Shown: positions 1 to 7,982 of the stretch, one piece after another | Layout of the letters: the number at the start of each line of letters is the position of its first letter | How positions within the stretch are numbered: the first letter of the stretch is position 1 | Virus record (IMG/VR): IMGVR_UViG_2690316184_000004 | Location: 1-7,982 of that record | Origin: a virus | Lineage: Duplodnaviria; Heunggongvirae; Uroviricota; Caudoviricetes | DNA: 7,982 nucleotides | Reading direction: 5' to 3' (one strand) | Notes under the pieces: generated by a model | The model's input: the letters and a program-made list of their open reading frames with translations, nothing else | What the model was told of the DNA's origin: nothing | Database searches by the model: none | Made by a program: the position numbers and the translations under genes

Positions 1-969
1 ATGAGTGAAGTAACAGATTTAGTTGTTATTGAAAAAGCAAATGCAATGACTGTATTTCAGTCTGCCGACCAGATTGAAGAAATCCTTCAAAGGGTTGAAC
101 GTGAAGTTATGTCCTTTGTGCCTGATATCACAACGGCAAAGGGCAGAAAGGAGATCGCTTCTCTGGCGTATAAAGTTGCGCAGACGAAAACATATCTCGA
201 TGGTCTTGGCAAAGACCTTGTTGCTGAACTGAAGGAAATTCCAAAGCTAATTGATGCTAACCGCAAGACAGTGCGTGATCGCCTTGATGAGCTGAAAGCC
301 AAGGCACGCCAGCCTCTTACTGATTATGAGGAAGAACAGGCGCGGATTAAAGCCGAAGAAGAAGCTAAGGCAGCAGCTGAAGCTCTCGCAAAGCAAATTG
401 AGTCTGACCATGAAATAGCGATTTTGATGGATCGCGAATTTGACCGCCAAAGAGAAGAGGCAAGACTCAAAGCGGAGCAGGAAAAGCGAGAGCATGAAGA
501 ACGCTTAAAAAAAGAAGCTGAAGAGAAAGCCAGAGCTGAAGCCGAAGCAAAGGCAAAAGCCGAAATTGAAGCAGCAGCAAGGCGAGAAGCAGAAGCTAAG
601 GCCGCAGCGGAACGTGCAGAGCGTGAACGCATTGAAGCCGAGCAACGAGCACAGCGCGAAGCAAAAGAGGCAGCAGAACGAGCTGAAAGAGAAAAGCAGG
701 CGGCAATTGAAGCAGAACGCCGAAAAGCACAGGAGGAGGCTGAACGAATCCGGCGCGAGGCTGAAGCAAAAGAGCAAGCCAGAATAGCAGAAGAAAAAAG
801 AATCAAGGACGAAGAAGAGCGTAGAGCAAAGGATAAAGCTCACCGGAAAGAAGTAAATAACAAAATACTTGCTGACCTTATCAAGGTTGGCGCATCAGAA
901 GATGTTGCTAAAAATATCATAACAGCCATCGTAAAAGGCGAAGTATTCGCAACAAAAATAACCTACTAA
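1..969 (+). CDS. Phage hypothetical protein with a ~175-aa E/A/K/R-rich helical (coiled-coil or single-alpha-helix-like) central region between globular N- and C-terminal parts; may be 5'-partial since the ORF begins at window base 1
   Basis: 322-aa ORF ending in tandem stops TAATAA (967-972). Residues ~109-284 are almost entirely E, A, K, R in AEAKA/ERAERE-type repeats. Antisense and alternate-frame ORFs in the same span are low-complexity artefacts. First gene of a co-directional phage operon. Confidence 0.6.
   Translation: MSEVTDLVVIEKANAMTVFQSADQIEEILQRVEREVMSFVPDITTAKGRKEIASLAYKVAQTKTYLDGLGKDLVAELKEIPKLIDANRKTVRDRLDELKAKARQPLTDYEEEQARIKAEEEAKAAAEALAKQIESDHEIAILMDREFDRQREEARLKAEQEKREHEERLKKEAEEKARAEAEAKAKAEIEAAARREAEAKAAAERAERERIEAEQRAQREAKEAAERAEREKQAAIEAERRKAQEEAERIRREAEAKEQARIAEEKRIKDEEERRAKDKAHRKEVNNKILADLIKVGASEDVAKNIITAIVKGEVFATKITY
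325..850 (+). repeat. Purine-rich codon-repeat low-complexity tract (GAA/GCA/AAG/CGA codons) encoding the charged helical region of the first CDS
   Basis: Visibly repetitive gaagc/aaggc/gcagaa units in the sequence. It generates spurious ORFs on both strands (87-302, 247-495, 324-806, 505-843 on -, and 566-787 on +). Confidence 0.5.
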
Positions 970-992
970 TAAACCAACATAAGGAACCACCC

Positions 993-1124
993 ATGATTTA
1001 CGCAATCGCGGGAGGCGCTCGCATGGGTGCCTTCCAACTAAATGAATCTTTACTTGAACGAATCACCCGTAAATTACGTGACGGATGGAAAAGAGTTGAG
1101 GTCTTATTATGCGCAATGAAATAG
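993..1124 (+). CDS. cIII: CIII-like small protein (lambda CIII family, inhibitor of host FtsH protease), 43 aa
   Basis: ATG at 993 preceded by AAGGAA (981-986). Product MIYAIAGGARMGAFQLNESLLERITRKLRDGWKRVEVLLCAMK contains the ESLLERITRKLRDGWKR core that I recall as the conserved amphipathic helix of lambda CIII. Below the 60-aa ORF-track cutoff. Sits where cIII lies in lambda, upstream of kil and the recombination genes. Confidence 0.55.
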   Translation: MIYAIAGGARMGAFQLNESLLERITRKLRDGWKRVEVLLCAMK

Positions 1125-1261
1125 CCATTAATCACCAGATGCTTCGTGCGGCACAAAACAAAGCAGTAATAGCCAGATTTATTGGTGATTCAAAAATGTG
1201 GCTTGAAGCAAATAAAGCGATGAAATCAGCTATCAACCTTCCGTGGTATCGCAGGAAATGA
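1109..1261 (+). CDS. Kil-like small protein (candidate host cell-division inhibitor), 50 aa
   Basis: ATG 1109 with GAGG (1098-1101) upstream; overlaps the cIII-like ORF by 16 nt in another frame. Product MRNEIAINHQMLRAAQNKAVIARFIGDSKMWLEANKAMKSAINLPWYRRK. The IA-FIGD-KM motif resembles my recollection of lambda Kil, and the position after cIII matches lambda order. Assignment from memory only. Confidence 0.4.
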   Translation: MRNEIAINHQMLRAAQNKAVIARFIGDSKMWLEANKAMKSAINLPWYRRK

Positions 1262-1416
1262 GTTTTACAGATAACTGGTCAGACGAAGAATTCATTCGTC
1301 AGATGAAAGAATTAATCGGTAACGAAGGAGATATTCATGTCACTTGCAACCACAGTGAAGGAGAGCAAGTTACAGAGGCGCATGTACACGCAGAAAGCTC
1401 TCTGGTATCGCCATAA
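1258..1416 (+). CDS. Hypothetical small phage protein, 52 aa
   Basis: ATG 1258 overlaps the upstream TGA stop (ATGA, 1258-1261), suggesting translational coupling. The only Shine-Dalgarno-like AGGA is 1 nt from the ATG, so the start is uncertain. Product MSFTDNWSDEEFIRQMKELIGNEGDIHVTCNHSEGEQVTEAHVHAESSLVSP. Confidence 0.3.
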   Translation: MSFTDNWSDEEFIRQMKELIGNEGDIHVTCNHSEGEQVTEAHVHAESSLVSP

Positions 1417-1515
1417 TGGCGACCGCGAAGGAATGCGGGTATGCCTTAATTTGTCCCGAGTCGAAGTATTAAATCAGCGTTATTTCCTTGGGCCATGTCC
1501 ATTCTGAGGTGAATT

Positions 1516-2223
1516 ATGGATTTGAACAAATTCGATGAGCCATTCAGCCCTGAAGATATCGAATGGCGAATACAGCAAAGCGGTAAAACACGCGATGGCA
1601 AAGTGTGGGCTATGGTGCTGGCTTATGTCACGAACCGGGCAATCATGAAACGCCTGGACGATGTTTGCGGCAAAGCAGGATGGCGCAATGAATACCGCGA
1701 TATTCCCAACAACGGCGGCGTTGAATGCGGCATATCAATCAAGATTGATTCCGAATGGGTAACCAAATGGGATGCTGCTGAAAACACGCAGGTAGAAGCC
1801 GTCAAAGGTGGTCGTTCAGGTGCAATGAAGCGTGCTGCCGTTCAGTGGGGAATCGGTCGGTATCTGTATAACCTTGAGGAAGGTTTCGCACAAACATCTC
1901 TCGATAAAAAGCAGGGATGGCACAGGGCAAAACTGAAGGATGGAACAGGATTTTACTGGCTCCCTCCATCGCTGCCTGGCTGGGCAATGCCAGTATCAGA
2001 TAACAAACCATCACCAGAAAATACCAACCAGAAATCTCCATCGGTTGACTGCGAACAAATCCTGAAAGACTTCAGCGATTATGCGTCGACAGAAACTGAC
2101 AAGAAAAAACTCATCGAACGTTATCAGCATGACTGGCAATTAATGGCTGGGAATGAGGATGCGCAGGCTAAATGCGTTCAGGTAATGAACATCAGAGTTA
2201 ACGAACTAAAACAGGCGGCATAA
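1516..2223 (+). CDS. Rad52/Sak-like single-strand annealing protein (DUF1071 / Rad52-22 family phage recombinase)
   Basis: 235-aa ORF; GAGG (1506-1509) 6 nt before ATG 1516. Contains the family pattern as I remember it: KRLDDVCGKAGWRNEY ... GISIKIDSEW ... KGGRSGAMKRAAVQWGIGRYLYN (GW...KRA...GIGRYLY). Immediately followed by ssb. Confidence 0.75.
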   Translation: MDLNKFDEPFSPEDIEWRIQQSGKTRDGKVWAMVLAYVTNRAIMKRLDDVCGKAGWRNEYRDIPNNGGVECGISIKIDSEWVTKWDAAENTQVEAVKGGRSGAMKRAAVQWGIGRYLYNLEEGFAQTSLDKKQGWHRAKLKDGTGFYWLPPSLPGWAMPVSDNKPSPENTNQKSPSVDCEQILKDFSDYASTETDKKKLIERYQHDWQLMAGNEDAQAKCVQVMNIRVNELKQAA

Positions 2224-2697
2224 ATGGCAAGCAGAGGCGTAAATAAGGTGATCATTATTGGTCGCCTTGGGCATGATCCAGAAATCAGATATTCACCATC
2301 AGGAACGGCATTTGCAAACCTTACAGTTGCTACGTCAGAACAATGGCGTGATAAGCAAACTGGAGAGCAAAAGGAGCAGACGGAGTGGCACCGTGTGGTA
2401 ATGAGCGGGAAACTGGCAGAAATTGCCAGCGAATATCTGCGAAAAGGCTCTGAGGTTTATCTTGAAGGCAAATTGCGGACAAGAAAATGGCAGGATCAAA
2501 GCGGACAGGATCGGTTCACTACCGAAGTCATCGTGGGCGTTGGTGGAACCATGCAAATGCTTGGTGGCAAGCAAGGAGGAAATGAACAGTCTTCACCTCA
2601 GCGAAATAACGGTCAGCAACAAAGGCAGCAACCTCAGCAGCAGGGAAATCACAGCGAACCACCTATGAACTTCGACGATTCGGATATTCCGTTCTAG
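2224..2697 (+). CDS. ssb: Single-stranded DNA-binding protein (phage-encoded SSB)
   Basis: 157 aa; ATG directly abuts the upstream TAA. N-terminal OB-fold region is near-identical in pattern to E. coli SSB ([58 protein letters not shown]). Gly/Gln-rich linker and acidic C-terminal tail DDSDIPF (E. coli DDDIPF). Confidence 0.95.
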
Positions 2698-2706
2698 GAG
2701 CTGAAA

Positions 2707-3186
2707 ATGAAAATCTGCTCAAGATGCCATCAACAGAAGGAAGAAAGGGACTTTCAAATCAGAAGAGCATCCAGAGATGGATTAACTGCCGCTTGCCGGG
2801 CTTGCCTGGCTGAATACGACAAAGAGCGCGCGGGATTGCCACATCGAGTATCAGCAAGGAGAGAATATCAATCATCGGAACGCGGCAGAGAACGGTGTAA
2901 CGCAGCCAAAAAGCGGTTCATTCAGAGCAACCCATGGAAAAGAAAAGCCCACATCATTGTGGGTAATTTTTTGCGCGACGGTAAGCTAATCCGACCACCA
3001 CAATGTGAGCGCTGCGGATCAGAATGTAAACCACAGGCGCACCACTGCGATTACAGTAAACCTCTTGAAGTAATGTGGCTATGCAAAGCATGTCATGTTG
3101 AATGGCACAAGCACAACAAGCCAATATATCCAGACGAGGAACCAGTAACCCTCCCCTTCCCTCGTCACGCTATTCACGCAATTTAA
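2707..3186 (+). CDS. HNH endonuclease with N-terminal Cys-rich (zinc-ribbon-like) region
   Basis: 159 aa; GGAG (2697-2700) before ATG 2707. C-terminal CERCGS...AHHCDYSKPLEVMWLCKACHVEWHK fits the HNH CxxC...HH...CxxCH pattern. N-terminal CSRCH ... CRAC gives a second Cys pair set. Confidence 0.75.
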   Translation: MKICSRCHQQKEERDFQIRRASRDGLTAACRACLAEYDKERAGLPHRVSARREYQSSERGRERCNAAKKRFIQSNPWKRKAHIIVGNFLRDGKLIRPPQCERCGSECKPQAHHCDYSKPLEVMWLCKACHVEWHKHNKPIYPDEEPVTLPFPRHAIHAI

Positions 3187-3194
3187 GGACTTAC

Positions 3195-3743
3195 ATGAAT
3201 CACTTAATGGTTGACCTTGAAGCAATGGGCAACGGGCCATATGCGCCAGTTATTTCTATTGGGGCGGTATTCTTTGACCCGAATACCGGAGAAACAGGAG
3301 AAGAGTTCTCGGTAAATATCTCGCTTGAGTCATCAATGCGATATCGGGCGCGTCCTGACGCTTCAACGATTTTATGGTGGATGGAACAGAGTGAAGAAGC
3401 CAGAAAATCGCTAACCAGCAACACTCAAGAGCTTTCAACGGCTCTTTCATGGTTATCTGAATTCATCATAAAGAACGCCAACCACAAACTCGTTCAGGTT
3501 TGGGGGAATGGAGCATCATTTGACTGCGTTATTCTCCGCAACAGTTATTCGCTGACAGGGCAGCCAGTTCCGTGGCAGTGGTGGAATGACCGCGACGTAA
3601 GAACAATCGTCGAACTTGGGAAGGTAATAGGATTCGATCCTAAGCGAGATATGCCATTCAAAGGAACTCGCCACAACGCGCTTGATGATGCCATCCACCA
3701 AGCCAAATACGTTTCAGCGATCTGGAAAAAGTTAGCTAAATAA
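3195..3743 (+). CDS. DEDDh-type 3'-5' exonuclease (DnaQ-like fold; resembles the Rv2179c-like exonuclease family found in prophages)
   Basis: Start chosen at ATG 3195 (AAGGAC at 3185-3190) rather than the overlapping 3102 extension. Motif I MVDLEAMG (D-x-E), motif II GNGASFDCVIL (Asp), motif III GTRHNALDDAIHQAKY (His...Asp). Confidence 0.8.
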   Translation: MNHLMVDLEAMGNGPYAPVISIGAVFFDPNTGETGEEFSVNISLESSMRYRARPDASTILWWMEQSEEARKSLTSNTQELSTALSWLSEFIIKNANHKLVQVWGNGASFDCVILRNSYSLTGQPVPWQWWNDRDVRTIVELGKVIGFDPKRDMPFKGTRHNALDDAIHQAKYVSAIWKKLAK

Positions 3744-3759
3744 TCAACAGGAGAAAACC

Positions 3760-4053
3760 ATGCCAGCGCCTCTGTATGGTGCGGATGACCCGCGCCGCTG
3801 TTCCGGCAATTCCGTATCGGAGGTGCTGGATAAATTCAGGAAAAACTACAACCGGATAATGTCGATACCGCAGGAAACGAAAGAGGAAAAGGAATTTCGC
3901 CACTGTATATGGCTTGCAGAGAAAGAAGAACGAGAGCGAATTTACCAGACATCAATCCGACCATTCCGCAAAGCCACATATACCCACTTCCCTGAAATTG
4001 ACCCGCGCCTGCGTAATTACCGCTCACGCTATGGCGCTATCAGTAATGACTGA
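3760..4053 (+). CDS. abc2: Abc2-like protein (P22 anti-RecBCD protein 2 family) - tentative
   Basis: 97 aa; AGGAG (3749-3753) 6 nt before ATG 3760. N-terminus [13 protein letters not shown] and the size match my recollection of P22-type Abc2 annotations in Salmonella/E. coli prophages. Position directly after the recombination genes is consistent. Not verified by alignment. Confidence 0.5.
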
Positions 4054-4063
4054 GGAATTTACC

Positions 4064-4231
4064 ATGAGAGGACTTGCATACAATCCCGGCATTCTTCCGG
4101 CAGAAATGATTATTCGCCAACGCGTAAAGCCAATGCCATCGAGAGAGGAATTGCTTAAGAGAAATTCTTTTCCTTCAGTGAATCAAAACAAATATCTGAA
4201 TGCGATGTGGCGCAAAGGAGGCAACCAGTGA
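4064..4231 (+). CDS. Hypothetical small phage protein, 55 aa
   Basis: ATG 4064 with GAGGAA (4052-4057) upstream; in frame with the track's 3914-4231 ORF but avoids overlap with the upstream gene. Stop TGA overlaps the next GTG start (GTGA, 4228-4231). Product [55 protein letters not shown]. Confidence 0.4.
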
Positions 4232-4671
4232 GCAAGATTGATTATCAAAAGCTTCGTGAAATCGCTGAAAAAACAAAAATTGCTGGTGAAGCACCTGTAA
4301 TGCCTTTCGATCAGCGAATTAATGCGCTTAACGATTTTATGAAGCACTTTTCGCCAGATATCGCGCTGGCATTGTTGGATGAACGGGAAAGAAACCTGCA
4401 ATACATCAAAAGCCGCGATCAGGAGAACGAGGATATTGCGCTAACGGTAGGGAAGCTGCGTGTTGAGCTGGAAGCAGAAAAACAGCGGGCAAAAGTTCTA
4501 TTTATGGAAAATGCTCGGCTTAAGTCAGGCGTAGCCGGTCTGATACACCTCGGTATTCGATATGCAGATGTTGAGGTCATGAGAATTGCTGGAGATGCCC
4601 AGCTTTCTACCCCATGCACTGACAGCATCATAAACAGCATTGCAACAGGCATTCGCATCAAAGGAGAGTGA
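4228..4671 (+). CDS. Ead/Ea22-like protein (N-terminal Ead/Ea22 domain only)
   Basis: Likely GTG start at 4228 with strong AAAGGAGG (4214-4221) 6 nt upstream; the track start at 4207 is also a GTG. N-terminus [15 protein letters not shown]...G matches the (I)DYQALRExAEKA opening typical of Ead/Ea22-like prophage proteins. 147 aa. Confidence 0.6.
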
Positions 4672-4672
4672 G

Positions 4673-4864
4673 ATGAACGGACAAATCTCAATTGTTCGAC
4701 CGGGAGCATGTGACGATCGCGAGATACGAATGATTATTCGTCTGTCGATGGGGAAAACAATAACGGCTCTCATTACTCCAGAAAATCTCGCATTAGCATT
4801 AACCGGAAAGTCAGACCTGCCAGTAGAGCTAAAGCTGCGAAATGTTGAGATTAAGGTGAAATAG
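4673..4864 (+). CDS. Hypothetical small phage protein, 63 aa
   Basis: ATG 4673 with GGAG (4663-4666) 6 nt upstream, 1 nt after the upstream TGA. Product MNGQISIVRPGACDDREIRMIIRLSMGKTITALITPENLALALTGKSDLPVELKLRNVEIKVK. No family recognised. Confidence 0.45.
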   Translation: MNGQISIVRPGACDDREIRMIIRLSMGKTITALITPENLALALTGKSDLPVELKLRNVEIKVK

Positions 4865-4866
4865 CT

Positions 4867-5430
4867 ATGACCACTATAACCAATAAGAAACAGTATCCCA
4901 GCGAGCAATATCTTAATGAGCTGATCACCAACATAGAGTTTGCTGCAAGGGCACCAGTTGAAGTCGTGAGAGCGATGGCAGCAGAGCTACAGAAGCGGCG
5001 CGAAGCTGATAGTGCCGAACCTGCAAGTAATCATGAAGAGTTGCCGCTTGATTATCTCCAAGGTCAAAAAGATGGTCTTGAATGGGCTGCGCAGCTTGCA
5101 GAAGCAAATCACCCACAAACTGGCGACTGGCTTTACGATGACCCGCTGGAGCTGGCTAAAGCTATCAGAAAAGGTCCTGACATGCCCGAATTCGATGGAC
5201 CAACTCCGGTAACTCCGGATGGTTGGATAAGCTGTAGTGAGCAAATGCCTGATGATGGTCAGCACGTAATTATTTTATGTGATGGTGCATTCGTTCTTTA
5301 TGCACAATATCGAGACGGTGAGTTTTTTGATGTTGTCCGCAATGGTGAGGAGTTCTTCGAAACGCAGAGCCGCAATGTAACCGACTGGATGCCTCTACCA
5401 GAACCGCCGCAGGAGGTTAACCGTGGCTAA
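4867..5430 (+). CDS. DUF551-domain phage protein (domain usually found at the C-terminus of Ead/Ea22-like proteins)
   Basis: 187 aa; ATG 4867 two nt after upstream TAG; AAGGTGA (4853-4859) upstream. C-terminal WISCSEQMPDDGQHVIIL...TDWMPLPEPP fits the DUF551 signature (W-I-x-V/C-x-E/D-x-L/M-P ... W-M-P-L-P-E-P-P) as I recall it. Confidence 0.65.
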   Translation: MTTITNKKQYPSEQYLNELITNIEFAARAPVEVVRAMAAELQKRREADSAEPASNHEELPLDYLQGQKDGLEWAAQLAEANHPQTGDWLYDDPLELAKAIRKGPDMPEFDGPTPVTPDGWISCSEQMPDDGQHVIILCDGAFVLYAQYRDGEFFDVVRNGEEFFETQSRNVTDWMPLPEPPQEVNRG

Positions 5431-5707
5431 CCTTCAACTGGTAGTTAACGGTGAATATTTCGACCAGATGAAGTCAGGCGAGAAAACGGAAGAGTATCGC
5501 CTGTGTAATGACTACTGGAATAAGCGAATTATGTTCCGGGAGTATGACCGCCTGATTATCACAAAGGGATATCCGAAGCGCGACGATTCCAGCCGCAGAA
5601 TTGATGTTCCGTATGACGGATATGAAATCAAGACAATCACACATCCGCACTTCGGCGATAAACCGGTAAAGGTATACGCGATAAAGGTGAATATCGGCAA
5701 TGAATAA
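5423..5707 (+). CDS. Hypothetical phage protein, possibly ASCH/PUA-like fold
   Basis: GTG 5423 with AGGAGG (5411-5416) 6 nt upstream; overlaps the upstream stop by 8 nt. 94 aa. Pattern VVNGEYFDQMKSGEKTEEYR ... LIITKGY ... VKVYAIKV loosely resembles ASCH-domain beta-barrel proteins (e.g. YqfB-like). Weak assignment. Confidence 0.5.
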   Translation: MANLQLVVNGEYFDQMKSGEKTEEYRLCNDYWNKRIMFREYDRLIITKGYPKRDDSSRRIDVPYDGYEIKTITHPHFGDKPVKVYAIKVNIGNE

Positions 5708-5742
5708 CAATCCTCGCACTCGCGGTGATTTCTTTTATCTGA

Positions 5743-5766
5743 ACTCGCTACGGCGAGTTTTGTTTT
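5743..5766 (+). terminator. Intrinsic terminator-like hairpin (internal operon terminator or attenuator)
   Basis: 6-bp perfect stem ACTCGC (5743-5748) / GCGAGT (5753-5758), 4-nt loop TACG, followed by TTTTGTTTT. Lies in the 72-nt gap between CDS 5423-5707 and CDS 5780-5947. Confidence 0.4.
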
Positions 5767-5779
5767 ATGGAGATGATAA

Positions 5780-5947
5780 ATGCACTTCCGAGTCACAGGT
5801 GAATGGAATGGAGAACCATTCAACAGGGTTATCGAAGCAGAGGACATCAACGACTGCTATGCCCACTGGATGCTGTGGGCGCAGATAGCGCATGCAGACG
5901 TAACCAATATTCGAATTGAAGAACTGAAAGAACACCAAGCCGCCTGA
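5780..5947 (+). CDS. Hypothetical small phage protein, 55 aa
   Basis: ATG 5780 with GGAG (5769-5772) 7 nt upstream; stop TGA sits in the loop of the downstream terminator. Product MHFRVTGEWNGEPFNRVIEAEDINDCYAHWMLWAQIAHADVTNIRIEELKEHQAA. Preferred over the overlapping track ORF 5700-5888. Confidence 0.4.
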   Translation: MHFRVTGEWNGEPFNRVIEAEDINDCYAHWMLWAQIAHADVTNIRIEELKEHQAA

Positions 5948-5962
5948 TGGCGGTTTTTTATT
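5939..5962 (+). terminator. Rho-independent terminator
   Basis: GC-rich stem CCGCC (5940-5944) / GGCGG (5949-5953) with 4-nt loop TGAT, followed by T-run TTTTTTATT (5954-5962). Confidence 0.6.
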
Positions 5963-6004
5963 ACCTGATTTGCAGGTTCGATTCCCTATTCGGAGATAGC
6001 ACTC

Positions 6005-6205
6005 ATGCAACACGAACTACAACCTGATTCACTGGTTGATTTGAAATTCATCATGGCCGATACTGGCTTTGGTAAAACCTTCATCTATGACCGGATTAAG
6101 TCCGGCGACCTGCCAAAAGCCAAAGTTATCCACGGTCGAGCAAGATGGTTATATCGTGACCATTGTGAATTCAAAAATAAGCTCTTAAGCCGCGCCAATG
6201 GGTAA
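6005..6205 (+). CDS. AlpA/Xis-like prophage DNA-binding protein (excisionase or transcriptional regulator family)
   Basis: 66 aa; GGAGA (5991-5995) upstream of ATG 6005. FIMADTGFGKTFIYDRIKSGDLPKAKVIHGRARWLYRDHCEF fits the AlpA-family pattern (helix-turn-helix, tG.s.stIY..i..G.FP, conserved Trp). Last gene of the phage operon, where xis sits in lambdoid phages. Confidence 0.7.
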   Translation: MQHELQPDSLVDLKFIMADTGFGKTFIYDRIKSGDLPKAKVIHGRARWLYRDHCEFKNKLLSRANG

Positions 6206-6221
6206 AATAGCGGGTAAAATA
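6200..6221 (+). repeat. Tandem direct repeat GGGTAAAATA x2 (12-bp period) overlapping the AlpA-like stop codon
   Basis: GGGTAAAATA at 6200-6209 and again at 6212-6221, separated by GC. Each copy contains a -10-like TAAAAT. Confidence 0.4.
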
Positions 6222-6254
6222 TTTCTCACATCTAAAAAACACCATTCCAATCAA

Positions 6255-6288
6255 TCCCCTGCTGCTTCAAGTAGATGTCTGCAGGGGA
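6255..6288. repeat. 8-bp inverted repeat TCCCCTGC / GCAGGGGA with 18-nt spacer
   Basis: TCCCCTGC (6255-6262) is the exact reverse complement of GCAGGGGA (6281-6288). No U-tract follows on either strand. Confidence 0.35.
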
Positions 6289-6681
6289 CACCAGATACCC
6301 TTCAAACGAAATCTACCTTCACCCCGTAAAAGATGGGTTTGGCAGCACACTTGCCTTATATCTACTCATTTTTACTGCAACAGGTTGAAATCTCAGCACT
6401 GTCAGAAAGCGCTGATGACTAAACAGCCCTGAGCCGGGCGATGTAACCATCACACAGAATCCTGATAGCGAAATATGGCGTGACTCGATACTTCACTCCG
6501 CAATGCATTCCTTGATGAATTCGCAGGACCGTGATACACGGGACAGGTCACTGAATGACGACAATGTCCTGGAAATCAGCGAACCGCGCATCTGAAGTAC
6601 ATTTGAGCGACTGTACCAGAACATGAATGAGGCGTTTGGATTAGGCGATTATTAGCAGGGCTAAGCATTTTACTATTATTA

Positions 6682-6725
6682 TTTTCCGGTTGAGGGATAT
6701 AGAGCTATCGACAACAACCGGAAAA
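6682..6725. repeat. 11-bp perfect inverted repeat TTTTCCGGTTG / CAACCGGAAAA with 22-nt spacer, 10 bp from the transporter stop codon
   Basis: TTTTCCGGTTG (6682-6692) and CAACCGGAAAA (6715-6725) are exact reverse complements. The T/A runs are part of the stem, not a 3' U-tract, so it is not a canonical intrinsic terminator on either strand. Confidence 0.4.
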
Positions 6726-6734
6726 AGTTTACGT

Positions 6735-7982
6735 CTATATTGCTGAAGGTACAGGCGTTTCCATAACTATTTGCTCGCGTTTTTTACTCAAGAAGAAAAT
6801 GCCAAATAGCAACATCAGGCAGACAATACCCGAAATTGCGAAGAAAACTGTCTGGTAGCCTGCGTGGTCAAAGAGTATCCCAGTCGGCGTTGAAAGCAGC
6901 ACAATCCCAAGCGAACTGGCAATTTGAAAACCAATCAGAAAGATCGTCGACGACAGGCGCTTATCAAAGTTTGCCACGCTGTATTTGAAGACGGATATGA
7001 CACAAAGTGGAACCTCAATGGCATGTAACAACTTCACTAATGAAATAATCCAGGGGTTAACGAACAGCGCGCAGGAAAGGATACGCAACGCCATAATCAC
7101 AACTCCGATAAGTAATGCATTTTTTGGCCCTACCCGATTCACAAAGAAAGGAATAATCGCCATGCACAGCGCTTCGAGTACCACCTGGAATGAGTTGAGA
7201 TAACCATACAGGCGCGTTCCTACATCGTGTGATTCGAATAAACCTGCATAAAAGACAGGAAAAAGTTGTTGATCAAAAATGTTATAGAAAGACCACGTCC
7301 CCACAATAAATATGACGAAAACCCAGAAGTTTCGATCCTTGAAAACTGCGATAAAATCCTCTTTTTTTACCCCTCCCGCATCTGCCGCTACGCACTGGTG
7401 ATCCTTATCTTTAAAACGCATGTTGATCATCATAAATACAGCGCCAAATAGCGAGACCAACCAGAAGTTGATATGGGGACTGATACTAAAAAATATGCCG
7501 GCAAAGAACGCGCCAATAGCATAGCCAAAAGATCCCCAGGCGCGCGCTGTTCCATATTCGAAATGAAAATTTCGCGCCATTTTTTCGGTGAAGCTATCAA
7601 GCAAACCGCATCCCGCCAGATACCCCAAGCCAAAAAATAGCGCCCCCGGAATTAGACCTACAGAAAAATTGCTTTGCAGTAACGGTTCATAAACGTAAAT
7701 CATAAACGGTCCGGTCAAGACCAGGATGAAACTCATACACCAGATGAGCGGTTTCTTCAGACCGAGTTTATCCTGAACGATGCCGTAGAACATCATAAAT
7801 AGAATGCTGGTAAACTGGTTGACCGAATAAAGTGTACCTAATTCCGTCCCTGTCAACCCTAGATGTCCTTTCAGCCAAATAGCGTATAACGACCACCACA
7901 GCGACCAGGAAATAAAAAAGAGAAATGAGTAACTGGATGCAAAACGATAGTACGCATTTCTGAATGGAATATTCAGTGCCAT
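6735..7982 (-). CDS. MFS transporter of the LacY-like oligosaccharide:H+ symporter family (substrate unknown)
   Basis: 415-aa ORF on the - strand with ATG at the very window edge (7980-7982), stop TAG at 6735-6737. Highly hydrophobic with about 12 predicted TM segments. N-terminal NAYYRFASSYSFLFFISWSLWWSLYAIWL parallels LacY [28 protein letters not shown]. The true start may lie beyond the window. Confidence 0.85.
   Translation of the reverse strand: MALNIPFRNAYYRFASSYSFLFFISWSLWWSLYAIWLKGHLGLTGTELGTLYSVNQFTSILFMMFYGIVQDKLGLKKPLIWCMSFILVLTGPFMIYVYEPLLQSNFSVGLIPGALFFGLGYLAGCGLLDSFTEKMARNFHFEYGTARAWGSFGYAIGAFFAGIFFSISPHINFWLVSLFGAVFMMINMRFKDKDHQCVAADAGGVKKEDFIAVFKDRNFWVFVIFIVGTWSFYNIFDQQLFPVFYAGLFESHDVGTRLYGYLNSFQVVLEALCMAIIPFFVNRVGPKNALLIGVVIMALRILSCALFVNPWIISLVKLLHAIEVPLCVISVFKYSVANFDKRLSSTIFLIGFQIASSLGIVLLSTPTGILFDHAGYQTVFFAISGIVCLMLLFGIFFLSKKREQIVMETPVPSAI

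Follow-up and report, generated by a model that had tools for sequence, protein, structure and literature searches.

In phage lambda, cIII occupies a position in the pL operon directly upstream of kil and overlaps it, with kil as the next gene, and the same layout is found in Sf6, HK97 and HK022. Translation of lambda cIII is controlled by mRNA structures. In P22 the small acidic peptide Arf (accessory recombination function) is encoded between kil and the annealing-protein gene, and stimulates Erf-type recombination. A 24-residue amphipathic region of lambda CIII (residues 14-37, including R32) is essential and sufficient for activity, and this core binds and competitively inhibits the FtsH protease, whereby CII is stabilised and lysogeny favoured (PMC1838920). 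The helix-turn-helix core of lambda Kil, with its Gly-Asp turn, mediates ZipA-dependent disruption of the FtsZ ring, leading to filamentation during lytic growth or induction (PMC3961180, PMC11762379).

Gene content of the gap upstream of the annealing-protein gene

We analysed a 546 bp gap between gene 1 (1-969) and a Rad52-family gene (1516-2223) in a stretch of 7,982 nucleotides, here called the window. Four small genes are packed into this gap on the + strand: cIII, kil, a gp30-like ORF (ORF3) and a gp29/HkaM-like ORF (ORF4). An earlier note had placed three micro-ORFs with coupled or overlapping junctions here, and the ATG ORFs it described are present at 993-1124 (43 aa), 1109-1261 (50 aa) and 1258-1416 (52 aa); 16 nt are common to the first two, and a single ATGA (1258-1261) contains both the kil stop and the ORF3 start. 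A fourth and better conserved ATG ORF at 1337-1507 (56 aa) had been overlooked. The features referred to below are as follows.

1-969, + strand: upstream coiled-coil protein of 322 aa, Sf6 gp33-like, bounding the gap; such proteins are often mis-named TolA
993-1124, + strand: cIII, 43-aa predicted FtsH-inhibitory lysogeny factor CIII (Pfam PF02061, PHROG 550, lambda alignment)
1109-1261, + strand: kil, 50-aa predicted cell-division inhibitor of the HK022/HK97/Sf6 type (Pfam PF06301, PHROG 2055)
1258-1416, + strand: ORF3, 52-aa small protein, Sf6 gp30/HK97 gp42.1-like (PHROG 2123)
1337-1507, + strand: ORF4, 56-aa predicted helical-hairpin protein of the Sf6 gp29/HK97 gp42/HK620 HkaM family (PHROG 1723)
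1516-2223, + strand: single-strand annealing protein of the Rad52/Rad22 family, Sf6 gp28-like (Pfam PF04098, 4.9e-26)
2224-2697, + strand: phage SSB with the C-terminus ...DDSDIPF (ORF list, Sf6 comparison)

The gap is very probably the known cIII-kil cluster of an Sf6-like prophage plus ORF3 and ORF4. On this reading the window would carry, on its + strand, the early-left (pL) operon of an Sf6-like/P22-like lambdoid prophage of E. coli, in which the four small genes are predicted to be translationally coupled and to stand directly before a recombination module consisting of the Rad52-like annealing protein, whose C-terminal domain resembles that of P22 Erf, followed by SSB. No terminator-like sites were found in 850-1650, in keeping with operon continuity, and scanning the window end to end for tRNAs and Rfam families returned nothing. 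All four ORFs matched PHROG profiles over their full length; searches of these peptides with NCBIfam and PADLOC gave no meaningful match. When the 546-mer was randomised 5000 times under a first-order Markov model, at least three ATG ORFs of at least 43 aa arose on one strand with a frequency of 1.4%, and at least four with a frequency of 0.12%. The homology evidence for the small ORFs is far stronger than these ORF-count statistics.

The three ORFs had been presented as missed by an ORF track with a 60-aa cut-off. The ORFs are real, with all three frames kept and annotated as Sf6 genes 32, 31 and 30 and also in HK97 and HK022, but they are not unannotated novelties. In particular, cIII and kil are already named by RefSeq/PGAP and in the Sf6, HK97 and HK022 records, so the finding is correct but ordinary: the cut-off hides known regulatory micro-proteins that standard pipelines already annotate.

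CIII and Kil

Similarity to lambda CIII and Kil, the check proposed for the three peptides, was significant for the first two. The product of the first is by sequence a bona fide CIII family member, matching Pfam Lambda_CIII (PF02061) over residues 2-36 with 56 bits (cut-off 25.7; E 4e-15) and PHROG 550 at 1.6e-20. It is 69% identical to lambda CIII (24/35 residues; BLASTP E 1e-13) and 100% identical to Sf6 gp32, and in E. coli genomes it is WP_000638547.1, with the RefSeq name 'protease FtsH-inhibitory lysogeny factor CIII'. The AIAG N-terminal motif and the amphipathic core ESLLERITRKLRDGWKR are common to this protein and the 54-aa lambda CIII, as had been recognised from the core motif. Across the lambda essential region 18 of the 24 residues are identical and the equivalent of R32 is kept, while the last five residues change from LIDIL to VEVLL. 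With its amphipathic-helix core retained, the window CIII would inhibit FtsH as in lambda, judging by homology.

The observation that this ORF is shorter than lambda CIII and ends differently also held: it lacks 11 residues (43 versus 54 aa) and carries VEVLLCAMK in place of the lambda tail LIDILNQPGVPKNGSNTYGYPD. Positions 1044-1091 are identical to lambda cIII DNA at 48/48 nt, the ...LCAMK* end is common to the CIII proteins of HK022 and HK97, and the adjoining kil product is 100% identical to theirs; because of this combination the deviant short C-terminus reads as a recombination scar, with a core of the lambda/P22 type continuing into an end of the HK022 type. That end would be fixed because the HK022/Sf6-type kil start overlaps there. 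The gene thus offers a tidy example of lambdoid mosaicism within 43 codons, and we found no experiment on this exact hybrid 43-aa CIII in the literature searched. An 11-bp RNA hairpin is predicted (centroid structure) at 1010-1035 on the + strand, within the 5′ coding region of cIII, and the fold of 970-1060 has an MFE of -22.9 kcal/mol (z = -2.9 against 200 shuffles). By analogy, this hairpin is a possible counterpart of the structures that control lambda cIII translation.

The second ORF had been called Kil-like for its IA-FIGD-KM motif, which indeed aligns with lambda Kil, and its product is by sequence likewise a bona fide member of its family. It matches the whole 31-position profile of Pfam Lambda_Kil (PF06301) with 72.6 bits (cut-off 27.6; E 1.7e-20) and PHROG 2055 over its full length at 1.2e-35, and is 57% identical to lambda Kil over 30 residues (17/30), including the FIGD turn. 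The protein is 100% identical to Kil of Sf6 (gp31), HK022 and HK97, and corresponds to WP_001243355.1 (RefSeq, E. coli genomes) and to UniProt VKIL_BPHK0. It shares with lambda Kil (47 aa) a similar size, the IAxFIGDxKM core and the Gly-Asp turn, and with the helix-turn-helix core preserved it would by homology disrupt FtsZ rings and inhibit division. The two proteins differ at both ends, the window Kil having an N-terminus 7 residues longer and the C-terminus SAINLPWYRRK where lambda has WILILKLRSSKSIH, and PHROG 2055 is separate from 3924 and 2461. The C-terminal RSK/RSSK motif of Kil has been emphasised as important, and tests cover the lambda-type and HK629-type proteins only (PMC11762379). 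The basic ...PWYRRK end of the window protein differs from that motif, and our literature search found no experiment on the 50-aa HK022/Sf6-type Kil.

ORF3 and ORF4

ORF3 matches all 52 positions of PHROG 2123 (2.5e-41) and is identical to Sf6 gp30 at 51/52 residues, the single difference being A41 versus T. In the ORF list it begins at an upstream GTG (1243) and measures 57 aa, and it is sometimes annotated as the hypothetical protein WP_000010966.1. Its ribosome-binding-site spacing is poor, as had been pointed out, with AGGA lying 1 nt before the ATG, because its start overlaps the kil stop; translation probably proceeds by termination-reinitiation at the ATGA. An excess of substitutions at third codon positions of the ORF3 frame is limited to 1258-1336, where these positions take 14/27 and 12/22 substitutions against Pseudocitrobacter and Enterobacter-phage homologues and 13/26 in a third pairwise comparison, a signal that derives from two diverged homologues only. 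We infer that protein-level constraint acts only on the N-terminal ~26 codons, which include the WSDEEFIRQM segment. The tail, which overlaps ORF4, is variable and clearly unconstrained, and the N-terminal motif occurs with unrelated C-termini in Kapi1, HK140, BIS08P22, MII_001, L022 and L107.

These properties bear on whether ORF3 encodes a functional protein at all. It could instead serve to couple translation, passing ribosomes from kil on to ORF4 and the recombinase, or be a conserved boundary between mosaic segments that happens to be open, a reading we consider unlikely. Versions of 35, 36, 52, 53 and 56 aa with unrelated C-termini exist, constraint in the overlap and beyond it acts on the ORF4 frame, PGAP often leaves ORF3 unannotated, and the module 3′ of it differs between phages, all of which would fit such a role. 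However, the clustering of substitutions at ORF3 third positions within 1258-1336 recurs in three pairwise comparisons, and retention of WSD(E/D)xF(I/V)RxM at 39-45% overall identity and in varied contexts argues for selection on the ORF3 peptide.

If ORF3 is taken as a protein-coding gene, P22 Arf is a candidate relative. Both products are small and acidic, ORF3, like P22 arf, begins where kil stops and precedes the annealing-protein gene, and the two share a [W/F]SDEEFI N-terminal motif (BLASTP 6/7, E 0.013). PHROG 2445 'Arf' is matched at E 0.044, and in the public record P0012 an ORF3 variant of 61 aa carries the name 'accessory recombination function protein'. Against this, ORF3 had no match at E≤1 to Pfam PF17585, the family to which all P22 Arf relatives belong, the sequences are unrelated outside the motif, and arf and erf are immediate neighbours in P22, while ORF4 intervenes here. 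Divergent homology to Arf is therefore unlikely, and we do not claim ORF3 as an Arf family member on a profile-profile match (hhalign) of 16 columns and 9.9% probability.

ORF4 lies in the +1 frame relative to ORF3, overlaps its last 80 nt and stops 8 nt short of the annealing-protein ATG, with a good Shine-Dalgarno sequence (AAGGAG) 6 nt upstream of its start. Its product matches PHROG 1723 over the full length (9.4e-36) and is 100% identical to Sf6 gp29. Homologues at 33-82% identity occur in HK022, Erwinia Eho59, Enterobacter MII_001, Salmonella BIS08P22, Yersinia, Kluyvera, Serratia and Pantoea, as well as in HK620, whose HkaM is a true homologue (BLASTP 9e-10); a relationship of ORF4/HkaM to Arf was ruled out (hhalign probability 0.2%). 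Between 1417 and 1504, third positions of the ORF4 frame take 20/30 of the substitutions against MII_001 and 12/22 against HK022. Within the overlap they dominate in the L022 comparison (16/26), and the MII_001 comparison is ambiguous (14/8/12). We infer that ORF4 is the constrained frame through the ORF3/ORF4 overlap. The two ORFs also occur apart, with ORF4 lacking ORF3 in Kluyvera, Yersinia and Eho59, and ORF3-like peptides lacking ORF4 in Kapi1 and HK140.

In every locus examined the ORF4 homologue is upstream of a recombinase gene, usually directly and in one locus with an HNH insertion. That recombinase is Rad52-like in the window and Sf6, Erf in HK97, HK022, Kluyvera, Yersinia, Serratia and Pantoea, and Sak4/AAA_24 in HK620, Eho59, MII_001, BIS08P22 and L108. 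Among 80 IMG/VR loci the gene after ORF4 was Erf in 40 and Rad52-like in 39, with one lacking a downstream ORF of at least 100 aa; these viral-contig loci are all 100% identical in ORF4, so they are usable for a census of downstream genes and not for divergence analysis. A scan of genome contigs recovered 9 loci only, and PGAP had not called ORF4 in the three records inspected. The 90% cluster holding ORF4 also lists 'ERF family protein' fragments without similarity to it, which are best read as a clustering artefact and may have given rise to the misleading 'recombinase' label on ORF3 and ORF4 in PHROG and RefSeq phage records; we did not accept the PHROG annotation of either ORF as functional evidence.

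ORF4 most likely encodes a putative accessory factor of the recombination module. In HK620 recombineering, the boost given by the whole module, hkaM included, was fully restored by sak4 and ssb alone (PMC5928155). An AF2 model of ORF4 (pLDDT 92.5) has two helices; Foldseek against the PDB returned generic helical hairpins only (best E 1.4), and the ORF4 profile against PDB sequences found nothing credible (E 0.41). Across 52 sequences R14, A21, N46 and the C-terminal P-F are invariant, and of 13 distant representatives 12 retain the PF terminus; in the remaining one, a 149-aa read-through protein, PF is internal. The family appears as a helical hairpin bearing a flexible C-terminal tip that ends in Pro-Phe, often as ...(D/E)(L/P/C)PF. 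The SSB C-terminal tip reads DDDIPF in E. coli and NDYPPF in HK620 SSB, where it is required for Sak4 loading. Because the Pro-Phe tips resemble each other, this small Enterobacterales-phage family could conceivably act as an SSB-tail mimic or adaptor, a speculative and distinctly unlikely proposal. If it were true, ORF4 might occupy the pocket in which host genome-maintenance proteins receive the SSB tip, or might influence how the annealing protein encoded after it, of whatever type, is loaded, and the mimicry would explain an identical protein before three unrelated recombinase folds.

We consider it very unlikely that the four ORFs are relics of a decaying cryptic prophage, no longer expressed or functional. 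The window has no integrase gene beside the excisionase gene and the element directly abuts cscB, but attP of HK620-type phages is placed between int and xis, making their separation a normal prophage arrangement; furthermore, the four proteins are identical or nearly so to those of the viable phage Sf6, and the reading frames, overlaps and Shine-Dalgarno sequences are all intact. The prophage may nevertheless be defective, so expression of the small genes is not guaranteed.

That programmed +1 ribosomal frameshifting within the 80 nt of overlap yields a single 82-83-aa ORF3-ORF4 fusion is extremely improbable: HK97 gp42.1 is an in-frame 83-aa fusion and 82-aa fusion proteins are numerous in public data, but the former arose by two 1-nt insertions, the latter, which we rejected as frameshift evidence, have differing junctions scattered through the overlap, are mostly singletons from raw assemblies and are each explained by a 1-nt deletion (as expected of such deletions or sequencing errors), inspection by eye revealed no slippery or prfB-like site, and ORF4 has its own ATG and strong Shine-Dalgarno sequence and is present without ORF3 in other phages.

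Significance and comparison with related phages

ORF3 is called inconsistently by PGAP, and it is the better-conserved ORF4, uncalled in the inspected records, that constitutes the point of research value: it is conserved and accompanies phage single-strand-annealing recombinases of every type. It has an SSB-tip-like C-terminus and would be inexpensive to pursue in recombineering and phage-host interaction work.

The closest described system is Sf6 (NC_005344), in which genes 32, 31, 30 and 29 have the same order, overlaps and lengths as the four genes of the window and the flanks are also the same, with gp33 on one side and the Rad52-like gp28, SSB gp27 and HNH gp26 on the other (genes 33-26). 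Sf6 covers 62% of the window, the genes further downstream being mosaic. Unlike Sf6, the window element resides in the E. coli genome as a prophage beside cscB, and a 701-bp region of it matches 2201 E. coli records. The corresponding gene sets of HK022 and HK97 are cIII, kil, 42.1 and 42. Like P22 Arf and HK620 HkaM, both ORF3 and ORF4 are small and encoded between kil and the recombinase.

Four short genes upstream of the annealing-protein gene

The 546-bp gap between the end of the first long gene (969) and the start of the Rad52-family annealing-protein gene (1516) was found to hold four short open reading frames:

993-1124, + strand: ORF1, cIII, 43 aa
1109-1261, + strand: ORF2, kil, 50 aa
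1258-1416, + strand: ORF3, Sf6 gp30-like, 52 aa from its ATG (the ORF listing runs it from an upstream GTG at 1243)
1337-1507, + strand: ORF4, Sf6 gp29/HkaM-like, 56 aa, in the +1 frame relative to ORF3 and stopping 8 nt short of the annealing-protein ATG

An earlier note, made from the sequence alone, had listed the first three with coupled or overlapping junctions. All three are present, and so are the junctions, with a 16-nt overlap between ORF1 and ORF2 and an ATGA common to the ORF2 stop and the ORF3 start; as a complete list it fell short, leaving out ORF4, which overlaps ORF3 by 80 nt. Markov-1 randomisations of the 546-mer gave four ATG-initiated ORFs of at least 43 codons on one strand in 0.12% of cases, and at least three in 1.4%. 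No terminator-like site was found in 850-1650, consistent with a single pL transcript.

A mosaic cIII gene joined to kil

The CIII-like and Kil-like candidates of the earlier note were both borne out. ORF1 matched Pfam Lambda_CIII with 56 bits (cut-off 25.7, E 4e-15) and the CIII family in PHROG over its full length, and is identical to lambda CIII at 24/35 positions with ESLLERITRKLRDGWKR unchanged (lambda reference proteins were taken from NC_001416). ORF2 matched Pfam Lambda_Kil with 72.6 bits (cut-off 27.6, E 1.7e-20) and, again at full length, the PHROG Kil family; 17/30 residues are identical to lambda Kil and IAxFIGDxKM is kept. Sf6 gp32 and gp31, respectively, match these two proteins at 100% identity, as do RefSeq entries WP_000638547.1 ('protease FtsH-inhibitory lysogeny factor CIII') and WP_001243355.1 ('host cell division inhibitory peptide Kil', also UniProt VKIL_BPHK0), and a 701-bp region has matches in 2201 E. 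coli records. By these sequence comparisons both identifications are correct and the genes, already known and annotated, are not new.

The short length and deviant C-terminus of ORF1 relative to lambda CIII are real, and side-by-side comparison of CIII proteins showed it to be a hybrid, of lambda/P22 type through residues 1-35 (P22 C3 is MIIAIAGSARMGVSQLHESLLDRITRKLRAGWKRL). The stretch 1044-1091 (+) is identical to lambda cIII DNA at 48/48 nt inside an otherwise diverged gene. The end, ...LLCAMK*, matches that of the otherwise very different HK022/HK97 CIII (...LEALCAMK*), and the final cIII codons run into the start of kil, which here is of the HK022/HK97/Sf6 type; the Kil proteins encoded by the window, Sf6, HK022 and HK97 are 100% identical. 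The 48-nt lambda identity and the HK022-type ...LCAMK* end thus mark a mosaic junction within the 43-codon cIII; a lambda-type core has recombined with a kil module whose overlapping start dictates the CIII C-terminus.

Loss of the lambda tail would not be expected to abolish activity, since residues 14-37 of lambda CIII are essential and sufficient for it (Kobiler et al., PMC1838920) and 18/24 of these are identical in ORF1, with the R32 equivalent kept and only LIDIL changed to VEVLL. From work on lambda, the protein would act as an oligomeric amphipathic helix that blocks FtsH competitively, stabilising CII and favouring lysogeny, and would itself be degraded by FtsH (PMC1838920). We also noted a GC-rich 11-bp hairpin at 1010-1035 (+), just within the cIII coding region; the fold of 970-1060 has an MFE of -22.9 kcal/mol (z = -2.9). 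Translation of lambda cIII is under mRNA-structure and RNase III control, and the hairpin may be a counterpart of these structures.

ORF3, ORF4 and the recombination module

ORF3 is the counterpart of Sf6 gp30 (51/52 identical), which is recorded as 'similar to HK97 gene 42.1', and matched PHROG 2123 at 2.5e-41; PGAP annotation is uneven, some genomes having it as a hypothetical protein (WP_000010966.1) and others lacking the call. Its poor Shine-Dalgarno spacing, remarked on previously, is genuine, with AGGA 1 nt from the ATG. An ATGA stop/start overlap is the classical arrangement for termination-reinitiation. ORF3 is thus probably produced by reinitiation at the kil stop, and would need no canonical ribosome-binding site. 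Its N-terminus, MS(F/I)(T/A)D(N/T)W(S/T)(D/E)(E/D)xF(I/V)RxM, recurs after kil or other cIII-like genes in many phages with unrelated C-termini, varied lengths and differing modules downstream: in Kapi1 and HK140 the protein has 35 aa and is followed by a 102-aa gene and RecT, in BIS08P22 and MII_001 an HkaM-like gene and a Sak4-like ATPase follow, and in a Buttiauxella prophage it has 36 aa.

P22 encodes Arf (47 aa), whose molecular function is unknown (PMC12315714), between kil and erf, and membership of ORF3 in that family was considered. Both proteins carry [W/F]SDEEFI (E 0.013), PHROG 2445 gave E 0.044 against ORF3, and one public record titles an ORF3 variant 'accessory recombination function protein', but ORF3 lacks a match to Pfam PF17585, which is present in all Arf relatives, and profile-profile comparison with Arf reached a probability of only 9.9%. 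We therefore did not accept ORF3 as an Arf, and take it as a positional analogue with a short common motif.

ORF4 is 100% identical to Sf6 gp29, matched PHROG 1723 at 9.4e-36 and has an AAGGAG Shine-Dalgarno sequence 6 nt 5' of its ATG; PGAP left it uncalled in the three E. coli records that were looked at. Homologues of 33-82% identity occur in HK022, Erwinia phage Eho59, Enterobacter phage MII_001, Salmonella BIS08P22 and Yersinia, Kluyvera, Pseudocitrobacter, Serratia, Pantoea and Buttiauxella prophages, and the family takes in HK97 gp42 and HK620 HkaM (BLASTP 9e-10), the latter first labelled 'arf' by position and later described as an orphan of unknown function (Hutinet et al., PMC5928155). 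The family is unrelated to Arf. When 1.84 billion representatives were searched exhaustively with a profile, only 34 clusters were returned. R14, A21, N46 and the last two residues, P55-F56, are invariant in a 52-sequence alignment, and 12/13 distant representatives read end in Pro-Phe, the exception being a 149-aa read-through protein with PF internal. From the same alignment AlphaFold2 predicted with confidence (pLDDT 92.5) two helices, 7-27 and 30-51, folded as a hairpin, the C-terminal tip being less ordered; neither Foldseek (best E 1.4) nor sequence profiles found a specific structural relative in the PDB.

Codon-position counts were made against two diverged homologues carrying both ORF3 and ORF4. 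Substitutions concentrate on ORF3 third positions in 1258-1336 (14/27, 12/22, 13/26); in the overlap, 1337-1413, 16/26 fall on ORF4 third positions against locus L022, the comparison with MII_001 being ambiguous (14/8/12), and past the overlap ORF4 third positions dominate (20/30 against MII_001, 12/22 against HK022). On these counts the first ~26 codons of ORF3 behave like a coding region, in contrast to its tail.

HK97 gp42.1 (83 aa; L005:1405-1656 in the HK97 locus) joins an ORF3 N-terminus to an ORF4 C-terminus, which DNA alignment traced to two 1-nt insertions relative to Sf6. Many 82-aa fusions occur in public protein collections, each as a 1-nt deletion would yield (250 - 1 = 249 nt, or 82 codons plus stop). 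In-frame fusions of 81-83 aa (P0007, P0017, P0018, P0022, P0029, P0039, P0045 and P0049) have differing junctions; junctions are scattered over the overlap and most fusions are singletons from raw assemblies. P0029 was found on 36 contigs, so at least some fusions may be real alleles and not sequencing errors. Programmed frameshifting as their source is highly improbable and was rejected, given these scattered junctions and 1-nt changes, the initiation signals of ORF4 itself and an overlap in which no frameshift-prone site was noticed by eye.

ORF4 lies upstream of a recombinase gene in every locus examined, usually directly, with an HNH gene intervening in one case; it is also found without ORF3.

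Recombinase type following ORF4, by locus
Rad52-like: this window, Sf6
Erf: HK97, HK022, Kluyvera, Yersinia, Serratia, Pantoea
AAA_24/Sak4: HK620, Eho59, MII_001, BIS08P22, one Buttiauxella-type contig

Among 80 IMG/VR loci with an identical ORF4 protein, Erf follows in 40 and the Rad52-like protein in 39, no downstream ORF of at least 100 aa being found in the remaining one. One 60-aa homologue, identical in two genomes, stands before Erf in the first and before Sak4 in the second. ORF4 is therefore strongly associated with the recombination module, though not with any single recombinase fold, and is probably an accessory protein of that module. In HK620 recombineering the stimulation given by the whole module, hkaM included, was fully regained by sak4 and ssb alone (PMC5928155), so HkaM-type proteins appear dispensable for oligo recombineering as such.

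The invariant Pro-Phe of ORF4 is on a flexible tip, often after an acidic and an aliphatic residue (...SELPF, ...DELPF, ...GEPPF). SSB C-terminal tips look similar: that of E. coli is DDDIPF, and the window's own SSB ends ...DDSDIPF. The HK620 SSB tip, NDYPPF, is needed by Sak4 for loading (PMC5928155). Given this resemblance, ORF4 might mimic the SSB tip or serve as an adaptor, which we consider unlikely.

'Recombinase' labels on ORF3 and ORF4 were found to be without basis. The 90%-identity cluster holding ORF4 (P0245-P0258) also lists ERF-family recombinase fragments that have no similarity to it; judged by sequence, this is a clustering artefact, and one that may lie behind the 'recombinase' names of Sf6 gp29/gp30 and HK97 gp42/42.1 in PHROG and RefSeq.

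Prophage context and comparison with known phages

Further features of the window are:

1-969, + strand: coiled-coil protein, 322 aa, Glu/Lys/Ala-rich, Sf6 gp33
1516-2223, + strand: Rad52-family annealing protein
2707-3186, + strand: HNH-type endonuclease gene, Sf6 gp26-like
3102-3743, + strand: 213-aa ORF, apparently an exonuclease
6005-6205: TorI-type excisionase, right end of the window
6735-7982, - strand: oligosaccharide MFS transporter gene, which we take to be cscB

RefSeq names for gp33-type proteins include 'cell envelope biogenesis protein TolA', 'coiled-coil domain-containing protein' and hypothetical; TolA, as a name for the product of 1-969, seems to be an artefact of low-complexity sequence. 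The C-terminal ~55 residues of the annealing protein are nearly identical to the P22 Erf C-terminus (…TETDKKKLIERYQHDWQL…NELKQ.A), a common C-terminal domain thus being grafted onto different annealing cores. The HNH gene overlaps the 213-aa ORF by 85 nt and its protein ends ...EEPVTLPFPRHAIHAI, a tail that also comes after the tip, DDDIPF, of an SSB-like protein from a Kluyvera prophage (L023:2806-3276). Between the excisionase and MFS genes lie ~530 bp without a long ORF, in which no tRNA or Rfam hit was found; 6005-6735 presumably marks where the prophage ends (att). HK620-type phages have attP between int and xis, so the lack of int beside xis is a normal prophage layout.

The earlier observation is confirmed and its interpretation supported, with content already known and annotated. 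To it we add a fourth gene, the coupling of ORF3 to kil through ATGA and the mosaic origin of the short CIII, with a caution that PHROG and RefSeq phage records call ORF3 and ORF4 'recombinase' without foundation. What was established directly for the window is the family membership of the genes, their organisation, their coding constraint and their synteny. Sf6-like podophages (CurroJimenez, N7, Sf6 and IME10) match 62-66% of it at ~97% identity, and the gene order gp33, cIII, kil, gp30, gp29, Rad52-like, SSB, HNH, exonuclease is as in Sf6.

Follow-up and report, generated by a model that had tools for sequence, protein, structure and literature searches.

The recombination module of a P22-like Escherichia coli prophage joins a Rad52-type annealing protein to Abc2 and carries an optional, predicted 3'-5' DEDDh exonuclease

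The experimentally studied paradigm for recombination modules of this kind is arf-erf-abc1-abc2 of phage P22, whose Abc2 protein is described as binding RecC, increasing 5'-strand cutting by RecBCD and giving Chi-independent recombination with the annealing protein (Murphy, 2000, as cited in PMC5928155; Wilkinson et al., 2022, PMC9836394); Abc1 and Arf aid P22 recombination but are not essential (PMC12315714). A cryo-EM structure of E. coli RecBCD with P22 Abc2 has been published together with a model, and the same authors stated that phages with Abc2-like proteins have no exonuclease because RecBCD provides one (PMC9836394). Zheng et al. (2025; PMC12315714) counted DnaQ-type nucleases among the members of lambdoid Rec modules, taking epsilon34 as an example, and reported that phages with an anti-RecBCD gene are mostly devoid of Chi. 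The module considered here is already known, exonuclease included, from the cultured phages mEp235 and epsilon34, and without the exonuclease from Sf6; its nuclease was termed "unusual in this context" in a 2008 publication.

The window, a stretch of 7,982 nucleotides from IMG/VR virus record IMGVR_UViG_2690316184_000004, contains the recombination module that belongs to the early-left (PL) operon of a P22-like E. coli prophage. A 97%-identical relative shows the module in this operon with ral, cIII and kil upstream of it, and so do Sf6, epsilon34, mEp235, P22 and HK620. Its genes are as follows.

1243..1416, plus strand: small ORF of 57 aa at the position of P22 arf, homolog of Sf6 gp30 (phrog_2123, E 2.5e-41)
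1337..1507, plus strand: small ORF of 56 aa, homolog of Sf6 gp29 and HK97 gp42 (phrog_1723, E 9.4e-36)
1516..2223, plus strand: predicted Rad52/22-family single-strand annealing protein of 235 aa, Sf6 gp28/epsilon34 gp36 type
2224..2697, plus strand: bacterial-type SSB (PF00436, E 1.7e-38; TIGR00621, 182 bits)
2707..3186, plus strand: Cys-rich HNH-type endonuclease, Sf6 gp26 type (phrog_2340 'endonuclease', E 1.8e-47)
3195..3743, plus strand: predicted DEDDh (DnaQ-like, Rv2179c/DexA family) 3'-5' exonuclease of 182 aa (PF16473)
3760..4053, plus strand: Abc2, P22-type anti-RecBCD protein (PF11043, E 7e-63, residues 1-97 of 97; phrog_656)

The order is thus small ORFs, Rad52-like protein, SSB, HNH endonuclease, DEDDh exonuclease and Abc2, tightly packed with intergenic gaps of 0-16 nt and a Shine-Dalgarno sequence of its own for every gene. 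Anti-RecBCD protein, SSB, nuclease and annealing protein are all contiguous at 1516-4053, and the module fits the class with all four functions (ES18) of Zheng et al. (2025; PMC12315714). An earlier note on this DNA had paired the annealing protein with the exonuclease over 1516-3743, leaving out the SSB and HNH genes that lie between the two, and Abc2 falls beyond that range. The two small ORFs overlap in different frames; the 57-aa one is annotated in Sf6 and mEp235 and kept in related loci, and the 56-aa one is 100% identical to Sf6 gp29.

The annealing gene is indeed Rad52-like, as that note had proposed: residues 4-136 of its product match Pfam Rad52_Rad22 (PF04098) with E 4.9e-26 and 91.9 bits (cut-off 20.3), and the whole matches phrog_1097, 'Erf-like ssDNA annealing protein', with E 1e-129. 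Its approximately 79 C-terminal residues (157-235) are 65% identical to residues 134-205 of P22 Erf, and no related solved structure was detectable by sequence with phmmer. Family membership points to a ssDNA annealing protein. The SSB retains an intact acidic tail terminating in DDSDIPF, and was the sole product of the module to receive a name in an NCBIfam search.

Abc2 is identical to its P22 counterpart at 89 of 97 residues (92%) and keeps P68, the proline that engages PpiB. The redirection of host RecBCD shown for P22 Abc2 can, at this level of identity, be expected of the protein encoded here, which would bind RecC of the host enzyme, block its response to Chi and raise 5'-strand cutting, the helicase-nuclease then producing 3' single-stranded tails. 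Since Abc2-bound RecBCD would make these tails, the module should need no 5'-3' exonuclease of its own, and the paradox of a missing exonuclease would be merely apparent, as Abc2 would turn the host enzyme into a resection machine. The view that the module has no means to make 3' tails was consequently mistaken, Abc2 beginning only 17 bases past the end of the range to which it had been applied. That no 5'-3' exonuclease is visible was, on the other hand, borne out: tblastn (E<=1e-3; 1.8 Mb in all) gave no match to lambda Exo, RecE, a Cas4-type exonuclease, Bet, Gam or RecT in the window, in a 48-kb stretch of the 97%-identical relative (L001, which begins in the capsid genes and takes in the rest of the prophage) or in 159 related loci. 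A 5'-3' exonuclease located just upstream of the cut edge of the window was considered and rejected, as none is annotated in the 48 kb of L001 around the module and none emerged from the tblastn survey. Abc2 pairs with three unrelated families of annealing proteins, namely Erf, the Rad52-like type and Sak4, and never with a 5'-3' exonuclease, whose absence is a textbook feature of Abc2-type systems. Neither the window nor the prophage portion of L001 contains a Chi site, in agreement with the finding of Zheng et al. on anti-RecBCD phages.

The identity of the 3195-3743 product as a DEDDh enzyme is settled by its Pfam match and by its alignment with the sequence of the DexA crystal structure. 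Residues 2-177 cover positions 1-177 of the 177 of PF16473, 'Rv2179c-like 3'-5' exoribonuclease', with 242.4 bits (cut-off 27) and E 3e-72, so that the only exonuclease of the module is of the type previously claimed for it. The nearest solved relative is T4 DexA (PDB 8KEL/8KEN; E 3e-13), with about 30% identity over the whole domain. D7, E9, D110, H160 and D165 are invariant in an alignment of eight sequences that includes DexA and goes down to 30% identity, the Exo I (D-x-E), Exo II (D) and Exo III (H-x4-D) residues being all present at aligned positions; D7, D110, H160 and D165 align with D7, D119, H186 and D191 of DexA, which are catalytic according to Kang et al. (PMC12153337). By homology with the assayed enzymes DexA and EcD, a 3'-5' polarity is predicted. 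The start codon is the ATG at position 3195, preceded at 7 nt by AAGGA, and a longer ORF from 3102 was rejected in favor of this start. Clustering at 90% places the protein in a group of 1286 members. Literature searches on Rv2179c in phages and on DEDDh enzymes in prophage recombination yielded no assigned function.

Within the module the exonuclease is optional, a cassette carried by 8 of 26 Rad52-SSB-Abc2 modules that resemble one another in other respects. The gene directly 5' of Abc2 was SSB in 63 loci, HNH in 4 and the exonuclease in 8. The HNH stop codon and the Abc2 ribosome-binding site form the exact boundaries of the inserted cassette, which in the sampled loci is limited to modules with a bacterial-type SSB; where it is present, Abc2 follows directly 3' in 79 of 80 related loci. 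All 80 loci anchored on the exonuclease are 88-99% identical, and more distant homologs occur in other settings, e.g., directly upstream of DNA polymerase I genes. Neither Abc1 nor the exonuclease is found in most Abc2 modules. Replacement of Abc1 by the exonuclease was also considered and rejected, the two having position alone in common and unrelated sequences.

The reading that we favor, and hold to be somewhat probable, is that RecBCD is hijacked through Abc2 for resection and that the DEDDh enzyme is an optional DexA-like 3'-5' DNA exonuclease, most likely a trimmer of 3' ends. Phage SSB would coat the tails made by RecBCD and the Rad52-like protein would anneal them, as their families suggest, and annealing would close the terminally redundant genome into a circle and sustain recombination-dependent replication. 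The exonuclease may then trim non-homologous 3' tails or flaps after annealing, or single-stranded fragments released by RecBCD, and trimming might leave annealed 3' ends able to prime synthesis. T4 DexA, a 3'-5' DNase with a preference for ssDNA, takes part in the processing of double-strand breaks in intron homing (PMC12153337), and RNase T offers a precedent for a DEDDh enzyme that trims DNA 3' ends in repair (PMC3942315). We agree with the earlier note that resection for the annealing protein is not the work of this enzyme, and trimming of ends or flaps is reasonable as a role. Against trimming, annealing of terminal repeats by itself yields no 3' flap, and 3'-5' ssDNA exonucleases generally reduce recombination by destroying 3' tails (Zheng et al., PMC12315714). 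Whatever the enzyme contributes is dispensable, because most Abc2 modules, that of Sf6 included, do without it, and its link with the module could be a matter of recent shared ancestry and not of function, given the 88-99% identity of the 80 loci. The other settings of the distant homologs and the published defense role of an E. coli family member also count against trimming.

A nuclease of the HREX type, active in defense or superinfection exclusion by degrading the 5hmC DNA of incoming T-even phages and sparing unmodified DNA, is a rather unlikely alternative; the protein would then be a dimeric DexA-like 3'-5' exonuclease unconnected with the neighboring recombination genes. Kang et al. (2025, PMC12153337) report on EcD, a DexA homolog of E. 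coli, that it leaves unmodified dsDNA intact but degrades T4 DNA, and that cells with EcD on a plasmid are protected from T4. E. coli accounts for 38% of the bacterial homologs in that study, a proportion that fits a prophage origin, and prophages are not mentioned by its authors (PMC12153337). The present enzyme has the catalytic residues and a Trp aligned with DexA W152, and the tetramerization residue D90 finds no counterpart in it. Nevertheless, the Trp would be a family feature rather than a specialized reader of 5hmC, since it is conserved in homologs from phages of many hosts, and the residue aligned with D169, the proposed 5hmC reader of DexA, is a valine. EcD itself appears to be a different member of the family: its cloning primers give the start MIDTE..., as opposed to MNHLMVDLE in the window protein, its accession HAK9828821.1 is not among the 15 members listed of the 1286-member cluster, and its reverse-primer sequence gave a single chance match in IMG/VR, on an unrelated contig. 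The setting of the gene argues in the same direction, because a gene inside the repressor-controlled PL operon, with gaps of 8 and 16 nt to its neighbors and no promoter-like site found near it, should be silent in the lysogen. PADLOC recognized no known defense system and returned a weak generic DEDDh match (E 0.0025).

It is also unlikely that the enzyme serves nucleotide salvage or debris clearance, reducing to mononucleotides the single-stranded fragments of host or phage DNA set free by RecBCD-Abc2 and other nucleases, with no direct part in the recombinant joint. Scavenging of host DNA is the classical role of DexA (PMC12153337). The gene adjoins Abc2, where RecBCD-derived fragments would arise, and its product has a weak profile similarity to oligoribonucleases, which finish the degradation of short oligonucleotides. 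However, no temperate P22-like phage is known to degrade the host chromosome, the host already has ExoI, ExoX and Orn, and the cassette is lost too frequently for a strong role in fitness.

The gene next to the exonuclease suggests another possibility, which we regard as quite improbable, namely that the exonuclease helps the adjacent HNH homing endonuclease by widening or processing the double-strand break so that repair copies the HNH gene, both genes having entered the module together as one selfish cassette. The HNH product is 97% identical to Sf6 gp26 and without a Pfam match; its presence differs among related modules, so the gene is probably mobile or homing, and HNH genes are clearly mobile at this locus, some relatives having a second, unrelated one between the Rad52 gene and ssb. 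The HNH gene or its last 14 codons immediately precedes the exonuclease in 78 of 79 loci, and a homing role is documented for DexA (PMC12153337). On the other side, about 58 of the 79 exonuclease-bearing modules have the HNH body deleted with the exonuclease intact, and in Sf6-type modules the HNH gene is kept while the exonuclease is missing; as each persists without the other, the two are maintained independently.

Very doubtful, too, is a true recombination nuclease of reversed polarity, acting on 3'-ended strands behind RecBCD-Abc2 or tethered to the phage SSB, with annealing through 5'-tailed or 3'-trimmed intermediates. It is hinted at by a widespread prophage protein (L003, 4078-6558) in which the same DEDDh domain stands in place of the 5'-3' nuclease domain on a RecE N-terminal scaffold, and by the confinement of the cassette to SSB modules among the loci sampled. 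Least credible of all is an action on RNA (trimming of primers or transcripts) or on a linear nucleotide signal, RNA and a host signaling nucleotide having been entertained as targets in the earlier note: the founding member Rv2179c, after which PF16473 is named '3'-5' exoribonuclease Rv2179c-like domain', is characterized as an exoribonuclease and DEDDh enzymes often accept both RNA and DNA, but nothing was found in support, the nearest solved or characterized relatives DexA and EcD are DNases, the conserved neighbors are all DNA-recombination proteins, and cyclic signals would be beyond an enzyme that requires a free 3' end.

A real question is what a recombination module gains from a 3'-5' exonuclease, when enzymes of this class normally lower recombination. 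These phages can be grown, and nature provides variants that have the cassette and others that lack it, so that the role of the enzyme should be easily testable. Recombineering toolkits that combine an annealing protein with SSB and Abc2 could be improved by an answer, which also bears on the claim that E. coli DexA homologs are defense genes, which was made without noting that many are likely prophage genes.

Among known systems, genes 029-032 of mEp235 and 33-36 of epsilon34 come closest, encoding annealing protein, SSB, DnaQ-type exonuclease and Abc2 in the same order and at the same place in the early-left operon. Identity with mEp235 is 98.9% for the exonuclease (annotated there as 'exonuclease'), 98% for the Rad52-like protein and 97% for Abc2, and with epsilon34 it is 89-96%. 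The window differs in that ssb and the exonuclease gene are separated by a complete HNH gene, the body of which is deleted in both phages; its last 14 codons remain there, fused to ssb, and their SSB has a 15-residue extension in contrast to the normal DDSDIPF end of the window protein. In Sf6, genes 25-30 (small ORFs, gp28, SSB gp27, HNH gp26 and Abc2 gp25) are 95-100% identical to the window, and gp33, cIII and kil upstream also match; Sf6 has no exonuclease gene, its HNH stop codon being directly followed by the Abc2 ribosome-binding site.

The P22 genes share the operon position, the C-terminal domain of the annealing protein and the apparent borrowing of RecBCD instead of a phage 5'-3' exonuclease. 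The annealing domain is of the Pfam Rad52/22 family in the window and of the Erf type in P22, and, unlike in P22, genes for SSB, HNH and DEDDh exonuclease fill the interval between annealing protein and Abc2. No homolog of Abc1 or of the P22-type Arf was found in the window, and HK620 and Sf6 are likewise without them. T4 DexA and E. coli EcD belong to the same DEDDh family as the window exonuclease and have the same catalytic residues; DexA, however, is a 227-aa enzyme of a lytic phage with extra loops and a tetramer interface, its gene adjoining dda, whereas the window enzyme has 182 aa and belongs to the Rec module of a temperate phage. Lambda Red (Exo-Bet-Gam) and Rac RecET occupy the same operon position and have the same purpose, i.e., RecA-independent annealing recombination and control of RecBCD, but encode a 5'-3' exonuclease of their own, of the lambda Exo (YqaJ) or RecE PD-(D/E)XK type, for which no equivalent was found in the window module; and while lambda Gam blocks RecBCD, the module described here would redirect it.

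The gene next to the exonuclease, which encodes Abc2, resolves the paradox of a phage annealing protein with no 5'-3' exonuclease beside it. The observation of the earlier note is confirmed: the pair it named, an annealing protein and a DEDDh (3'-5') exonuclease, is borne out by profile matches to both products. Its interpretation is partly right, but it missed SSB, an HNH endonuclease and the decisive Abc2, whose gene starts 17 bases past the exonuclease stop codon. The genes are arranged as follows.

1243-1416, small ORF with a strong match to a PHROG family of its own (label 'recombinase')
1337-1507, small ORF, likewise strongly matched to a separate PHROG family (label 'recombinase')
1516-2223, Rad52/22-family protein (PF04098, E 4.9e-26; phrog_1097, "Erf-like ssDNA annealing protein")
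2224-2697, SSB (PF00436), between the Rad52-like and exonuclease genes
2707-3186, Cys-rich HNH-type endonuclease (phrog_2340; 97% identical to Sf6 gp26), between the same two genes
3195-3743, exonuclease (PF16473, Rv2179c-like DEDDh, E 3e-72, entire model covered)
3760-4053, Abc2 (PF11043, E 7e-63, full length)
6005-6205, torI (excisionase), the last prophage gene, ~530 bp from cscB (region 6005-6734)
6735-7982, minus strand, cscB, the host sucrose permease gene; the prophage ends just short of it

The module genes are separated by gaps of 0-16 nt, each preceded by a ribosome-binding site of its own, and no promoter-like site was found near the exonuclease gene. P22 is the classical case of an annealing protein, Erf, in a recombination system without an exonuclease. 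Its Abc2 redirects host RecBCD: it binds RecC, raises cutting of the 5' strand and, together with an annealing protein, promotes Chi-independent recombination (Murphy 2000, cited in Hutinet et al. 2018; PMC5928155). The RecBCD-Abc2 structure has been solved by Wilkinson et al. (2022; PMC9836394), who state that RecBCD supplies the exonuclease function missing from phages with Abc2-like proteins, and propose a model in which Abc2-modified RecBCD loads the phage recombinase. The window's Abc2 is 92% identical to that of P22 and keeps P68; its module would follow the P22 strategy, with a Rad52-type annealing domain replacing the Erf type.

The exonuclease itself begins at the ATG at 3195, with AAGGA before it, and its nearest solved structure by sequence is T4 DexA, a 3'-5' DNA exonuclease (8KEL/8KEN, E 3e-13). 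In an alignment of eight family members including DexA (30-89% identity to the window protein), D7, E9, D110, H160 and D165 were invariant, and four of the five match DexA D7, D119, H186 and D191, catalytic according to Kang et al. (PMC12153337). No tblastn match to lambda Exo, RecE or a Cas4-type exonuclease was found at E<=1e-3 in the window, a 48-kb stretch of a 97%-identical E. coli relative (L001) and 159 related loci (1.8 Mb in total), nor were Bet, Gam or RecT matched in the same run. A separate setting for this DEDDh domain is an 826-aa prophage protein usually labelled 'exodeoxyribonuclease VIII' (phage Evi, L003 4078-6558; loci L180-L259), present in at least 600 IMG/VR stretches. 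The protein is a domain swap: between residues 262 and 625 it shows homology to residues 278-591 of Rac RecE, in the N-terminal part that is not catalytic (E 4e-61), and the DEDDh domain (642-816) stands where RecE has its 5'-3' PD-(D/E)XK nuclease domain. None of the queried annealing proteins, SSB, Abc2 or Gam was found within 5 kb of this gene in 80/80 loci.

Gene order is conserved among related loci. Across 80 IMG/VR loci chosen for an exonuclease with 88-99% identity to that of the window, the order Rad52, SSB, exonuclease, Abc2 was kept in all sufficiently long loci, and Abc2 lay directly downstream of the exonuclease in 79, the remaining locus being a 1.1-kb fragment. The 159-aa HNH gene of the window was present in 13 of the 80, and three had another HNH gene, lying between Rad52 and ssb. 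When 79 loci were instead anchored on Abc2 (at least 97% identical), three unrelated kinds of annealing protein preceded it (46 Erf-type, 26 Rad52-type and 3 Sak4-type), with no recognised gene upstream in four loci, two of which begin at Abc2. The gene directly upstream was SSB in 63 loci, the exonuclease in 8 and HNH in 4. The exonuclease thus occurs in ~11% of these modules, in 8/26 Rad52-type against 0/49 others (Fisher's test, p ~1e-4, on loci that are not independent). Junction sequences, compared with exonuclease-less Sf6, show the exonuclease gene as a clean cassette, with the HNH stop codon on one side and the ribosome-binding site of Abc2 on the other, and the HNH gene or its last 14 codons precedes the exonuclease in 78/79 loci.

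By inference, the module can do without the exonuclease, which is not its resection enzyme. The nearest relative to have been characterised is DexA, which has a preference for ssDNA and serves both in scavenging of host DNA and in break processing when introns home (PMC12153337); RNase T, as described in PMC3942315, offers a DEDDh precedent for trimming DNA 3' ends in repair. Most economically, the window protein would trim 3' ends in recombination intermediates or clear single-stranded fragments left by RecBCD-Abc2. Distant homologs turn up in other contexts of DNA metabolism. For two of them (37-47% identical) the next gene downstream encodes DNA polymerase I (Rhodobacter phage RcJoli, L172 4995-7641; an Oceanospirillum phage, L176 3890-6804), which points to proofreading or replication as a stand-alone role in those phages; RcJoli also carries a Cas4-family exonuclease gene two genes upstream. 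Others lie beside a ligase gene, beside an integrase gene or amid genes of unknown function, and in so versatile a family context alone cannot fix function. A defence role is unlikely: EcD, a DexA homolog from E. coli, is reported to degrade the DNA of T4 and to protect cells (Kang et al., 2025; PMC12153337), but it appears to be a different family member, the aspartate proposed to read 5hmC in DexA (D169) is not conserved in the window protein, and the operon that contains the window gene is repressed. Scavenging of nucleotides and action on RNA are likewise improbable. Loss of the HNH gene from most exonuclease-bearing modules argues against a helper for the neighbouring homing endonuclease.

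Bacterial SSBs recruit partner proteins through their C-terminal tip. The window SSB ends normally in DDSDIPF. In HNH-less modules (mEp235, L002 5486-5992; epsilon34, L087 9400-9906; ~58 of the exonuclease-anchored loci L007-L086) the SSB frame overruns its normal …DDDIPF end (…DDDIPF-APVTLPFPRHAIHAI*), its tail being read from what is left of the deleted HNH gene, the final 14 codons; judged from sequence, the extension is a deletion scar burying the tip. A second, unrelated HNH gene (155 aa) lies exactly between Rad52 and ssb in L001 (22225-22692) and in loci such as L025 and L094; in the window these two genes abut (2223/2224) with zero gap. The last ~79 residues of the Rad52-like protein (1984-2223) are 65% identical to the P22 Erf C-terminus, although the annealing domains of the two proteins show no relationship in sequence, a kind of swap previously noted by the epsilon34 authors; this C-terminus could be a shared partner-binding domain of Abc2-type modules. 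The small ORFs upstream, in different frames with an 80-nt overlap, are annotated in Sf6 and mEp235 and occupy the P22 arf position, yet are unrelated to arf.

The window covers the right-hand end of a P22-like E. coli prophage. Its early-left (PL) operon reads along the plus strand, and its best matches in complete E. coli genomes are 97-98% identical. In annotated L001, P22-type capsid/portal/scaffold genes are followed by cI/cro, ral, a coiled-coil gene, cIII and kil, then the module genes and finally torI adjoining cscB. A window gene rich in charged, coiled-coil-like sequence (1-969; 322 aa, 99% identical to Sf6 gp33) had no Pfam match, and its label in RefSeq genomes, 'cell envelope biogenesis protein TolA', is probably a low-complexity artefact. 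No tRNA gene was found in the window, nor an integrase gene at the torI/cscB end of the prophage. In Sf6 and HK620, torI and an IntS-type integrase gene flank the attP core, an arrangement in which integration would put int and torI at opposite prophage ends. Chi (GCTGGTGG) is absent from the window (1-7982) and from the ~27 kb related prophage (L001 1-27200), the sole Chi of L001 lying in host DNA around cscA. The absence agrees with a published rule, by which phages with an anti-RecBCD gene mostly lack Chi, but expected counts are low (0.19 for the window, 1.4 for all of L001).

The gene arrangement is already in the literature, and the module is of an established type, of which cultured phages carry nearly identical copies; its DnaQ-type nuclease was described in print in 2008 as "unusual in this context". 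Analysing 325 lambdoid phages, Zheng, Casjens, Davidson, Amundsen and Smith (2025; PMC12315714) counted the DnaQ gene of epsilon34 as a proper member of the module and defined a class combining all four functions (anti-RecBCD, SSB, nuclease and annealing protein), to which the window belongs. The mEp235 order is cIII, kil, two small ORFs, Rad52/22, SSB, exonuclease (98.9% identical to the window's) and Abc2, and epsilon34 genes 33-36 share the order of this module; both have lost the HNH gene body, whereas Sf6, with a module 95-100% identical, keeps the HNH gene and lacks the exonuclease, leaving the window as the fullest form of the module.

Follow-up and report, generated by a model that had tools for sequence, protein, structure and literature searches.

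The closest described counterparts of the gene considered here are Sf6 gp26 and ES18 gp47, which are the same gene and lie behind ssb and before abc2 (Casjens et al. 2004, 2005; Zheng et al. 2025). The gene is already known as the Sf6/ES18 HNH gene and is treated in the literature as a probable member of the Rec module. The ES18 homologue in particular was judged likely to be a legitimate member, in work that also warned of the mobility of HNH genes (Zheng, Casjens et al. 2025, PMC12315714), and the Sf6 record already notes 14 residues common to gp26 and an 'E. coli SSB'. Homing beside an SSB gene is known from T4, in which the promoterless, free-standing homing gene segG lies between genes 32 and 59 and targets the SSB gene 32. 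No functional study or biochemistry of Sf6 gp26, ES18 gp47, I-KsaII or another member of the family was found in the literature.

The copy analysed here lies in a stretch of 7,982 nucleotides of viral DNA (IMGVR_UViG_2690316184_000004:1-7982, referred to below as the window), which is the early-left region of a P22/Sf6-like prophage and abuts cscB (6735-7982, minus strand). Unlike the genes of Sf6 and ES18, the window gene has an exonuclease cassette downstream and a 3' fifth that matches a second allele. The features of the region are as follows.

1-969: gp33-like gene, after which come cIII and kil
1516-2223, plus strand: erf, gene for a Rad52-type Erf-like annealing protein (PF04098, 4.9e-26; PHROG 1097)
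2224-2697, plus strand: ssb, gene for a bacterial-type SSB with a free C-terminal tip followed by the stop codon (PF00436, 1.7e-38)
2668-2697, plus strand: HNH-linked variant of the tip-coding sequence, NFDDSDIPF and stop, containing the left indel junction
2696-2706, plus strand: Shine-Dalgarno sequence AGGAG and 6-nt spacer, read from the sequence and missing from HNH-less alleles
2707-3186, plus strand: ORF of 159 aa for a predicted HNH nuclease of the Sf6 gp26 / ES18 gp47 type (PHROG 2340; 97.5% identity with Sf6 gp26)
2707-2808, plus strand: N-terminal Cys4 zinc ribbon (C4, C7, C30, C33), with Cys invariant in 59 homologues and strands at 16-18 and 26-30 in the model
3004-3108, plus strand: predicted beta-beta-alpha-metal core, C100-x2-C103, H112-H113, C126-x2-C129-H130 and H134
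3040-3141, plus strand: tract from a second HNH allele (P0024 type), crossover at about 3011-3051
3142-3186, plus strand: shared 'tail' of 14 codons (PVTLPFPRHAIHAI) and stop, marking the right indel junction
3195-3743, plus strand: DnaQ-like 3'-5' exonuclease gene (PF16473, 3.2e-72)
3760-4053, plus strand: abc2, anti-RecBCD gene (PF11043, 7.3e-63)
downstream of abc2: ead/Ea22, DUF551 and ASCH genes
6005-6205: TorI-like excisionase gene

The genes erf, ssb, HNH, exonuclease and abc2 form a contiguous SAP/SSB/anti-RecBCD cluster in the early-left operon, a location that counts as a Rec module in the sense of Zheng et al. 2025, and the block from erf to abc2 shares 97% identity with phage CurroJimenez_Bas106 and about 100 E. 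coli prophages. Pfam and PHROG matches bear out the neighbours named in the original prediction (Erf, SSB, exonuclease and Abc2), and the ORF itself is real, being open from an ATG start over 159 aa with its own Shine-Dalgarno sequence and an N-terminal Cys4 element. The stop codon of ssb, TAG (2695-2697), is overlapped by AGGAG (2696-2700), which stands 6 nt from the ATG of the HNH gene, and the stop codon of the HNH gene is in turn overlapped by AAGGA, the RBS of the exonuclease gene starting at 3195. No promoter-like site was found in 1400-4200, and Rfam and tRNA scans of the window gave no features. In RefSeq, the HNH ORF is unannotated in about 100 complete E. coli genomes.

The label 'HNH', originally given from the sequence alone, is upheld by the motif, an AF2 model and fold matches, and has no match to a curated sequence model behind it. 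The C-terminal core of the ORF has the pattern CxxC…HH…CxxCH…H, and C4, C7, C30, C33, C100, C103, H112, H113, D115, Y116, L125, H130 and H134 are invariant in 59 homologues, in which the CxxC pairs of the core zinc site are present, with C126 nearly invariant and C129 either Cys or His. The AF2 model built from the alignment of these homologues (pLDDT 93, confident over residues 1-143) consists of a zinc ribbon, a long helical hairpin and a beta-beta-alpha unit. In this predicted core, strands at 110-113 (…AHH) and 122-125 are followed by a helix at 127-136 (pLDDT about 97) in the layout of a His-Me finger; residues 144-159 are poorly predicted, with a pLDDT of 52-66 in the tail. The only library family containing the protein is PHROG 2340 'endonuclease' (1.8e-47), and a BFVD fold search returned 33 matches at E<=1e-3, many of them annotated as HNH or endonuclease VII. 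A Foldseek search against the PDB ranked Hpy99I, Cap5 and PacI first, none of them significant. Searches of the PDB by sequence and by profile returned nothing, nor was there a match in Pfam, even at E<=10, or in NCBIfam; PF01844 was touched by just three of the 59 family members, at E>=0.067, and PADLOC matched the protein to no known defence system. Full-length similarity to resolvases of the T4 endonuclease VII type was not found: PHROG 2633 matches residues 1-55 only, the zinc ribbon (9.5e-5), and Pfam Endonuclease_7 gives no match. By motif and predicted fold, the assignment of the product as an HNH-type nuclease is well supported, without any curated family model.

Within the enterobacterial clade the HNH gene has a dN/dS of 0.05-0.18, and the protein has therefore been kept functional. 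Damaged copies, frameshifts among them, are a minority, comprising one H113Q variant and three loci with an interrupted ORF, and deletion fusions of the ORF to ssb or to the exonuclease gene occur in the protein database. The comparison of GC content and codon usage with the neighbours, proposed along with the original prediction, does not set the ORF apart (GC 0.481, GC3 0.438, codon-usage distance mid-range and indistinguishable from the neighbours) and is uninformative either way. Three HNH alleles occupy the enterobacterial slot: besides that of Sf6, there are an 89% variant and, with 49% aa identity, the P0024 type. Every one of them comes with a spacer particular to it and with an altered tip (DDSDIPF or DDEIPF). 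The window gene differs from that of Sf6 at 4 sites over its first 344 positions and at 19 over positions 345-423. From the P0024-type allele it is separated by only 2 mismatches over the final 147 nt, and this stretch continues through the shared tail. As read from these alignments, the window copy is a chimera, of Sf6 type to about 3011-3051 and of P0024 type beyond.

Comparison with syntenic prophages, a check that had been set beforehand, showed the HNH gene to be an indel. The order erf-ssb-HNH-exo-abc2 is shared by the window, Bas106 and strain ISHS7, and erf-ssb-HNH-abc2 by Sf6 and ES18; E. coli W13-16 and phage mEpX2 have the exonuclease gene immediately behind ssb (erf-ssb-exo-abc2), and strain CS5L has abc2 there (erf-ssb-abc2). 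A wider set of 129 loci with the shared 3' tail combined exact-pattern matches in IMG/VR with loci from the other searches. The gene, whose universal conservation at this position would have spoken against an insertion, precedes the tail in 34 of these loci, and ssb is fused to the tail in the remaining 95. The tail is followed by abc2 in 22 and by the exonuclease gene in 12 of the loci with HNH, and by abc2 in 51, the exonuclease gene in 43 and a contig end in one of those without. Regardless of the HNH state, then, the exonuclease gene lies beyond the tail in 55 loci and abc2 directly in 73, and the exonuclease gene is a second, independent presence/absence cassette between tail and abc2. 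Of 5426 complete E. coli genomes, 108 carry the HNH gene, and about 300 others have the HNH-less junction, a number extrapolated from 60 sampled rows. About 72% of otherwise near-identical modules lack the gene, which is therefore dispensable there. Strain HCM-22C-2 has an HNH gene, not related to the window's, that lies between erf and ssb.

The original description of an HNH gene inserted between ssb and the exonuclease gene was accordingly right about the indel and has to be amended on the position, since the insertion lies within a 3' extension of ssb; the exonuclease gene is itself a variable cassette, and the conserved partner of the HNH gene is the end of ssb. HNH-less ssb alleles read …M[DE]FDDDIPF-APVTLPFPRHAIHAI, with 15 further codons after the tip and then TAA. 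Alleles with the gene read …DDSDIPF-TAG, followed by the Shine-Dalgarno sequence and an ORF running from ATG to PDEE|PVTLPFPRHAIHAI*, with identical last 14 codons and TAA. On this alignment, the HNH ORF borrows the last 14 codons and the stop codon of ssb. In E. coli, the SSB tip is free where the HNH gene is present and buried by the tail where it is absent.

Both junctions are precise, and E. coli copies have identical junctions throughout. The left one is sharp: divergence between the window and W13-16 is about 3% along 217 nt of ssb, and the final 30 nt or so then hold 7 substitutions and an indel of one Ser codon (3 nt). Clustered synonymous changes accompany the altered tip in enterobacterial alleles with HNH, and the DDSDIPF tip goes with the window-type HNH clade on four different ssb backbones. 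No clear co-conversion gradient was found in ssb when E. coli loci were mapped by ssb type, the only chimeras being three far upstream, which are uninformative. The right junction coincides with the end of HNH-family conservation in the 59 homologues and with the loss of confidence in the AF2 model; beyond it lies the tail, which does not vary between divergent ssb backbones and is followed by the exonuclease gene or abc2. A related tail, SPVGLQYGRHRIYAL, is carried by the SSB of a distant metagenomic phage locus (L176), upstream of that phage's own HNH gene. Because family conservation stops at the tail and the SSB of L176 has a related one, the tail is concluded to be part of ssb in all probability, and the HNH cassette to have gone in ahead of it. 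The converse, in which a deletion fused ssb to a native HNH tail, is less likely given that the tail is outside the HNH family and disordered in the model, and that SPVGLQYGRHRIYAL stands on the L176 SSB.

The C-terminal tip of SSB is a docking site for many partner proteins, which is why its short coding sequence hardly varies among bacteria and phages. The position of the HNH gene behind such a tip extends far beyond enterobacterial prophages. A profile search recovered 1,752 clusters (50% identity) at E<=1e-30 and 34,560 at E<=1e-10, and tblastn found homologues in 553 phage records, including Vibrio phages, in which the SSB lies directly upstream, Certrevirus myoviruses and Staphylococcus Kayvirus phages; one phage homologue is annotated 'PacI-like'. 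Placement was scored in 68 distant IMG/VR loci (forming 62 clusters at 70% identity, with HNH proteins that share 30-53% identity with the query), 66 of which were evaluable, by looking upstream for a same-strand ORF ending in an acidic SSB-type tip, [DE]…[IVL]PF. In 44 of the 66 there is such an ORF, with its end 0-76 nt before the HNH gene, and the number rises to 55 when up to 16 residues are allowed after the tip. As a control, the same loci contain 2,762 open stretches of 60 codons or more; the motif terminates only 47 of these, and the upstream neighbour accounts for 44 of the 47. Similarly, a tip ORF lies within 150 nt upstream of 36 of 49 full-length homologues in GTDB species-representative genomes of many phyla, and of just 8 of 28 homologues with the HNH core only. 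The bodies of the tip-bearing proteins are varied, comprising 18-19 canonical SSBs, the SSB families PHROG 743, 9002, 7364 and 18154, a helicase, Pam3 gp34-like proteins and proteins of unknown function. Of the nearest relatives, about half are found within recombination modules, with YqaJ, ERF, RecT or SSB genes beside them, and no terminase genes were indicated among the neighbours of the 68 relatives.

The HNH gene and the gene carrying the tip have not diverged together. In two loci (L143 and L144), identity to the window is 81-82% for the HNH protein, 30-31% for SSB, 29-36% for the annealing protein and no more than 29% for the downstream gene. Over 1,711 locus pairs the Spearman correlation of HNH with SSB similarity is 0.02, and among the 30 pairs with HNH at least 55% identical, the tip protein or SSB is at most 35% identical in 24. 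This lack of co-divergence indicates that the adjacency has been re-created many times. Parallel indels occur in two other lineages. In Certrevirus DU_PP_IV, the HNH gene directly follows the gene for a 405-aa protein ending DFDLDIPF, with start and stop overlapping in TAATG; KaOmega and several Enterobacter phages have no gene in this slot and the tip DFDDDIPF, and in CB7 the slot is occupied by an unrelated HNH gene (CB7_38), listed by the CB7 authors as a free-standing homing endonuclease, behind the tip DWDDDVPF. In Vibrio phage K71, ssb (…DWDEDIPF) is followed by the HNH gene, and the related phage 1.061.O lacks it and has an SSB ending NEPPF, which looks like an in-frame deletion of the tip. 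Tips thus differ between alleles with and without HNH in three lineages (DDSDIPF/DDEIPF versus DDDIPF, DFDLDIPF versus DFDDDIPF and DEDIPF versus a deleted tip). In E. coli, Certrevirus and Vibrio phages alike, the gene is present or absent at a fixed site with homologous flanks; the carrier allele is changed in sequence at the insertion site, and in the wider family the gene is more similar than its flanks, all of which are features by which homing genes are recognised.

An intact gene under purifying selection, with an HNH-like fold, is bounded by a precise indel and found in close copies behind unrelated ssb tips. From the sequence comparisons, the reading towards which the evidence leans, by a modest measure, is that the ORF is a free-standing, promoterless homing-type HNH (His-Me finger) gene targeting the 3' ends of ssb genes, and so endowed with a presumed nuclease activity, a presumed target site and a presumably biased inheritance. 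The presence/absence indel in syntenic prophages bears out the part of the original homing interpretation that concerned insertion, and homing activity itself would be a further step suggested by the sequence pattern. The reading is based on the precise indel with flanking homology at 34 versus 95 loci, on the same kind of indel with altered tips in three lineages, and on the family-wide position behind tips without co-divergence with the flanks. It is also based on the intron-borne relative I-KsaII, the T4 segG precedent and the existence of some decayed copies.

Homing of this kind would take place in a mixed infection or on induction of a prophage in the presence of a relative. The HNH enzyme would nick or cut the HNH-less genome at or beside the DNA for the acidic SSB tip (…DDDIPF), and repair of the break, perhaps assisted by the phage's own Erf/SSB module, would copy the HNH gene and a few flanking codons from the carrier genome. 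In the lineage of the window, the cassette would have landed right behind the IPF codons of an ssb with a 15-aa extension, where it would give ssb a stop codon and itself an RBS and read through into the former ssb tail. The altered tip of the carrier allele (DDSDIPF or DDEIPF for DDDIPF) could be an immunity change or a co-converted flank. The 3' end of ssb may be suited as a target in that, the peptide being constrained, it is the one stretch common to otherwise unrelated tip-bearing genes. A broader proposal, somewhat more likely to be wrong than right and to be held tentatively, is that a very large unnamed family of zinc-ribbon HNH proteins persists across phyla by homing to SSB-tip DNA (…D-D-D-I-P-F + stop). 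With this target, a single selfish lineage could invade any gene that bears the tip, including SSBs of several folds and even a helicase. Tip variants such as DDSDIPF, DDEIPF, tip deletions and C-terminal extensions would then be driven as resistance alleles. That the nuclease is instead recruited by the tip peptide itself is less likely.

Several observations weigh against homing. As the E. coli junctions are identical, the local pattern could stem from one or a few events spread by mosaic recombination. The dN/dS of 0.05-0.18 is what would be expected of a useful phage gene, recombination modules house about half of the nearest relatives, and Casjens and colleagues favour Rec-module membership. 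A six-codon target would be degenerate at wobble positions, and host ssb would carry the same target; the HNH classification, moreover, comes without a curated-model match. The main competing explanation follows the view of Zheng et al. 2025 (PMC12315714) on the ES18 homologue and makes the protein a genuine accessory nuclease of the Rec module, which would bind the free SSB tip in the manner of host SSB-interacting proteins, nick or cut SSB-coated gaps, D-loops or forks, and feed Erf annealing or recombination-dependent replication, the adjacency reflecting a co-expressed and co-inherited unit of tip and nuclease. The tight packing of the operon at translational-coupling distances, the strong purifying selection and the enrichment beside YqaJ, ERF, RecT and SSB genes agree with it, as do the E. 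coli tip being free with HNH and buried without, and the joint loss of tip and HNH gene in Vibrio phages. However, the tip of host SSB is nearly identical, so that a tip binder need not sit 0-76 nt from a tip-coding gene; related HNH genes stand behind unrelated SSB bodies with no co-divergence, about 72% of near-identical modules manage without the gene, an unrelated HNH gene takes the same slot in CB7, and one relative dwells in an intron. Such a role is accordingly considered unlikely, though it retains real weight.

Passive transport as mosaic cargo has a smaller chance still. Here, relaxed recombination by phage annealing proteins would cross over at the short conserved tip DNA to the left of the gene and at boundary sequences such as the 48-nt tail to its right, so that anything behind ssb is exchanged among phages. 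No cut by the HNH protein would be involved, and the protein would be otherwise employed, e.g. against competitor or host DNA. The identical tail on divergent ssb backbones before either the exonuclease gene or abc2, the exonuclease gene being shuffled likewise without being a homing gene, the recombinant nature of the window HNH gene itself and the boundary sequences annotated in Sf6 are all as this would predict. However, it fails to explain why one family stands behind tips in 70-85% of sampled loci across phyla, or why tips differ with and without HNH in three lineages, and the protein matches no known defence system. Least probable is an inactive remnant, or a non-nuclease zinc-finger protein that binds DNA or protein and has an HNH-like motif: the absence of a curated HNH model match and of RefSeq annotation would fit, whereas the candidate catalytic and zinc ligands are all invariant, dN/dS is 0.05-0.18, the beta-beta-alpha core is confidently modelled and the BFVD matches include annotated HNH proteins.

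If the homing reading holds, a selfish nuclease lineage has been tracking one of the most conserved short coding motifs of bacterial DNA metabolism. A recurrent mosaic junction in lambdoid recombination modules would be explained, and odd C-termini of phage SSBs (altered tips and the tip-burying 15-aa extension) accounted for. It would also argue against counting the HNH gene as a recombination function in Rec-module classification, and would put small nickases with a predictable natural target on offer. A family of this size has no Pfam or NCBIfam model, and its member here goes without annotation in RefSeq. The papers searched did not describe how the junctions are built, the placement behind SSB tips throughout the family, the absence of co-divergence between HNH and SSB or the parallel indels in three lineages.

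Among known systems, I-KsaII is homologous over 84% of the protein (35.6% identity, E 3e-22) and has the same two-domain layout. Unlike the window gene, it lies within the polA group I intron of Staphylococcus Kayvirus phages, with no SSB tip upstream; we know of no characterisation of its activity. The restriction endonucleases PacI and Hpy99I, which are among the top, non-significant PDB fold matches, are small beta-beta-alpha-metal enzymes with two Cys4 zinc sites. Zinc-ribbon HNH nicking enzymes of the type of Gme HNH 4h9d, GVE2 HNH 5h0o and HK97 gp74 adjoin terminase or cos and serve packaging (Xu and Gupta 2013, cited in Zheng et al. 2025); the window gene does not have this position, lying in the early-left operon behind ssb. 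T4 SegG and other seg/mob genes resemble the window gene in being promoterless within a polycistronic unit and present or absent among relatives, and SegG also in standing beside a phage SSB gene. It differs in belonging to the GIY-YIG enzymes and in that gp32 lacks an IPF tip. Both the activity of SegG and its biased inheritance have been proven, and it is the closest proven precedent for homing beside an SSB gene.

The HNH gene (window 2707-3186, + strand) lies directly behind ssb in a module ordered erf-ssb-HNH-exonuclease-abc2, and it shares its 3' end with the ssb gene of relatives that have no HNH gene. In these HNH-less phages the SSB continues past the canonical DDDIPF tip with an extension of 15 aa, APVTLPFPRHAIHAI. 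The extension, or the corresponding tail that closes the HNH reading frame, is found at:

Window 3142-3186: tail, closing the HNH gene
L001 (compared locus) 2680-2724: ssb extension / tail
L176 (distant metagenomic phage) 2810-2855: related ssb extension / tail

The 48-nt tail shows no differences between ssb backbones that are themselves only ~70% identical, and it behaves like a mosaic boundary sequence. The conserved tail DNA also holds a short direct repeat, TCACGC-TAT-TCACGC (window 3160-3176). At the protein level, the extension would bury the C-terminal carboxylate of SSB, which is the binding point for partner proteins. Since a related extension is also present on the distant phage SSB of L176, the extension appears to be a conserved peptide. 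In many other phage SSBs encoded beside members of the HNH family, a single residue follows the terminal IPF, giving IPFN, IPFS or IPFD.

In Vibrio phage K71 (L213 2430-2470), the IPF codons recur right behind the ssb stop codon (ATTCCGTTC TGATTTG ATTCCGTTC), giving the HNH insert a direct repeat of 9 nt at its left junction. In 1.061.O, an HNH-less relative of K71, the SSB C-terminus is NEPPF.

Other parts of the module also vary. The DnaQ-like exonuclease gene (window 3195-3743) is a separate presence/absence cassette inserted precisely between the tail stop codon and abc2; it is present in 55 of the loci surveyed and absent in 73, with no dependence on the HNH gene. In E. coli HCM-22C-2 (L005 2209-2676), a 155-aa HNH endonuclease unrelated to the present one (WP_000018646.1) is encoded in the erf-ssb gap of an otherwise similar module, and this gap is a second nuclease insertion point. 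The prophage end (window 6005-7982) consists of a TorI-like excisionase gene followed, after ~530 nt, by cscB on the opposite strand; neither an integrase gene nor a tRNA gene was found in the 7,982-nt window.

The HNH gene is itself a recombinant of two alleles (window 3011-3186) that are just 49% identical overall, with the crossover within the region encoding the catalytic core. Further upstream in the coding region, a terminator-like hairpin precedes a T run (window 2947-2964; GCCCACATCATTGTGGGT AATTTTTTG); the count of such sites across the region is at chance level. The Sf6-type ORF (window 2707-3186; 5692-6171 in compared locus L006) is intact yet lacks RefSeq (PGAP) annotation in all ~100 complete E. 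coli genomes carrying it, and the second, P0024-type allele is named there 'hypothetical protein'. Neither Pfam nor NCBIfam has a model for the family, which is very large.

Five proteins from the database (P0013, P0020, P0055, P0034 and P0089) include in-frame deletion fusions, both ssb-HNH and HNH-exonuclease, and in P0089 a cytosine methyltransferase ORF is broken in frame by an HNH of the same family, an arrangement that points to an intron or to insertion in frame.

Follow-up and report, generated by a model that had tools for sequence, protein, structure and literature searches.

The ORF at positions 3760 to 4053 of the DNA studied here (the window, a single stretch of 7,982 nucleotides) codes for a protein that, judging by its sequence, is an orthologue of the phage P22 protein Abc2 and is under purifying selection. 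This protein is most probably functional (a probability of about 0.85 was assigned to this reading as a whole), in which case resection by a Chi-blind RecBCD would feed the SSB and the Rad52-like protein encoded in the same module, and a partner of any annealing family would serve equally. The pairing of Abc2 with a Rad52-like protein is genuine, common and already published as an arrangement in coliphages and Salmonella phages.

The abc2 gene and its conservation

The abc2 gene (for anti-RecBCD protein 2) runs from ATG to TGA on the + strand (3760..4053, 97 codons, 97 aa) and is preceded by a Shine-Dalgarno motif, read from the sequence, six bases 5' of the ATG (AGGAG, 3749..3753, + strand). 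The stop of the upstream exonuclease gene is at 3743, 16 nt before abc2, and the next gene begins at 4064, 10 nt after the abc2 stop. The length of the ORF is no proof of a gene on its own, because many spurious ORFs of about 97 codons are present in the window, including two antisense ORFs that overlap the abc2 region; it is homology, together with purifying selection, that identifies 3760..4053 as a real gene.

The initial annotation had proposed this 97-aa ORF as an Abc2-like candidate, to be checked by pairwise alignment with P22 Abc2. The alignment (against AF217253.1) settled the assignment decisively, with 91.8% identity (89 of 97 residues), 97/97 residues aligned and E = 6e-55. The protein also covers the whole of the Pfam profile PF11043 (Anti-RecBCD_p2; positions 1-97 of 97, 209.3 bits, with a curated cut-off of 25), and matches PHROG 656 ('abc2 anti-RecBCD', E = 1.7e-54) and the Abc2 chain in two cryo-EM structures of the RecBCD-Abc2 complex, 8B1T and 8B1U (PDB 8b1t_A, E = 2e-57). 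Identical copies of the gene are already named 'phage anti-RecBCD protein' by PGAP. The NCBIfam library gave no match for the five module proteins scanned, Abc2 included, which for Abc2 is explained by the coverage of the library.

Eight substitutions distinguish the window protein from P22 Abc2: D31N, L32R, L36I, A65S, K76H, I78P, D86N and N97D. Fifteen residues of Abc2 form hydrogen bonds or salt bridges with RecC in the cryo-EM work of Wilkinson 2022 (A3, R13, C14, S15, G16, Y30, I33, M34, L36, E39, K41, K44, E45, R47 and H48), and alignment with P22 shows that 14 of the 15 are unchanged in the window protein. The only difference is L36I, at a position that contacts RecC through its backbone carbonyl, and all the side chains that contact RecC are therefore kept. 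The same work places Pro68 in the active site of PpiB, a prolyl isomerase of the host; this proline is present in the window Abc2 and is invariant across seven aligned Abc2 sequences, down to 36% identity. At the nucleotide level, window and P22 abc2 are separated by 17 synonymous and 10 non-synonymous differences (dN/dS 0.14), the pooled pN/pS of 65 distinct abc2 alleles from IMG/VR is 0.16, and none of 80 related IMG/VR copies contains an internal stop. The consequence is mainly one of correct annotation, the label for 3760..4053 being abc2 (phage anti-RecBCD protein 2).

The prophage end and its recombination module

In agreement with the prophage context initially claimed, the window comes from a sucrose-positive E. 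coli and contains the xis-side end of an Sf6/P22-like prophage. From position 1 to 6205 all genes are on the + strand and tightly packed, and their order (cIII, kil, small ORFs and annealing protein, later abc2, and finally xis and att) is as in P22, Sf6 and HK75. Identity to Sf6 (100%) stops at 6293, within an attachment core, CTGCAGGGGACACCA (6279..6293), that exactly matches the initial 15 nt of the attP core of Sf6 and constitutes the prophage/chromosome junction. A junction region (6294..6734) separates it from the adjoining cscB gene of the csc sucrose locus (6735..7982, - strand). Neither an integrase gene nor a tRNA was found in the window, because attP of Sf6-type phages is located between the xis and int genes, so that int is left at the other prophage end by argW; such an int next to argW is seen in strain KD602.

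The first gene (1..969, +) codes for a homologue of the Sf6 gene 33 product (322 aa). The protein is of a charged, coiled-coil type with a high content of E, A, K and R; no Pfam match and only PHROGs of unknown function were found for it, and the name given to it by PGAP in several genomes, 'cell envelope biogenesis protein TolA', is probably a mislabel due to low complexity. It is followed by cIII (993..1124, +), kil (1109..1261, +) and, directly 5' of the annealing-protein gene, a gene for a small acidic protein of 52 aa (1258..1416, +; PHROG 2123), homologous to Sf6 gene 30 and HK75 Gp33. A relationship of this last ORF to P22 Arf was considered and not accepted, because nothing beyond a 7-residue motif, SDEEFI, is common to the two (E = 0.014 for a single comparison). 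The coding status of a small overlapping ORF (1337..1507, +, 56 aa; PHROG 1723) is uncertain; its product is 100% identical to that of Sf6 gene 29, and it carries no PGAP annotation in ISHS7.

The recombination module proper begins with a single-strand annealing protein of 235 aa (1516..2223, +) that has a Rad52/Rad22 (Sak) N-domain (PF04098, E = 4.9e-26, residues 4-136). Next come a phage SSB of 157 aa (2224..2697, +; PF00436, E = 1.7e-38) with an acidic DDSDIPF tail and 98.7% identity to Sf6 gp27, an HNH-like endonuclease of 159 aa (2707..3186, +; PHROG 2340 'endonuclease', E = 1.8e-47) that is 97.5% identical to Sf6 gp26, and a DnaQ/RNase T-like DEDDh 3'-5' exonuclease of 182 aa (3195..3743, +; PF16473, Rv2179c-like DEDD, E = 5.5e-72) that is 98.9% identical to the mEp235 exonuclease. 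The initial reading of the neighbours as a Rad52-like recombinase, not Erf, and a DEDDh exonuclease thus holds, with the SSB as a further member; the HNH-like gene had not been mentioned there. Pfam gave no match for the HNH-like protein or for the small ORFs. The start of the exonuclease gene was set at 3195, not 3102, since the PF16473 match begins at residue 33 of the longer ORF and the equivalent start was chosen by PGAP; its translation shows the motifs DLE, SFD and H-x4-D. Between the annealing-protein gene and abc2 no promoter-like site was found, and the single terminator-like hairpin in this interval, a weak one inside the HNH-like gene (2947-2964), is within chance expectation.

Both nuclease genes (2707..3743) belong to one module. 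According to Zheng 2025, who points to DnaQ-like and HNH nucleases in such modules, 3'-5' exonucleases of this kind usually inhibit recombination, HNH genes may be mobile, and two Rec-module genes of the same function occur in only three of 314 phages. The combination of both nucleases was found in 3 of 80 IMG/VR loci (L018, L028 and L084) and also, by annotation, in phage CurroJimenez_Bas106. The 3' end of the HNH-like gene (3109..3183) encodes ...PVTLPFPRHAIHAI, and the same 14 residues follow the DDDIPF tail in the longer SSB of HK75, so that the HNH-like gene looks like an insertion behind ssb in which the old 3' end was kept, and is probably mobile. It is present in 7 of the 26 IMG/VR loci that carry a Rad52-like gene.

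Downstream of abc2 lie a DUF2737 gene (4064..4231, +, 55 aa; PF10930, E = 9e-32), which occupies this place in 79 of 80 IMG/VR loci, and an Ead/Ea22-like ORF with a GTG start (4207..4671, +, 154 aa) that overlaps its end. The latter is short for its family and its KD602 counterpart is a PGAP pseudogene missing the N-terminus; it may be a truncated gene. It is followed by DUF551 and ASCH-like genes and by the last gene of the early-left operon, which codes for a TorI/HkaC-like excisionase of 66 aa (6005..6205, +), homologous to Sf6 gene 18 and with counterparts named 'TorI' by PGAP in ISHS7 and KD602. Two terminator-like hairpins with T-rich tails (5741..5760 and 5937..5956, both +) lie between the ASCH-like gene and xis, and may limit early-left read-through into xis. 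An Oad2-like anti-OLD gene, as HK75 gp27 and Sf6 gene 22, was not found in the window.

P22 Abc2 and the window protein are alike in their 97 aa and in the position of their genes, in the early-left operon, 3' of the annealing-protein gene and 5' of the DUF2737/ORF56 gene. The P22 context, however, is arf-erf-abc1-abc2, and in the window Arf, the Erf N-domain and Abc1 are missing and the Rad52-like protein, the SSB, the HNH-like gene and the DEDDh exonuclease are found instead. A tblastn search of the window (E <= 1) gave no match to P22 Abc1, only an opposite-strand match at chance level to Arf (E = 0.40), and a match to P22 Erf through the C-terminal tail only. P22-type Abc1 is likewise absent from all 80 related IMG/VR loci. 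The same gene order is found in Sf6 (NC_005344), whose genes 30 to 25 (g30/g29, g28 for the Rad52-like protein, g27 for the SSB, the HNH-like g26 and g25, abc2) code for proteins with 95-100% identity to those of the window, and whose xis gene and attP core are also those of the window, its lineage integrating at argW. It differs in lacking the DEDDh exonuclease between gene 26 and abc2, in having other genes 3' of abc2 and in an Abc2 of 98 aa with one inserted residue.

The lambda-like siphoviruses mEp235, mEpX2 and HK75 (of the 'HK75'/'ES18' types of Zheng 2025) have other integrases. Phages mEp235 and mEpX2 share with the window the series Rad52/22, SSB, exonuclease, Abc2 and DUF2737, and HK75 has Gp33, a 97.9%-identical Rad52-like protein called 'Erf', an SSB and a 95.9%-identical Abc2; in none of the three do the HNH-like gene and the exonuclease occur together, as they do in the window. 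In Salmonella phage ST104 a 91.5%-identical Sak-like protein occurs together with Abc1 and Abc2, and in ES18 a Sak/Rad52-like protein stands beside Abc2. A distant siphovirus carries Erf and an SSB along with an 80%-identical exonuclease and a 34%-identical Abc2. The abc2 gene of KD602 is 100% identical to that of the window, but the prophage of this strain has no HNH-like gene and borders on another island.

Annealing partners of Abc2

The IMG/VR sample comprised 80 loci with an Abc2 at least 97% identical to that of the window; 77 were informative and three had too little upstream DNA. Erf with an HK97-gp40-type SSB was found 5' of abc2 in 46 loci. A Rad52-like protein with SSB occupies this position in 26 of the 77 informative loci, with the Rad52/Sak-type protein, a bacterial-type SSB and Abc2 encoded in one co-directional block: 14 have no nuclease, five have the exonuclease, four the HNH-like gene and three both nucleases, which is the window arrangement. 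Three further loci have an HK620-type Sak4 with its own SSB, and a truncated Erf remnant remains in two. Wherever the Erf or Rad52-like gene is intact (72 loci), abc2 follows downstream within about 2.3 kb. The two loci with the remnant (L016 and L072) keep abc2 and the HK97-type SSB, with only the C-terminal part of Erf left about 600-700 bp upstream (an 84-aa ORF in L072); they are decaying modules in which abc2 has outlived the recombinase.

In bacterial genomes, abc2 was found in 1,101 of 5,426 complete E. coli genomes, and in 100 complete E. coli genomes at least 80% of the 2.5 kb that extend from the annealing-protein gene to abc2 are covered. The prophage belongs to a large class, present in about 20% of complete E. 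coli genomes, that would rewire RecBCD rather than block it. Published catalogues contain the same combinations. The available part of Table S6 of Bobay 2013 lists 'Sak + Abc2' in at least 14, 'ERF + Abc2' in at least 17 and 'Sak4 + Abc2' in three phages or prophages, with Sf6 and a prophage of E. coli W among the entries. Sak4, SSB and Abc2 were described together in HK620 (Hutinet 2018), and Zheng 2025, who sorted 314 lambdoid genomes into 13 functional types of Rec module, counted in Table 1 27 phages with anti-RecBCD, SSB and SAP and 25 with anti-RecBCD, SSB, nuclease and SAP.

The occurrence of nearly identical Abc2 proteins (at least 97%) next to Erf, Rad52-like and RecA-like Sak4 proteins speaks against the recognition of one particular recombinase by Abc2, and fits the report of Murphy 2000 that Abc2 and lambda Bet together promote Chi-independent recombination. 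Abc2 is most probably independent of the neighbouring annealing family, and its occurrence beside a Rad52-like protein in place of Erf a matter of routine mosaic variation. The module mixing that had been suggested for this locus is accordingly real in that a Rad52-like domain stands beside Abc2; it is not new, being known from Sf6, HK75, mEp235, ST104 and ES18, and the swap concerns the N-domain only. The finding of Abc2 beside three structurally different annealing proteins also bears on the proposed 'Abc2 loads Erf' model.

The restriction of the swap to the N-domain comes from the annealing protein itself. It is 97.9% identical to Sf6 gp28 and HK75 gp32 and 91.5% identical to ST104 ORF13, and it has no match to the Erf annealing domain PF04404; its residues 157-235 (1984..2220, a tail of about 70-79 aa), by contrast, align with residues 134-205 of P22 Erf at 65% identity, with 78% identity over 171 nt at the DNA level. 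As the Erf domain of P22 spans residues 5-146, the homologous tail lies largely beyond it. By these alignments the annealing protein is a chimera with a mosaic breakpoint inside its gene, the family having been exchanged only in the N-terminal annealing domain, and the Erf-like C-terminal tail explains why databases label the protein 'Erf-like'.

The Erf-like tail was detected in 124 phage records, compared with 225 records that carry Abc2. A strict association between tail and Abc2 was rejected, since Sak4 modules have the same Abc2 and no tail. Erwinia phage EhrS_49, listed by Zheng 2025 as having no anti-RecBCD gene, has a 39%-identical Erf-like tail. The HK97-type Erf tail is always found beside an HK97-type SSB in the IMG/VR loci, and the tail may track the SSB type instead. 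It is conceivable, though rather unlikely, that the stretch of about 65 residues common to P22 Erf and the Rad52-like protein is a portable docking element for the SSB tail or for Abc2-RecBCD. Such an element would account for the ability of a single Abc2 allele to serve different annealing domains and for the site at which ssDNA is handed over, and the breakpoint in the annealing-protein gene would then mark a functional interface.

Proposed RecBCD modification and alternative roles of Abc2

The binding site of P22 Abc2 on RecC is close to the Chi-recognition latch and to the proposed ssDNA exit channel; Abc2 leaves the helicase and nuclease of RecBCD active and abolishes both the Chi response and RecBCD-dependent host recombination (Wilkinson 2022). 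The structure and the biochemistry were obtained with RecBCD from E. coli, the host species of the window prophage. The Pfam scan of the module gave no 5'-3' exonuclease of the kind represented by lambda Exo or RecE, so that a resection activity of the host would be needed. From the conserved contact residues, the use of E. coli RecBCD in the published work and the lack of an Exo/RecE-type exonuclease, it can be inferred that in its E. coli host the window Abc2 would make RecBCD a resection engine blind to Chi, and that the resulting ssDNA would be used by the phage SSB and the Rad52-like protein.

The proposed sequence of events would start after infection or induction, when Abc2 would be made from the N-antiterminated early-left (PL) operon. 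Its first 50 residues or so would bind the Chi-recognition domains of host RecC, and Pro68 would engage host PpiB. The RecBCD-Abc2 complex would then go on unwinding and degrading DNA with no response to Chi and no feeding of RecA, acting as a resection engine that gives 3' single strands, and the phage SSB and Rad52-like protein would use these strands to circularise the terminally redundant genome and drive recombination-dependent replication. Some points count against this mechanism. The module lacks Abc1 and Arf, both of which P22 requires for full activity, and the prophage, of which the window covers only one end, may not be inducible. Co-expression of HK620 abc2 with Sak4 also gave no rise in oligonucleotide recombineering (Hutinet 2018), in an assay that needs no resection.

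A different role for Abc2 would be that of a shield comparable to Gam, protecting linear or rolling-circle DNA from RecBCD and from spacer acquisition with no functional link to the annealing protein. This is how the names used in databases ('anti-RecBCD', 'inhibitor of RecBCD nuclease') present the protein, and Bobay 2013 places Gam and Abc2 in one 'inhibitor' class, both being associated with Chi avoidance. The window also lacks Chi sites on both strands, but only about 0.3 are expected in 6.3 kb, which makes this count uninformative. Lambda Gam and T7 gp5.9 do resemble Abc2 in targeting RecBCD, in belonging to phage recombination modules and in their association with Chi avoidance; they are, however, DNA mimics of unrelated folds that block the DNA-binding site and abolish all RecBCD activities, whereas Abc2 binds a surface of RecC and leaves the helicase and the nuclease active. 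A RecBCD-Abc2 complex that keeps its helicase, and its exonuclease in vivo according to the P22 work, would be a poor shield. Moreover, an inhibitor without a recombinase occurs in none of the 275 phages of Bobay 2013, and the proximity of abc2 to an intact Erf or Rad52-like gene (72 of 72 loci) speaks for a link between them, so that a role mainly as a shield is improbable. The same evidence bears on the RecBCD counter-defence attributed to this prophage by the initial annotation: the Abc2 orthologue is there, but inhibition was an overstatement, as P22 Abc2 leaves RecBCD active and Chi-blind, a hijack and not a block.

It is also improbable that abc2 is an inert passenger of a decaying prophage, neither expressed nor useful and intact by chance. 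Decay is apparent in relatives: the KD602 prophage has internal deletions, its helicase gene being truncated and joined to the terminase region and its ead gene truncated as well, and the two loci mentioned above (of 80) have lost most of the Erf gene and yet keep abc2; in the window, moreover, only the end of the prophage is visible. Against this, the ORF, its ribosome-binding site and all the flanking genes of the module are intact, purifying selection acts across the Abc2 family, and the same module is carried by the plaque-forming phages Sf6, HK75, mEp235, N7 and CurroJimenez. That the product of 3760..4053 is an unrelated hypothetical protein or a chance ORF can be discarded, being refuted by the full-length alignments to P22 Abc2, PF11043, PDB 8b1t and PHROG 656 (E values from 1e-54 to 1e-63).

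The small acidic protein encoded at 1258..1416 is 98% identical to Sf6 g30 and 90% identical to HK75 Gp33, and a 2026 preprint reported HK75 Gp33 to be sufficient by itself to trigger the abortive-infection nuclease P2 OLD and proposed it as a new RecBCD manipulator. Because the module carries this close homologue, prophages of the window type are probably visible to immune systems that guard RecBCD. The protein called 'Erf' at the HK75 locus in the same preprint is the Rad52-like protein that is 97.9% identical to the one encoded in the window.

Follow-up and report, generated by a model that had tools for sequence, protein, structure and literature searches.

The six small genes that lie between abc2 and xis in the 7,982-nucleotide stretch of viral DNA analyzed here (the window) very probably make up the accessory segment of the early-left operon of a Lederbergvirus-type prophage, the segment known as "ea" in P22, "hka" in HK620, and "exo-xis" in lambda, and are genuine genes carried as mosaic cassettes. 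The block lies in a prophage resembling HK620 and P22, at its right end, which adjoins cscB, and the six open reading frames share one orientation, running from abc2 to xis. All ORFs named in the first-pass annotation were found where it had placed them, and the same six genes are called by RefSeq/PGAP in E. coli KD602, which carries an identical block. The six proteins (o1 to o6) are genuine, mostly translationally coupled, and all from catalogued phage families. The features of the region are as follows.

3760 to 4053, plus strand: abc2, anti-RecBCD gene, the left anchor, included for context only (Pfam PF11043, E = 7e-63, full length)
4064 to 4231, plus strand: o1, 55-amino-acid DUF2737 protein of the P22 orf56/HK620 hkaI family (PF10930)
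4228 to 4671, plus strand: o2, 147-amino-acid Ead/Ea22-like protein (PF13935)
4673 to 4864, plus strand: o3, 63-amino-acid beta-rich protein, homolog of HK620 hkaF (PHROG 1222)
4867 to 5430, plus strand: o4, 187-amino-acid protein resembling P22 EaA and HK620 hkaE, with a C-terminal DUF551 (PF04448)
5423 to 5707, plus strand: o5, 94-amino-acid ASCH-fold (PUA-like beta-barrel) protein (motif and predicted fold)
5708 to 5779, plus strand: conserved junction of 72 nt, holding two terminator-like hairpins and the ribosome-binding site of o6 (sharing profile and folding)
5712 to 5727, plus strand: hairpin 1, followed by a T-rich run, terminator-like
5741 to 5760, plus strand: hairpin 2, followed by a T-rich run, terminator-like
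5780 to 5947, plus strand: o6, 55-amino-acid homolog of lambda orf55 (lambdap35; ORF55 of phage 434) (PHROG 676)
5937 to 5956, plus strand: terminator-like hairpin overlapping the o6 stop codon, followed by T6 (folding)
5960 to 5998, plus strand: counterpart of the HK620-annotated P_I, a cII-activated "phage integration" promoter (alignment to the HK620 annotation)
6005 to 6205, plus strand: TorI-type xis (excisionase), the right anchor (100% identity with HK620 hkaC/TorI)

The left anchor belongs to PHROG 656 and is 92% identical to P22 abc2. On the right, attR lies at approximately 6279 to 6294, 3' of xis, and similarity to phage DNA stops near 6293. Reading the sequence directly, we found a Shine-Dalgarno element for each of the six genes: GAGGA, 7 nt 5' of the ATG at 4064 (o1); AAGGAGG, 6 nt 5' of the GTG at 4228 (o2); AAGGAG, 6 nt 5' of the ATG at 4673 (o3); AAGGTG, 8 nt 5' of the ATG at 4867 (o4); AGGAGG, 6 nt 5' of the GTG at 5423 (o5); and GGAG, 7 nt 5' of the ATG at 5780 (o6). 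From abc2 to xis there are seven junctions, and five of them are tight: o1 begins 10 nt after abc2, o1 and o2 overlap by 4 nt (GTGA), o3 follows o2 after 1 nt and o4 follows o3 after 2 nt, and o4 and o5 overlap by 8 nt. The gaps between o5 and o6 (72 nt) and between o6 and xis (57 nt) are not tight, and both hold terminator-like hairpins. The first-pass annotation had credited all six genes with plausible ribosome-binding sites and tightly coupled junctions; the sites stand for every gene, while the coupling does not extend to these last two junctions.

Three of the small ORFs had been described as lacking any recognizable family, and in each case a family was found: DUF2737 for o1, the hkaF group for o3, and lambda orf55 for o6. 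The o1 protein matched PF10930 at 109.2 bits (cutoff, 25; E = 9e-32) over profile positions 1 to 51 of 53, and it is 98% identical to HK620 hkaI and 77% identical to P22 orf56. Of 69 distinct abc2-xis intervals, 65 carried it, and DUF2737 as a family occurs in 653 phage records, including those of virulent Guernseyvirinae without a neighboring abc2. The o6 protein is 94.5% identical in amino acids to lambda Orf55 across 55 of 55 residues, matches PHROG 676 (E = 1e-39), and lies 57 nt upstream of xis, compared with 39 nt in lambda, as expected of an Orf55 family member; it was found in 45 of the 69 intervals. For o3, the match to PHROG 1222 (E = 1.2e-40) covered positions 1 to 63 of 63, and identity with HK620 hkaF was 94%. 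A search of 1.84 billion representative proteins with a profile of the o3 family also returned large repeat proteins (Flg_new, RCC1, and cadherin-like), which we rejected as a heterogeneous set arising from the accumulation of weak repeat scores. Nor did we rely on Ead-o3 fusion proteins (P0304 to P0306); they may be frameshift variants, because the two genes are separate ORFs in different frames in 17 of 17 sampled loci and in the window. An AbrB/MazE-like assignment for the C-terminal half of o3 was a guess that no search supported.

The o2 protein matched PF13935 at 76.9 bits (cutoff, 27) over profile positions 1 to 139. Its residues 1 to 87 are 55% identical to lambda Ea22, the similarity being limited to that part, and the C terminus differs. 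Translation most likely starts at the GTG at 4228 and not at the upstream GTG at 4207 given in the ORF list. The depth-of-sharing profile divides o2 into three segments of differing frequency, and the allele is a mosaic of a rare N terminus, a common central segment, and a C terminus of the PHROG 11761 type, with which o3 is inherited together. Published work describes Ea22 as a pro-lysogenic tetramer whose C-terminal domain varies, and it characterizes the Ead/Ea22 family by a coiled coil in the center, the formation of tetramers, and pro-lysogenic activity (PMC7093339, PMC10834534). Judged by eye, residues 50 to 95 of o2 contain many charged and heptad-like residues.

The DUF551 portion of o4 (residues 119 to 182) matched PF04448 at 73.1 bits (cutoff, 22) over positions 1 to 68 of 68, and o4 shares 41% identity with the P22 EaA C terminus. 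Its N-terminal part is rare (PHROG 6847), with DNA common to only 1 to 3 of 163 loci, and sharing rises to 65 to 73 of 163 loci at the start of DUF551, which has been described as a portable domain (PMC7093339, PMC10834534).

That the 94-amino-acid protein, o5, might adopt an ASCH/PUA-like fold had been proposed from the sequence, and the proposal held. Among 569 homologs, every one with a source name is called ASCH by NCBI. The GxKxxExR motif in the helix 1-strand 2 region serves as an ASCH criterion (PMC6803910), and its residues in o5 (G19, K21, E24, and R26) were invariant in 54 sequences. In the AF2 model (pLDDT, 85; pTM, 0.73), helix 10-18 lies between strand 1 and strand 2, and the motif residues sit between that helix and strand 23-27. 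The top Foldseek matches in the PDB were all ASCH proteins (3iuw, 2z0t, 1xne, YqfB 9kyh, and ZmASCH 5gus), with weak scores (probability, 0.77 to 0.99; E = 8e-3 to 0.2; TM, 0.47 to 0.55). Against Pfam ASCH (PF04266), o5 itself gave no match at E values up to 5, and 18 of 54 relatives matched weakly (best E = 0.002). Compared with the wider superfamily, which includes the E. coli ac4C amidohydrolase YqfB, the Zymomonas ASCH RNase, and human TRIP4 and EOLA1, o5 carries GxKxxExR in the same place and has ASCH proteins as its best structural matches, but it is very small, stands alone, and falls under the Pfam threshold, with a TM of about 0.5. From its fold and motif, o5 may bind nucleic acid or a modified nucleoside.

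Other searches were negative. An NCBIfam scan of the six proteins and four other window genes gave no match, PDB sequence searches with o1 to o6 (single sequence and profile) returned chance matches only, and no RNA family was found in the whole window by Rfam at E values up to 1.

Alleles of related prophages gave pooled dN/dS values of 0.30 for o1, 0.15 for o3, 0.16 for o5, and 0.25 for o6. Variable sites were enriched at third codon positions (P = 0.04, 1e-4, 1e-4, and 0.075, respectively), and the stop codon was identical in all 163 full-length copies of these four genes. By these sequence comparisons, o1, o3, o5, and o6 are under purifying selection and are real coding genes, as the first-pass annotation had argued. 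This bears on the possibility that some ORFs of the block, above all the recombinant pair o2 and o4, are nonfunctional and represent what illegitimate recombination left behind in a defective prophage. PGAP flags the o2 allele in KD602 as partial and labels it a pseudogene, o2 and o4 are almost without full-length relatives in the sampled loci, databases hold many chimeric or truncated forms of o6 and o3, and a few loci have an ASCH stump fused directly to the junction upstream of o6. However, o2 has a strong ribosome-binding site and matches its Pfam profile from position 1, a full-length copy with 96.6% identity is intact in another prophage (L090), and the o2 and o4 alleles are both intact in KD602. 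Together with the purifying selection and invariant stop codons of the other four genes, this makes decay quite improbable.

Gene content between the anchors is variable. The compared loci were the best 80 matches each for xis and abc2 and are therefore a biased, closely related sample; within it, 69 distinct abc2-xis intervals of 82 to 5,324 bp showed 15 gene-content patterns, none equal to the block in the window. The whole block occurred in 1 of 5,426 complete E. coli genomes, while pieces of it occurred in 3,889. Across 163 loci, the depth of sharing rises and falls in steps both within and between genes, and the exchange points coincide with short conserved junctions. The genes are thus nonuniversal cassettes that lambdoid phages swap with one another, the exchanges falling at short conserved sequences of the junctions, which gives each prophage a different gene combination. 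The earlier description of a nonessential, variable accessory segment in the early-left arm, differing among syntenic prophages, was borne out; its lambda analogy was misplaced, as the correct counterpart is not the b2-proximal region but the exo-xis region.

The lambda exo-xis region (orf60a, orf63, orf61, ea22, ea8.5, and orf55) occupies the same place in the pL operon, from the recombination genes to xis. The window has the Ea22 N-terminal and central part in common with lambda, and the DNA identity is about 95% in the junction 5' of orf55 and in the terminator hairpin 3' of it. In contrast, lambda's ea8.5, orf61, orf63, and orf60a are lacking, and DUF2737, HkaF, DUF551, and ASCH genes are found instead. 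The flanking modules also differ: the recombination genes are Rad52-like, SSB, and abc2 rather than exo/bet/gam, and the TorI-type xis is unrelated to lambda Xis. With HK620 (hkaD to hkaJ) and P22 (abc2, orf56, eaE, eaF, eaD, eaI, eaA, eaG, eaC, and xis), the anchors themselves are shared, abc2 being followed 10 nt on by the DUF2737 gene and xis closing the other side. The genes for DUF2737, Ead, HkaF, and DUF551 follow one another as hkaI, hkaG, hkaF, and hkaE do, but o2 and o4 are different recombinants with 30 to 40% identity to hkaG and hkaE. The block lacks HK620 hkaH, P22 eaE/eaF/eaC, and EaG, and the place of hkaD/eaG is taken by the ASCH gene and orf55.

Junction 5708-5779 was common to 98 to 112 of 163 loci, above either flanking gene, with at least 3 different genes downstream and at least 10 different genes upstream across loci. 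Hairpin 1 is replaced by unrelated GC hairpins in other loci. Hairpin 2 has a folding energy of -11.9 kcal/mol (z = -3.5); its sequence variants carry wobble-compatible changes only, with no compensatory double changes, and thus give no covariation evidence. The 51-nt stretch from 5925 to 5975, which holds hairpin 5937-5956, folds with -13.1 kcal/mol, and that hairpin is identical in lambda, HK620, and HF4s. The 3' end of o6 (…VTNIRIEELKEHQAA) is also the 3' end of the unrelated HK620 hkaD and of many chimeric proteins. At 5960-5998, the first cII half-site reads TTAC rather than TTGC; among 69 matching sites from the sampled loci, 16 have TTAC, which is therefore a common polymorphism, so we rejected its reading as a lesion.

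A crude sigma-70 consensus scan of positions 3700 to 6600 found no promoter-like site, and terminator-like hairpins were noted at 5741-5760 and 5937-5956. With no detectable promoter of its own and with such hairpins in place, the block most likely relies on transcription from pL, with N/gp24 antitermination, soon after infection or induction, as lambdoid phage biology suggests; since both pL and the gene for the antiterminator fall outside the window, we infer operon membership. Experiments on this region in lambda and phi24B point to modulation of the lysis-lysogeny decision (PMC7093339, PMC3824215, PMC10834534), and the exo-xis region affects lysogenization and induction (PMC3824215). By homology with those phages, the six products would fine-tune the lysis-lysogeny decision and host physiology, and the Ea22-type protein o2 would be an oligomeric pro-lysogenic factor, with the reservation that lambda results may fail to carry over to the diverged alleles present here. 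Orf55 has been modeled as a T7 Gp2-like modulator of RNA polymerase (PMC8614690), and on that published model RNA polymerase may be the target of o6; searching PDB sequences with an o6 profile gave chance matches only and did not find Gp2. A phage T5 protein called "ORF55" in a DRT4 paper (PMC12783706) shares the name by coincidence and is unrelated to o6.

In a competing reading, the block would include lysogenic-conversion morons, the orf55 module above all, which would be expressed from the prophage and benefit the host, for example through superinfection exclusion or stress tolerance. The module is discrete (approximately 250 bp), about 95% identical in DNA along its whole length between lambda and P22-like phages, and flanked by terminator-like hairpins, and YfdS, a DUF551 protein from the cryptic prophage CPS-53, is reported to alter oxidative-stress sensitivity (PMC10834534). 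A moron would be expected to have its own promoter and terminator, however; a hairpin follows o6, but the consensus scan found no sigma-70-like site 5' of it or of any of the other five genes. The genes are also co-oriented and coupled with the early-left operon, and none of the six matched a PADLOC defense model, so that we regard this reading as very improbable. The first-pass annotation had singled out the block as the most likely place for uncharacterized anti-defense or regulatory functions. Inhibition of a host anti-phage system by one or more of the six, as Abc2 inhibits RecBCD, is unlikely, if less so than either decay or lysogenic conversion. In its favor, the block lies directly 3' of abc2, ral occurs further upstream in relatives, the proteins are of small size, modified bases can be recognized by ASCH/PUA-like domains (PMC7641849), and the variable, cassette-like, early-expressed profile is that of counter-defense-rich accessory regions (bioRxiv 10.1101/2023.04.06.535777). 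Like the regions of Silas et al., it is a variable cassette array with conserved anchors beside a counter-defense gene (abc2), but the six proteins are not among the genes screened there and have no reported counter-defense or cell-death-trigger phenotype: a peptide search of the screen supplements with all six gave no occurrence. The PADLOC search of all six returned 0 matches, PDB sequence and fold searches gave no match to characterized anti-defense proteins, and a literature search found no paper tying these families to counter-defense. DUF2737, moreover, occurs apart from abc2 in virulent phages, and the phenotypes published for exo-xis genes concern development, not anti-defense.

The accessory early-left segment remains our preferred reading; the first-pass observation is confirmed, and its interpretation is partly supported. 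The region, its variability, and every gene family in it are already in the literature and annotation pipelines, and since an identical block is already annotated in a RefSeq genome, the value as a discovery is small. The practical value is that conserved coding genes are established, including one found in phage lambda itself, and that the cassette boundaries are cleanly delimited, which would ease deletion and swap experiments. There is a small chance that at least one of the six is a host-takeover or counter-defense factor with a new mechanism, the best candidates being the ASCH protein o5, which with its intact GxKxxExR pocket in the predicted fold could read or remove a modified nucleoside, and the Orf55 homolog o6. 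If so, selection for that function beside xis would account for an orf55 module that is nearly identical across otherwise unrelated integration modules (lambda Xis versus TorI-type).

The region between abc2 and the excisionase gene xis belongs to a type described before: its genes all share 90% or more identity with annotated proteins, and one of them is known from phage lambda. Sizeable ORFs over 1-6205 lie on the + strand without exception, and gene order was assigned from Pfam, PHROG, and the RefSeq annotation of relatives. To these we added pooled Nei-Gojobori dN/dS values from 160 related loci taken from IMG/VR and anchored on xis and abc2; within the block the values cover o1, o3, o5, and o6, and full-length relatives of o2 and o4 are almost absent from the sample.

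Features of the window in order: coordinates, strand, identity, spacing from the preceding gene (negative, overlap), and dN/dS (distinct alleles besides the window's).
First, +, TolA-like coiled-coil protein
Second, +, cIII and kil
Third, +, Rad52-like recombinase, SSB, and HNH/Zn-finger protein
Fourth, +, 3'-5' exonuclease
Fifth, 3760-4053, +, abc2; 0.08 (69 alleles)
Sixth, +, six-ORF block between abc2 and the excisionase gene, namely:
4064-4231, +, o1; +10 nt; 0.30 (34 alleles)
4228-4671, +, o2 (probable start); -4 nt, GTGA overlap
4673-4864, +, o3; +1 nt; 0.15 (13 alleles)
4867-5430, +, o4; +2 nt
5423-5707, +, o5; -8 nt; 0.16 (19 alleles)
5712-5727, terminator-like hairpin 1, 5' of the orf55 homologue, T-rich run after
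5741-5760, terminator-like hairpin 2, in tandem with hairpin 1, T-rich run after
5780-5947, +, o6; +72 nt; 0.25 (59 alleles)
5937-5956, terminator-like hairpin in the o6-xis gap
Seventh, 6005-6205, +, TorI-type excisionase (xis); +57 nt; 0.002 (66 alleles)
6279-6294, attR (prophage-host junction), ~75-90 nt 3' of xis
6735-7982, minus, cscB, sucrose permease gene, host side, past attR

The window's excisionase is 100% identical to HK620 hkaC, and similarity to HK620 phage DNA ends near 6293, where the attP core of HK620 lies, with host DNA and cscB beyond. The window thus represents the right-hand end of a prophage of the HK620/P22-like type. Neither an int gene nor a tRNA gene was found within it, which fits the HK620/KplE1 layout; int is missing 3' of xis because attP sits between xis and int in HK620-type phages. 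The HNH/Zn-finger gene (2707-3186; PHROG 2340, Lar-like N terminus), located between the genes for SSB and the exonuclease, seems to be a mobile insertion. Instead, an HNH endonuclease gene of about this size separates the Rad52-like gene from ssb in strain 23CRST032, and no such gene occurs in strain KD602.

The ORFs proposed in the first-pass annotation are present where it placed them, and in E. coli KD602, which alone among complete E. coli genomes carries an identical block (99.9% identity), PGAP annotates these six genes too. By sequence reading, Shine-Dalgarno motifs lie 6 to 8 nt 5' of all six starts. The tightly coupled junctions that had been described hold from abc2 through o5, but not at o5-o6 or o6-xis, both of which contain terminator-like hairpins. 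The third-codon-position excess of variable sites is significant for o3 and o5, marginal for o1, and weak for o6, and the stop codon is identical in all full-length copies of these four genes. The o2 allele is intact in a second prophage locus (L090), and those of both o2 and o4 are intact in KD602.

The three ORFs for which no family had been recognized (o1, o3, and o6) all have family matches, namely, DUF2737 (PF10930, 109 bits), hkaF/PHROG 1222, and lambda orf55, and thus all belong to catalogued families. o1 is 98% identical to HK620 hkaI and 77% identical to P22 orf56. Its family is also represented among virulent phages of the Jersey and Kaguna types, where abc2 is not annotated within 2.5 kb on either side, indicating that o1 function is independent of Abc2. 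o2, which most plausibly starts at GTG 4228 (preceded by AAGGAGG) and not at the upstream GTG 4207, belongs to the Ead/Ea22 family (PF13935); residues 1 to 87 share 55% identity with lambda Ea22, and the C-terminal part is another module (PHROG 11761). o3 is HK620 hkaF (94% identity), from a family of 86 members in Enterobacterales only, and co-occurs with the o2-type C terminus across loci. In its predicted structure (pLDDT 78), three strands are followed by a helix and a last strand, and a structural neighbor search with this model returned nothing informative. The o3 frame stays open for 11 codons 5' of ATG 4673 (…AFASKESE; 4640-4672), and in a few database proteins (P0304 to P0306) an Ead/Ea22 N terminus runs into o3 via exactly this peptide. 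Since the two are separate ORFs in 17/17 sampled loci, these proteins may reflect frameshifts and not genuine fusions. o4 joins a rare N-terminal part to a C-terminal DUF551 domain, as likewise carried by P22 EaA and HK620 hkaE.

Motif and modeled structure both point to an ASCH fold for o5, in agreement with the ASCH/PUA-like fold suggested earlier for this 94-aa protein. In o5, the motif that defines ASCH, GxKxxExR (PMC6803910), consists of G19, K21, E24, and R26, none of which varies across 54 sequences, and all relatives bearing a source name are "ASCH domain-containing" per NCBI. The top PDB fold matches of the o5 model are ASCH proteins, YqfB and ZmASCH among them, with weak scores (E 8e-3, TM ~0.5); the sequence falls short of a match to the Pfam ASCH model. 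In a few related prophages, the ASCH gene is cut to an 11-codon stump (MANLQLAVKGE-stop) fused straight to the conserved junction. This stump is a deletion scar, and so the ASCH cassette can be lost.

o6 is phage lambda orf55 (lambdap35; 94.5% amino acid identity), and the orf55 module, from the upstream junction through the T-run past the downstream hairpin, has ~95% DNA identity to lambda. The 72-nt junction 5' of o6 is common to more loci than either adjacent gene, with at least 3 different genes after it and at least 10 before it. Elsewhere, two unrelated GC-rich hairpins, CCGCTTAATGCGG and CCCGCCGAGTGCGGG, occupy the spot of hairpin 1, so the structure is retained and the sequence is not; hairpin 1 of the window has a weakening G-to-T change (GCGGTG versus GCGGGG). 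HK620 also has the last ~45 nt of o6, the hairpin, and a P_I-like region (5900-6004), and its gene in the o6 slot (hkaD/EaG) is unrelated to o6. This segment is a conserved recombination boundary, and the sharing of the o6 3' end by unrelated genes explains many chimeric database proteins ending ...NIRIEELKEHQAA. The o6-xis gap contains the counterpart of the HK620-annotated cII-activated promoter, in which the annotated cII-binding site (5961-5973) reads TTACCTGATTTGC, versus TTGCCTGATTTGC in HK620. We rejected the TTAC form as a lesion: among the sampled loci, 16 of 69 matching sites carry it, and it is therefore a common polymorphism.

The block is a classic case of cassettes exchanged among lambdoid phages through conserved sequences at their boundaries. 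Variable presence among syntenic prophages, raised as a check in the first-pass annotation, was confirmed, with 15 presence/absence patterns among 69 distinct abc2-xis intervals (82 to 5,324 bp), none having the window's combination. o1 occurs in 65 intervals, directly 3' of abc2, o2 in 7, o3 in 8, o4 in 1, o5 in 17, and o6 in 45. The depth profile of shared DNA steps abruptly both within and between genes: the o2 N and C termini are rare and its center is common, and the o4 N terminus is found in 1 to 3 loci and the start of DUF551 in 65 to 73. Pieces of the block are present in 3,889 of 5,426 complete E. coli genomes, and the entire block is present in one. In KD602 (6607-10241), an integrase gene follows xis and is adjoined by an RloB-family and AAA ATPase gene pair; the same block is therefore in a different integration context there.

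The six genes would best be explained as an accessory array of the early-left region, with products that modulate development and the physiology of the host. They would be transcribed from pL, since they are co-oriented and translationally coupled and a promoter scan detected no internal promoter in the block. On a plasmid, the lambda or phi24B exo-xis region decreases lysogenization and increases induction (PMC3824215). Ea22 is a pro-lysogeny, tetrameric protein with variable C-terminal domains, of which DUF551 is one portable type (PMC7093339, PMC10834534), and lambda Orf55 has been modeled as three strands and one helix, T7 Gp2-like, and placed speculatively on RNA polymerase (PMC8614690). 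An anti-defense role, as previously suggested, is possible because the block adjoins abc2 and has a cassette-like architecture, but it gained no positive support: PADLOC gave zero matches for the block proteins, no sequence or structural similarity to known inhibitors was found, the Silas screen supplements held no match, and a literature search found no supporting paper. The first-pass observation thus stands, and its interpretation is borne out in part only.

Follow-up and report, generated by a model that had tools for sequence, protein, structure and literature searches.

Ea22 genes of lambda and of Stx phages are transcribed early and lie upstream of xis (PMC7093339, PMC10834534), and for lambda Ea22 both a pro-lysogenic effect and a tetrameric coiled coil have been reported (PMC7093339, PMC10834534). 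These genes are mosaics, and one Stx variant, Ea22 V2, carries a DUF551 domain (PMC10834534). Lambdoid mosaicism at short boundary sequences is credited, in PMC3029335, to Susskind & Botstein 1978 and to Clark et al. 2001 (HK620), and an NMR structure of the small lambda protein Orf63 has been reported (PMC10869804). Here, we analysed a 7,982-nt stretch of DNA from a virus of the Caudoviricetes (the window; positions 1 to 7,982 of IMG/VR record IMGVR_UViG_2690316184_000004), in which an Ead/Ea22-like gene and a DUF551 gene flank an ORF of 63 codons. The trio sits in the early-left 'ea' region (the lambda exo-xis region) of a HK620/P22-like prophage. Its layout is already annotated in the reference phage HK620 and fits the established mosaic model. 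We place at roughly 85% the probability that these are ordinary, separate, translationally coupled accessory genes whose layout was produced by the mosaic evolution of lambdoid phages and not by an insertion that split a fused gene.

All three ORFs listed in the earlier note are present, and Pfam confirms the two family assignments made there. The Ead_Ea22 match spans the entire model (1-139/139) over residues 2-116 (E 2.5e-21; 77.1 bits, cut-off 27), and the DUF551 match likewise covers its model from end to end (1-68/68, residues 119-182; E 3.4e-20; 73.1 bits, cut-off 22). The DUF551 protein gave no Ead_Ea22 match at E up to 0.01. With the two signatures in separate polypeptides, the trio is not of the fused Ea22-DUF551 type represented by Stx Ea22 V2 and 933W L0140. 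An AlphaFold2 model of the DUF551 protein has a mean pLDDT of 50.4 and reaches about 70 in the DUF551 part only; a Foldseek search of this model against the PDB returned nothing below E 0.2, with a weak, non-significant likeness to Tudor/SH3-like barrels.

Table 1. Features of the three-gene locus and the gene that follows it, in window coordinates.
Feature	Position	Strand	Remarks
Shine-Dalgarno AGGAGG of the Ead/Ea22-like gene	4216..4221	+	6 nt 5′ of the GTG start; read from the sequence
Ead/Ea22-like gene, 147 aa, P22 eaD / HK620 hkaG type	4228..4671	+	Pfam PF13935; phrog_368, phrog_250
Boundary sequence GGCATTCGCATCAAAGGAGAGTGAGATG	4648..4675	+	Last codons and stop of the upstream gene, ribosome-binding site AAAGGAG, ATG of the next gene
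63-aa gene, HK620 hkaF family	4673..4864	+	phrog_1222
DUF551 gene, 187 aa, P22 eaA / HK620 hkaE type	4867..5430	+	Pfam PF04448
ASCH-domain gene (name from RefSeq annotation)	5423..5707	+	ORF list; phrog_625, E 1.5e-49

The genes are packed closely. In the sequence GTGA (4228-4231), the GTG start of the Ead-like gene overlaps with the TGA that ends the upstream DUF2737 ORF at 4231, a single nucleotide separates the Ead-like and 63-aa genes (TGA g ATG), and two separate the 63-aa and DUF551 genes (TAG ct ATG), the reading frames being kept apart by stop codons at 4669-4671 and 4862-4864. The ASCH gene, named after the RefSeq annotation of identical DNA in E. coli KD602, starts with a GTG inside the 3′ end of the DUF551 gene (8-nt overlap) and is next in the same translationally coupled string, ahead of a 55-aa EaG-like gene. 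In KD602 the 1,241 bp of the trio region (4200-5440) are 100% identical to the window, whereas the prophage around them is different. The window also encodes a Rad52/Erf-type protein (1516-2223).

The trio recurs with identical spacing in HK620 (hkaG-hkaF-hkaE), Salmonella phage ST160 (Orf8-Orf7-Orf6) and Stx phage phi191 (gp41-gp42-gp43). The trio segment is carried by 716 of 5,426 complete E. coli genomes (~13%), including O157:H7 strains and strain 042, when a genome is counted at a threshold of at least 80% of the segment formed by the boundary, the 63-aa gene and the DUF551 start; most of these copies are annotated as 'ead/Ea22-like', 'hypothetical' and 'DUF551'. Among 80 IMG/VR contigs, a non-random set holding the closest relatives of the 63-aa protein, a stop lies 1 nt before the ATG of the 63-aa gene in 77 and the next ATG lies 2 nt past its stop in 72. 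The unique upstream neighbours are Ead_Ea22 proteins in 35 of 50 cases and Mom-like proteins in 3, while the unique downstream neighbours carry DUF551 in 45 of 57 cases, a dATP/dGTP pyrophosphohydrolase domain in 6 and an Ead domain in none. When 80 loci were instead anchored on DUF551 and ranked by similarity to the window's domain, the 63-aa gene lay upstream in only three. These frequencies are rough because the locus samples are non-random, and a one-genome-per-species scan yielded two loci, too few to judge context. As a cassette, the 63-aa gene is common without being universal. The earlier note's suggestion of a gene insertion is largely countered by an ORF kept at this exact position in HK620, ST160, phi191, the 77 viral contigs and the 716 E. 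coli genomes, between domains that are routinely encoded separately. Since the layout is annotated in HK620 and found in about 13% of complete E. coli genomes, it represents ordinary phage gene shuffling, with no gene split by an insertion.

The same note held that Ead and DUF551 domains are often fused. Fusions do exist, but 'often' is too strong: fused genes occupy 8 of the 80 sampled DUF551 loci and separate genes the other 72, and the 120 best homologues of the window's DUF551 protein contain PF04448 only, with an Ead domain in none. Such fusions, together with Stx Ea22 V2 (PMC10834534) and 933W L0140 (likened to hkaG as well as to hkaE in the HK620 record), would suit an ancestral single Ead+DUF551 gene that was split by a mobile 63-aa gene, or moron; so would the lack of the 63-aa gene from some otherwise similar loci and the homologues that it has in other contexts, such as Dhillonvirus. 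However, five loci without the 63-aa gene (L110, L163, L128, L141 and L088) still hold two genes, and a single nucleotide again lies between the same Ead stop and the DUF551 ATG; in L163 the Ead protein is nearly identical and the DUF551 gene follows directly. Both the C-terminal part of the Ead gene with its ...GIRIKGE-stop tail and the ~110-aa N-terminal region of the DUF551 gene with its MTTIT start are present also in loci that lack the 63-aa gene. The fused proteins, joined as ...KRIAELEAE/PVSQTYKL..., lack the Ead C-terminal part and tail as well as the first ~50-110 aa of the DUF551 gene, so a simple insertion cannot interconvert the two forms.

A comparison of fused locus L159 with split locus L167 points the other way. 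The two align as collinear blocks of 99.5% and 96.6% identity with an 8-nt overlap and 526 bp missing; L159 corresponds to L167 minus 526 bp at an 8-nt microhomology, which fits fusion by deletion, not splitting by insertion. On grounds of parsimony and this microhomology, we infer that L159 arose from an L167-type arrangement, and at least some fusions would have formed by a deletion running from a short repeat in one gene to its copy in the other. The 63-aa gene itself also lacks the marks of an inserted element. A consensus scan found no promoter-like site in 3700-6300 and no terminator-like site before 5741 (the nearest hairpins are at 5741-5760 and 5937-5956), GC content is 0.435-0.46 across the gene against 0.44-0.50 in the flanking genes, with no anomaly, and there are neither flanking repeats nor a mobility gene. 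Its spacing is tight and of the translational-coupling type. We thus regard the splitting of one gene by an insertion as very unlikely. The proposal that the ORF is a mobile moron finds no backing in these features either: lacking both a promoter and a terminator, it does not qualify as a classical moron, and the label should be avoided. Separate Ead/Ea22 and DUF551 genes are the default in this phage group, and the fused forms seem to derive from them by deletion.

The 63-aa protein matches phrog_1222 over its full length (1-63/63, E 1.2e-40). It has no Pfam or NCBIfam match, and the NCBIfam search returned zero matches for the five proteins submitted. Its 86 homologues, mostly of exactly 63 aa, come from Escherichia, Salmonella, Enterobacter, Citrobacter, Cronobacter, Serratia and Pectobacterium. 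A profile search of 1.84 billion representatives gave 85 matches for the family; long multi-stretch matches to RCC1, Listeria-Bacteroides-repeat and cadherin-like repeat proteins were taken as composition or repeat artefacts, and the medium-length matches with C-terminal extensions showed no Pfam domains. A PDB sequence search with the family profile at E up to 10 produced four chance-level matches (best E 0.93, none to a phage protein). A literature search on hkaF, hkaE and hkaG returned irrelevant matches only.

One could regard such an ORF as a non-functional conserved spacer or recombination linker, open by chance, given its very high nucleotide conservation among lambdoid phages (100% identity between hkaF of HK620 and the ST160 copy), the variable genes that flank it and the lack of a function or fold match. 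Yet dN/dS is 0.15 relative to hkaF, whose protein is 94% identical, and in distant homologues amino-acid identity exceeds nucleotide identity (67% versus 61% for a Dhillonvirus copy), with synonymous sites saturated. Across genera the length stays at 63 aa, and an alignment of 46 sequences contains 12 invariant columns. The gene has a strong ribosome-binding site, and the AlphaFold2 model of its product is confident (mean pLDDT 80.5). The earlier note had raised homologues in other genomic contexts, and these were found: ~59 genomes of Dhillonvirus, unrelated virulent phages, conserve one between DNA polymerase and VRR-NUC nuclease genes, with no DUF551 neighbour. A spacer is, in our view, vanishingly improbable, and by its pattern of conservation the 63-aa ORF is a real gene. 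The 63-aa frame is also open upstream of its own ATG, and Ead-63aa fusions occur among database proteins; the one in L045 is explained by a 1-nt deletion in the boundary. Programmed frameshifting from the Ead frame into the 63-aa frame was considered and rejected, as no slippery-site evidence was seen.

The modular shuffling suggested by the earlier note is well borne out. Sharp breakpoints divide the region into a patchwork; they lie near 4212-4232, 4354-4376, 4475-4482, 4648, ~4883, 5204, 5249 and 5377. Within this patchwork the 63-aa gene behaves as a presence/absence cassette. The Ead-like gene is itself mosaic, with a widely shared block (4360-4480), a rarer C-terminal part (4482-4647) and a last eight codons (GIRIKGE and stop) that come from the boundary sequence. 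In the DUF551 gene, the conserved MTTIT start is followed by a rarer helical N-terminal part (4883-5203), a widely shared block at 5204-5249 (PVTPDGWISCSEQMP), one of many alternative domain cores (5250-5376) and a second widely shared block (5377-5420, WMPLPEPPQEV) that holds the ribosome-binding site of the next gene.

The boundary between the Ead-like and 63-aa genes stands out among these breakpoints. Its consensus at 4648-4675, GGCATTCGCATCAAAGGAGAGTGA(G/T)ATG, is conserved over ~27 nt, occurs once in the window against 0.01 expected, and is carried by at least 120 viral contigs; many blastn matches start exactly at 4648. In pairwise comparisons of 41 junctions with at least one differing flank, identity is 0.93-0.99 in the last 20 nt (positions -16 to 0 served as the search anchor) and falls to ~0.3 beyond -30 and +10. 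The slot after the boundary holds at least 10 alternative genes. Among the 81 occurrences listed, which were chosen regardless of the following gene, the next gene is the 63-aa gene in 14, an 87-aa gene in 15, a 171-aa gene in ~12, DUF551 directly in 8-11, a 95-aa gene in 5 and a 251-aa gene in 4, with several rarer ones. By these sequence comparisons, the boundary is a recurrent recombination breakpoint. We propose that genes in this region end in short conserved boundaries bearing the ribosome-binding site and start of the next gene, and that recombination at these boundaries and at conserved intragenic blocks, presumably short-homology recombination by host or phage recombinases, would swap whole genes or segments between phages. 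The 63-aa gene would then be one frequent occupant of the slot, and the trio would be co-transcribed from pL.

A more ambitious reading takes the boundary as a maintained cassette-exchange site, at which at least 10 early genes are swapped in an integron-like manner without an integrase, and, separately, the 63-aa protein as a partner of EaA/DUF551 proteins; we offer it tentatively and consider it rather unlikely. On this reading, shared ancestry and the constraints of a ribosome-binding site would not suffice to explain the boundary, and the genes exchanged there would include the 63-aa gene, a Mom-like gene and several unknowns.

The tight pairing downstream of the 63-aa gene might also suggest that it forms a functional two-gene module with the DUF551 gene, perhaps by serving the EaA-type protein as a small partner or regulator, and travels with it instead of moving as a free cassette. 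The constant 2-nt spacing and the predominance of DUF551 among downstream proteins noted above (72/80 and 45/57) agree with this, as do the pairing in HK620, the same spacing in ST160 and in the virulent phage Av-05, and a distant relative (P0213) in which the 63-aa domain is fused to a segment also found in EaA-type proteins. But 77 of the 80 sampled DUF551 genes lack a 63-aa gene, the Dhillonvirus homologues have no DUF551 neighbour, and the downstream gene can be a dATP/dGTP pyrophosphohydrolase fusion or another gene altogether. Moreover, the 63-aa protein is nearly constant (95-100% identity) while the DUF551 proteins encoded after it are highly diverse, with 36-95% identity to the domain core found in the window; a shared recombination patch explains this better than co-evolution. 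We therefore hold a dedicated module to be distinctly improbable and retain the reading of separate accessory genes brought together by mosaic exchange.

By analogy with lambda Ea22, the trio proteins probably act early and are probably non-essential, modulating either the lysis-lysogeny decision or host takeover. Nearby Mom-like proteins, dATP/dGTP pyrophosphohydrolase fusions and anti-RecBCD functions suggest roles in host takeover or counter-defence. The boundary and the list of genes downstream of it could guide a catalogue of the accessory genes in the early-left operon. As a discovery the locus carries little weight; its value is corrective.

Comparison with the described systems places the locus within known lambdoid diversity. 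Like lambda and Stx Ea22 (Dydecka et al. 2020, PMC7093339; Goddard et al. 2024, PMC10834534), the window's Ead-like protein bears the Ead_Ea22 signature and is built as a mosaic, in which an N-terminal segment and a coiled coil are joined to a C-terminal domain that can be exchanged. Unlike Stx Ea22 V2, the window has its Ead-like and DUF551 parts on two polypeptides, whose genes are separated by a third; the pro-lysogenic effect was reported for lambda and Stx Ea22. The 63-aa gene resembles a moron in being a small extra gene whose two neighbours adjoin each other in related phages, as in the five loci described above; morons, however, are independent transcription units, and this gene has no promoter or terminator of its own, a composition like that of its neighbours and coupled spacing. 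Lambda Orf63 (PMC10869804) is equal in length, at 63 aa, and lies in the same general region of the lambdoid genome (exo-xis). The two proteins show no sequence relationship by the family profile, which found no meaningful match among PDB sequences at E up to 10. Lambda orf63 lies upstream of ea22, not downstream, and the shared length is a coincidence.

The boundary at 4648-4675 resembles the lambdoid boundary or linker sequences described in PMC3029335, being likewise a short conserved gene-boundary sequence with unrelated flanks at many junctions; the list of at least 10 alternative genes that follow it comes from the present analysis. HK620 (NC_002730; Clark et al. 2001) has a longer Ead-like protein, of 238 aa, whose middle and C-terminal part differ; an extra gene (hkaH) precedes the gene for this protein, and the N-terminal part of the DUF551 protein differs as well. 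After hkaE, HK620 has an EaG-type gene, where the window has the ASCH gene before its EaG-like gene. The record notes tie hkaG, hkaF and hkaE to P22 eaD, eaA and 933W L0140. HK620 nevertheless encodes the same three families in the same order, on the same strand and with the same 1-nt and 2-nt spacing, and its wider neighbourhood, from abc2 and DUF2737 to a TorI-type excisionase, matches that of the window.

The window represents the early-left accessory region of an E. coli prophage of the lambdoid type, adjoining the sucrose (csc) locus, and all of its phage genes lie on the + strand. The earlier note had read separate Ead/Ea22-like and DUF551 genes with a distinct 63-aa ORF between them, and this layout holds. 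The first gene of this trio (4228-4671) matches Ead_Ea22 over the entire model (E 2.5e-21), the third (4867-5430) matches DUF551 in residues 119-182 (E 3.4e-20), and 4673-4864 has no match in Pfam and is a full-length member of phrog_1222; the intergenic gaps are 1 nt and then 2 nt. The Ead gene starts with a GTG, 6 nt downstream of a strong AGGAGG, and its start overlaps the DUF2737 stop. RefSeq flags the 100% identical copy in the E. coli genome KD602 (window 4165-4671, positions 5966-6472 of locus L002) as a pseudogene 'missing N-terminus'. Despite this flag, the Pfam model is matched from position 1 and a good RBS precedes GTG 4228; the GTG start probably gave rise to the flag as an artefact.

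Genes and recurrent mosaic segments of the window
Feature	Position	Strand	Match
Coiled-coil protein	1-969	+	
cIII	993-1124	+	
kil	1109-1261	+	
Rad52/Erf-type recombinase	1516-2223	+	
ssb	2224-2697	+	
Cys-rich endonuclease-like ORF, 159 aa	2707-3186	+	phrog_2340 'endonuclease', E 1.8e-47
3'-5' exonuclease	about 3195-3743	+	
abc2 (anti-RecBCD)	3760-4053	+	
DUF2737	end 4231	+	
Trio	4228-5430	+	
ASCH gene	5423-5707	+	
55-aa EaG-like gene	5780-5947	+	phrog_676
TorI-type excisionase	6005-6205	+	
cscB	6735-7982	-	
Recurrent breakpoint	about 4212-4232		
Widely shared Ead block	from 4354-4376 to 4475-4482		
Recurrent breakpoint, boundary start	4648		
Recurrent breakpoint	about 4883		
Shared block PVTPDGWISCSE.MP	5204-5249		
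Shared block WMPLPEPPQEV	5377-5420		

The 63-aa ORF is a real gene, because it has same-length homologues across many enterobacterial genera, a dN/dS of 0.15 against its HK620 counterpart, a nucleotide identity to distant copies that is lower than the amino-acid identity, and a confident fold prediction. It sits after a conserved boundary of about 27 nt (window 4648-4675). Upstream genes of every family, including many kinds of Ead-like gene, a Mom-like protein and others, end in ...GIRIKGE-stop, a tail encoded by GGCATTCGCATCAAAGGAGAGTGA, which also provides the RBS of the next gene. For 41 junctions that differ on one side or both, identity is 0.93-0.99 over the last 20 nt ahead of the stop and decreases to about 0.3 beyond -30 and +10; the last 16 nt served as the search anchor, so that only the extension and the sharp drop are informative.

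In loci lacking the 63-aa gene the boundary is retained; the DUF551 gene begins 1 nt after it in five (L110, L163, L128, L141 and L088), and genes other than DUF551 follow it elsewhere; L163 encodes an Ead protein almost identical to that of the window, yet the 63-aa gene is absent. When viral contigs were scanned for the boundary regardless of the following gene, at least 81 occurrences were returned. Among the 81 listed, the next gene encodes 87 aa in 15, 63 aa in 14, 171 aa in about 12, 95 aa in 5 and 251 aa in 4, the DUF551 gene follows directly in 8-11, and rarer genes make up the rest. The slot is therefore variable, and the 63-aa gene fills it often without being obligatory there. The gene lacks promoter-like and terminator-like signals of its own and shows no shift in base composition; on those points it thus fails the definition of a classical moron. 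In two loci (L038 and L069, 3505-4195), two boundary copies occur in tandem, the order being an Ead-like gene with its boundary, a Mom-family-like 165-aa gene (PF25680) ending in ...GIRIKGE-stop, and the 63-aa gene; cassettes are therefore able to carry their own boundary copy. In some contigs (such as L045, 3443-4192) and database proteins (P0207-P0210), an Ead-like protein is joined in frame to the 63-aa protein via ...AFASKESEM.... The cause in L045 is a 1-nt deletion within the boundary (GGCATTCGC to GGCTTCGC), for which either a genuine mutation or a sequencing error may account.

One part of the earlier note's interpretation was a fused Ead/Ea22-DUF551 gene split by a possible mobile moron. 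Such fusions exist, as in the Ea22 V2 variant of some Stx phages (PMC10834534), and occupy 8 of 80 sampled DUF551 loci; a separate Ead-like gene lies upstream in 35, and 37 have none within about 3 kb upstream. DUF551 stands alone in all 120 of the closest homologues of the window's protein. In the fused proteins, the Ead coiled coil is joined straight to a linker of the DUF551 gene (...KRIAELEAE to PVSQTYKL...), without the Ead C-terminal part or the N-terminal part of the DUF551 gene. Fused locus L159 aligns to split locus L167 in two collinear blocks (566 nt at 99.5% and 261 nt at 96.6%) that share 8 nt of the fused sequence, with 526 bp of the split locus missing: the Ead C-terminus, the boundary, an 87-aa gene and the DUF551 gene start. 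On the simplest reading of these alignments, fusions would come from split loci via deletion at short repeats, the opposite direction to that proposed, and the splitting of a fused gene is not supported.

Modular shuffling, the other part of that interpretation, is borne out by the optional 63-aa gene and by the breakpoints of the region, mapped as recurrent start and stop points of matches (at least 90% identity) to 286 related loci. The DUF551 domain (5204-5420; loci L005-L167) has strongly conserved ends, PVTPDGWISCSERMP and HWMPLPEPPQEV, and between them a core that exists in at least 12 unrelated versions, each roughly 30-60 aa long; no segments of the whole region are shared more widely than these ends, which occur in up to 162 of the 286 loci. 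The pattern is typical lambdoid mosaicism. A passage in PMC3029335 credits homologous recombination guided by short conserved boundaries to Clark et al. 2001 (HK620 genome) and also to Susskind & Botstein 1978.

The Cys-rich ORF, which lacks a Pfam match and is possibly a homing-type endonuclease, is a better candidate for a true gene insertion than the 63-aa gene. It is placed between ssb and the exonuclease gene, which in KD602 are separated by 8 nt with the ORF missing; in strain ISHS7, the matching stretch of about 500 nt carries no annotation. Terminator-like hairpins at 5741-5760 and 5937-5956 (+) flank the 55-aa EaG-like gene and are the only such signals on the + strand in 3700-6300. 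About 530 nt separate the excisionase gene from cscB on the opposite strand, and neither an integrase nor a tRNA gene is present within the window. The attP core of HK620 is located between its excisionase gene and int, so the int of this prophage is expected at its opposite end; KD602, unlike the window, has an integrase directly after torI.

We know of no function for DUF551, and sequence and fold searches with the 63-aa protein gave no informative match. Its family is small (85 representatives among 1.84 billion in a profile search). In about 59 virulent Dhillonvirus genomes, a homologue about 65% identical lies between DNA polymerase and a VRR-NUC nuclease (for example phage 'rolling', L086 2501-2692), a context that hints at, and does not prove, a DNA-related or host-takeover role. 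The virulent Av-05 (Vequintavirinae; L087 2501-2692) carries a homologue inside a small ea-like gene cluster, and a 220-aa gene begins 2 nt after it. For lambda Ea22, an effect in favour of lysogeny has been reported (PMC7093339, PMC10834534). As a working view, all three trio products may be early, non-essential accessory proteins of the pL operon.

The trio layout is routine and already annotated. In 77 of 80 viral contigs with the 63-aa gene, the stop of the preceding gene lies 1 nt ahead of the 63-aa gene's ATG, and in 72 the next ATG lies 2 nt past its stop; unique upstream neighbours are Ead_Ea22 in 35/50 and unique downstream neighbours DUF551 in 45/57, with an Ead domain in 0/57. Of 5,426 complete E. 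coli genomes, 716 contain at least 80% of a 233-nt segment that spans the boundary, the 63-aa gene and the beginning of the DUF551 gene; O157:H7 strains and strain 042 are among them, and the usual annotation is 'ead/Ea22-like', 'hypothetical', 'DUF551'. The two domains are thus routinely separate and the 63-aa ORF is conserved in position, largely the pattern that the earlier note had named as refuting its interpretation. The whole 1,241-bp trio region recurs at 100% identity only in KD602, because every segment has a separate history.

Neither this kind of feature nor this specific form of it is new. In HK620 the corresponding genes are hkaG (ead/Ea22-like), hkaF (63 aa, 94% identical) and hkaE (DUF551), spaced by the same 1 nt and 2 nt in the same neighbourhood, and the phage's record relates hkaG and hkaE to P22 eaD and eaA. 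The 63-aa genes of HK620 (L085 2501-2689) and Salmonella phage ST160 (L289 2001-2189) are 100% identical in nucleotide sequence, which implies recent exchange between phages of E. coli and Salmonella. ST160 and the Stx phage phi191 both match the window in the position of the 63-aa gene and in its spacing.

Follow-up and report, generated by a model that had tools for sequence, protein, structure and literature searches.

A small gene placed between two terminator-like hairpins, close to the end of a prophage operon, raises the question of whether those hairpins are genuine terminators and, if so, what they would control. The window, that is, the whole stretch of 7,982 nucleotides analysed here, had been described in an earlier note as carrying two intrinsic terminators that bracket a single 55-aa gene ahead of a xis-like gene, with the suggestion that both genes would be gated in time by N-type antitermination.

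The setting of the locus can be read from its genes. All the sizeable open reading frames between 1 and 6205 are on the + strand, and they constitute the gene set of a typical early-left operon of the lambdoid kind: first a TolA-like coiled-coil protein, next cIII and Kil, with a Rad52-like recombinase and SSB after them, followed by an exonuclease, an anti-RecBCD protein, an Ea22-like protein, a DUF551 protein and an ASCH-like protein (5423-5707), and, at the distal end, by the 55-aa ORF (5780-5947) and the 66-aa TorI (6005-6205). Both the content and the order (cIII, kil, recombination genes, ea-type genes, xis) are those of a PL operon. The xis-like gene announced downstream of the second hairpin proves to be that of the excisionase TorI, its product matching PDB 1Z4H (TorI) over 66 of 66 residues (E = 7e-43), and the same gene is annotated as torI in the RefSeq entry of strain ISHS7; it encodes the recombination directionality factor of a module of the KplE1/HK620/Sf6 type, and gene 18 of Sf6 is given in the Sf6 record as a homologue of HK620 HkaC. 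Beyond torI lie the attR core, CTGCAGGGGACACCAg (6279-6294, without strand), which agrees with the Sf6 attP annotation and at which phage homology ends (at about 6293), and then, on the - strand, the host gene cscB (6735-7982); the sequence of the KplE1 core can be found in PMC2951348. The + strand operon, TorI, the attachment core and host cscB together place the region where the PL operon of a prophage ends, by attR, and the window is thus the distal early-left operon of a P22-like prophage, ending in torI, attR and host cscB. In a similarity search of the phage collection, 378 records matched 5400-6400 and 254 matched 5700-5975.

Within this operon, a strict scan of the 7982 bases (8 contiguous pairs, at least 4 of them G-C, and at least 6 T in 8) returned hairpins 1 and 2 as its sole two hits, both on the + strand, with 0.013 hits expected by chance per dinucleotide shuffle and two hits in none of 300 shuffles; the same hairpins were the top two sites in a terminator scan of the window. 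Hairpin 1 (5741-5768) is formed by the arms GAACUCGC-UACG-GCGAGUUU (5741-5760), an 8-bp stem closed by a C(UACG)G tetraloop, and then UGUUUUAU, with the U-tract UUUUGUUUUAU at 5758-5768. It had been placed at 5743-5766 with a 6-bp stem; the hairpin and its U-tract are real, and the stem has 8 bp once the A-U and G-U pairs at its flanks are counted. Hairpin 2 (5937-5962) has the arms AAGCCGCC-UGAU-GGCGGUUU (5937-5956), likewise an 8-bp stem, followed by UUUAUU and counted with the U-tract UUUUUUAUU; its UGAU loop holds the stop codon of the 55-aa gene. The RNA folding that had been proposed as a check gave -11.9 kcal/mol (z = -3.95) for hairpin 1 and -13.0 kcal/mol (z = -4.11) for hairpin 2, and in each case none of 200 shuffles was equally stable. 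Folding and scans thus bear out the description of two terminator hairpins on the operon strand flanking 5780-5947, and support the view that both are intrinsic terminators of the canonical kind, oriented with the operon. A search of the whole window with the Rfam covariance models (E <= 1) gave no match to a riboswitch, an sRNA or a known leader.

There is, moreover, a third hairpin, overlooked in the earlier note, directly 5' of hairpin 1. It occupies 5709-5738 on the + strand, with a stem at 5709-5730 and the U-tract UCUUUUAU. All three U-tracts (UUUUGUUUUAU, UUUUUUAUU and UCUUUUAU) are + strand sequences, found in the two gaps between genes of an operon whose genes all point one way. Hairpins 1 and 2 have the stability of an intrinsic terminator, whereas this one reaches only -6.5 kcal/mol in the window, compared with -13.1 in lambda and HK022, because a G-to-U change opens the stem at a C5713.U5726 mismatch. 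By alignment, it is the homologue of the feature named 'tL4 terminator' in the HK022 record X51962 (271-299 of that locus, coordinates checked against the sequence), with which it shares its place, a hairpin and U-tract that come directly past the stop codon ending the preceding gene and ahead of hairpin 1; the difference is that the HK022 stem retains its full strength. A search of the literature for the name 'tL4' found no paper. The tL4 unit and the hairpin 1 unit are direct repeats of about 30 nt (alignment score of 28, against 4.3 +/- 5.5 for shuffles), and from this resemblance the left intergenic element (5709-5768) seems to have arisen by tandem duplication of a single terminator.

As for the gene between the hairpins, 52 of its 55 residues are identical to those of the lambda ORF between ea8.5 and xis, and it matches phrog_676 (E = 1e-39); on these matches it is lambda orf55, for whose product a model resembling T7 Gp2 has been put forward speculatively (PMC8614690). 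Its Shine-Dalgarno GGAG (5770-5773, + strand) comes directly past the U-tract of hairpin 1 and is kept in lambda, HK022 and Sf6. An outer helix (5728-5733/5770-5775) that would sequester this site in the minimum free energy fold was dropped as a candidate, lambda being mismatched there.

The likeness to lambda extends to the whole block. Between ea8.5 and xis, lambda reads TAA...CAATCCTCGCACTCGCGGGGATTTATTTTATCTGAACTCGCTACGGCGGGTTTTGTTTTATGGAGATGATAAATG...CAAGCCGCCTGATGGCGGTTTTTT, followed by the xis leader, and the 63 nt at 5900-5962 of the window are 100% identical to a P22 segment (L06296) annotated as 'identical to 29106..29165 in bacteriophage lambda'. Hairpin 2 and the last 45 nt or so of orf55 are therefore identical, or nearly so, to lambda t'I (about 29106-29128 in lambda), with which hairpin 2 also shares its location, immediately ahead of the gene for the excisionase where the PL operon ends. 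What follows is different: in lambda the U-tract runs into the xis leader CTTGCGTGTAATTGCGG, and in the window into an unrelated leader of the TorI/HkaC type, ATTACCTGATTTGCAGG, and the attachment site of the window stands between xis and int, unlike that of lambda. Judged from its sequence, then, 5708-5962 is a nearly identical copy of the tL4/orf55/t'I block of lambda. Hairpin 2 is labelled a terminator in P22 L06296, and a 'rho-independent terminator' in the HK140 record, while hairpin 1 carries no annotation in X51962. Some of these database labels are inferences themselves, as in the P22 record, where 'function is inferred from identity' to lambda t'I. The possibility that something new had been observed must accordingly be given up: the module is already annotated in the records of lambda, P22, HK140 and HK022, and since the block is present and annotated in lambda and its relatives, the finding is correct, although ordinary. 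The main use of the comparison is one of annotation, as the proper lambda names orf55, tL4 and t'I can be given to the block, with its unannotated 55-aa gene, in this and many other E. coli prophages. In K-12 no intact copy was found, KplE1 having a degenerate variant and Rac no copy.

The conservation of the hairpins was followed in at least 120 loci, viral contigs found by anchoring on the flanks of hairpin 1. The stem of hairpin 1 is nearly unchanged in them (123 loci in the stem comparison), with two common alleles, U-A and U-G at one pair, both of which keep the pairing. Variation in hairpin 2 is confined to the coding 5' arm, where GCC becomes ACC, GAC or UCC, and approximately one-tenth of the alleles, those with a GAC or UCC codon, are mismatched in that arm and fold at -8.7 to -10 kcal/mol; the TGAT of the loop is invariant except in two single-locus stem variants. 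All the changes are one-sided (U-A to U-G, G-U to A-U, and mismatches), and there are 0 compensatory pairs: the hairpins are too conserved for them, and hence the structure rests on energy and conservation rather than on covariation, and no covariance model was built. The mismatched alleles of hairpin 2, together with the weakened tL4-like stem of the window, indicate that strong termination is not strictly kept everywhere.

Stable 3' hairpins also guard mRNAs against 3' exonucleases, as mentioned in PMC7843447, and the hairpins of the block could on that account be chiefly stabilisers or processing barriers at the 3' ends of the upstream mRNA segments. Such a role would have no need of a U-tract directly past the stem, and yet the U-tract is conserved at all three hairpins, which makes this explanation very improbable.

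A second alternative concerns the strand, since hairpin 2 might act on the opposite strand, or on both, stopping antisense transcription that arrives from the att/xis side or from cscB. The RefSeq record of P22 (NC_002371) does assign hairpin 2 as terminator to the antisense aI RNA, made from the C1-activated promoter paI, cscB converges on torI, and the terminator scan lists a minus-strand site at 5953-5940. The stem of that site, however, has only 5 G-C pairs and a poor tail, CUUGGUGUUC, its fold of -10.4 kcal/mol is reached with non-canonical extensions counted, and the strict scan passes no minus-strand site in the window, which contains no CII/C1 box (TTGCN6TTGC), no paI-like promoter and no eaC, the gene that bears paI in P22. 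An antisense role for hairpin 2 is consequently unlikely. On the minus strand, the stretch between the end of cscB (6735) and torI (6206-6735) yielded no terminator-like site, so that transcription of cscB could run antisense into attR and torI.

The position of the TGA (5945-5947) in the loop of hairpin 2 suggests a third alternative, translation-coupled attenuation, in which the ribosomes that finish orf55 would block the hairpin and torI would come to need the translation of orf55; the near-invariance of TGAT would agree with it. But stop codons are common in the stems and loops of terminators, and in Sf6 and P22 the gene upstream of the hairpin is a different one and its stop codon lies some 40-65 nt before the hairpin, from which it follows that coupling is no conserved requirement; furthermore, the upstream tandem terminators would by themselves limit the transcription of orf55 when N is absent. 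We consider such coupling decidedly unlikely.

There remains termination in the sense direction, controlled by N, which is the textbook reading, the one proposed in the earlier note, and is consistent with all the evidence. According to it, the operon strand of the block would carry three Rho-independent terminators, of which two (the weakened tL4-like hairpin and hairpin 1) stand in tandem ahead of orf55 and the third, t'I, directly follows it. A polymerase that came from PL without N-like modification at nutL, or from a stray internal promoter in the lysogen, would be released at these terminators, while the N-modified polymerase would pass them, and orf55 and torI would be made only after induction or infection, which would make of them N-dependent delayed-early genes. 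A promoter scan found no sigma-70-like site near 5708-5779, and none for orf55 or torI; as orf55 is preceded by terminators and not by a promoter-like site, its expression would depend on read-through. It is probable, by analogy with lambda, that the terminators of the tL4/orf55/t'I block gate orf55 and torI in this way, and from the same analogy we infer that these sites terminate in vivo and are overridden by N.

This reading supposes an N and a nut site somewhere upstream. The earlier note had seen neither an N-like gene nor a nut site in the window, and this is confirmed, as the window begins downstream of any N gene. The upstream region was sought in contigs encoding the exact TolA-like protein of the window, among which one prophage contig (GCA_022546155.1, here L208) aligns over the whole window with 99.7% identity; this is the DNA of a relative, and it has candidates for both elements. 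In its upstream part there is a cI-like repressor, to which a terminator of its own belongs, as well as a PL-like promoter (TTGACC-17-TAAATT) and, about 1 kb before the point where the window starts, a candidate nutL (8997-9030), made up of a boxA-like UGCUCUU and, 3' of it, an 8-bp stem closed by a pentaloop. This boxB-like hairpin folds at -21 kcal/mol (z = -4.25), and its loop, UAAUU, is unlike the boxB loops of lambda (GAAAA) and P22 (GACAA). The N-like protein of L208 has 99 aa and an N-terminal arginine-rich motif, NARNRRRARRQAQRE, and matches phrog_271, 'anti-termination protein N-like' (E = 4e-36); its match to Pfam N_peptide is only E = 8e-4, under the cutoff. Some 20 nt ahead of the first gene of the window, L208 has one more terminator-like site, and another relative, vB_EcoP-683R2, carries an N of the lambda type (Pfam N36, E = 8e-26). 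In HK022 the override of terminators is due to put RNA and not to an N protein.

The logic would be that of the lambda terminators tL1, tL2 and tL3 with N and nutL, in which intrinsic terminators stand within a long early operon and the distal genes depend on N, although the sequences and the positions of those terminators differ from those of the window; tL3 would presumably be near exo/orf60a. A predicted terminator, t1 (PMC4195576), bears on this placing of tL3. A search of the literature for tL1, tL2 and tL3 gave irrelevant papers only, and one for tL3 led only to synthetic-biology uses of the name. Of the terminators within the operon of a P22-like phage it has been written that their roles 'are not known', with the suggestion that they might attenuate transcription partially, or stop transcription begun without antitermination (PMC8022706).

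If the terminators do act in this manner, t'I would shield torI. In prophages of this type the integrase, encoded at the other end, is always present at a low level, and excision takes place as soon as TorI is made; with the integrase constantly there, the terminator by torI would be a safety catch against spontaneous excision. The comparative data agree with this: each of the 124 TorI-type xis modules collected has, abutting it on the 5' side, one of two elements composed of a hairpin and a U-tract, t'I in about 90 of them and a hairpin of the HK022 type, GCCGCAUCAAUGCGG, with its U-tract, in about 34, and a good stem is lost only in the decayed type of K-12 KplE1 (5 instances) and in a few single-base variants. 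The excisionase of prophages of the KplE1/HK620/Sf6 type has, therefore, nearly always an intrinsic terminator on its 5' side, a sensible safeguard. The 'pI' annotated in Sf6 past hairpin 2 is marked there as 'possible' only, and in the window its fit to the consensus hexamers, judged by eye, is poor.

The HK022-type hairpin, as seen in K-12 KplE1 (L124, 4179-4265) and HK022 (L001, 880-960), is itself preceded by what appears to be the 5' part of another excisionase gene, which reads ...LTLDEA.QFLKIS... and is ypdJ in K-12. The decayed hairpin before torI of K-12 KplE1 folds at -2.9 kcal/mol.

The edges of the block raise a different possibility. Among the 120 contigs listed, homology breakpoints fall at 5700-5709 (64), 5770-5779 (20) and 5950-5969 (74), pile-ups at the edges of the element that are exaggerated because the loci had been chosen for containing it. 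Past the U-tract of hairpin 2 there are at least five unrelated sequences (the lambda xis, the torI xis and three other genes); the 60 nt on the 5' side of the left element, clustered at a loose threshold, give 19 groups, several of them variants of one gene; and between the flanks there are at least three different genes, Sf6 having a 99-aa gene followed by about 45 nt of the 3' end of orf55. The two types of hairpin (t'I and HK022-type) and the two types of xis (lambda and torI) occur in all four combinations, which speaks for exchange at the U-tract. Boundary or linker sequences at lambdoid mosaic joints are said to have been described in HK620 by Clark and colleagues in 2001, and the hairpins resemble them in being short conserved patches between exchangeable early-left genes: the bsq2 of Sf6 begins directly past hairpin 2, although as annotated it is the xis segment and does not include the hairpins.

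It could be, then, that the hairpins persist mainly as linkers for recombination at the borders of cassettes, regulation being secondary. The pile-ups of breakpoints, the varied neighbours at both edges and the four combinations of hairpin and xis all favour this, and we regard it as possible, though doubtful. A linker would have no need of a perfect G+C-rich stem or of a U-tract on the sense strand, the two different hairpins found before xis both retain the architecture of a terminator, joints at terminators would also be expected if each module brought its own 3' terminator, and the choice of loci has inflated the breakpoints at the edges. Such a role is, besides, compatible with termination and does not replace it.

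With termination gated by N kept as the probable reading, a combined view can be offered tentatively, in which the orf55 block would be a portable, insulated cassette whose terminators double as recombination adaptors for accessory genes and for the xis/int modules; if true, one hairpin of 20-30 nt with its U-tract would both silence the excisionase and join it to a module of the lambda or the TorI type. The comparative data offer in any case a tidy example of mosaic joints exactly on the U-tracts of terminators, although the modular or linker idea itself is old. The element is known and annotated lambda biology, to which, beyond naming, only this comparative picture of terminators at joints is added. 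In its context, orf55 is not unlike the morons that Juhala and colleagues reportedly described in 2000, extra genes that sit between phage genes and bring a promoter and a terminator with them: it is a small accessory gene bounded by terminators and found in many genomic contexts, with the difference that terminators, and no promoter-like site, precede it, so that it lacks the promoter of a moron.

Other features of the window and of its relatives were observed in the course of the comparison. Two contigs (L207 and L212, 16205-17732) are 99.9% identical to 1-6310 of the window, and past the att core they have, in place of cscB, a 420-aa integrase gene on the same strand; their order xis-att-int is that of a phage, but the integrase is of a different type, and RloB/AAA defence-like genes come after it. 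Further upstream in the window, at 2947-2964 on the + strand, another strong hairpin, GCCCACA-UCAU-UGUGGGU with AAUUUUUUG after it (-12.5 kcal/mol, z = -4.06), lies inside an ORF (2707-3186) that encodes, on the operon strand, a 159-aa cysteine-rich protein; this hairpin could be a terminator within a gene, or a structure formed by chance. Finally, the ASCH-like gene, which is intact in the window (5423-5707), is reduced in Sf6 (L002, 2973-3008) and in three other loci (L006, L007 and L123) to a remnant of 12 codons (MANLQL..VKGE*), joined in frame just 5' of the left element, which looks like a clean internal deletion in several phages.

Follow-up and report, generated by a model that had tools for sequence, protein, structure and literature searches.

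An excisionase gene without a neighbouring integrase at the argW attachment junction of an HK620/Sf6-type prophage in Escherichia coli

The recombination directionality factor (RDF) of the KplE1 (CPS-53) prophage is TorI, which also inhibits the response regulator TorR (PMC3509656, PMC2951348). TorR inhibition is the activity by which TorI was first found, and both activities reside in one protein (PMC3509656). In KplE1, intS is the first and torI the last prophage gene, and the same recombination module is conserved in HK620, Sf6 and CUS-3 (PMC2951348, PMC3509656). The int promoter overlaps attL, and the transcription of int and of the RDF gene is uncoupled (PMC2951348). IntS is maintained at a low, self-repressed level from this promoter inside attL (PMC2951348), and TorI binds GTTCG-type sites in attL, represses PintS and steers IntS and IHF to excision (PMC2951348, PMC3509656). 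A duplicated 16-nt core, CTGCAGGGGACACCAT, borders KplE1, and the motif TAAA is common to all of the IntS arm-type P' sites (PMC2951348). The control of KplE1 excision hinges on RDF expression, by a mechanism that remained to be studied (PMC2951348).

In the present study, a stretch of 7,982 nucleotides (the window) containing a torI gene but no integrase gene beside it was compared with these systems. The window very probably shows the attR end of a P22-like (HK620/Sf6-type) prophage that is inserted at argW, a tRNA-Arg gene, in a sucrose-positive E. coli, with torI as the RDF gene and int split off to attL. It includes 6.3 kb at the right end of the prophage, and the left end lies outside it. 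An excisionase gene without a neighbouring integrase is the ordinary and already described layout at attR in the KplE1/HK620/Sf6 family. The finding as it was first posed is thus a rediscovery of a published module at the well-known variable argW-csc/dsd locus of E. coli. The features discussed below are collected in Table 1.

Table 1. Features around the prophage/host junction, in window coordinates
Feature	Position	Strand	Description
Intrinsic terminator	5937-5960	+	Hairpin (8-bp stem, 4-nt loop) and T run, separating ORF 5780-5947 from torI
Box core AGGTTCGATTCC	5974-5985	+	12 nt; conserved upstream of TorI-family RDF genes
torI Shine-Dalgarno GGAG	5992-5995	+	9 nt before ATG; read from the sequence; conserved as GGAG(A/T) in the leader alignment
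torI ORF	6005-6205	+	66 aa; excisionase (RDF) of the KplE1/HK620/Sf6 module, also TorR response-regulator inhibitor
Paired direct GGGTAAAATA repeats	6200-6209, 6212-6221	+	12 nt start to start; overlap the torI stop codon
Rest of attR phage P arm	6206-6278	+	73 nt; contains ATCAATCCCCTGC; identical to K-12 attR and HK620 attP
attR core CTGCAGGGGACACCA	6279-6293	+	Last 15 nt of argW (nt 61-75); prophage/host crossover within
argW-cscB host spacer	6294-6734		441 bp, chromosomal; not prophage
DUF4942 pseudogene relic	6360-6646	+	Residues ~76-151 of 281 clear, ~38-65 weak; in-frame stop at ~6596
Perfect 11-bp inverted repeat TTTTCCGGTTG / CAACCGGAAAA	6682-6692/6715-6725		22-nt loop; just past the cscB stop
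cscB sucrose permease	6735-7982	-	415 aa, LacY family; Pfam LacY_symp E = 3.4e-193; convergent

The locus shares with KplE1 of K-12 the RDF gene, the leader from about position 5955, the 73-nt P arm, the core, the argW target and the terminal position of torI. However, KplE1 survives as a remnant of 10 kb next to dsdC, whereas the window carries a P22-like early-left operon and a csc flank, and the sixteenth core base is T in KplE1 and G in the window. The Lederbergviruses HK620 and Sf6 represent the free-phage form of the same module and are 98-99% identical to the window at the nucleotide level over 5940-6293; they differ in being mosaic, with other early-left genes upstream, and in that the attP of the window has been converted to attR by integration. 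The lambda/P22 module likewise has a tyrosine integrase with arm-type and core-type sites, depends on IHF and expresses a small winged-helix RDF from the early-left transcript (PMC2951348), but differs in gene order relative to attP, and int and xis of the TorI type are not co-transcribed after integration. In modules of the TorI type, int has its own self-repressed promoter inside attL, and sib retroregulation as in lambda is not applicable as such. The AlpA/Vis regulators of P4-type islands (PF05930, COG3311) are also comparable, as they combine a small HTH/winged-helix protein with a DUF4102-containing integrase that targets a tRNA gene; several records of TorI homologues are tagged COG3311 AlpA, while the TorI of the window falls below the Pfam AlpA threshold.

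The first-pass annotation had described the ORF at 6005-6205 as xis-like, and the database comparisons bear this out. The encoded protein matches the Tor inhibition protein (PDB 1Z4H; E = 6.6e-43, residues 1-66) and the PHROGs family phrog_66, "excisionase and transcriptional regulator" (E = 2.7e-8). HkaC of HK620 and gp18 (gene 18) of Sf6 are 100% identical to it in amino-acid sequence (tblastn), and torI of K-12 differs by 4 nucleotides. In complete E. coli genomes, full-length megablast matches to 5900-6800 with 99.1-99.6% identity are annotated in RefSeq as "torI: response regulator inhibitor TorI". Identification of the gene came from PDB, PHROGs and RefSeq, as Pfam and NCBIfam gave no family above threshold: Phage_AlpA (PF05930) scored 12.7 bits (E = 0.12) against a gathering threshold of 21 bits, HTH_17 scored 16.9 bits against a cutoff of 27, and the NCBIfam models gave no match to TorI. 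The additional label "AlpA-like" is, as far as the protein sequence goes, a loose resemblance and not membership of the Pfam family.

Upstream of torI lie the genes of a P22-like early-left operon, encoding an Erf-like annealing protein, SSB, an endonuclease, a 3'-5' exonuclease, Abc2 and proteins with DUF551 and ASCH domains, and ORF 5780-5947 is the last early-left ORF before torI. The placement of torI at the operon end can be kept with a nuance, namely that a strong terminator hairpin (5937-5956) with its T run separates it from the preceding gene. The terminator scan found five terminators against 0.9 expected, and the same 5937-5956 hairpin dominates the RNA fold. The homology of the window with K-12 and HK620 starts inside the T tail of this terminator. 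No sigma-70 promoter was found upstream of torI, and the sole promoter-like match (6652-6679) lies in host DNA.

Downstream of torI, the 529 bp of 6206-6734 contain no ORF of 60 aa or more, as had been noted, the longest being 43-44 aa (6198-6329 on the plus strand, 6319-6453 and 6493-6624 on the minus strand), and the next gene is indeed a convergent transporter of the LacY family, labelled in RefSeq as cscB or oligosaccharide MFS transporter. The prophage/host junction had been expected somewhere in this interval, and the empty-site comparison suggested with that expectation places it at 6279-6293. A synthetic join of the argW region and the sequence from 6294 onward was used as the empty-site query in 5,426 complete E. 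coli genomes, and this reconstructed site was found contiguous at 99.7% identity in 1,471 of them; for example, the prophage-free strain WCHEC020031 carries yfdC, argW, 441 bp and cscB in this order. The sequence to the left of the core equals the attP of HK620, and that to the right (6294-6734) equals the prophage-free attB, the argW-cscB spacer of WCHEC020031, with a single mismatch in 441 bp. The same 441 bp are single-copy in 2,645 of the 5,426 genomes. Nineteen phage records matched, and in every one of them the homology stops at 6293. From the empty-site and phage comparisons together, 88 nt (6206-6293) of the 529 bp are P arm and core and 441 nt are host DNA. The first-pass annotation had also considered that the interval might be host intergenic DNA conserved in prophage-free strains with the boundary upstream of 6005; the former is true of 6294-6734, but the boundary lies downstream of torI.

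When the attR of the window is aligned with the attB of the empty site, the attP of HK620 and the attL of K-12, the core is the only block common to all four. It occurs once in the window, 73 nt past the torI stop, and the same gap is found in K-12, where the 15-nt core is annotated as pawZ. The identity between the window and K-12 begins at about 5955 and breaks off at 6293, exactly after ...ACCA; right after the argW core, K-12 leaves the window sequence and enters dsdC. At the sixteenth core position, attP and K-12 have T and the csc-type attB has G, so that the window shares 15 and not 16 bases with the published core, and this difference confines the crossover to the 15 shared bases. Such 15-base sharing would be expected of an attR. 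The attL of ISHS7 reads ...CTGCAGGGGACACCATTTATCAGTTCG.... Since the phage carries a copy of the tRNA 3' end, the boundary can be set to the base.

The description of the interval as repeat-bearing applies modestly, to two direct copies of GGGTAAAATA at the torI stop and one 11-nt inverted repeat in the host spacer. The positions of the GGGTAAAATA copies are those of the annotated "attP repeat_region" in HK620, and the motif, which includes TAAA, recurs, in direct and inverted orientation, beside the int start in attP and attL. The pair would represent P-arm integrase arm-type sites, to judge from motif and position. In addition, the GCAGGGG of the core has its inverted complement, CCCCTGC, at 6256-6262, and in Rouxiella this inverted pair is altered on both sides (CCCCTACA / TGTAGGGG). 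The locus has in common with the KplE1/HK620/Sf6 module the identity of the RDF, the core, the order of att sites and genes (as regards int, presumably, from the free phages and related lysogens), the TAAA arm sites (at the sequence level) and a boundary verified against attB.

The absence of an integrase beside the xis-like gene, as first annotated, is confirmed by the ORF list and by tblastn. It had been read against the order xis-int-attP of lambda, a premise that is wrong for HK620/Sf6-type phages, in which attP lies between the RDF gene and int. In the window, no int follows the RDF gene and the att core lies 73 nt past its stop. As free phages, HK620 and Sf6 carry the early-left genes, hkaC or gp18, the attP core, a promoter and int one after another on one strand, and integration at an attP situated between the RDF and int genes sends the two genes to opposite prophage ends. 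K-12 shows the outcome in the order yfdC, argW, intS, ..., torI, 73 nt, pawZ (a 15-nt pseudo-argW) and dsdC, and the annotated extent of its CPS-53 runs from inside argW to just before pawZ. The layout of RDF, about 250 bp and int is kept in five divergent phages (Klebsiella Chronis; Erwinia Midgardsormr38, EhrS_49 and phiEt88; Salmonella Emek), the RDFs of which are 39-88% identical. The closest relatives of the whole window, ISHS7 and 23CRST032, carry cscB-torI, P22-like structural genes and intS-tRNA-Arg-yfdC, with intS about 38 kb from torI in ISHS7; the best whole-window match in the genome collection has 87% coverage. The suggestion that the element uses an integrase located elsewhere is therefore borne out in relatives, as IntS is encoded at the opposite end by argW in K-12, ISHS7 and 23CRST032, and we infer that intS lies at the far prophage end in the genome of the window as well. 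ARAGORN found no tRNA gene in the window, which holds 3' fragments of argW only.

An alternative put forward at the outset was that an integrase once stood beside the xis-like gene and was deleted, leaving a grounded cryptic prophage incapable of excision. The window contains no integrase, its far prophage end is outside view, and prophages at argW do decay, as seen in the IS3 insertion and truncated tailspike gene of ISHS7 and in the 10-kb remnant KplE1. However, the free phages carry int across attP from the RDF gene, so that none is expected here, and the absence follows from the layout of the module. The 88 nt past torI are an intact P arm and core, base for base, and neither an integrase nor a fragment of one was detectable in the whole window by tblastn with K-12 IntS and HK620 Int, the best hit (E = 1.5) being noise; the proposed search for integrase pseudogene fragments thus gave nothing in favour of a deletion. 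Moreover, the relatives carry intS beside argW, the argW-attL-intS end, present in 1,899 of 5,426 complete E. coli genomes, is no rarer than the end with torI and the P arm (1,405 of 5,426), and even the defective element of K-12 still has intS and excises (PMC2951348). We therefore consider a deleted integrase very improbable. Still less credence, indeed hardly any, is due to the reading in which the 529 bp belong to the phage, perhaps as a moron or regulatory segment, with the boundary beyond it or upstream of 6005. The small ORFs of 43-44 aa, and an ORF annotated in HK620 and Sf6 as hkaB/gp17 that starts at the torI stop, might be cited for it, but 6294-6734 abuts argW in the prophage-free genomes and is single-copy chromosomal DNA, phage homology ends at 6293, and torI and its leader are phage-borne. 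The phage-record, empty-site and four-way att comparisons already refute this reading.

It is also improbable that torI serves here as a response-regulator inhibitor rather than as an excisionase. Its original discovery as a TorR inhibitor with both activities (PMC3509656), its RefSeq name and the presence of the torI end in 1,405 of 5,426 genomes are compatible with a regulatory role. Against a purely regulatory role stand the identical protein of the active phages HK620 and Sf6, the intact att-site context and the position of torI at the end of an apparently full P22-like early-left operon (Erf-like, SSB, exonuclease, Abc2); moreover, the two roles are not exclusive.

Herein, we propose the following account of an attR end with an excisionase and a distant integrase. 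A crossover by the integrase inside the 15-16-nt core, between attP and the 3' end of argW, would split the module, placing int at the left end beside argW (attL) and torI at the right end (attR). In the lysogen, IntS would be constitutive, low and self-repressed, as in KplE1. The strong terminator and the position below the early-left operon imply that TorI synthesis should need read-through, and we infer that it depends on read-through from the early-left promoter, by analogy with N antitermination in lambda. TorI would then appear once early-left transcription passes the 5937-5960 terminator after induction, and TorI, IntS and IHF would assemble on attL and attR for excision, the occupancy of the att sites by protein being presumed. 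Even if excision works, this prophage may be unable to form phage, as decay is common among its relatives, in view of the IS3 insertion and truncated tailspike gene in ISHS7 and the defective KplE1.

For the automated calling of prophages, these results call for caution, as a lone excisionase gene is the normal signature of attR in the KplE1/HK620/Sf6 family and not a sign of decay.

A further observation concerns the leader of torI. A 16-nt block, TTGCAGGTTCGATTCC, at 5970-5985 on the plus strand is an exact copy of nt 46-61 of argW, comprising the 5' strand of the T-stem and the T-loop. It ends 19 nt before the torI ATG and has sharp edges, and the chance expectation for such a match is 0.01. 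Together, the block (nt 46-61) and the core (nt 61-75) account for the final 30 nt of argW, and they enclose torI and the P arm. Within the block, the 12-nt box AGGTTCGATTCC is found at about -29/-30 from the RDF start, about 9 nt before the Shine-Dalgarno sequence, in 11 of 17 independent leaders, which come from Escherichia, Enterobacter, Citrobacter, Serratia, Pantoea, Edwardsiella, two Erwinia phages and Salmonella Emek. The flanks of the box are otherwise unrelated among these leaders, and Midgardsormr38 has two tandem copies. Of the 120 matches to the arrangement box-SD-ATG in the viral collection, 87 precede a TorI-like ORF (100% to 39% identity); to judge from their sequence, the remaining 33 seem to be chance ORFs or the 3' ends of true tRNA genes. 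The box and the core TGCAGGGGACA are constant while the arm-type sites (GGGTAAAA in HK620 and Midgardsormr38, GGGCATA in Emek and phiEt88) and the middle P' repeats (CAGTTCG in HK620 and Midgardsormr38, CCGATGTAACC in phiEt88) vary.

Several explanations of the box were considered and either rejected or weakened. A chance match was rejected, as the block is an exact 16-mer and the box recurs in otherwise unrelated leaders. In the HK620 record the stretch bears the label of a putative cII-dependent promoter, but the TTGC-N6-TTGC motif of a cII site is not conserved in the other leaders. A decaying recombination scar does not account for it either, because none of the several scenarios of integration and aberrant excision considered puts nt 46-61 of argW directly before torI, and a scar would have changed as the RDF diverged to 39% identity. 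An arm-type site was rejected, as the box is unchanged although the arm sites differ (GGGTAAA versus GGGCATA), and an operator for TorI is weakened by phiEt88, which retains the box alongside P' repeats of a type other than GTTCG. A conserved RNA structure, be it a hairpin or a mimic of the T-arm, is not supported, with RNAalifold giving -1.1 kcal/mol and one compensatory pair.

The conservation pattern suggests that the box is probably functional. That it acts as a cis-element gating the synthesis of the excisionase is a tentative proposal, and one we think more likely wrong than right. Because the box and the att core are constant while the arm sites and presumed RDF sites are replaced, one candidate is an attB half-site decoy, to which the core-binding domain of the integrase might bind, so that the resident integrase would clamp RDF expression in the lysogen; an RDF operator and occlusion of the Shine-Dalgarno sequence at the RNA level are alternatives. 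We did not find the box described in the KplE1 literature searched, and it may be mentioned in earlier work mapping attR. A tRNA-derived box in the leader of the RDF gene would nonetheless offer a concrete candidate for the uncharted control of excision, and it is the only element of the locus perhaps worth experiments.

The host side of the junction contributes two minor observations. The csc cluster follows the order cscB, cscK, cscA, cscR, dsdX' and dsdA, with cscB first, and the perfect inverted repeat just past the cscB stop is also present in the empty-site strain, which marks it as host DNA. It is possibly the terminator of cscB, although it fails the loop limit of the terminator scan. 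A search of 5700-6800 against Rfam at E <= 1 returned two sub-threshold chance matches only. The spacer itself holds the fossil of a DUF4942 gene. Residues 76-151 of the DUF4942 protein of Nissle 1917 match 6419-6646 with 51% identity (tblastn, E = 3e-17), with an extra weak segment at 6360-6443 (tblastn, E = 0.23). Intact DUF4942 genes hold paralogues of the spacer with 73-77% identity in distant blastn comparisons (73% over 202 nt), and in some genomes PGAP labels 6503-6592 as "DUF4942, incomplete". The idea of a grounded element suits this relic and not the TorI prophage. In Nissle 1917, DUF4942 is the distal gene of a tRNA-associated island that contains DUF932, antirestriction, RadC, CbeA, CbtA, DUF5983, DUF957 and DUF4942 genes; by these resemblances, the spacer is the fossil distal end of an older argW island, the integrase end of which is gone.

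A likeness to the tRNA gene was found on both sides of torI, the excisionase gene of the module. The copy of argW sequence in the torI leader (see the table) and the att core at 6279-6293 together tile the last 30 nt of argW. The centre of this copy, AGGTTCGATTCC, is kept in 11 of 17 divergent leaders of TorI-family excisionase genes, at a fixed distance from the Shine-Dalgarno sequence, and across this family comparison the box was without co-variation with either the arm-type sites or the presumed excisionase sites. In addition, a strong terminator precedes torI, and thus torI is not simply the final cistron of an uninterrupted operon.

Features in and around torI and the attachment site
Feature	Position in the window	Location
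Strong intrinsic terminator	5937-5960	Between the last early-left ORF and torI
Exact copy of argW nt 46-61	5970-5986	19 nt 5' of the torI ATG
43-aa ORF	6198-6329	Start inside the torI stop (ATGGGTAA); extends through the att core as far as host DNA
DUF4942 gene, internal fragment	6360-6646	Host spacer between argW and cscB

Within the P arm, the phage DNA between torI and the core, CCCCTGC (6256-6262) forms an inverted pair with its complement, the GCAGGGG of the core (6281-6287), at a spacing of 18 nt. Both members are altered together in the Rouxiella locus (CCCCTACA / TGTAGGGG), and this joint change suggests that the two sites function as a pair. Left of the core, a degenerate similarity to the argW T-loop is retained in attP and attR sequences (loci L008, L009, L011, L019 and L020), as in attP TTCGATGTATGCAGG compared with argW TTCGATTCCTGCAGG. 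Judged from this residual similarity, the ancestral block of identity with the tRNA was probably longer, reaching through the T-loop.

The short ORF across the core has counterparts in HK620 (hkaB), Sf6 (gene 17), Midgardsormr38 (ORF36) and Emek (orf47). As it runs into host DNA, its C-terminus is altered by integration. This ORF is unlikely to be a gene, and its sequence is accounted for by the putative arm-type sites.

In the host spacer, the DUF4942 fragment (51% amino-acid identity, E = 3e-17) contains an in-frame stop and is the fossil of the distal end of an older island, of the CbeA/CbtA type, at argW. Beyond it, cscB is intact in the window, whereas the annotation of the prophage-free reference WCHEC020031 (L006, 3067-4314) lists it as a pseudogene that has an internal stop.

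Several minor observations were also made. The 3'-5' exonuclease ORF (3102-3743), with its start called at 3102, overlaps the preceding endonuclease-like gene (2707-3186) by 85 nt; because the homologue in the close relative ISHS7 has 182 aa, the true start is probably 3195. Enterobacterial-type TorI modules, 85-92% identical, were present on contigs labelled as Actinomycetes and Parachlamydiaceae MAGs (L018, L032), probably through misbinning or contamination. In the E. coli genome collection, the torI-plus-P-arm and argW-attL-intS sequences were each found in five plasmid records; phage-plasmids, excised circles and artefacts of assembly are possible explanations.

Follow-up and report, generated by a model that had tools for sequence, protein, structure and literature searches.

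Tandem direct repeats at the end of torI as putative IntS arm-type sites in the attR of a KplE1/HK620/Sf6-type prophage

torI and the attR junction at argW

The window analysed here, by which we mean the whole 7,982-nucleotide stretch of viral DNA, carries a small plus-strand gene at 6005–6205 whose 66-aa product aligns along its entire length with PDB 1Z4H, "Tor inhibition protein" (E = 6.6e-43), and the matching gene in E. coli genomes bears the RefSeq name TorI. On the basis of this match and name, the gene is assigned as torI, the recombination directionality factor (RDF, or excisionase) of the KplE1/HK620/Sf6 module. The original prediction had described it as AlpA-like or xis-like; a Pfam search of the 66-aa protein that included the AlpA family (Phage_AlpA) returned no family at E ≤ 1e-3. 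TorI has a solved winged-helix structure (1Z4H), and some sources label its homologues "AlpA family". All homologues recovered with the protein as query were about 60% identical to it or closer.

Upstream of the gene, and outside the finding itself, lies a CAGGTTCGATTCCC box (5973–5986, plus strand), about 30 nt before the torI ATG, which contains GTTCG and matches the argW T-arm; the exact match to the T-arm extends over 16 bp (TTGCAGGTTCGATTCC, at 5970–5986). The box is kept at the same position in Edwardsiella, Pantoea, Serratia, Citrobacter and Erwinia relatives, and is tandemly duplicated in loci of the type found in Erwinia phage Midgardsormr38. With the published TorI-site motif GTTCG in it, the box is a candidate auto-operator for TorI; the promoter PtorI is described in the literature as uncharacterised. 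In the same region, the cII-binding box of the HK620 annotation, TTGCCTGATTTGC, reads TTACCTGATTTGC at 5961–5973, both here and in K-12 KplE1, and the cII-dependent integration promoter may be impaired in copies with TTACCTGATTTGC.

When 5950–6750 was searched against E. coli genomes and phages, the query split into a phage part and a host part. HK620, Sf6, HK633, Kapi1 and many prophages matched query positions 1–344, ending at window position 6293, and non-lysogenic genomes matched query positions 330–801, beginning at window position 6279, where they carry a tRNA-Arg and a sucrose-type MFS transporter gene. Since phage homology stops at 6293 and host homology begins at 6279, the window holds the attR of a KplE1/HK620/Sf6-type prophage inserted at the 3' end of argW. 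The identity block CTGCAGGGGACACCA (6279–6293, plus strand), which forms the 3' end of argW, a tRNA-Arg gene, was delimited by the overlap of the phage and host matches and by alignment of the K-12 attR and HK620 attP, and covers 15 nt of the 16-nt KplE1 core CTGCAGGGGACACCAT as published (quoted in PMC2951348). The Kapi1 paper describes the same core, with xis and int on opposite sides of attP.

The locus has the TorI-type RDF of the argW module, its core CTGCAGGGGACACCA(T) and its insertion point, the 3' end of argW. A further feature of the module, intS beside argW at the far end of the prophage, was seen in a lysogen with 99.5% identity in the attR region, the corresponding end of the present prophage being outside the window. 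Over 6183–6293 (111 bp), the window matches both the K-12 KplE1 attR and the P arm of the HK620 attP at 100% identity. The attR substrate used in published in vitro excision (135 bp, functional) was made with the PCR primer attR-IHF2, CTCTTAAGCCGCGCCAATGG, which corresponds to window positions 6183–6202; the substrate therefore starts just ahead of both repeats discussed below and contains them. Beyond the junction, 6294–6734 is host DNA between argW and cscB, a B' flank of the csc-island type that is contiguous with the tRNA-Arg and an oligosaccharide MFS transporter gene in non-lysogens. A perfect 11-bp inverted repeat, TTTTCCGGTTG/CAACCGGAAAA, at 6682–6725 just downstream of the minus-strand cscB stop, is probably the cscB terminator.

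Direct repeats in the P arm

The sequence GGGTAAAATA occurs exactly at 6200–6209 and again at 6212–6221, a start-to-start distance of 12 bp, which confirms the two exact 10-bp copies that had been predicted. Copy 1 had been placed with its start inside the stop codon, which is incorrect: it begins in the last sense codon, GGG (Gly66), and spans the TAA stop at 6203–6205. We refer to the copies as P1 (6200–6209, plus strand) and P2 (6212–6221, plus strand), the putative distal and second IntS arm-type sites of the P arm, respectively. The assignment of P1, which overlaps Gly66 and the TAA of torI, draws on the HK620 attP annotation and on conservation; that of P2 has the same basis, and the 12-bp spacing between them is kept without indels in all relatives.

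Allowing at most one mismatch, the motif occurs three times against 0.38 expected. When the window is shuffled with dinucleotides preserved, 25% of the shuffles contain an exact 10-mer direct repeat no more than 30 bp apart, and inverted repeats of 8 bp with short loops number 7 in the window against 3.6 expected (about twofold). Sequence statistics alone are thus weak for the direct and the inverted repeats, and the case for their reality comes instead from where they lie, from the return of the motif at the opposite end of the prophage and from conservation. A literature search with the motif string returned unrelated primers only.

Conservation was assessed in a non-redundant set of 33 attR/attP sequences, drawn from enterobacteria of about 15 genera and from their phages, the genera including Escherichia, Klebsiella, Erwinia, Serratia, Citrobacter, Pantoea, Edwardsiella, Rouxiella and Tatumella. 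Both copies of GGGTAAA are invariant in this set, 12 bp apart and with no indel between the repeats and the core. The comparison with att regions of related phages that had been proposed as a check therefore finds the repeats at the equivalent position in all 33 relatives. Further copies of the repeat are present in Hafnia-, Cronobacter- and Mixta-type loci. Within E. coli, the repeats are essentially invariant in 53 unique copies; the first viral contig scan had yielded identical E. coli copies only and was used for population variation, not for covariation. Two loci from the homologue search, Rahnella L194 and Arsenophonus L195, have no such repeats after the gene.

The repeats lie 58–79 bp to the left of the core at 6279–6293, inside the stretch of att arm, reaching about 150 bp from the crossover core, in which arm-type sites would be expected. 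The HK620 GenBank record (Clark et al. 2001) places a "repeat_region attP" on exactly GGGTAAAATAGCGGGTAAAATA (23 bp) and annotates more attP repeats just before int. In the HK620 attP, and in the attL of one lysogen, GG(G/A)TAAAA occurs four times (two direct, two inverted) directly upstream of the int ATG; the copies read, in order up to the ATG, GGGTAAAAAG, GGATAAAATA, inverted GGGTAAAATT and GGGTAAAAAT, and are conserved in Klebsiella and Erwinia phages. Across the 50-kb locus of a related lysogen, GGRTAAAAW was found 10 times against 1.7 expected, with two copies in attR, four in attL upstream of the intS ATG and one inside intS. The search for more copies at the other prophage end, likewise proposed as a check, located four directly upstream of intS, in the attL of the related lysogen and in the attP of HK620. 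A GGGTAAAAT copy about 370 bp inside the intS coding sequence (L003:45998–46006; L001:2374–2384) is also marked as an attP repeat in the HK620 record.

IntS itself matches PF13356 (Arm-DNA-bind_3) over residues 2–86 (E = 2e-25), followed by central and catalytic domains. The published arm-type sites of IntS in the P' arm all share TAAA, and the first of them overlaps the –10 of PintS (PMC2951348). Of the functions first suggested for the repeats, that of arm-type recombinase sites is thereby borne out by their distance from the attR core, by the four copies of the motif beside intS and by the arm-binding domain of the integrase. The KplE1 attR sites were reportedly mapped by Panis et al. in 2007 and 2010, with both IntS binding and a requirement for recombination said to have been found.

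Together, these data lead us to consider it highly probable (about 90%) that both GGGTAAAATA copies serve IntS as arm-type sites in the attR P arm, that an A-tract followed by AATCAATCCCCTG is an IHF site, and that crossover takes place inside CTGCAGGGGACACCA. Identity with the experimentally used KplE1 attR, the position of the junction, the recurrence of the motif, its conservation and the domain architecture of the integrase are established. The assignment of GGGTAAAATA to IntS in particular is suggested by motif identity with the published P' sites, by the HK620 GenBank annotation and by the mapping that Panis et al. are reported to have done. The direct repeats would accordingly be the known arm-type sites of the KplE1/HK620/Sf6 attR, so that the finding is real and already known.

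Several other explanations of the repeats were weighed against this assignment. Weak sequence-only statistics would be compatible with both repeats being functionless chance matches, but the repeats are invariant at fixed spacing across about 15 genera, their motif returns in the opposite arm and their sequence is that of an attR substrate that functions. This leaves virtually no probability for chance, and conservation is what refutes it. The repeats had also been offered as binding sites for the Xis or AlpA-like protein. Direct repeats spaced by about one helical turn are typical of RDF sites, and the present pair adjoins torI; both points favour TorI sites, used either for excision or as an operator. 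However, the published TorI sites read GTTCG, GATCG or GTCCG and all five are located on attL (PMC2951348), no motif of these three types is present in 6196–6225, GTTCG-type repeats are kept in the P' arm of every relative, and the GTTCG-containing box is upstream of torI, not downstream. With both the motif and the arm being the wrong ones, it is very unlikely that the repeats are TorI sites, and neither the Xis-site nor the operator option finds support.

The further suggestion of promoter elements, with TAAAAT serving as the –10 of a rightward transcript (hkaB, or int in attP), draws on the similarity of TAAAAT to TATAAT and on the overlap of the other-end copy of the motif with the –10 of PintS. 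Yet a promoter/terminator scan for sigma-70 –35/–10 hexamers at 16–18 bp spacing called none in 6150–6300, no plus-strand gene follows the two copies in attR, and for intS a separate promoter has been mapped, about 140 bp downstream of the attP core. Nor does the open reading frame at 6198–6329 provide a gene to be transcribed, since it contains in-frame stops in a relative and shows no protein conservation. We consider a promoter role highly improbable, and the IntS arm-type assignment is retained.

The same open reading frame encodes 43 aa, is a homologue of HK620 hkaB and Sf6 gene 17, and crosses the att core into host DNA. We tried it as a gene that might explain the conservation of the region and rejected it, given the in-frame stops in Erwinia phage EhrS49 and substitutions that are not protein-like. 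Although annotated in phage records, ORF 6198–6329 is almost certainly not a gene.

The putative IHF site, the core and the inverted repeat

Between the arm-type sites and the core lies a putative IHF site (6234–6261, plus strand), composed of an A6 tract at 6234–6239 and AATCAATCCCCTG at 6249–6261. Across 6150–6330, on both strands, AATCAATCCCCTG is the sole match to the IHF consensus WATCAANNNNTTR at up to one mismatch (it has one), and the CAA block of the putative site is conserved in relatives. The arrangement of an A-tract with an IHF consensus resembles lambda H'. A single functional IHF site on attR was reportedly described by Panis et al. in 2010 (Virology). IHF was included in the published in vitro excision assay. 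The consensus is degenerate or absent at this position in Cronobacter-type and some Pantoea-type relatives, and IHF alone accounts neither for the conservation of CCCCTGC, which occupies the "NNNN" part of the consensus, nor for its covariation with the core.

The alignment of relatives also reveals a dyad, GnTGTn-N7-nACAnC, across the core, with 71% symmetric cells against 6–51% in slid controls and a covarying T-A to C-G change in five sequences whose tRNA ends in ACGCCA, not ACACCA. From this dyad and its covariation we infer a core (C-O-C'/B', 6274–6292) made up of GATGTC at 6274–6279, a 7-bp overlap TGCAGGG at 6280–6286 and GACACC at 6287–6292, in which the half-sites would be the C and C'/B' core-type sites flanking the overlap; the cleavage positions are likewise putative.

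The predicted 8-bp inverted repeat is present as TCCCCTGC at 6255–6262 and GCAGGGGA at 6281–6288, with 100% complementarity. It follows the second direct repeat in the order first described, at a distance of 33 bp and not "about 35 bp". The left arm (plus strand) overlaps the 3' half of the IHF consensus, and the right arm lies 18 nt further on, inside the attR core. Because the right arm falls inside the identity block CTGCAGGGGACACCA, its sequence is dictated by the host tRNA, a point that had been missed in the original prediction. The inverted repeat is consequently not an independent element, one arm being tRNA-fixed overlap/core sequence and the other part of the putative IHF site.

Two further origins of the left arm were tried and discarded. 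As a third IntS core-type site it would copy the overlap bases while lacking the outer GnTGT determinants that covary in the C/C' dyad, and as a direct duplicate of the palindromic CCTGCAGG it fails in that the compensated positions are outside the palindrome and the direct-repeat identity is 5/8. In the P' arm, AATCCCCTG (L001:1868–1880) is a direct copy of the left-arm element and hence complementary to the core; it is located between two TorI-site blocks and is partly conserved in three other aligned phages. Immediately after the left arm, the hexamer at 6263–6268, which would form the loop or the inner-stem left strand of a hairpin, is hypervariable, with 3–4 alleles per site at 4 of its 6 positions. 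It is the most polymorphic spot in 352 bp among the 53 unique, otherwise near-identical E. coli prophage copies (alleles TGCTTC, CGCTTC, CGCGTC, CGCCTC, CGCGCC, ATCGTC and others), and is either an unconstrained spacer or a mutational hotspot.

Whether the inverted repeat has a role of its own was considered for two cases. A GC-rich 8-bp stem downstream of the torI stop might be taken for an intrinsic terminator of torI, but the loop is 18 nt long, no T-run follows the stem, the scan did not call it, and the HK620 annotators put an integration promoter upstream of hkaC that reads through to int in attP; we regard termination here as most improbable. It is possible, though doubtful, that the inverted repeat is additionally a selected hairpin, either an RNA stem-loop in which the torI transcript would end (like a tRNA acceptor/T-arm minihelix with an NCCA tail) or a DNA cruciform in supercoiled attP; it could set where torI mRNA, or the xis-int read-through RNA, has its 3' end, how stable that RNA is or how it is processed. 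In the 33 relatives, 92% of cells are paired against 39–60% in slid controls, RNAalifold returns the same helix, and two independent compensatory changes track the host tRNA (in the Edwardsiella group C-G has become U-A, and in Rouxiella G-C has become A-U). The stem reaches 12–13 bp in most relatives, with TTCGAT in the loop and an NCCA tail, and is a perfect 13 bp in L113 and L114 (L113:1986–2093); minimum free energies lie between –15 and –24 kcal/mol, and z averages –4 when the phage-specific half is shuffled for comparison. Pairing is also kept, with two G·U pairs, in Cronobacter-type loci that lack the IHF-like box, and the left arm, unlike a third IntS core site, is without the GnTGT determinants of the core-type dyad.

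Against a selected hairpin, the covariation term is small (–0.19) and reflects two events only, and complementarity has decayed in L120–122, L022, L025 and Mixta, all of which keep the rest of the module. The window's own fold is unremarkable in context (z –1.4), with 8 solid pairs and an 18-nt loop; Rfam gave 0 matches at E ≤ 1 in the window and ARAGORN 0 tRNA genes; and the missing U-tract after the stem means that the hairpin is not a terminator. Covariation could also come from symmetric recognition by a protein or from repair of one arm templated by the other, and the G·U versus A·C asymmetry that would separate an RNA hairpin from a DNA/protein dyad has to be read with the C-rich left arm in mind, which makes U·G expected under neutral transitions. 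A more specific version, to which we assign a somewhat lower likelihood still, is that the complementarity between the P-arm element (6255–6262, reaching further inward in relatives) and the core is under selection as a tRNA-minihelix-like hairpin, its TTCGAT loop resembling a T-loop, acting on the torI/xis-int transcript, or as an attP DNA structure, and is re-tuned to each host tRNA-Arg 3' end. If this were true, the hairpin might serve in transcript 3'-end definition, in RNase P/exonuclease processing, in stability or in attP DNA structure.

Proposed intasome and comparison with known systems

Taking the repeats as IntS arm-type sites, the N-terminal arm-binding domain of IntS would dock on the two GGGTAAAATA copies, and the A-tract with AATCAATCCCCTG would act as an IHF bending site between these and the core. 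The bend would allow arm-held IntS to reach the core-type sites with its catalytic domains, with crossover occurring inside CTGCAGGGGACACCA (6279–6293), probably across TGCAGGG. Excision would require attR, the attL at the other end, IntS, IHF and TorI, the attL being expected to contribute four more copies of the arm motif and five GTTCG-type TorI sites. Which protein contacts which attR bases, and the exact overlap region, are as we infer them.

The main value of the analysis is one of annotation, as it identifies an argW attR junction, establishes the gene as torI and argues that the "hypothetical" ORF 6198–6329 is not a gene. The repeats would represent a textbook-type intasome element, and the identical sequence has been studied biochemically since 2007. 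Three further points may interest work on tRNA-targeting integrases, namely the conserved, compensated hairpin that links P arm and core, the GTTCG/T-loop-like box kept before torI and the hypervariable hexamer in an otherwise frozen att arm.

The closest known system is that of KplE1 and HK620 (Panis, Mejean & Ansaldi 2007; Clark et al. 2001). The attR of KplE1 (CPS-53) in K-12 and the attP P arm of HK620, Sf6, CUS-3 and Kapi1 share with the window 111 identical bp (for the K-12 attR and the HK620 attP), TorI, the core, and xis and int on opposite sides of attP, an arrangement that places xis (torI) and int at opposite prophage ends throughout the KplE1/HK620/Sf6 family. Within attR, the window differs from KplE1 only in its host flank, where B' is the csc (sucrose) island variant with G rather than T after CACCA, and the duplicated core is for this reason 15 nt here compared with 16 in KplE1. 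The prophage body, as read in a related lysogen, is full-size and lambdoid/P22-like, in contrast to the 10-kb KplE1 remnant.

The hairpin invites comparison with the tRNA acceptor/T-arm minihelix, a model substrate of RNase P and the CCA enzyme, with which the relatives share a 12–13 bp stem, a TTCGAT loop and an NCCA tail. This is a resemblance only, and the window version differs in having 8 solid pairs, an 18-nt loop and no tRNA or Rfam match. With the P arm of the lambda attP (P1, H1, P2, X1/X2/F, H2, C-O-C'), the locus shares a heterobivalent integrase, direct-repeat arm sites with a putative IHF site between these and the core, and a predicted 7-bp overlap between imperfect inverted core-type sites. 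Unlike in lambda, the RDF sites belong to the opposite arm (P'/attL), int and xis stand on either side of attP and not both on one, the integrase is of the P4 type (Arm-DNA-bind_3), and the core is a tRNA 3' end.
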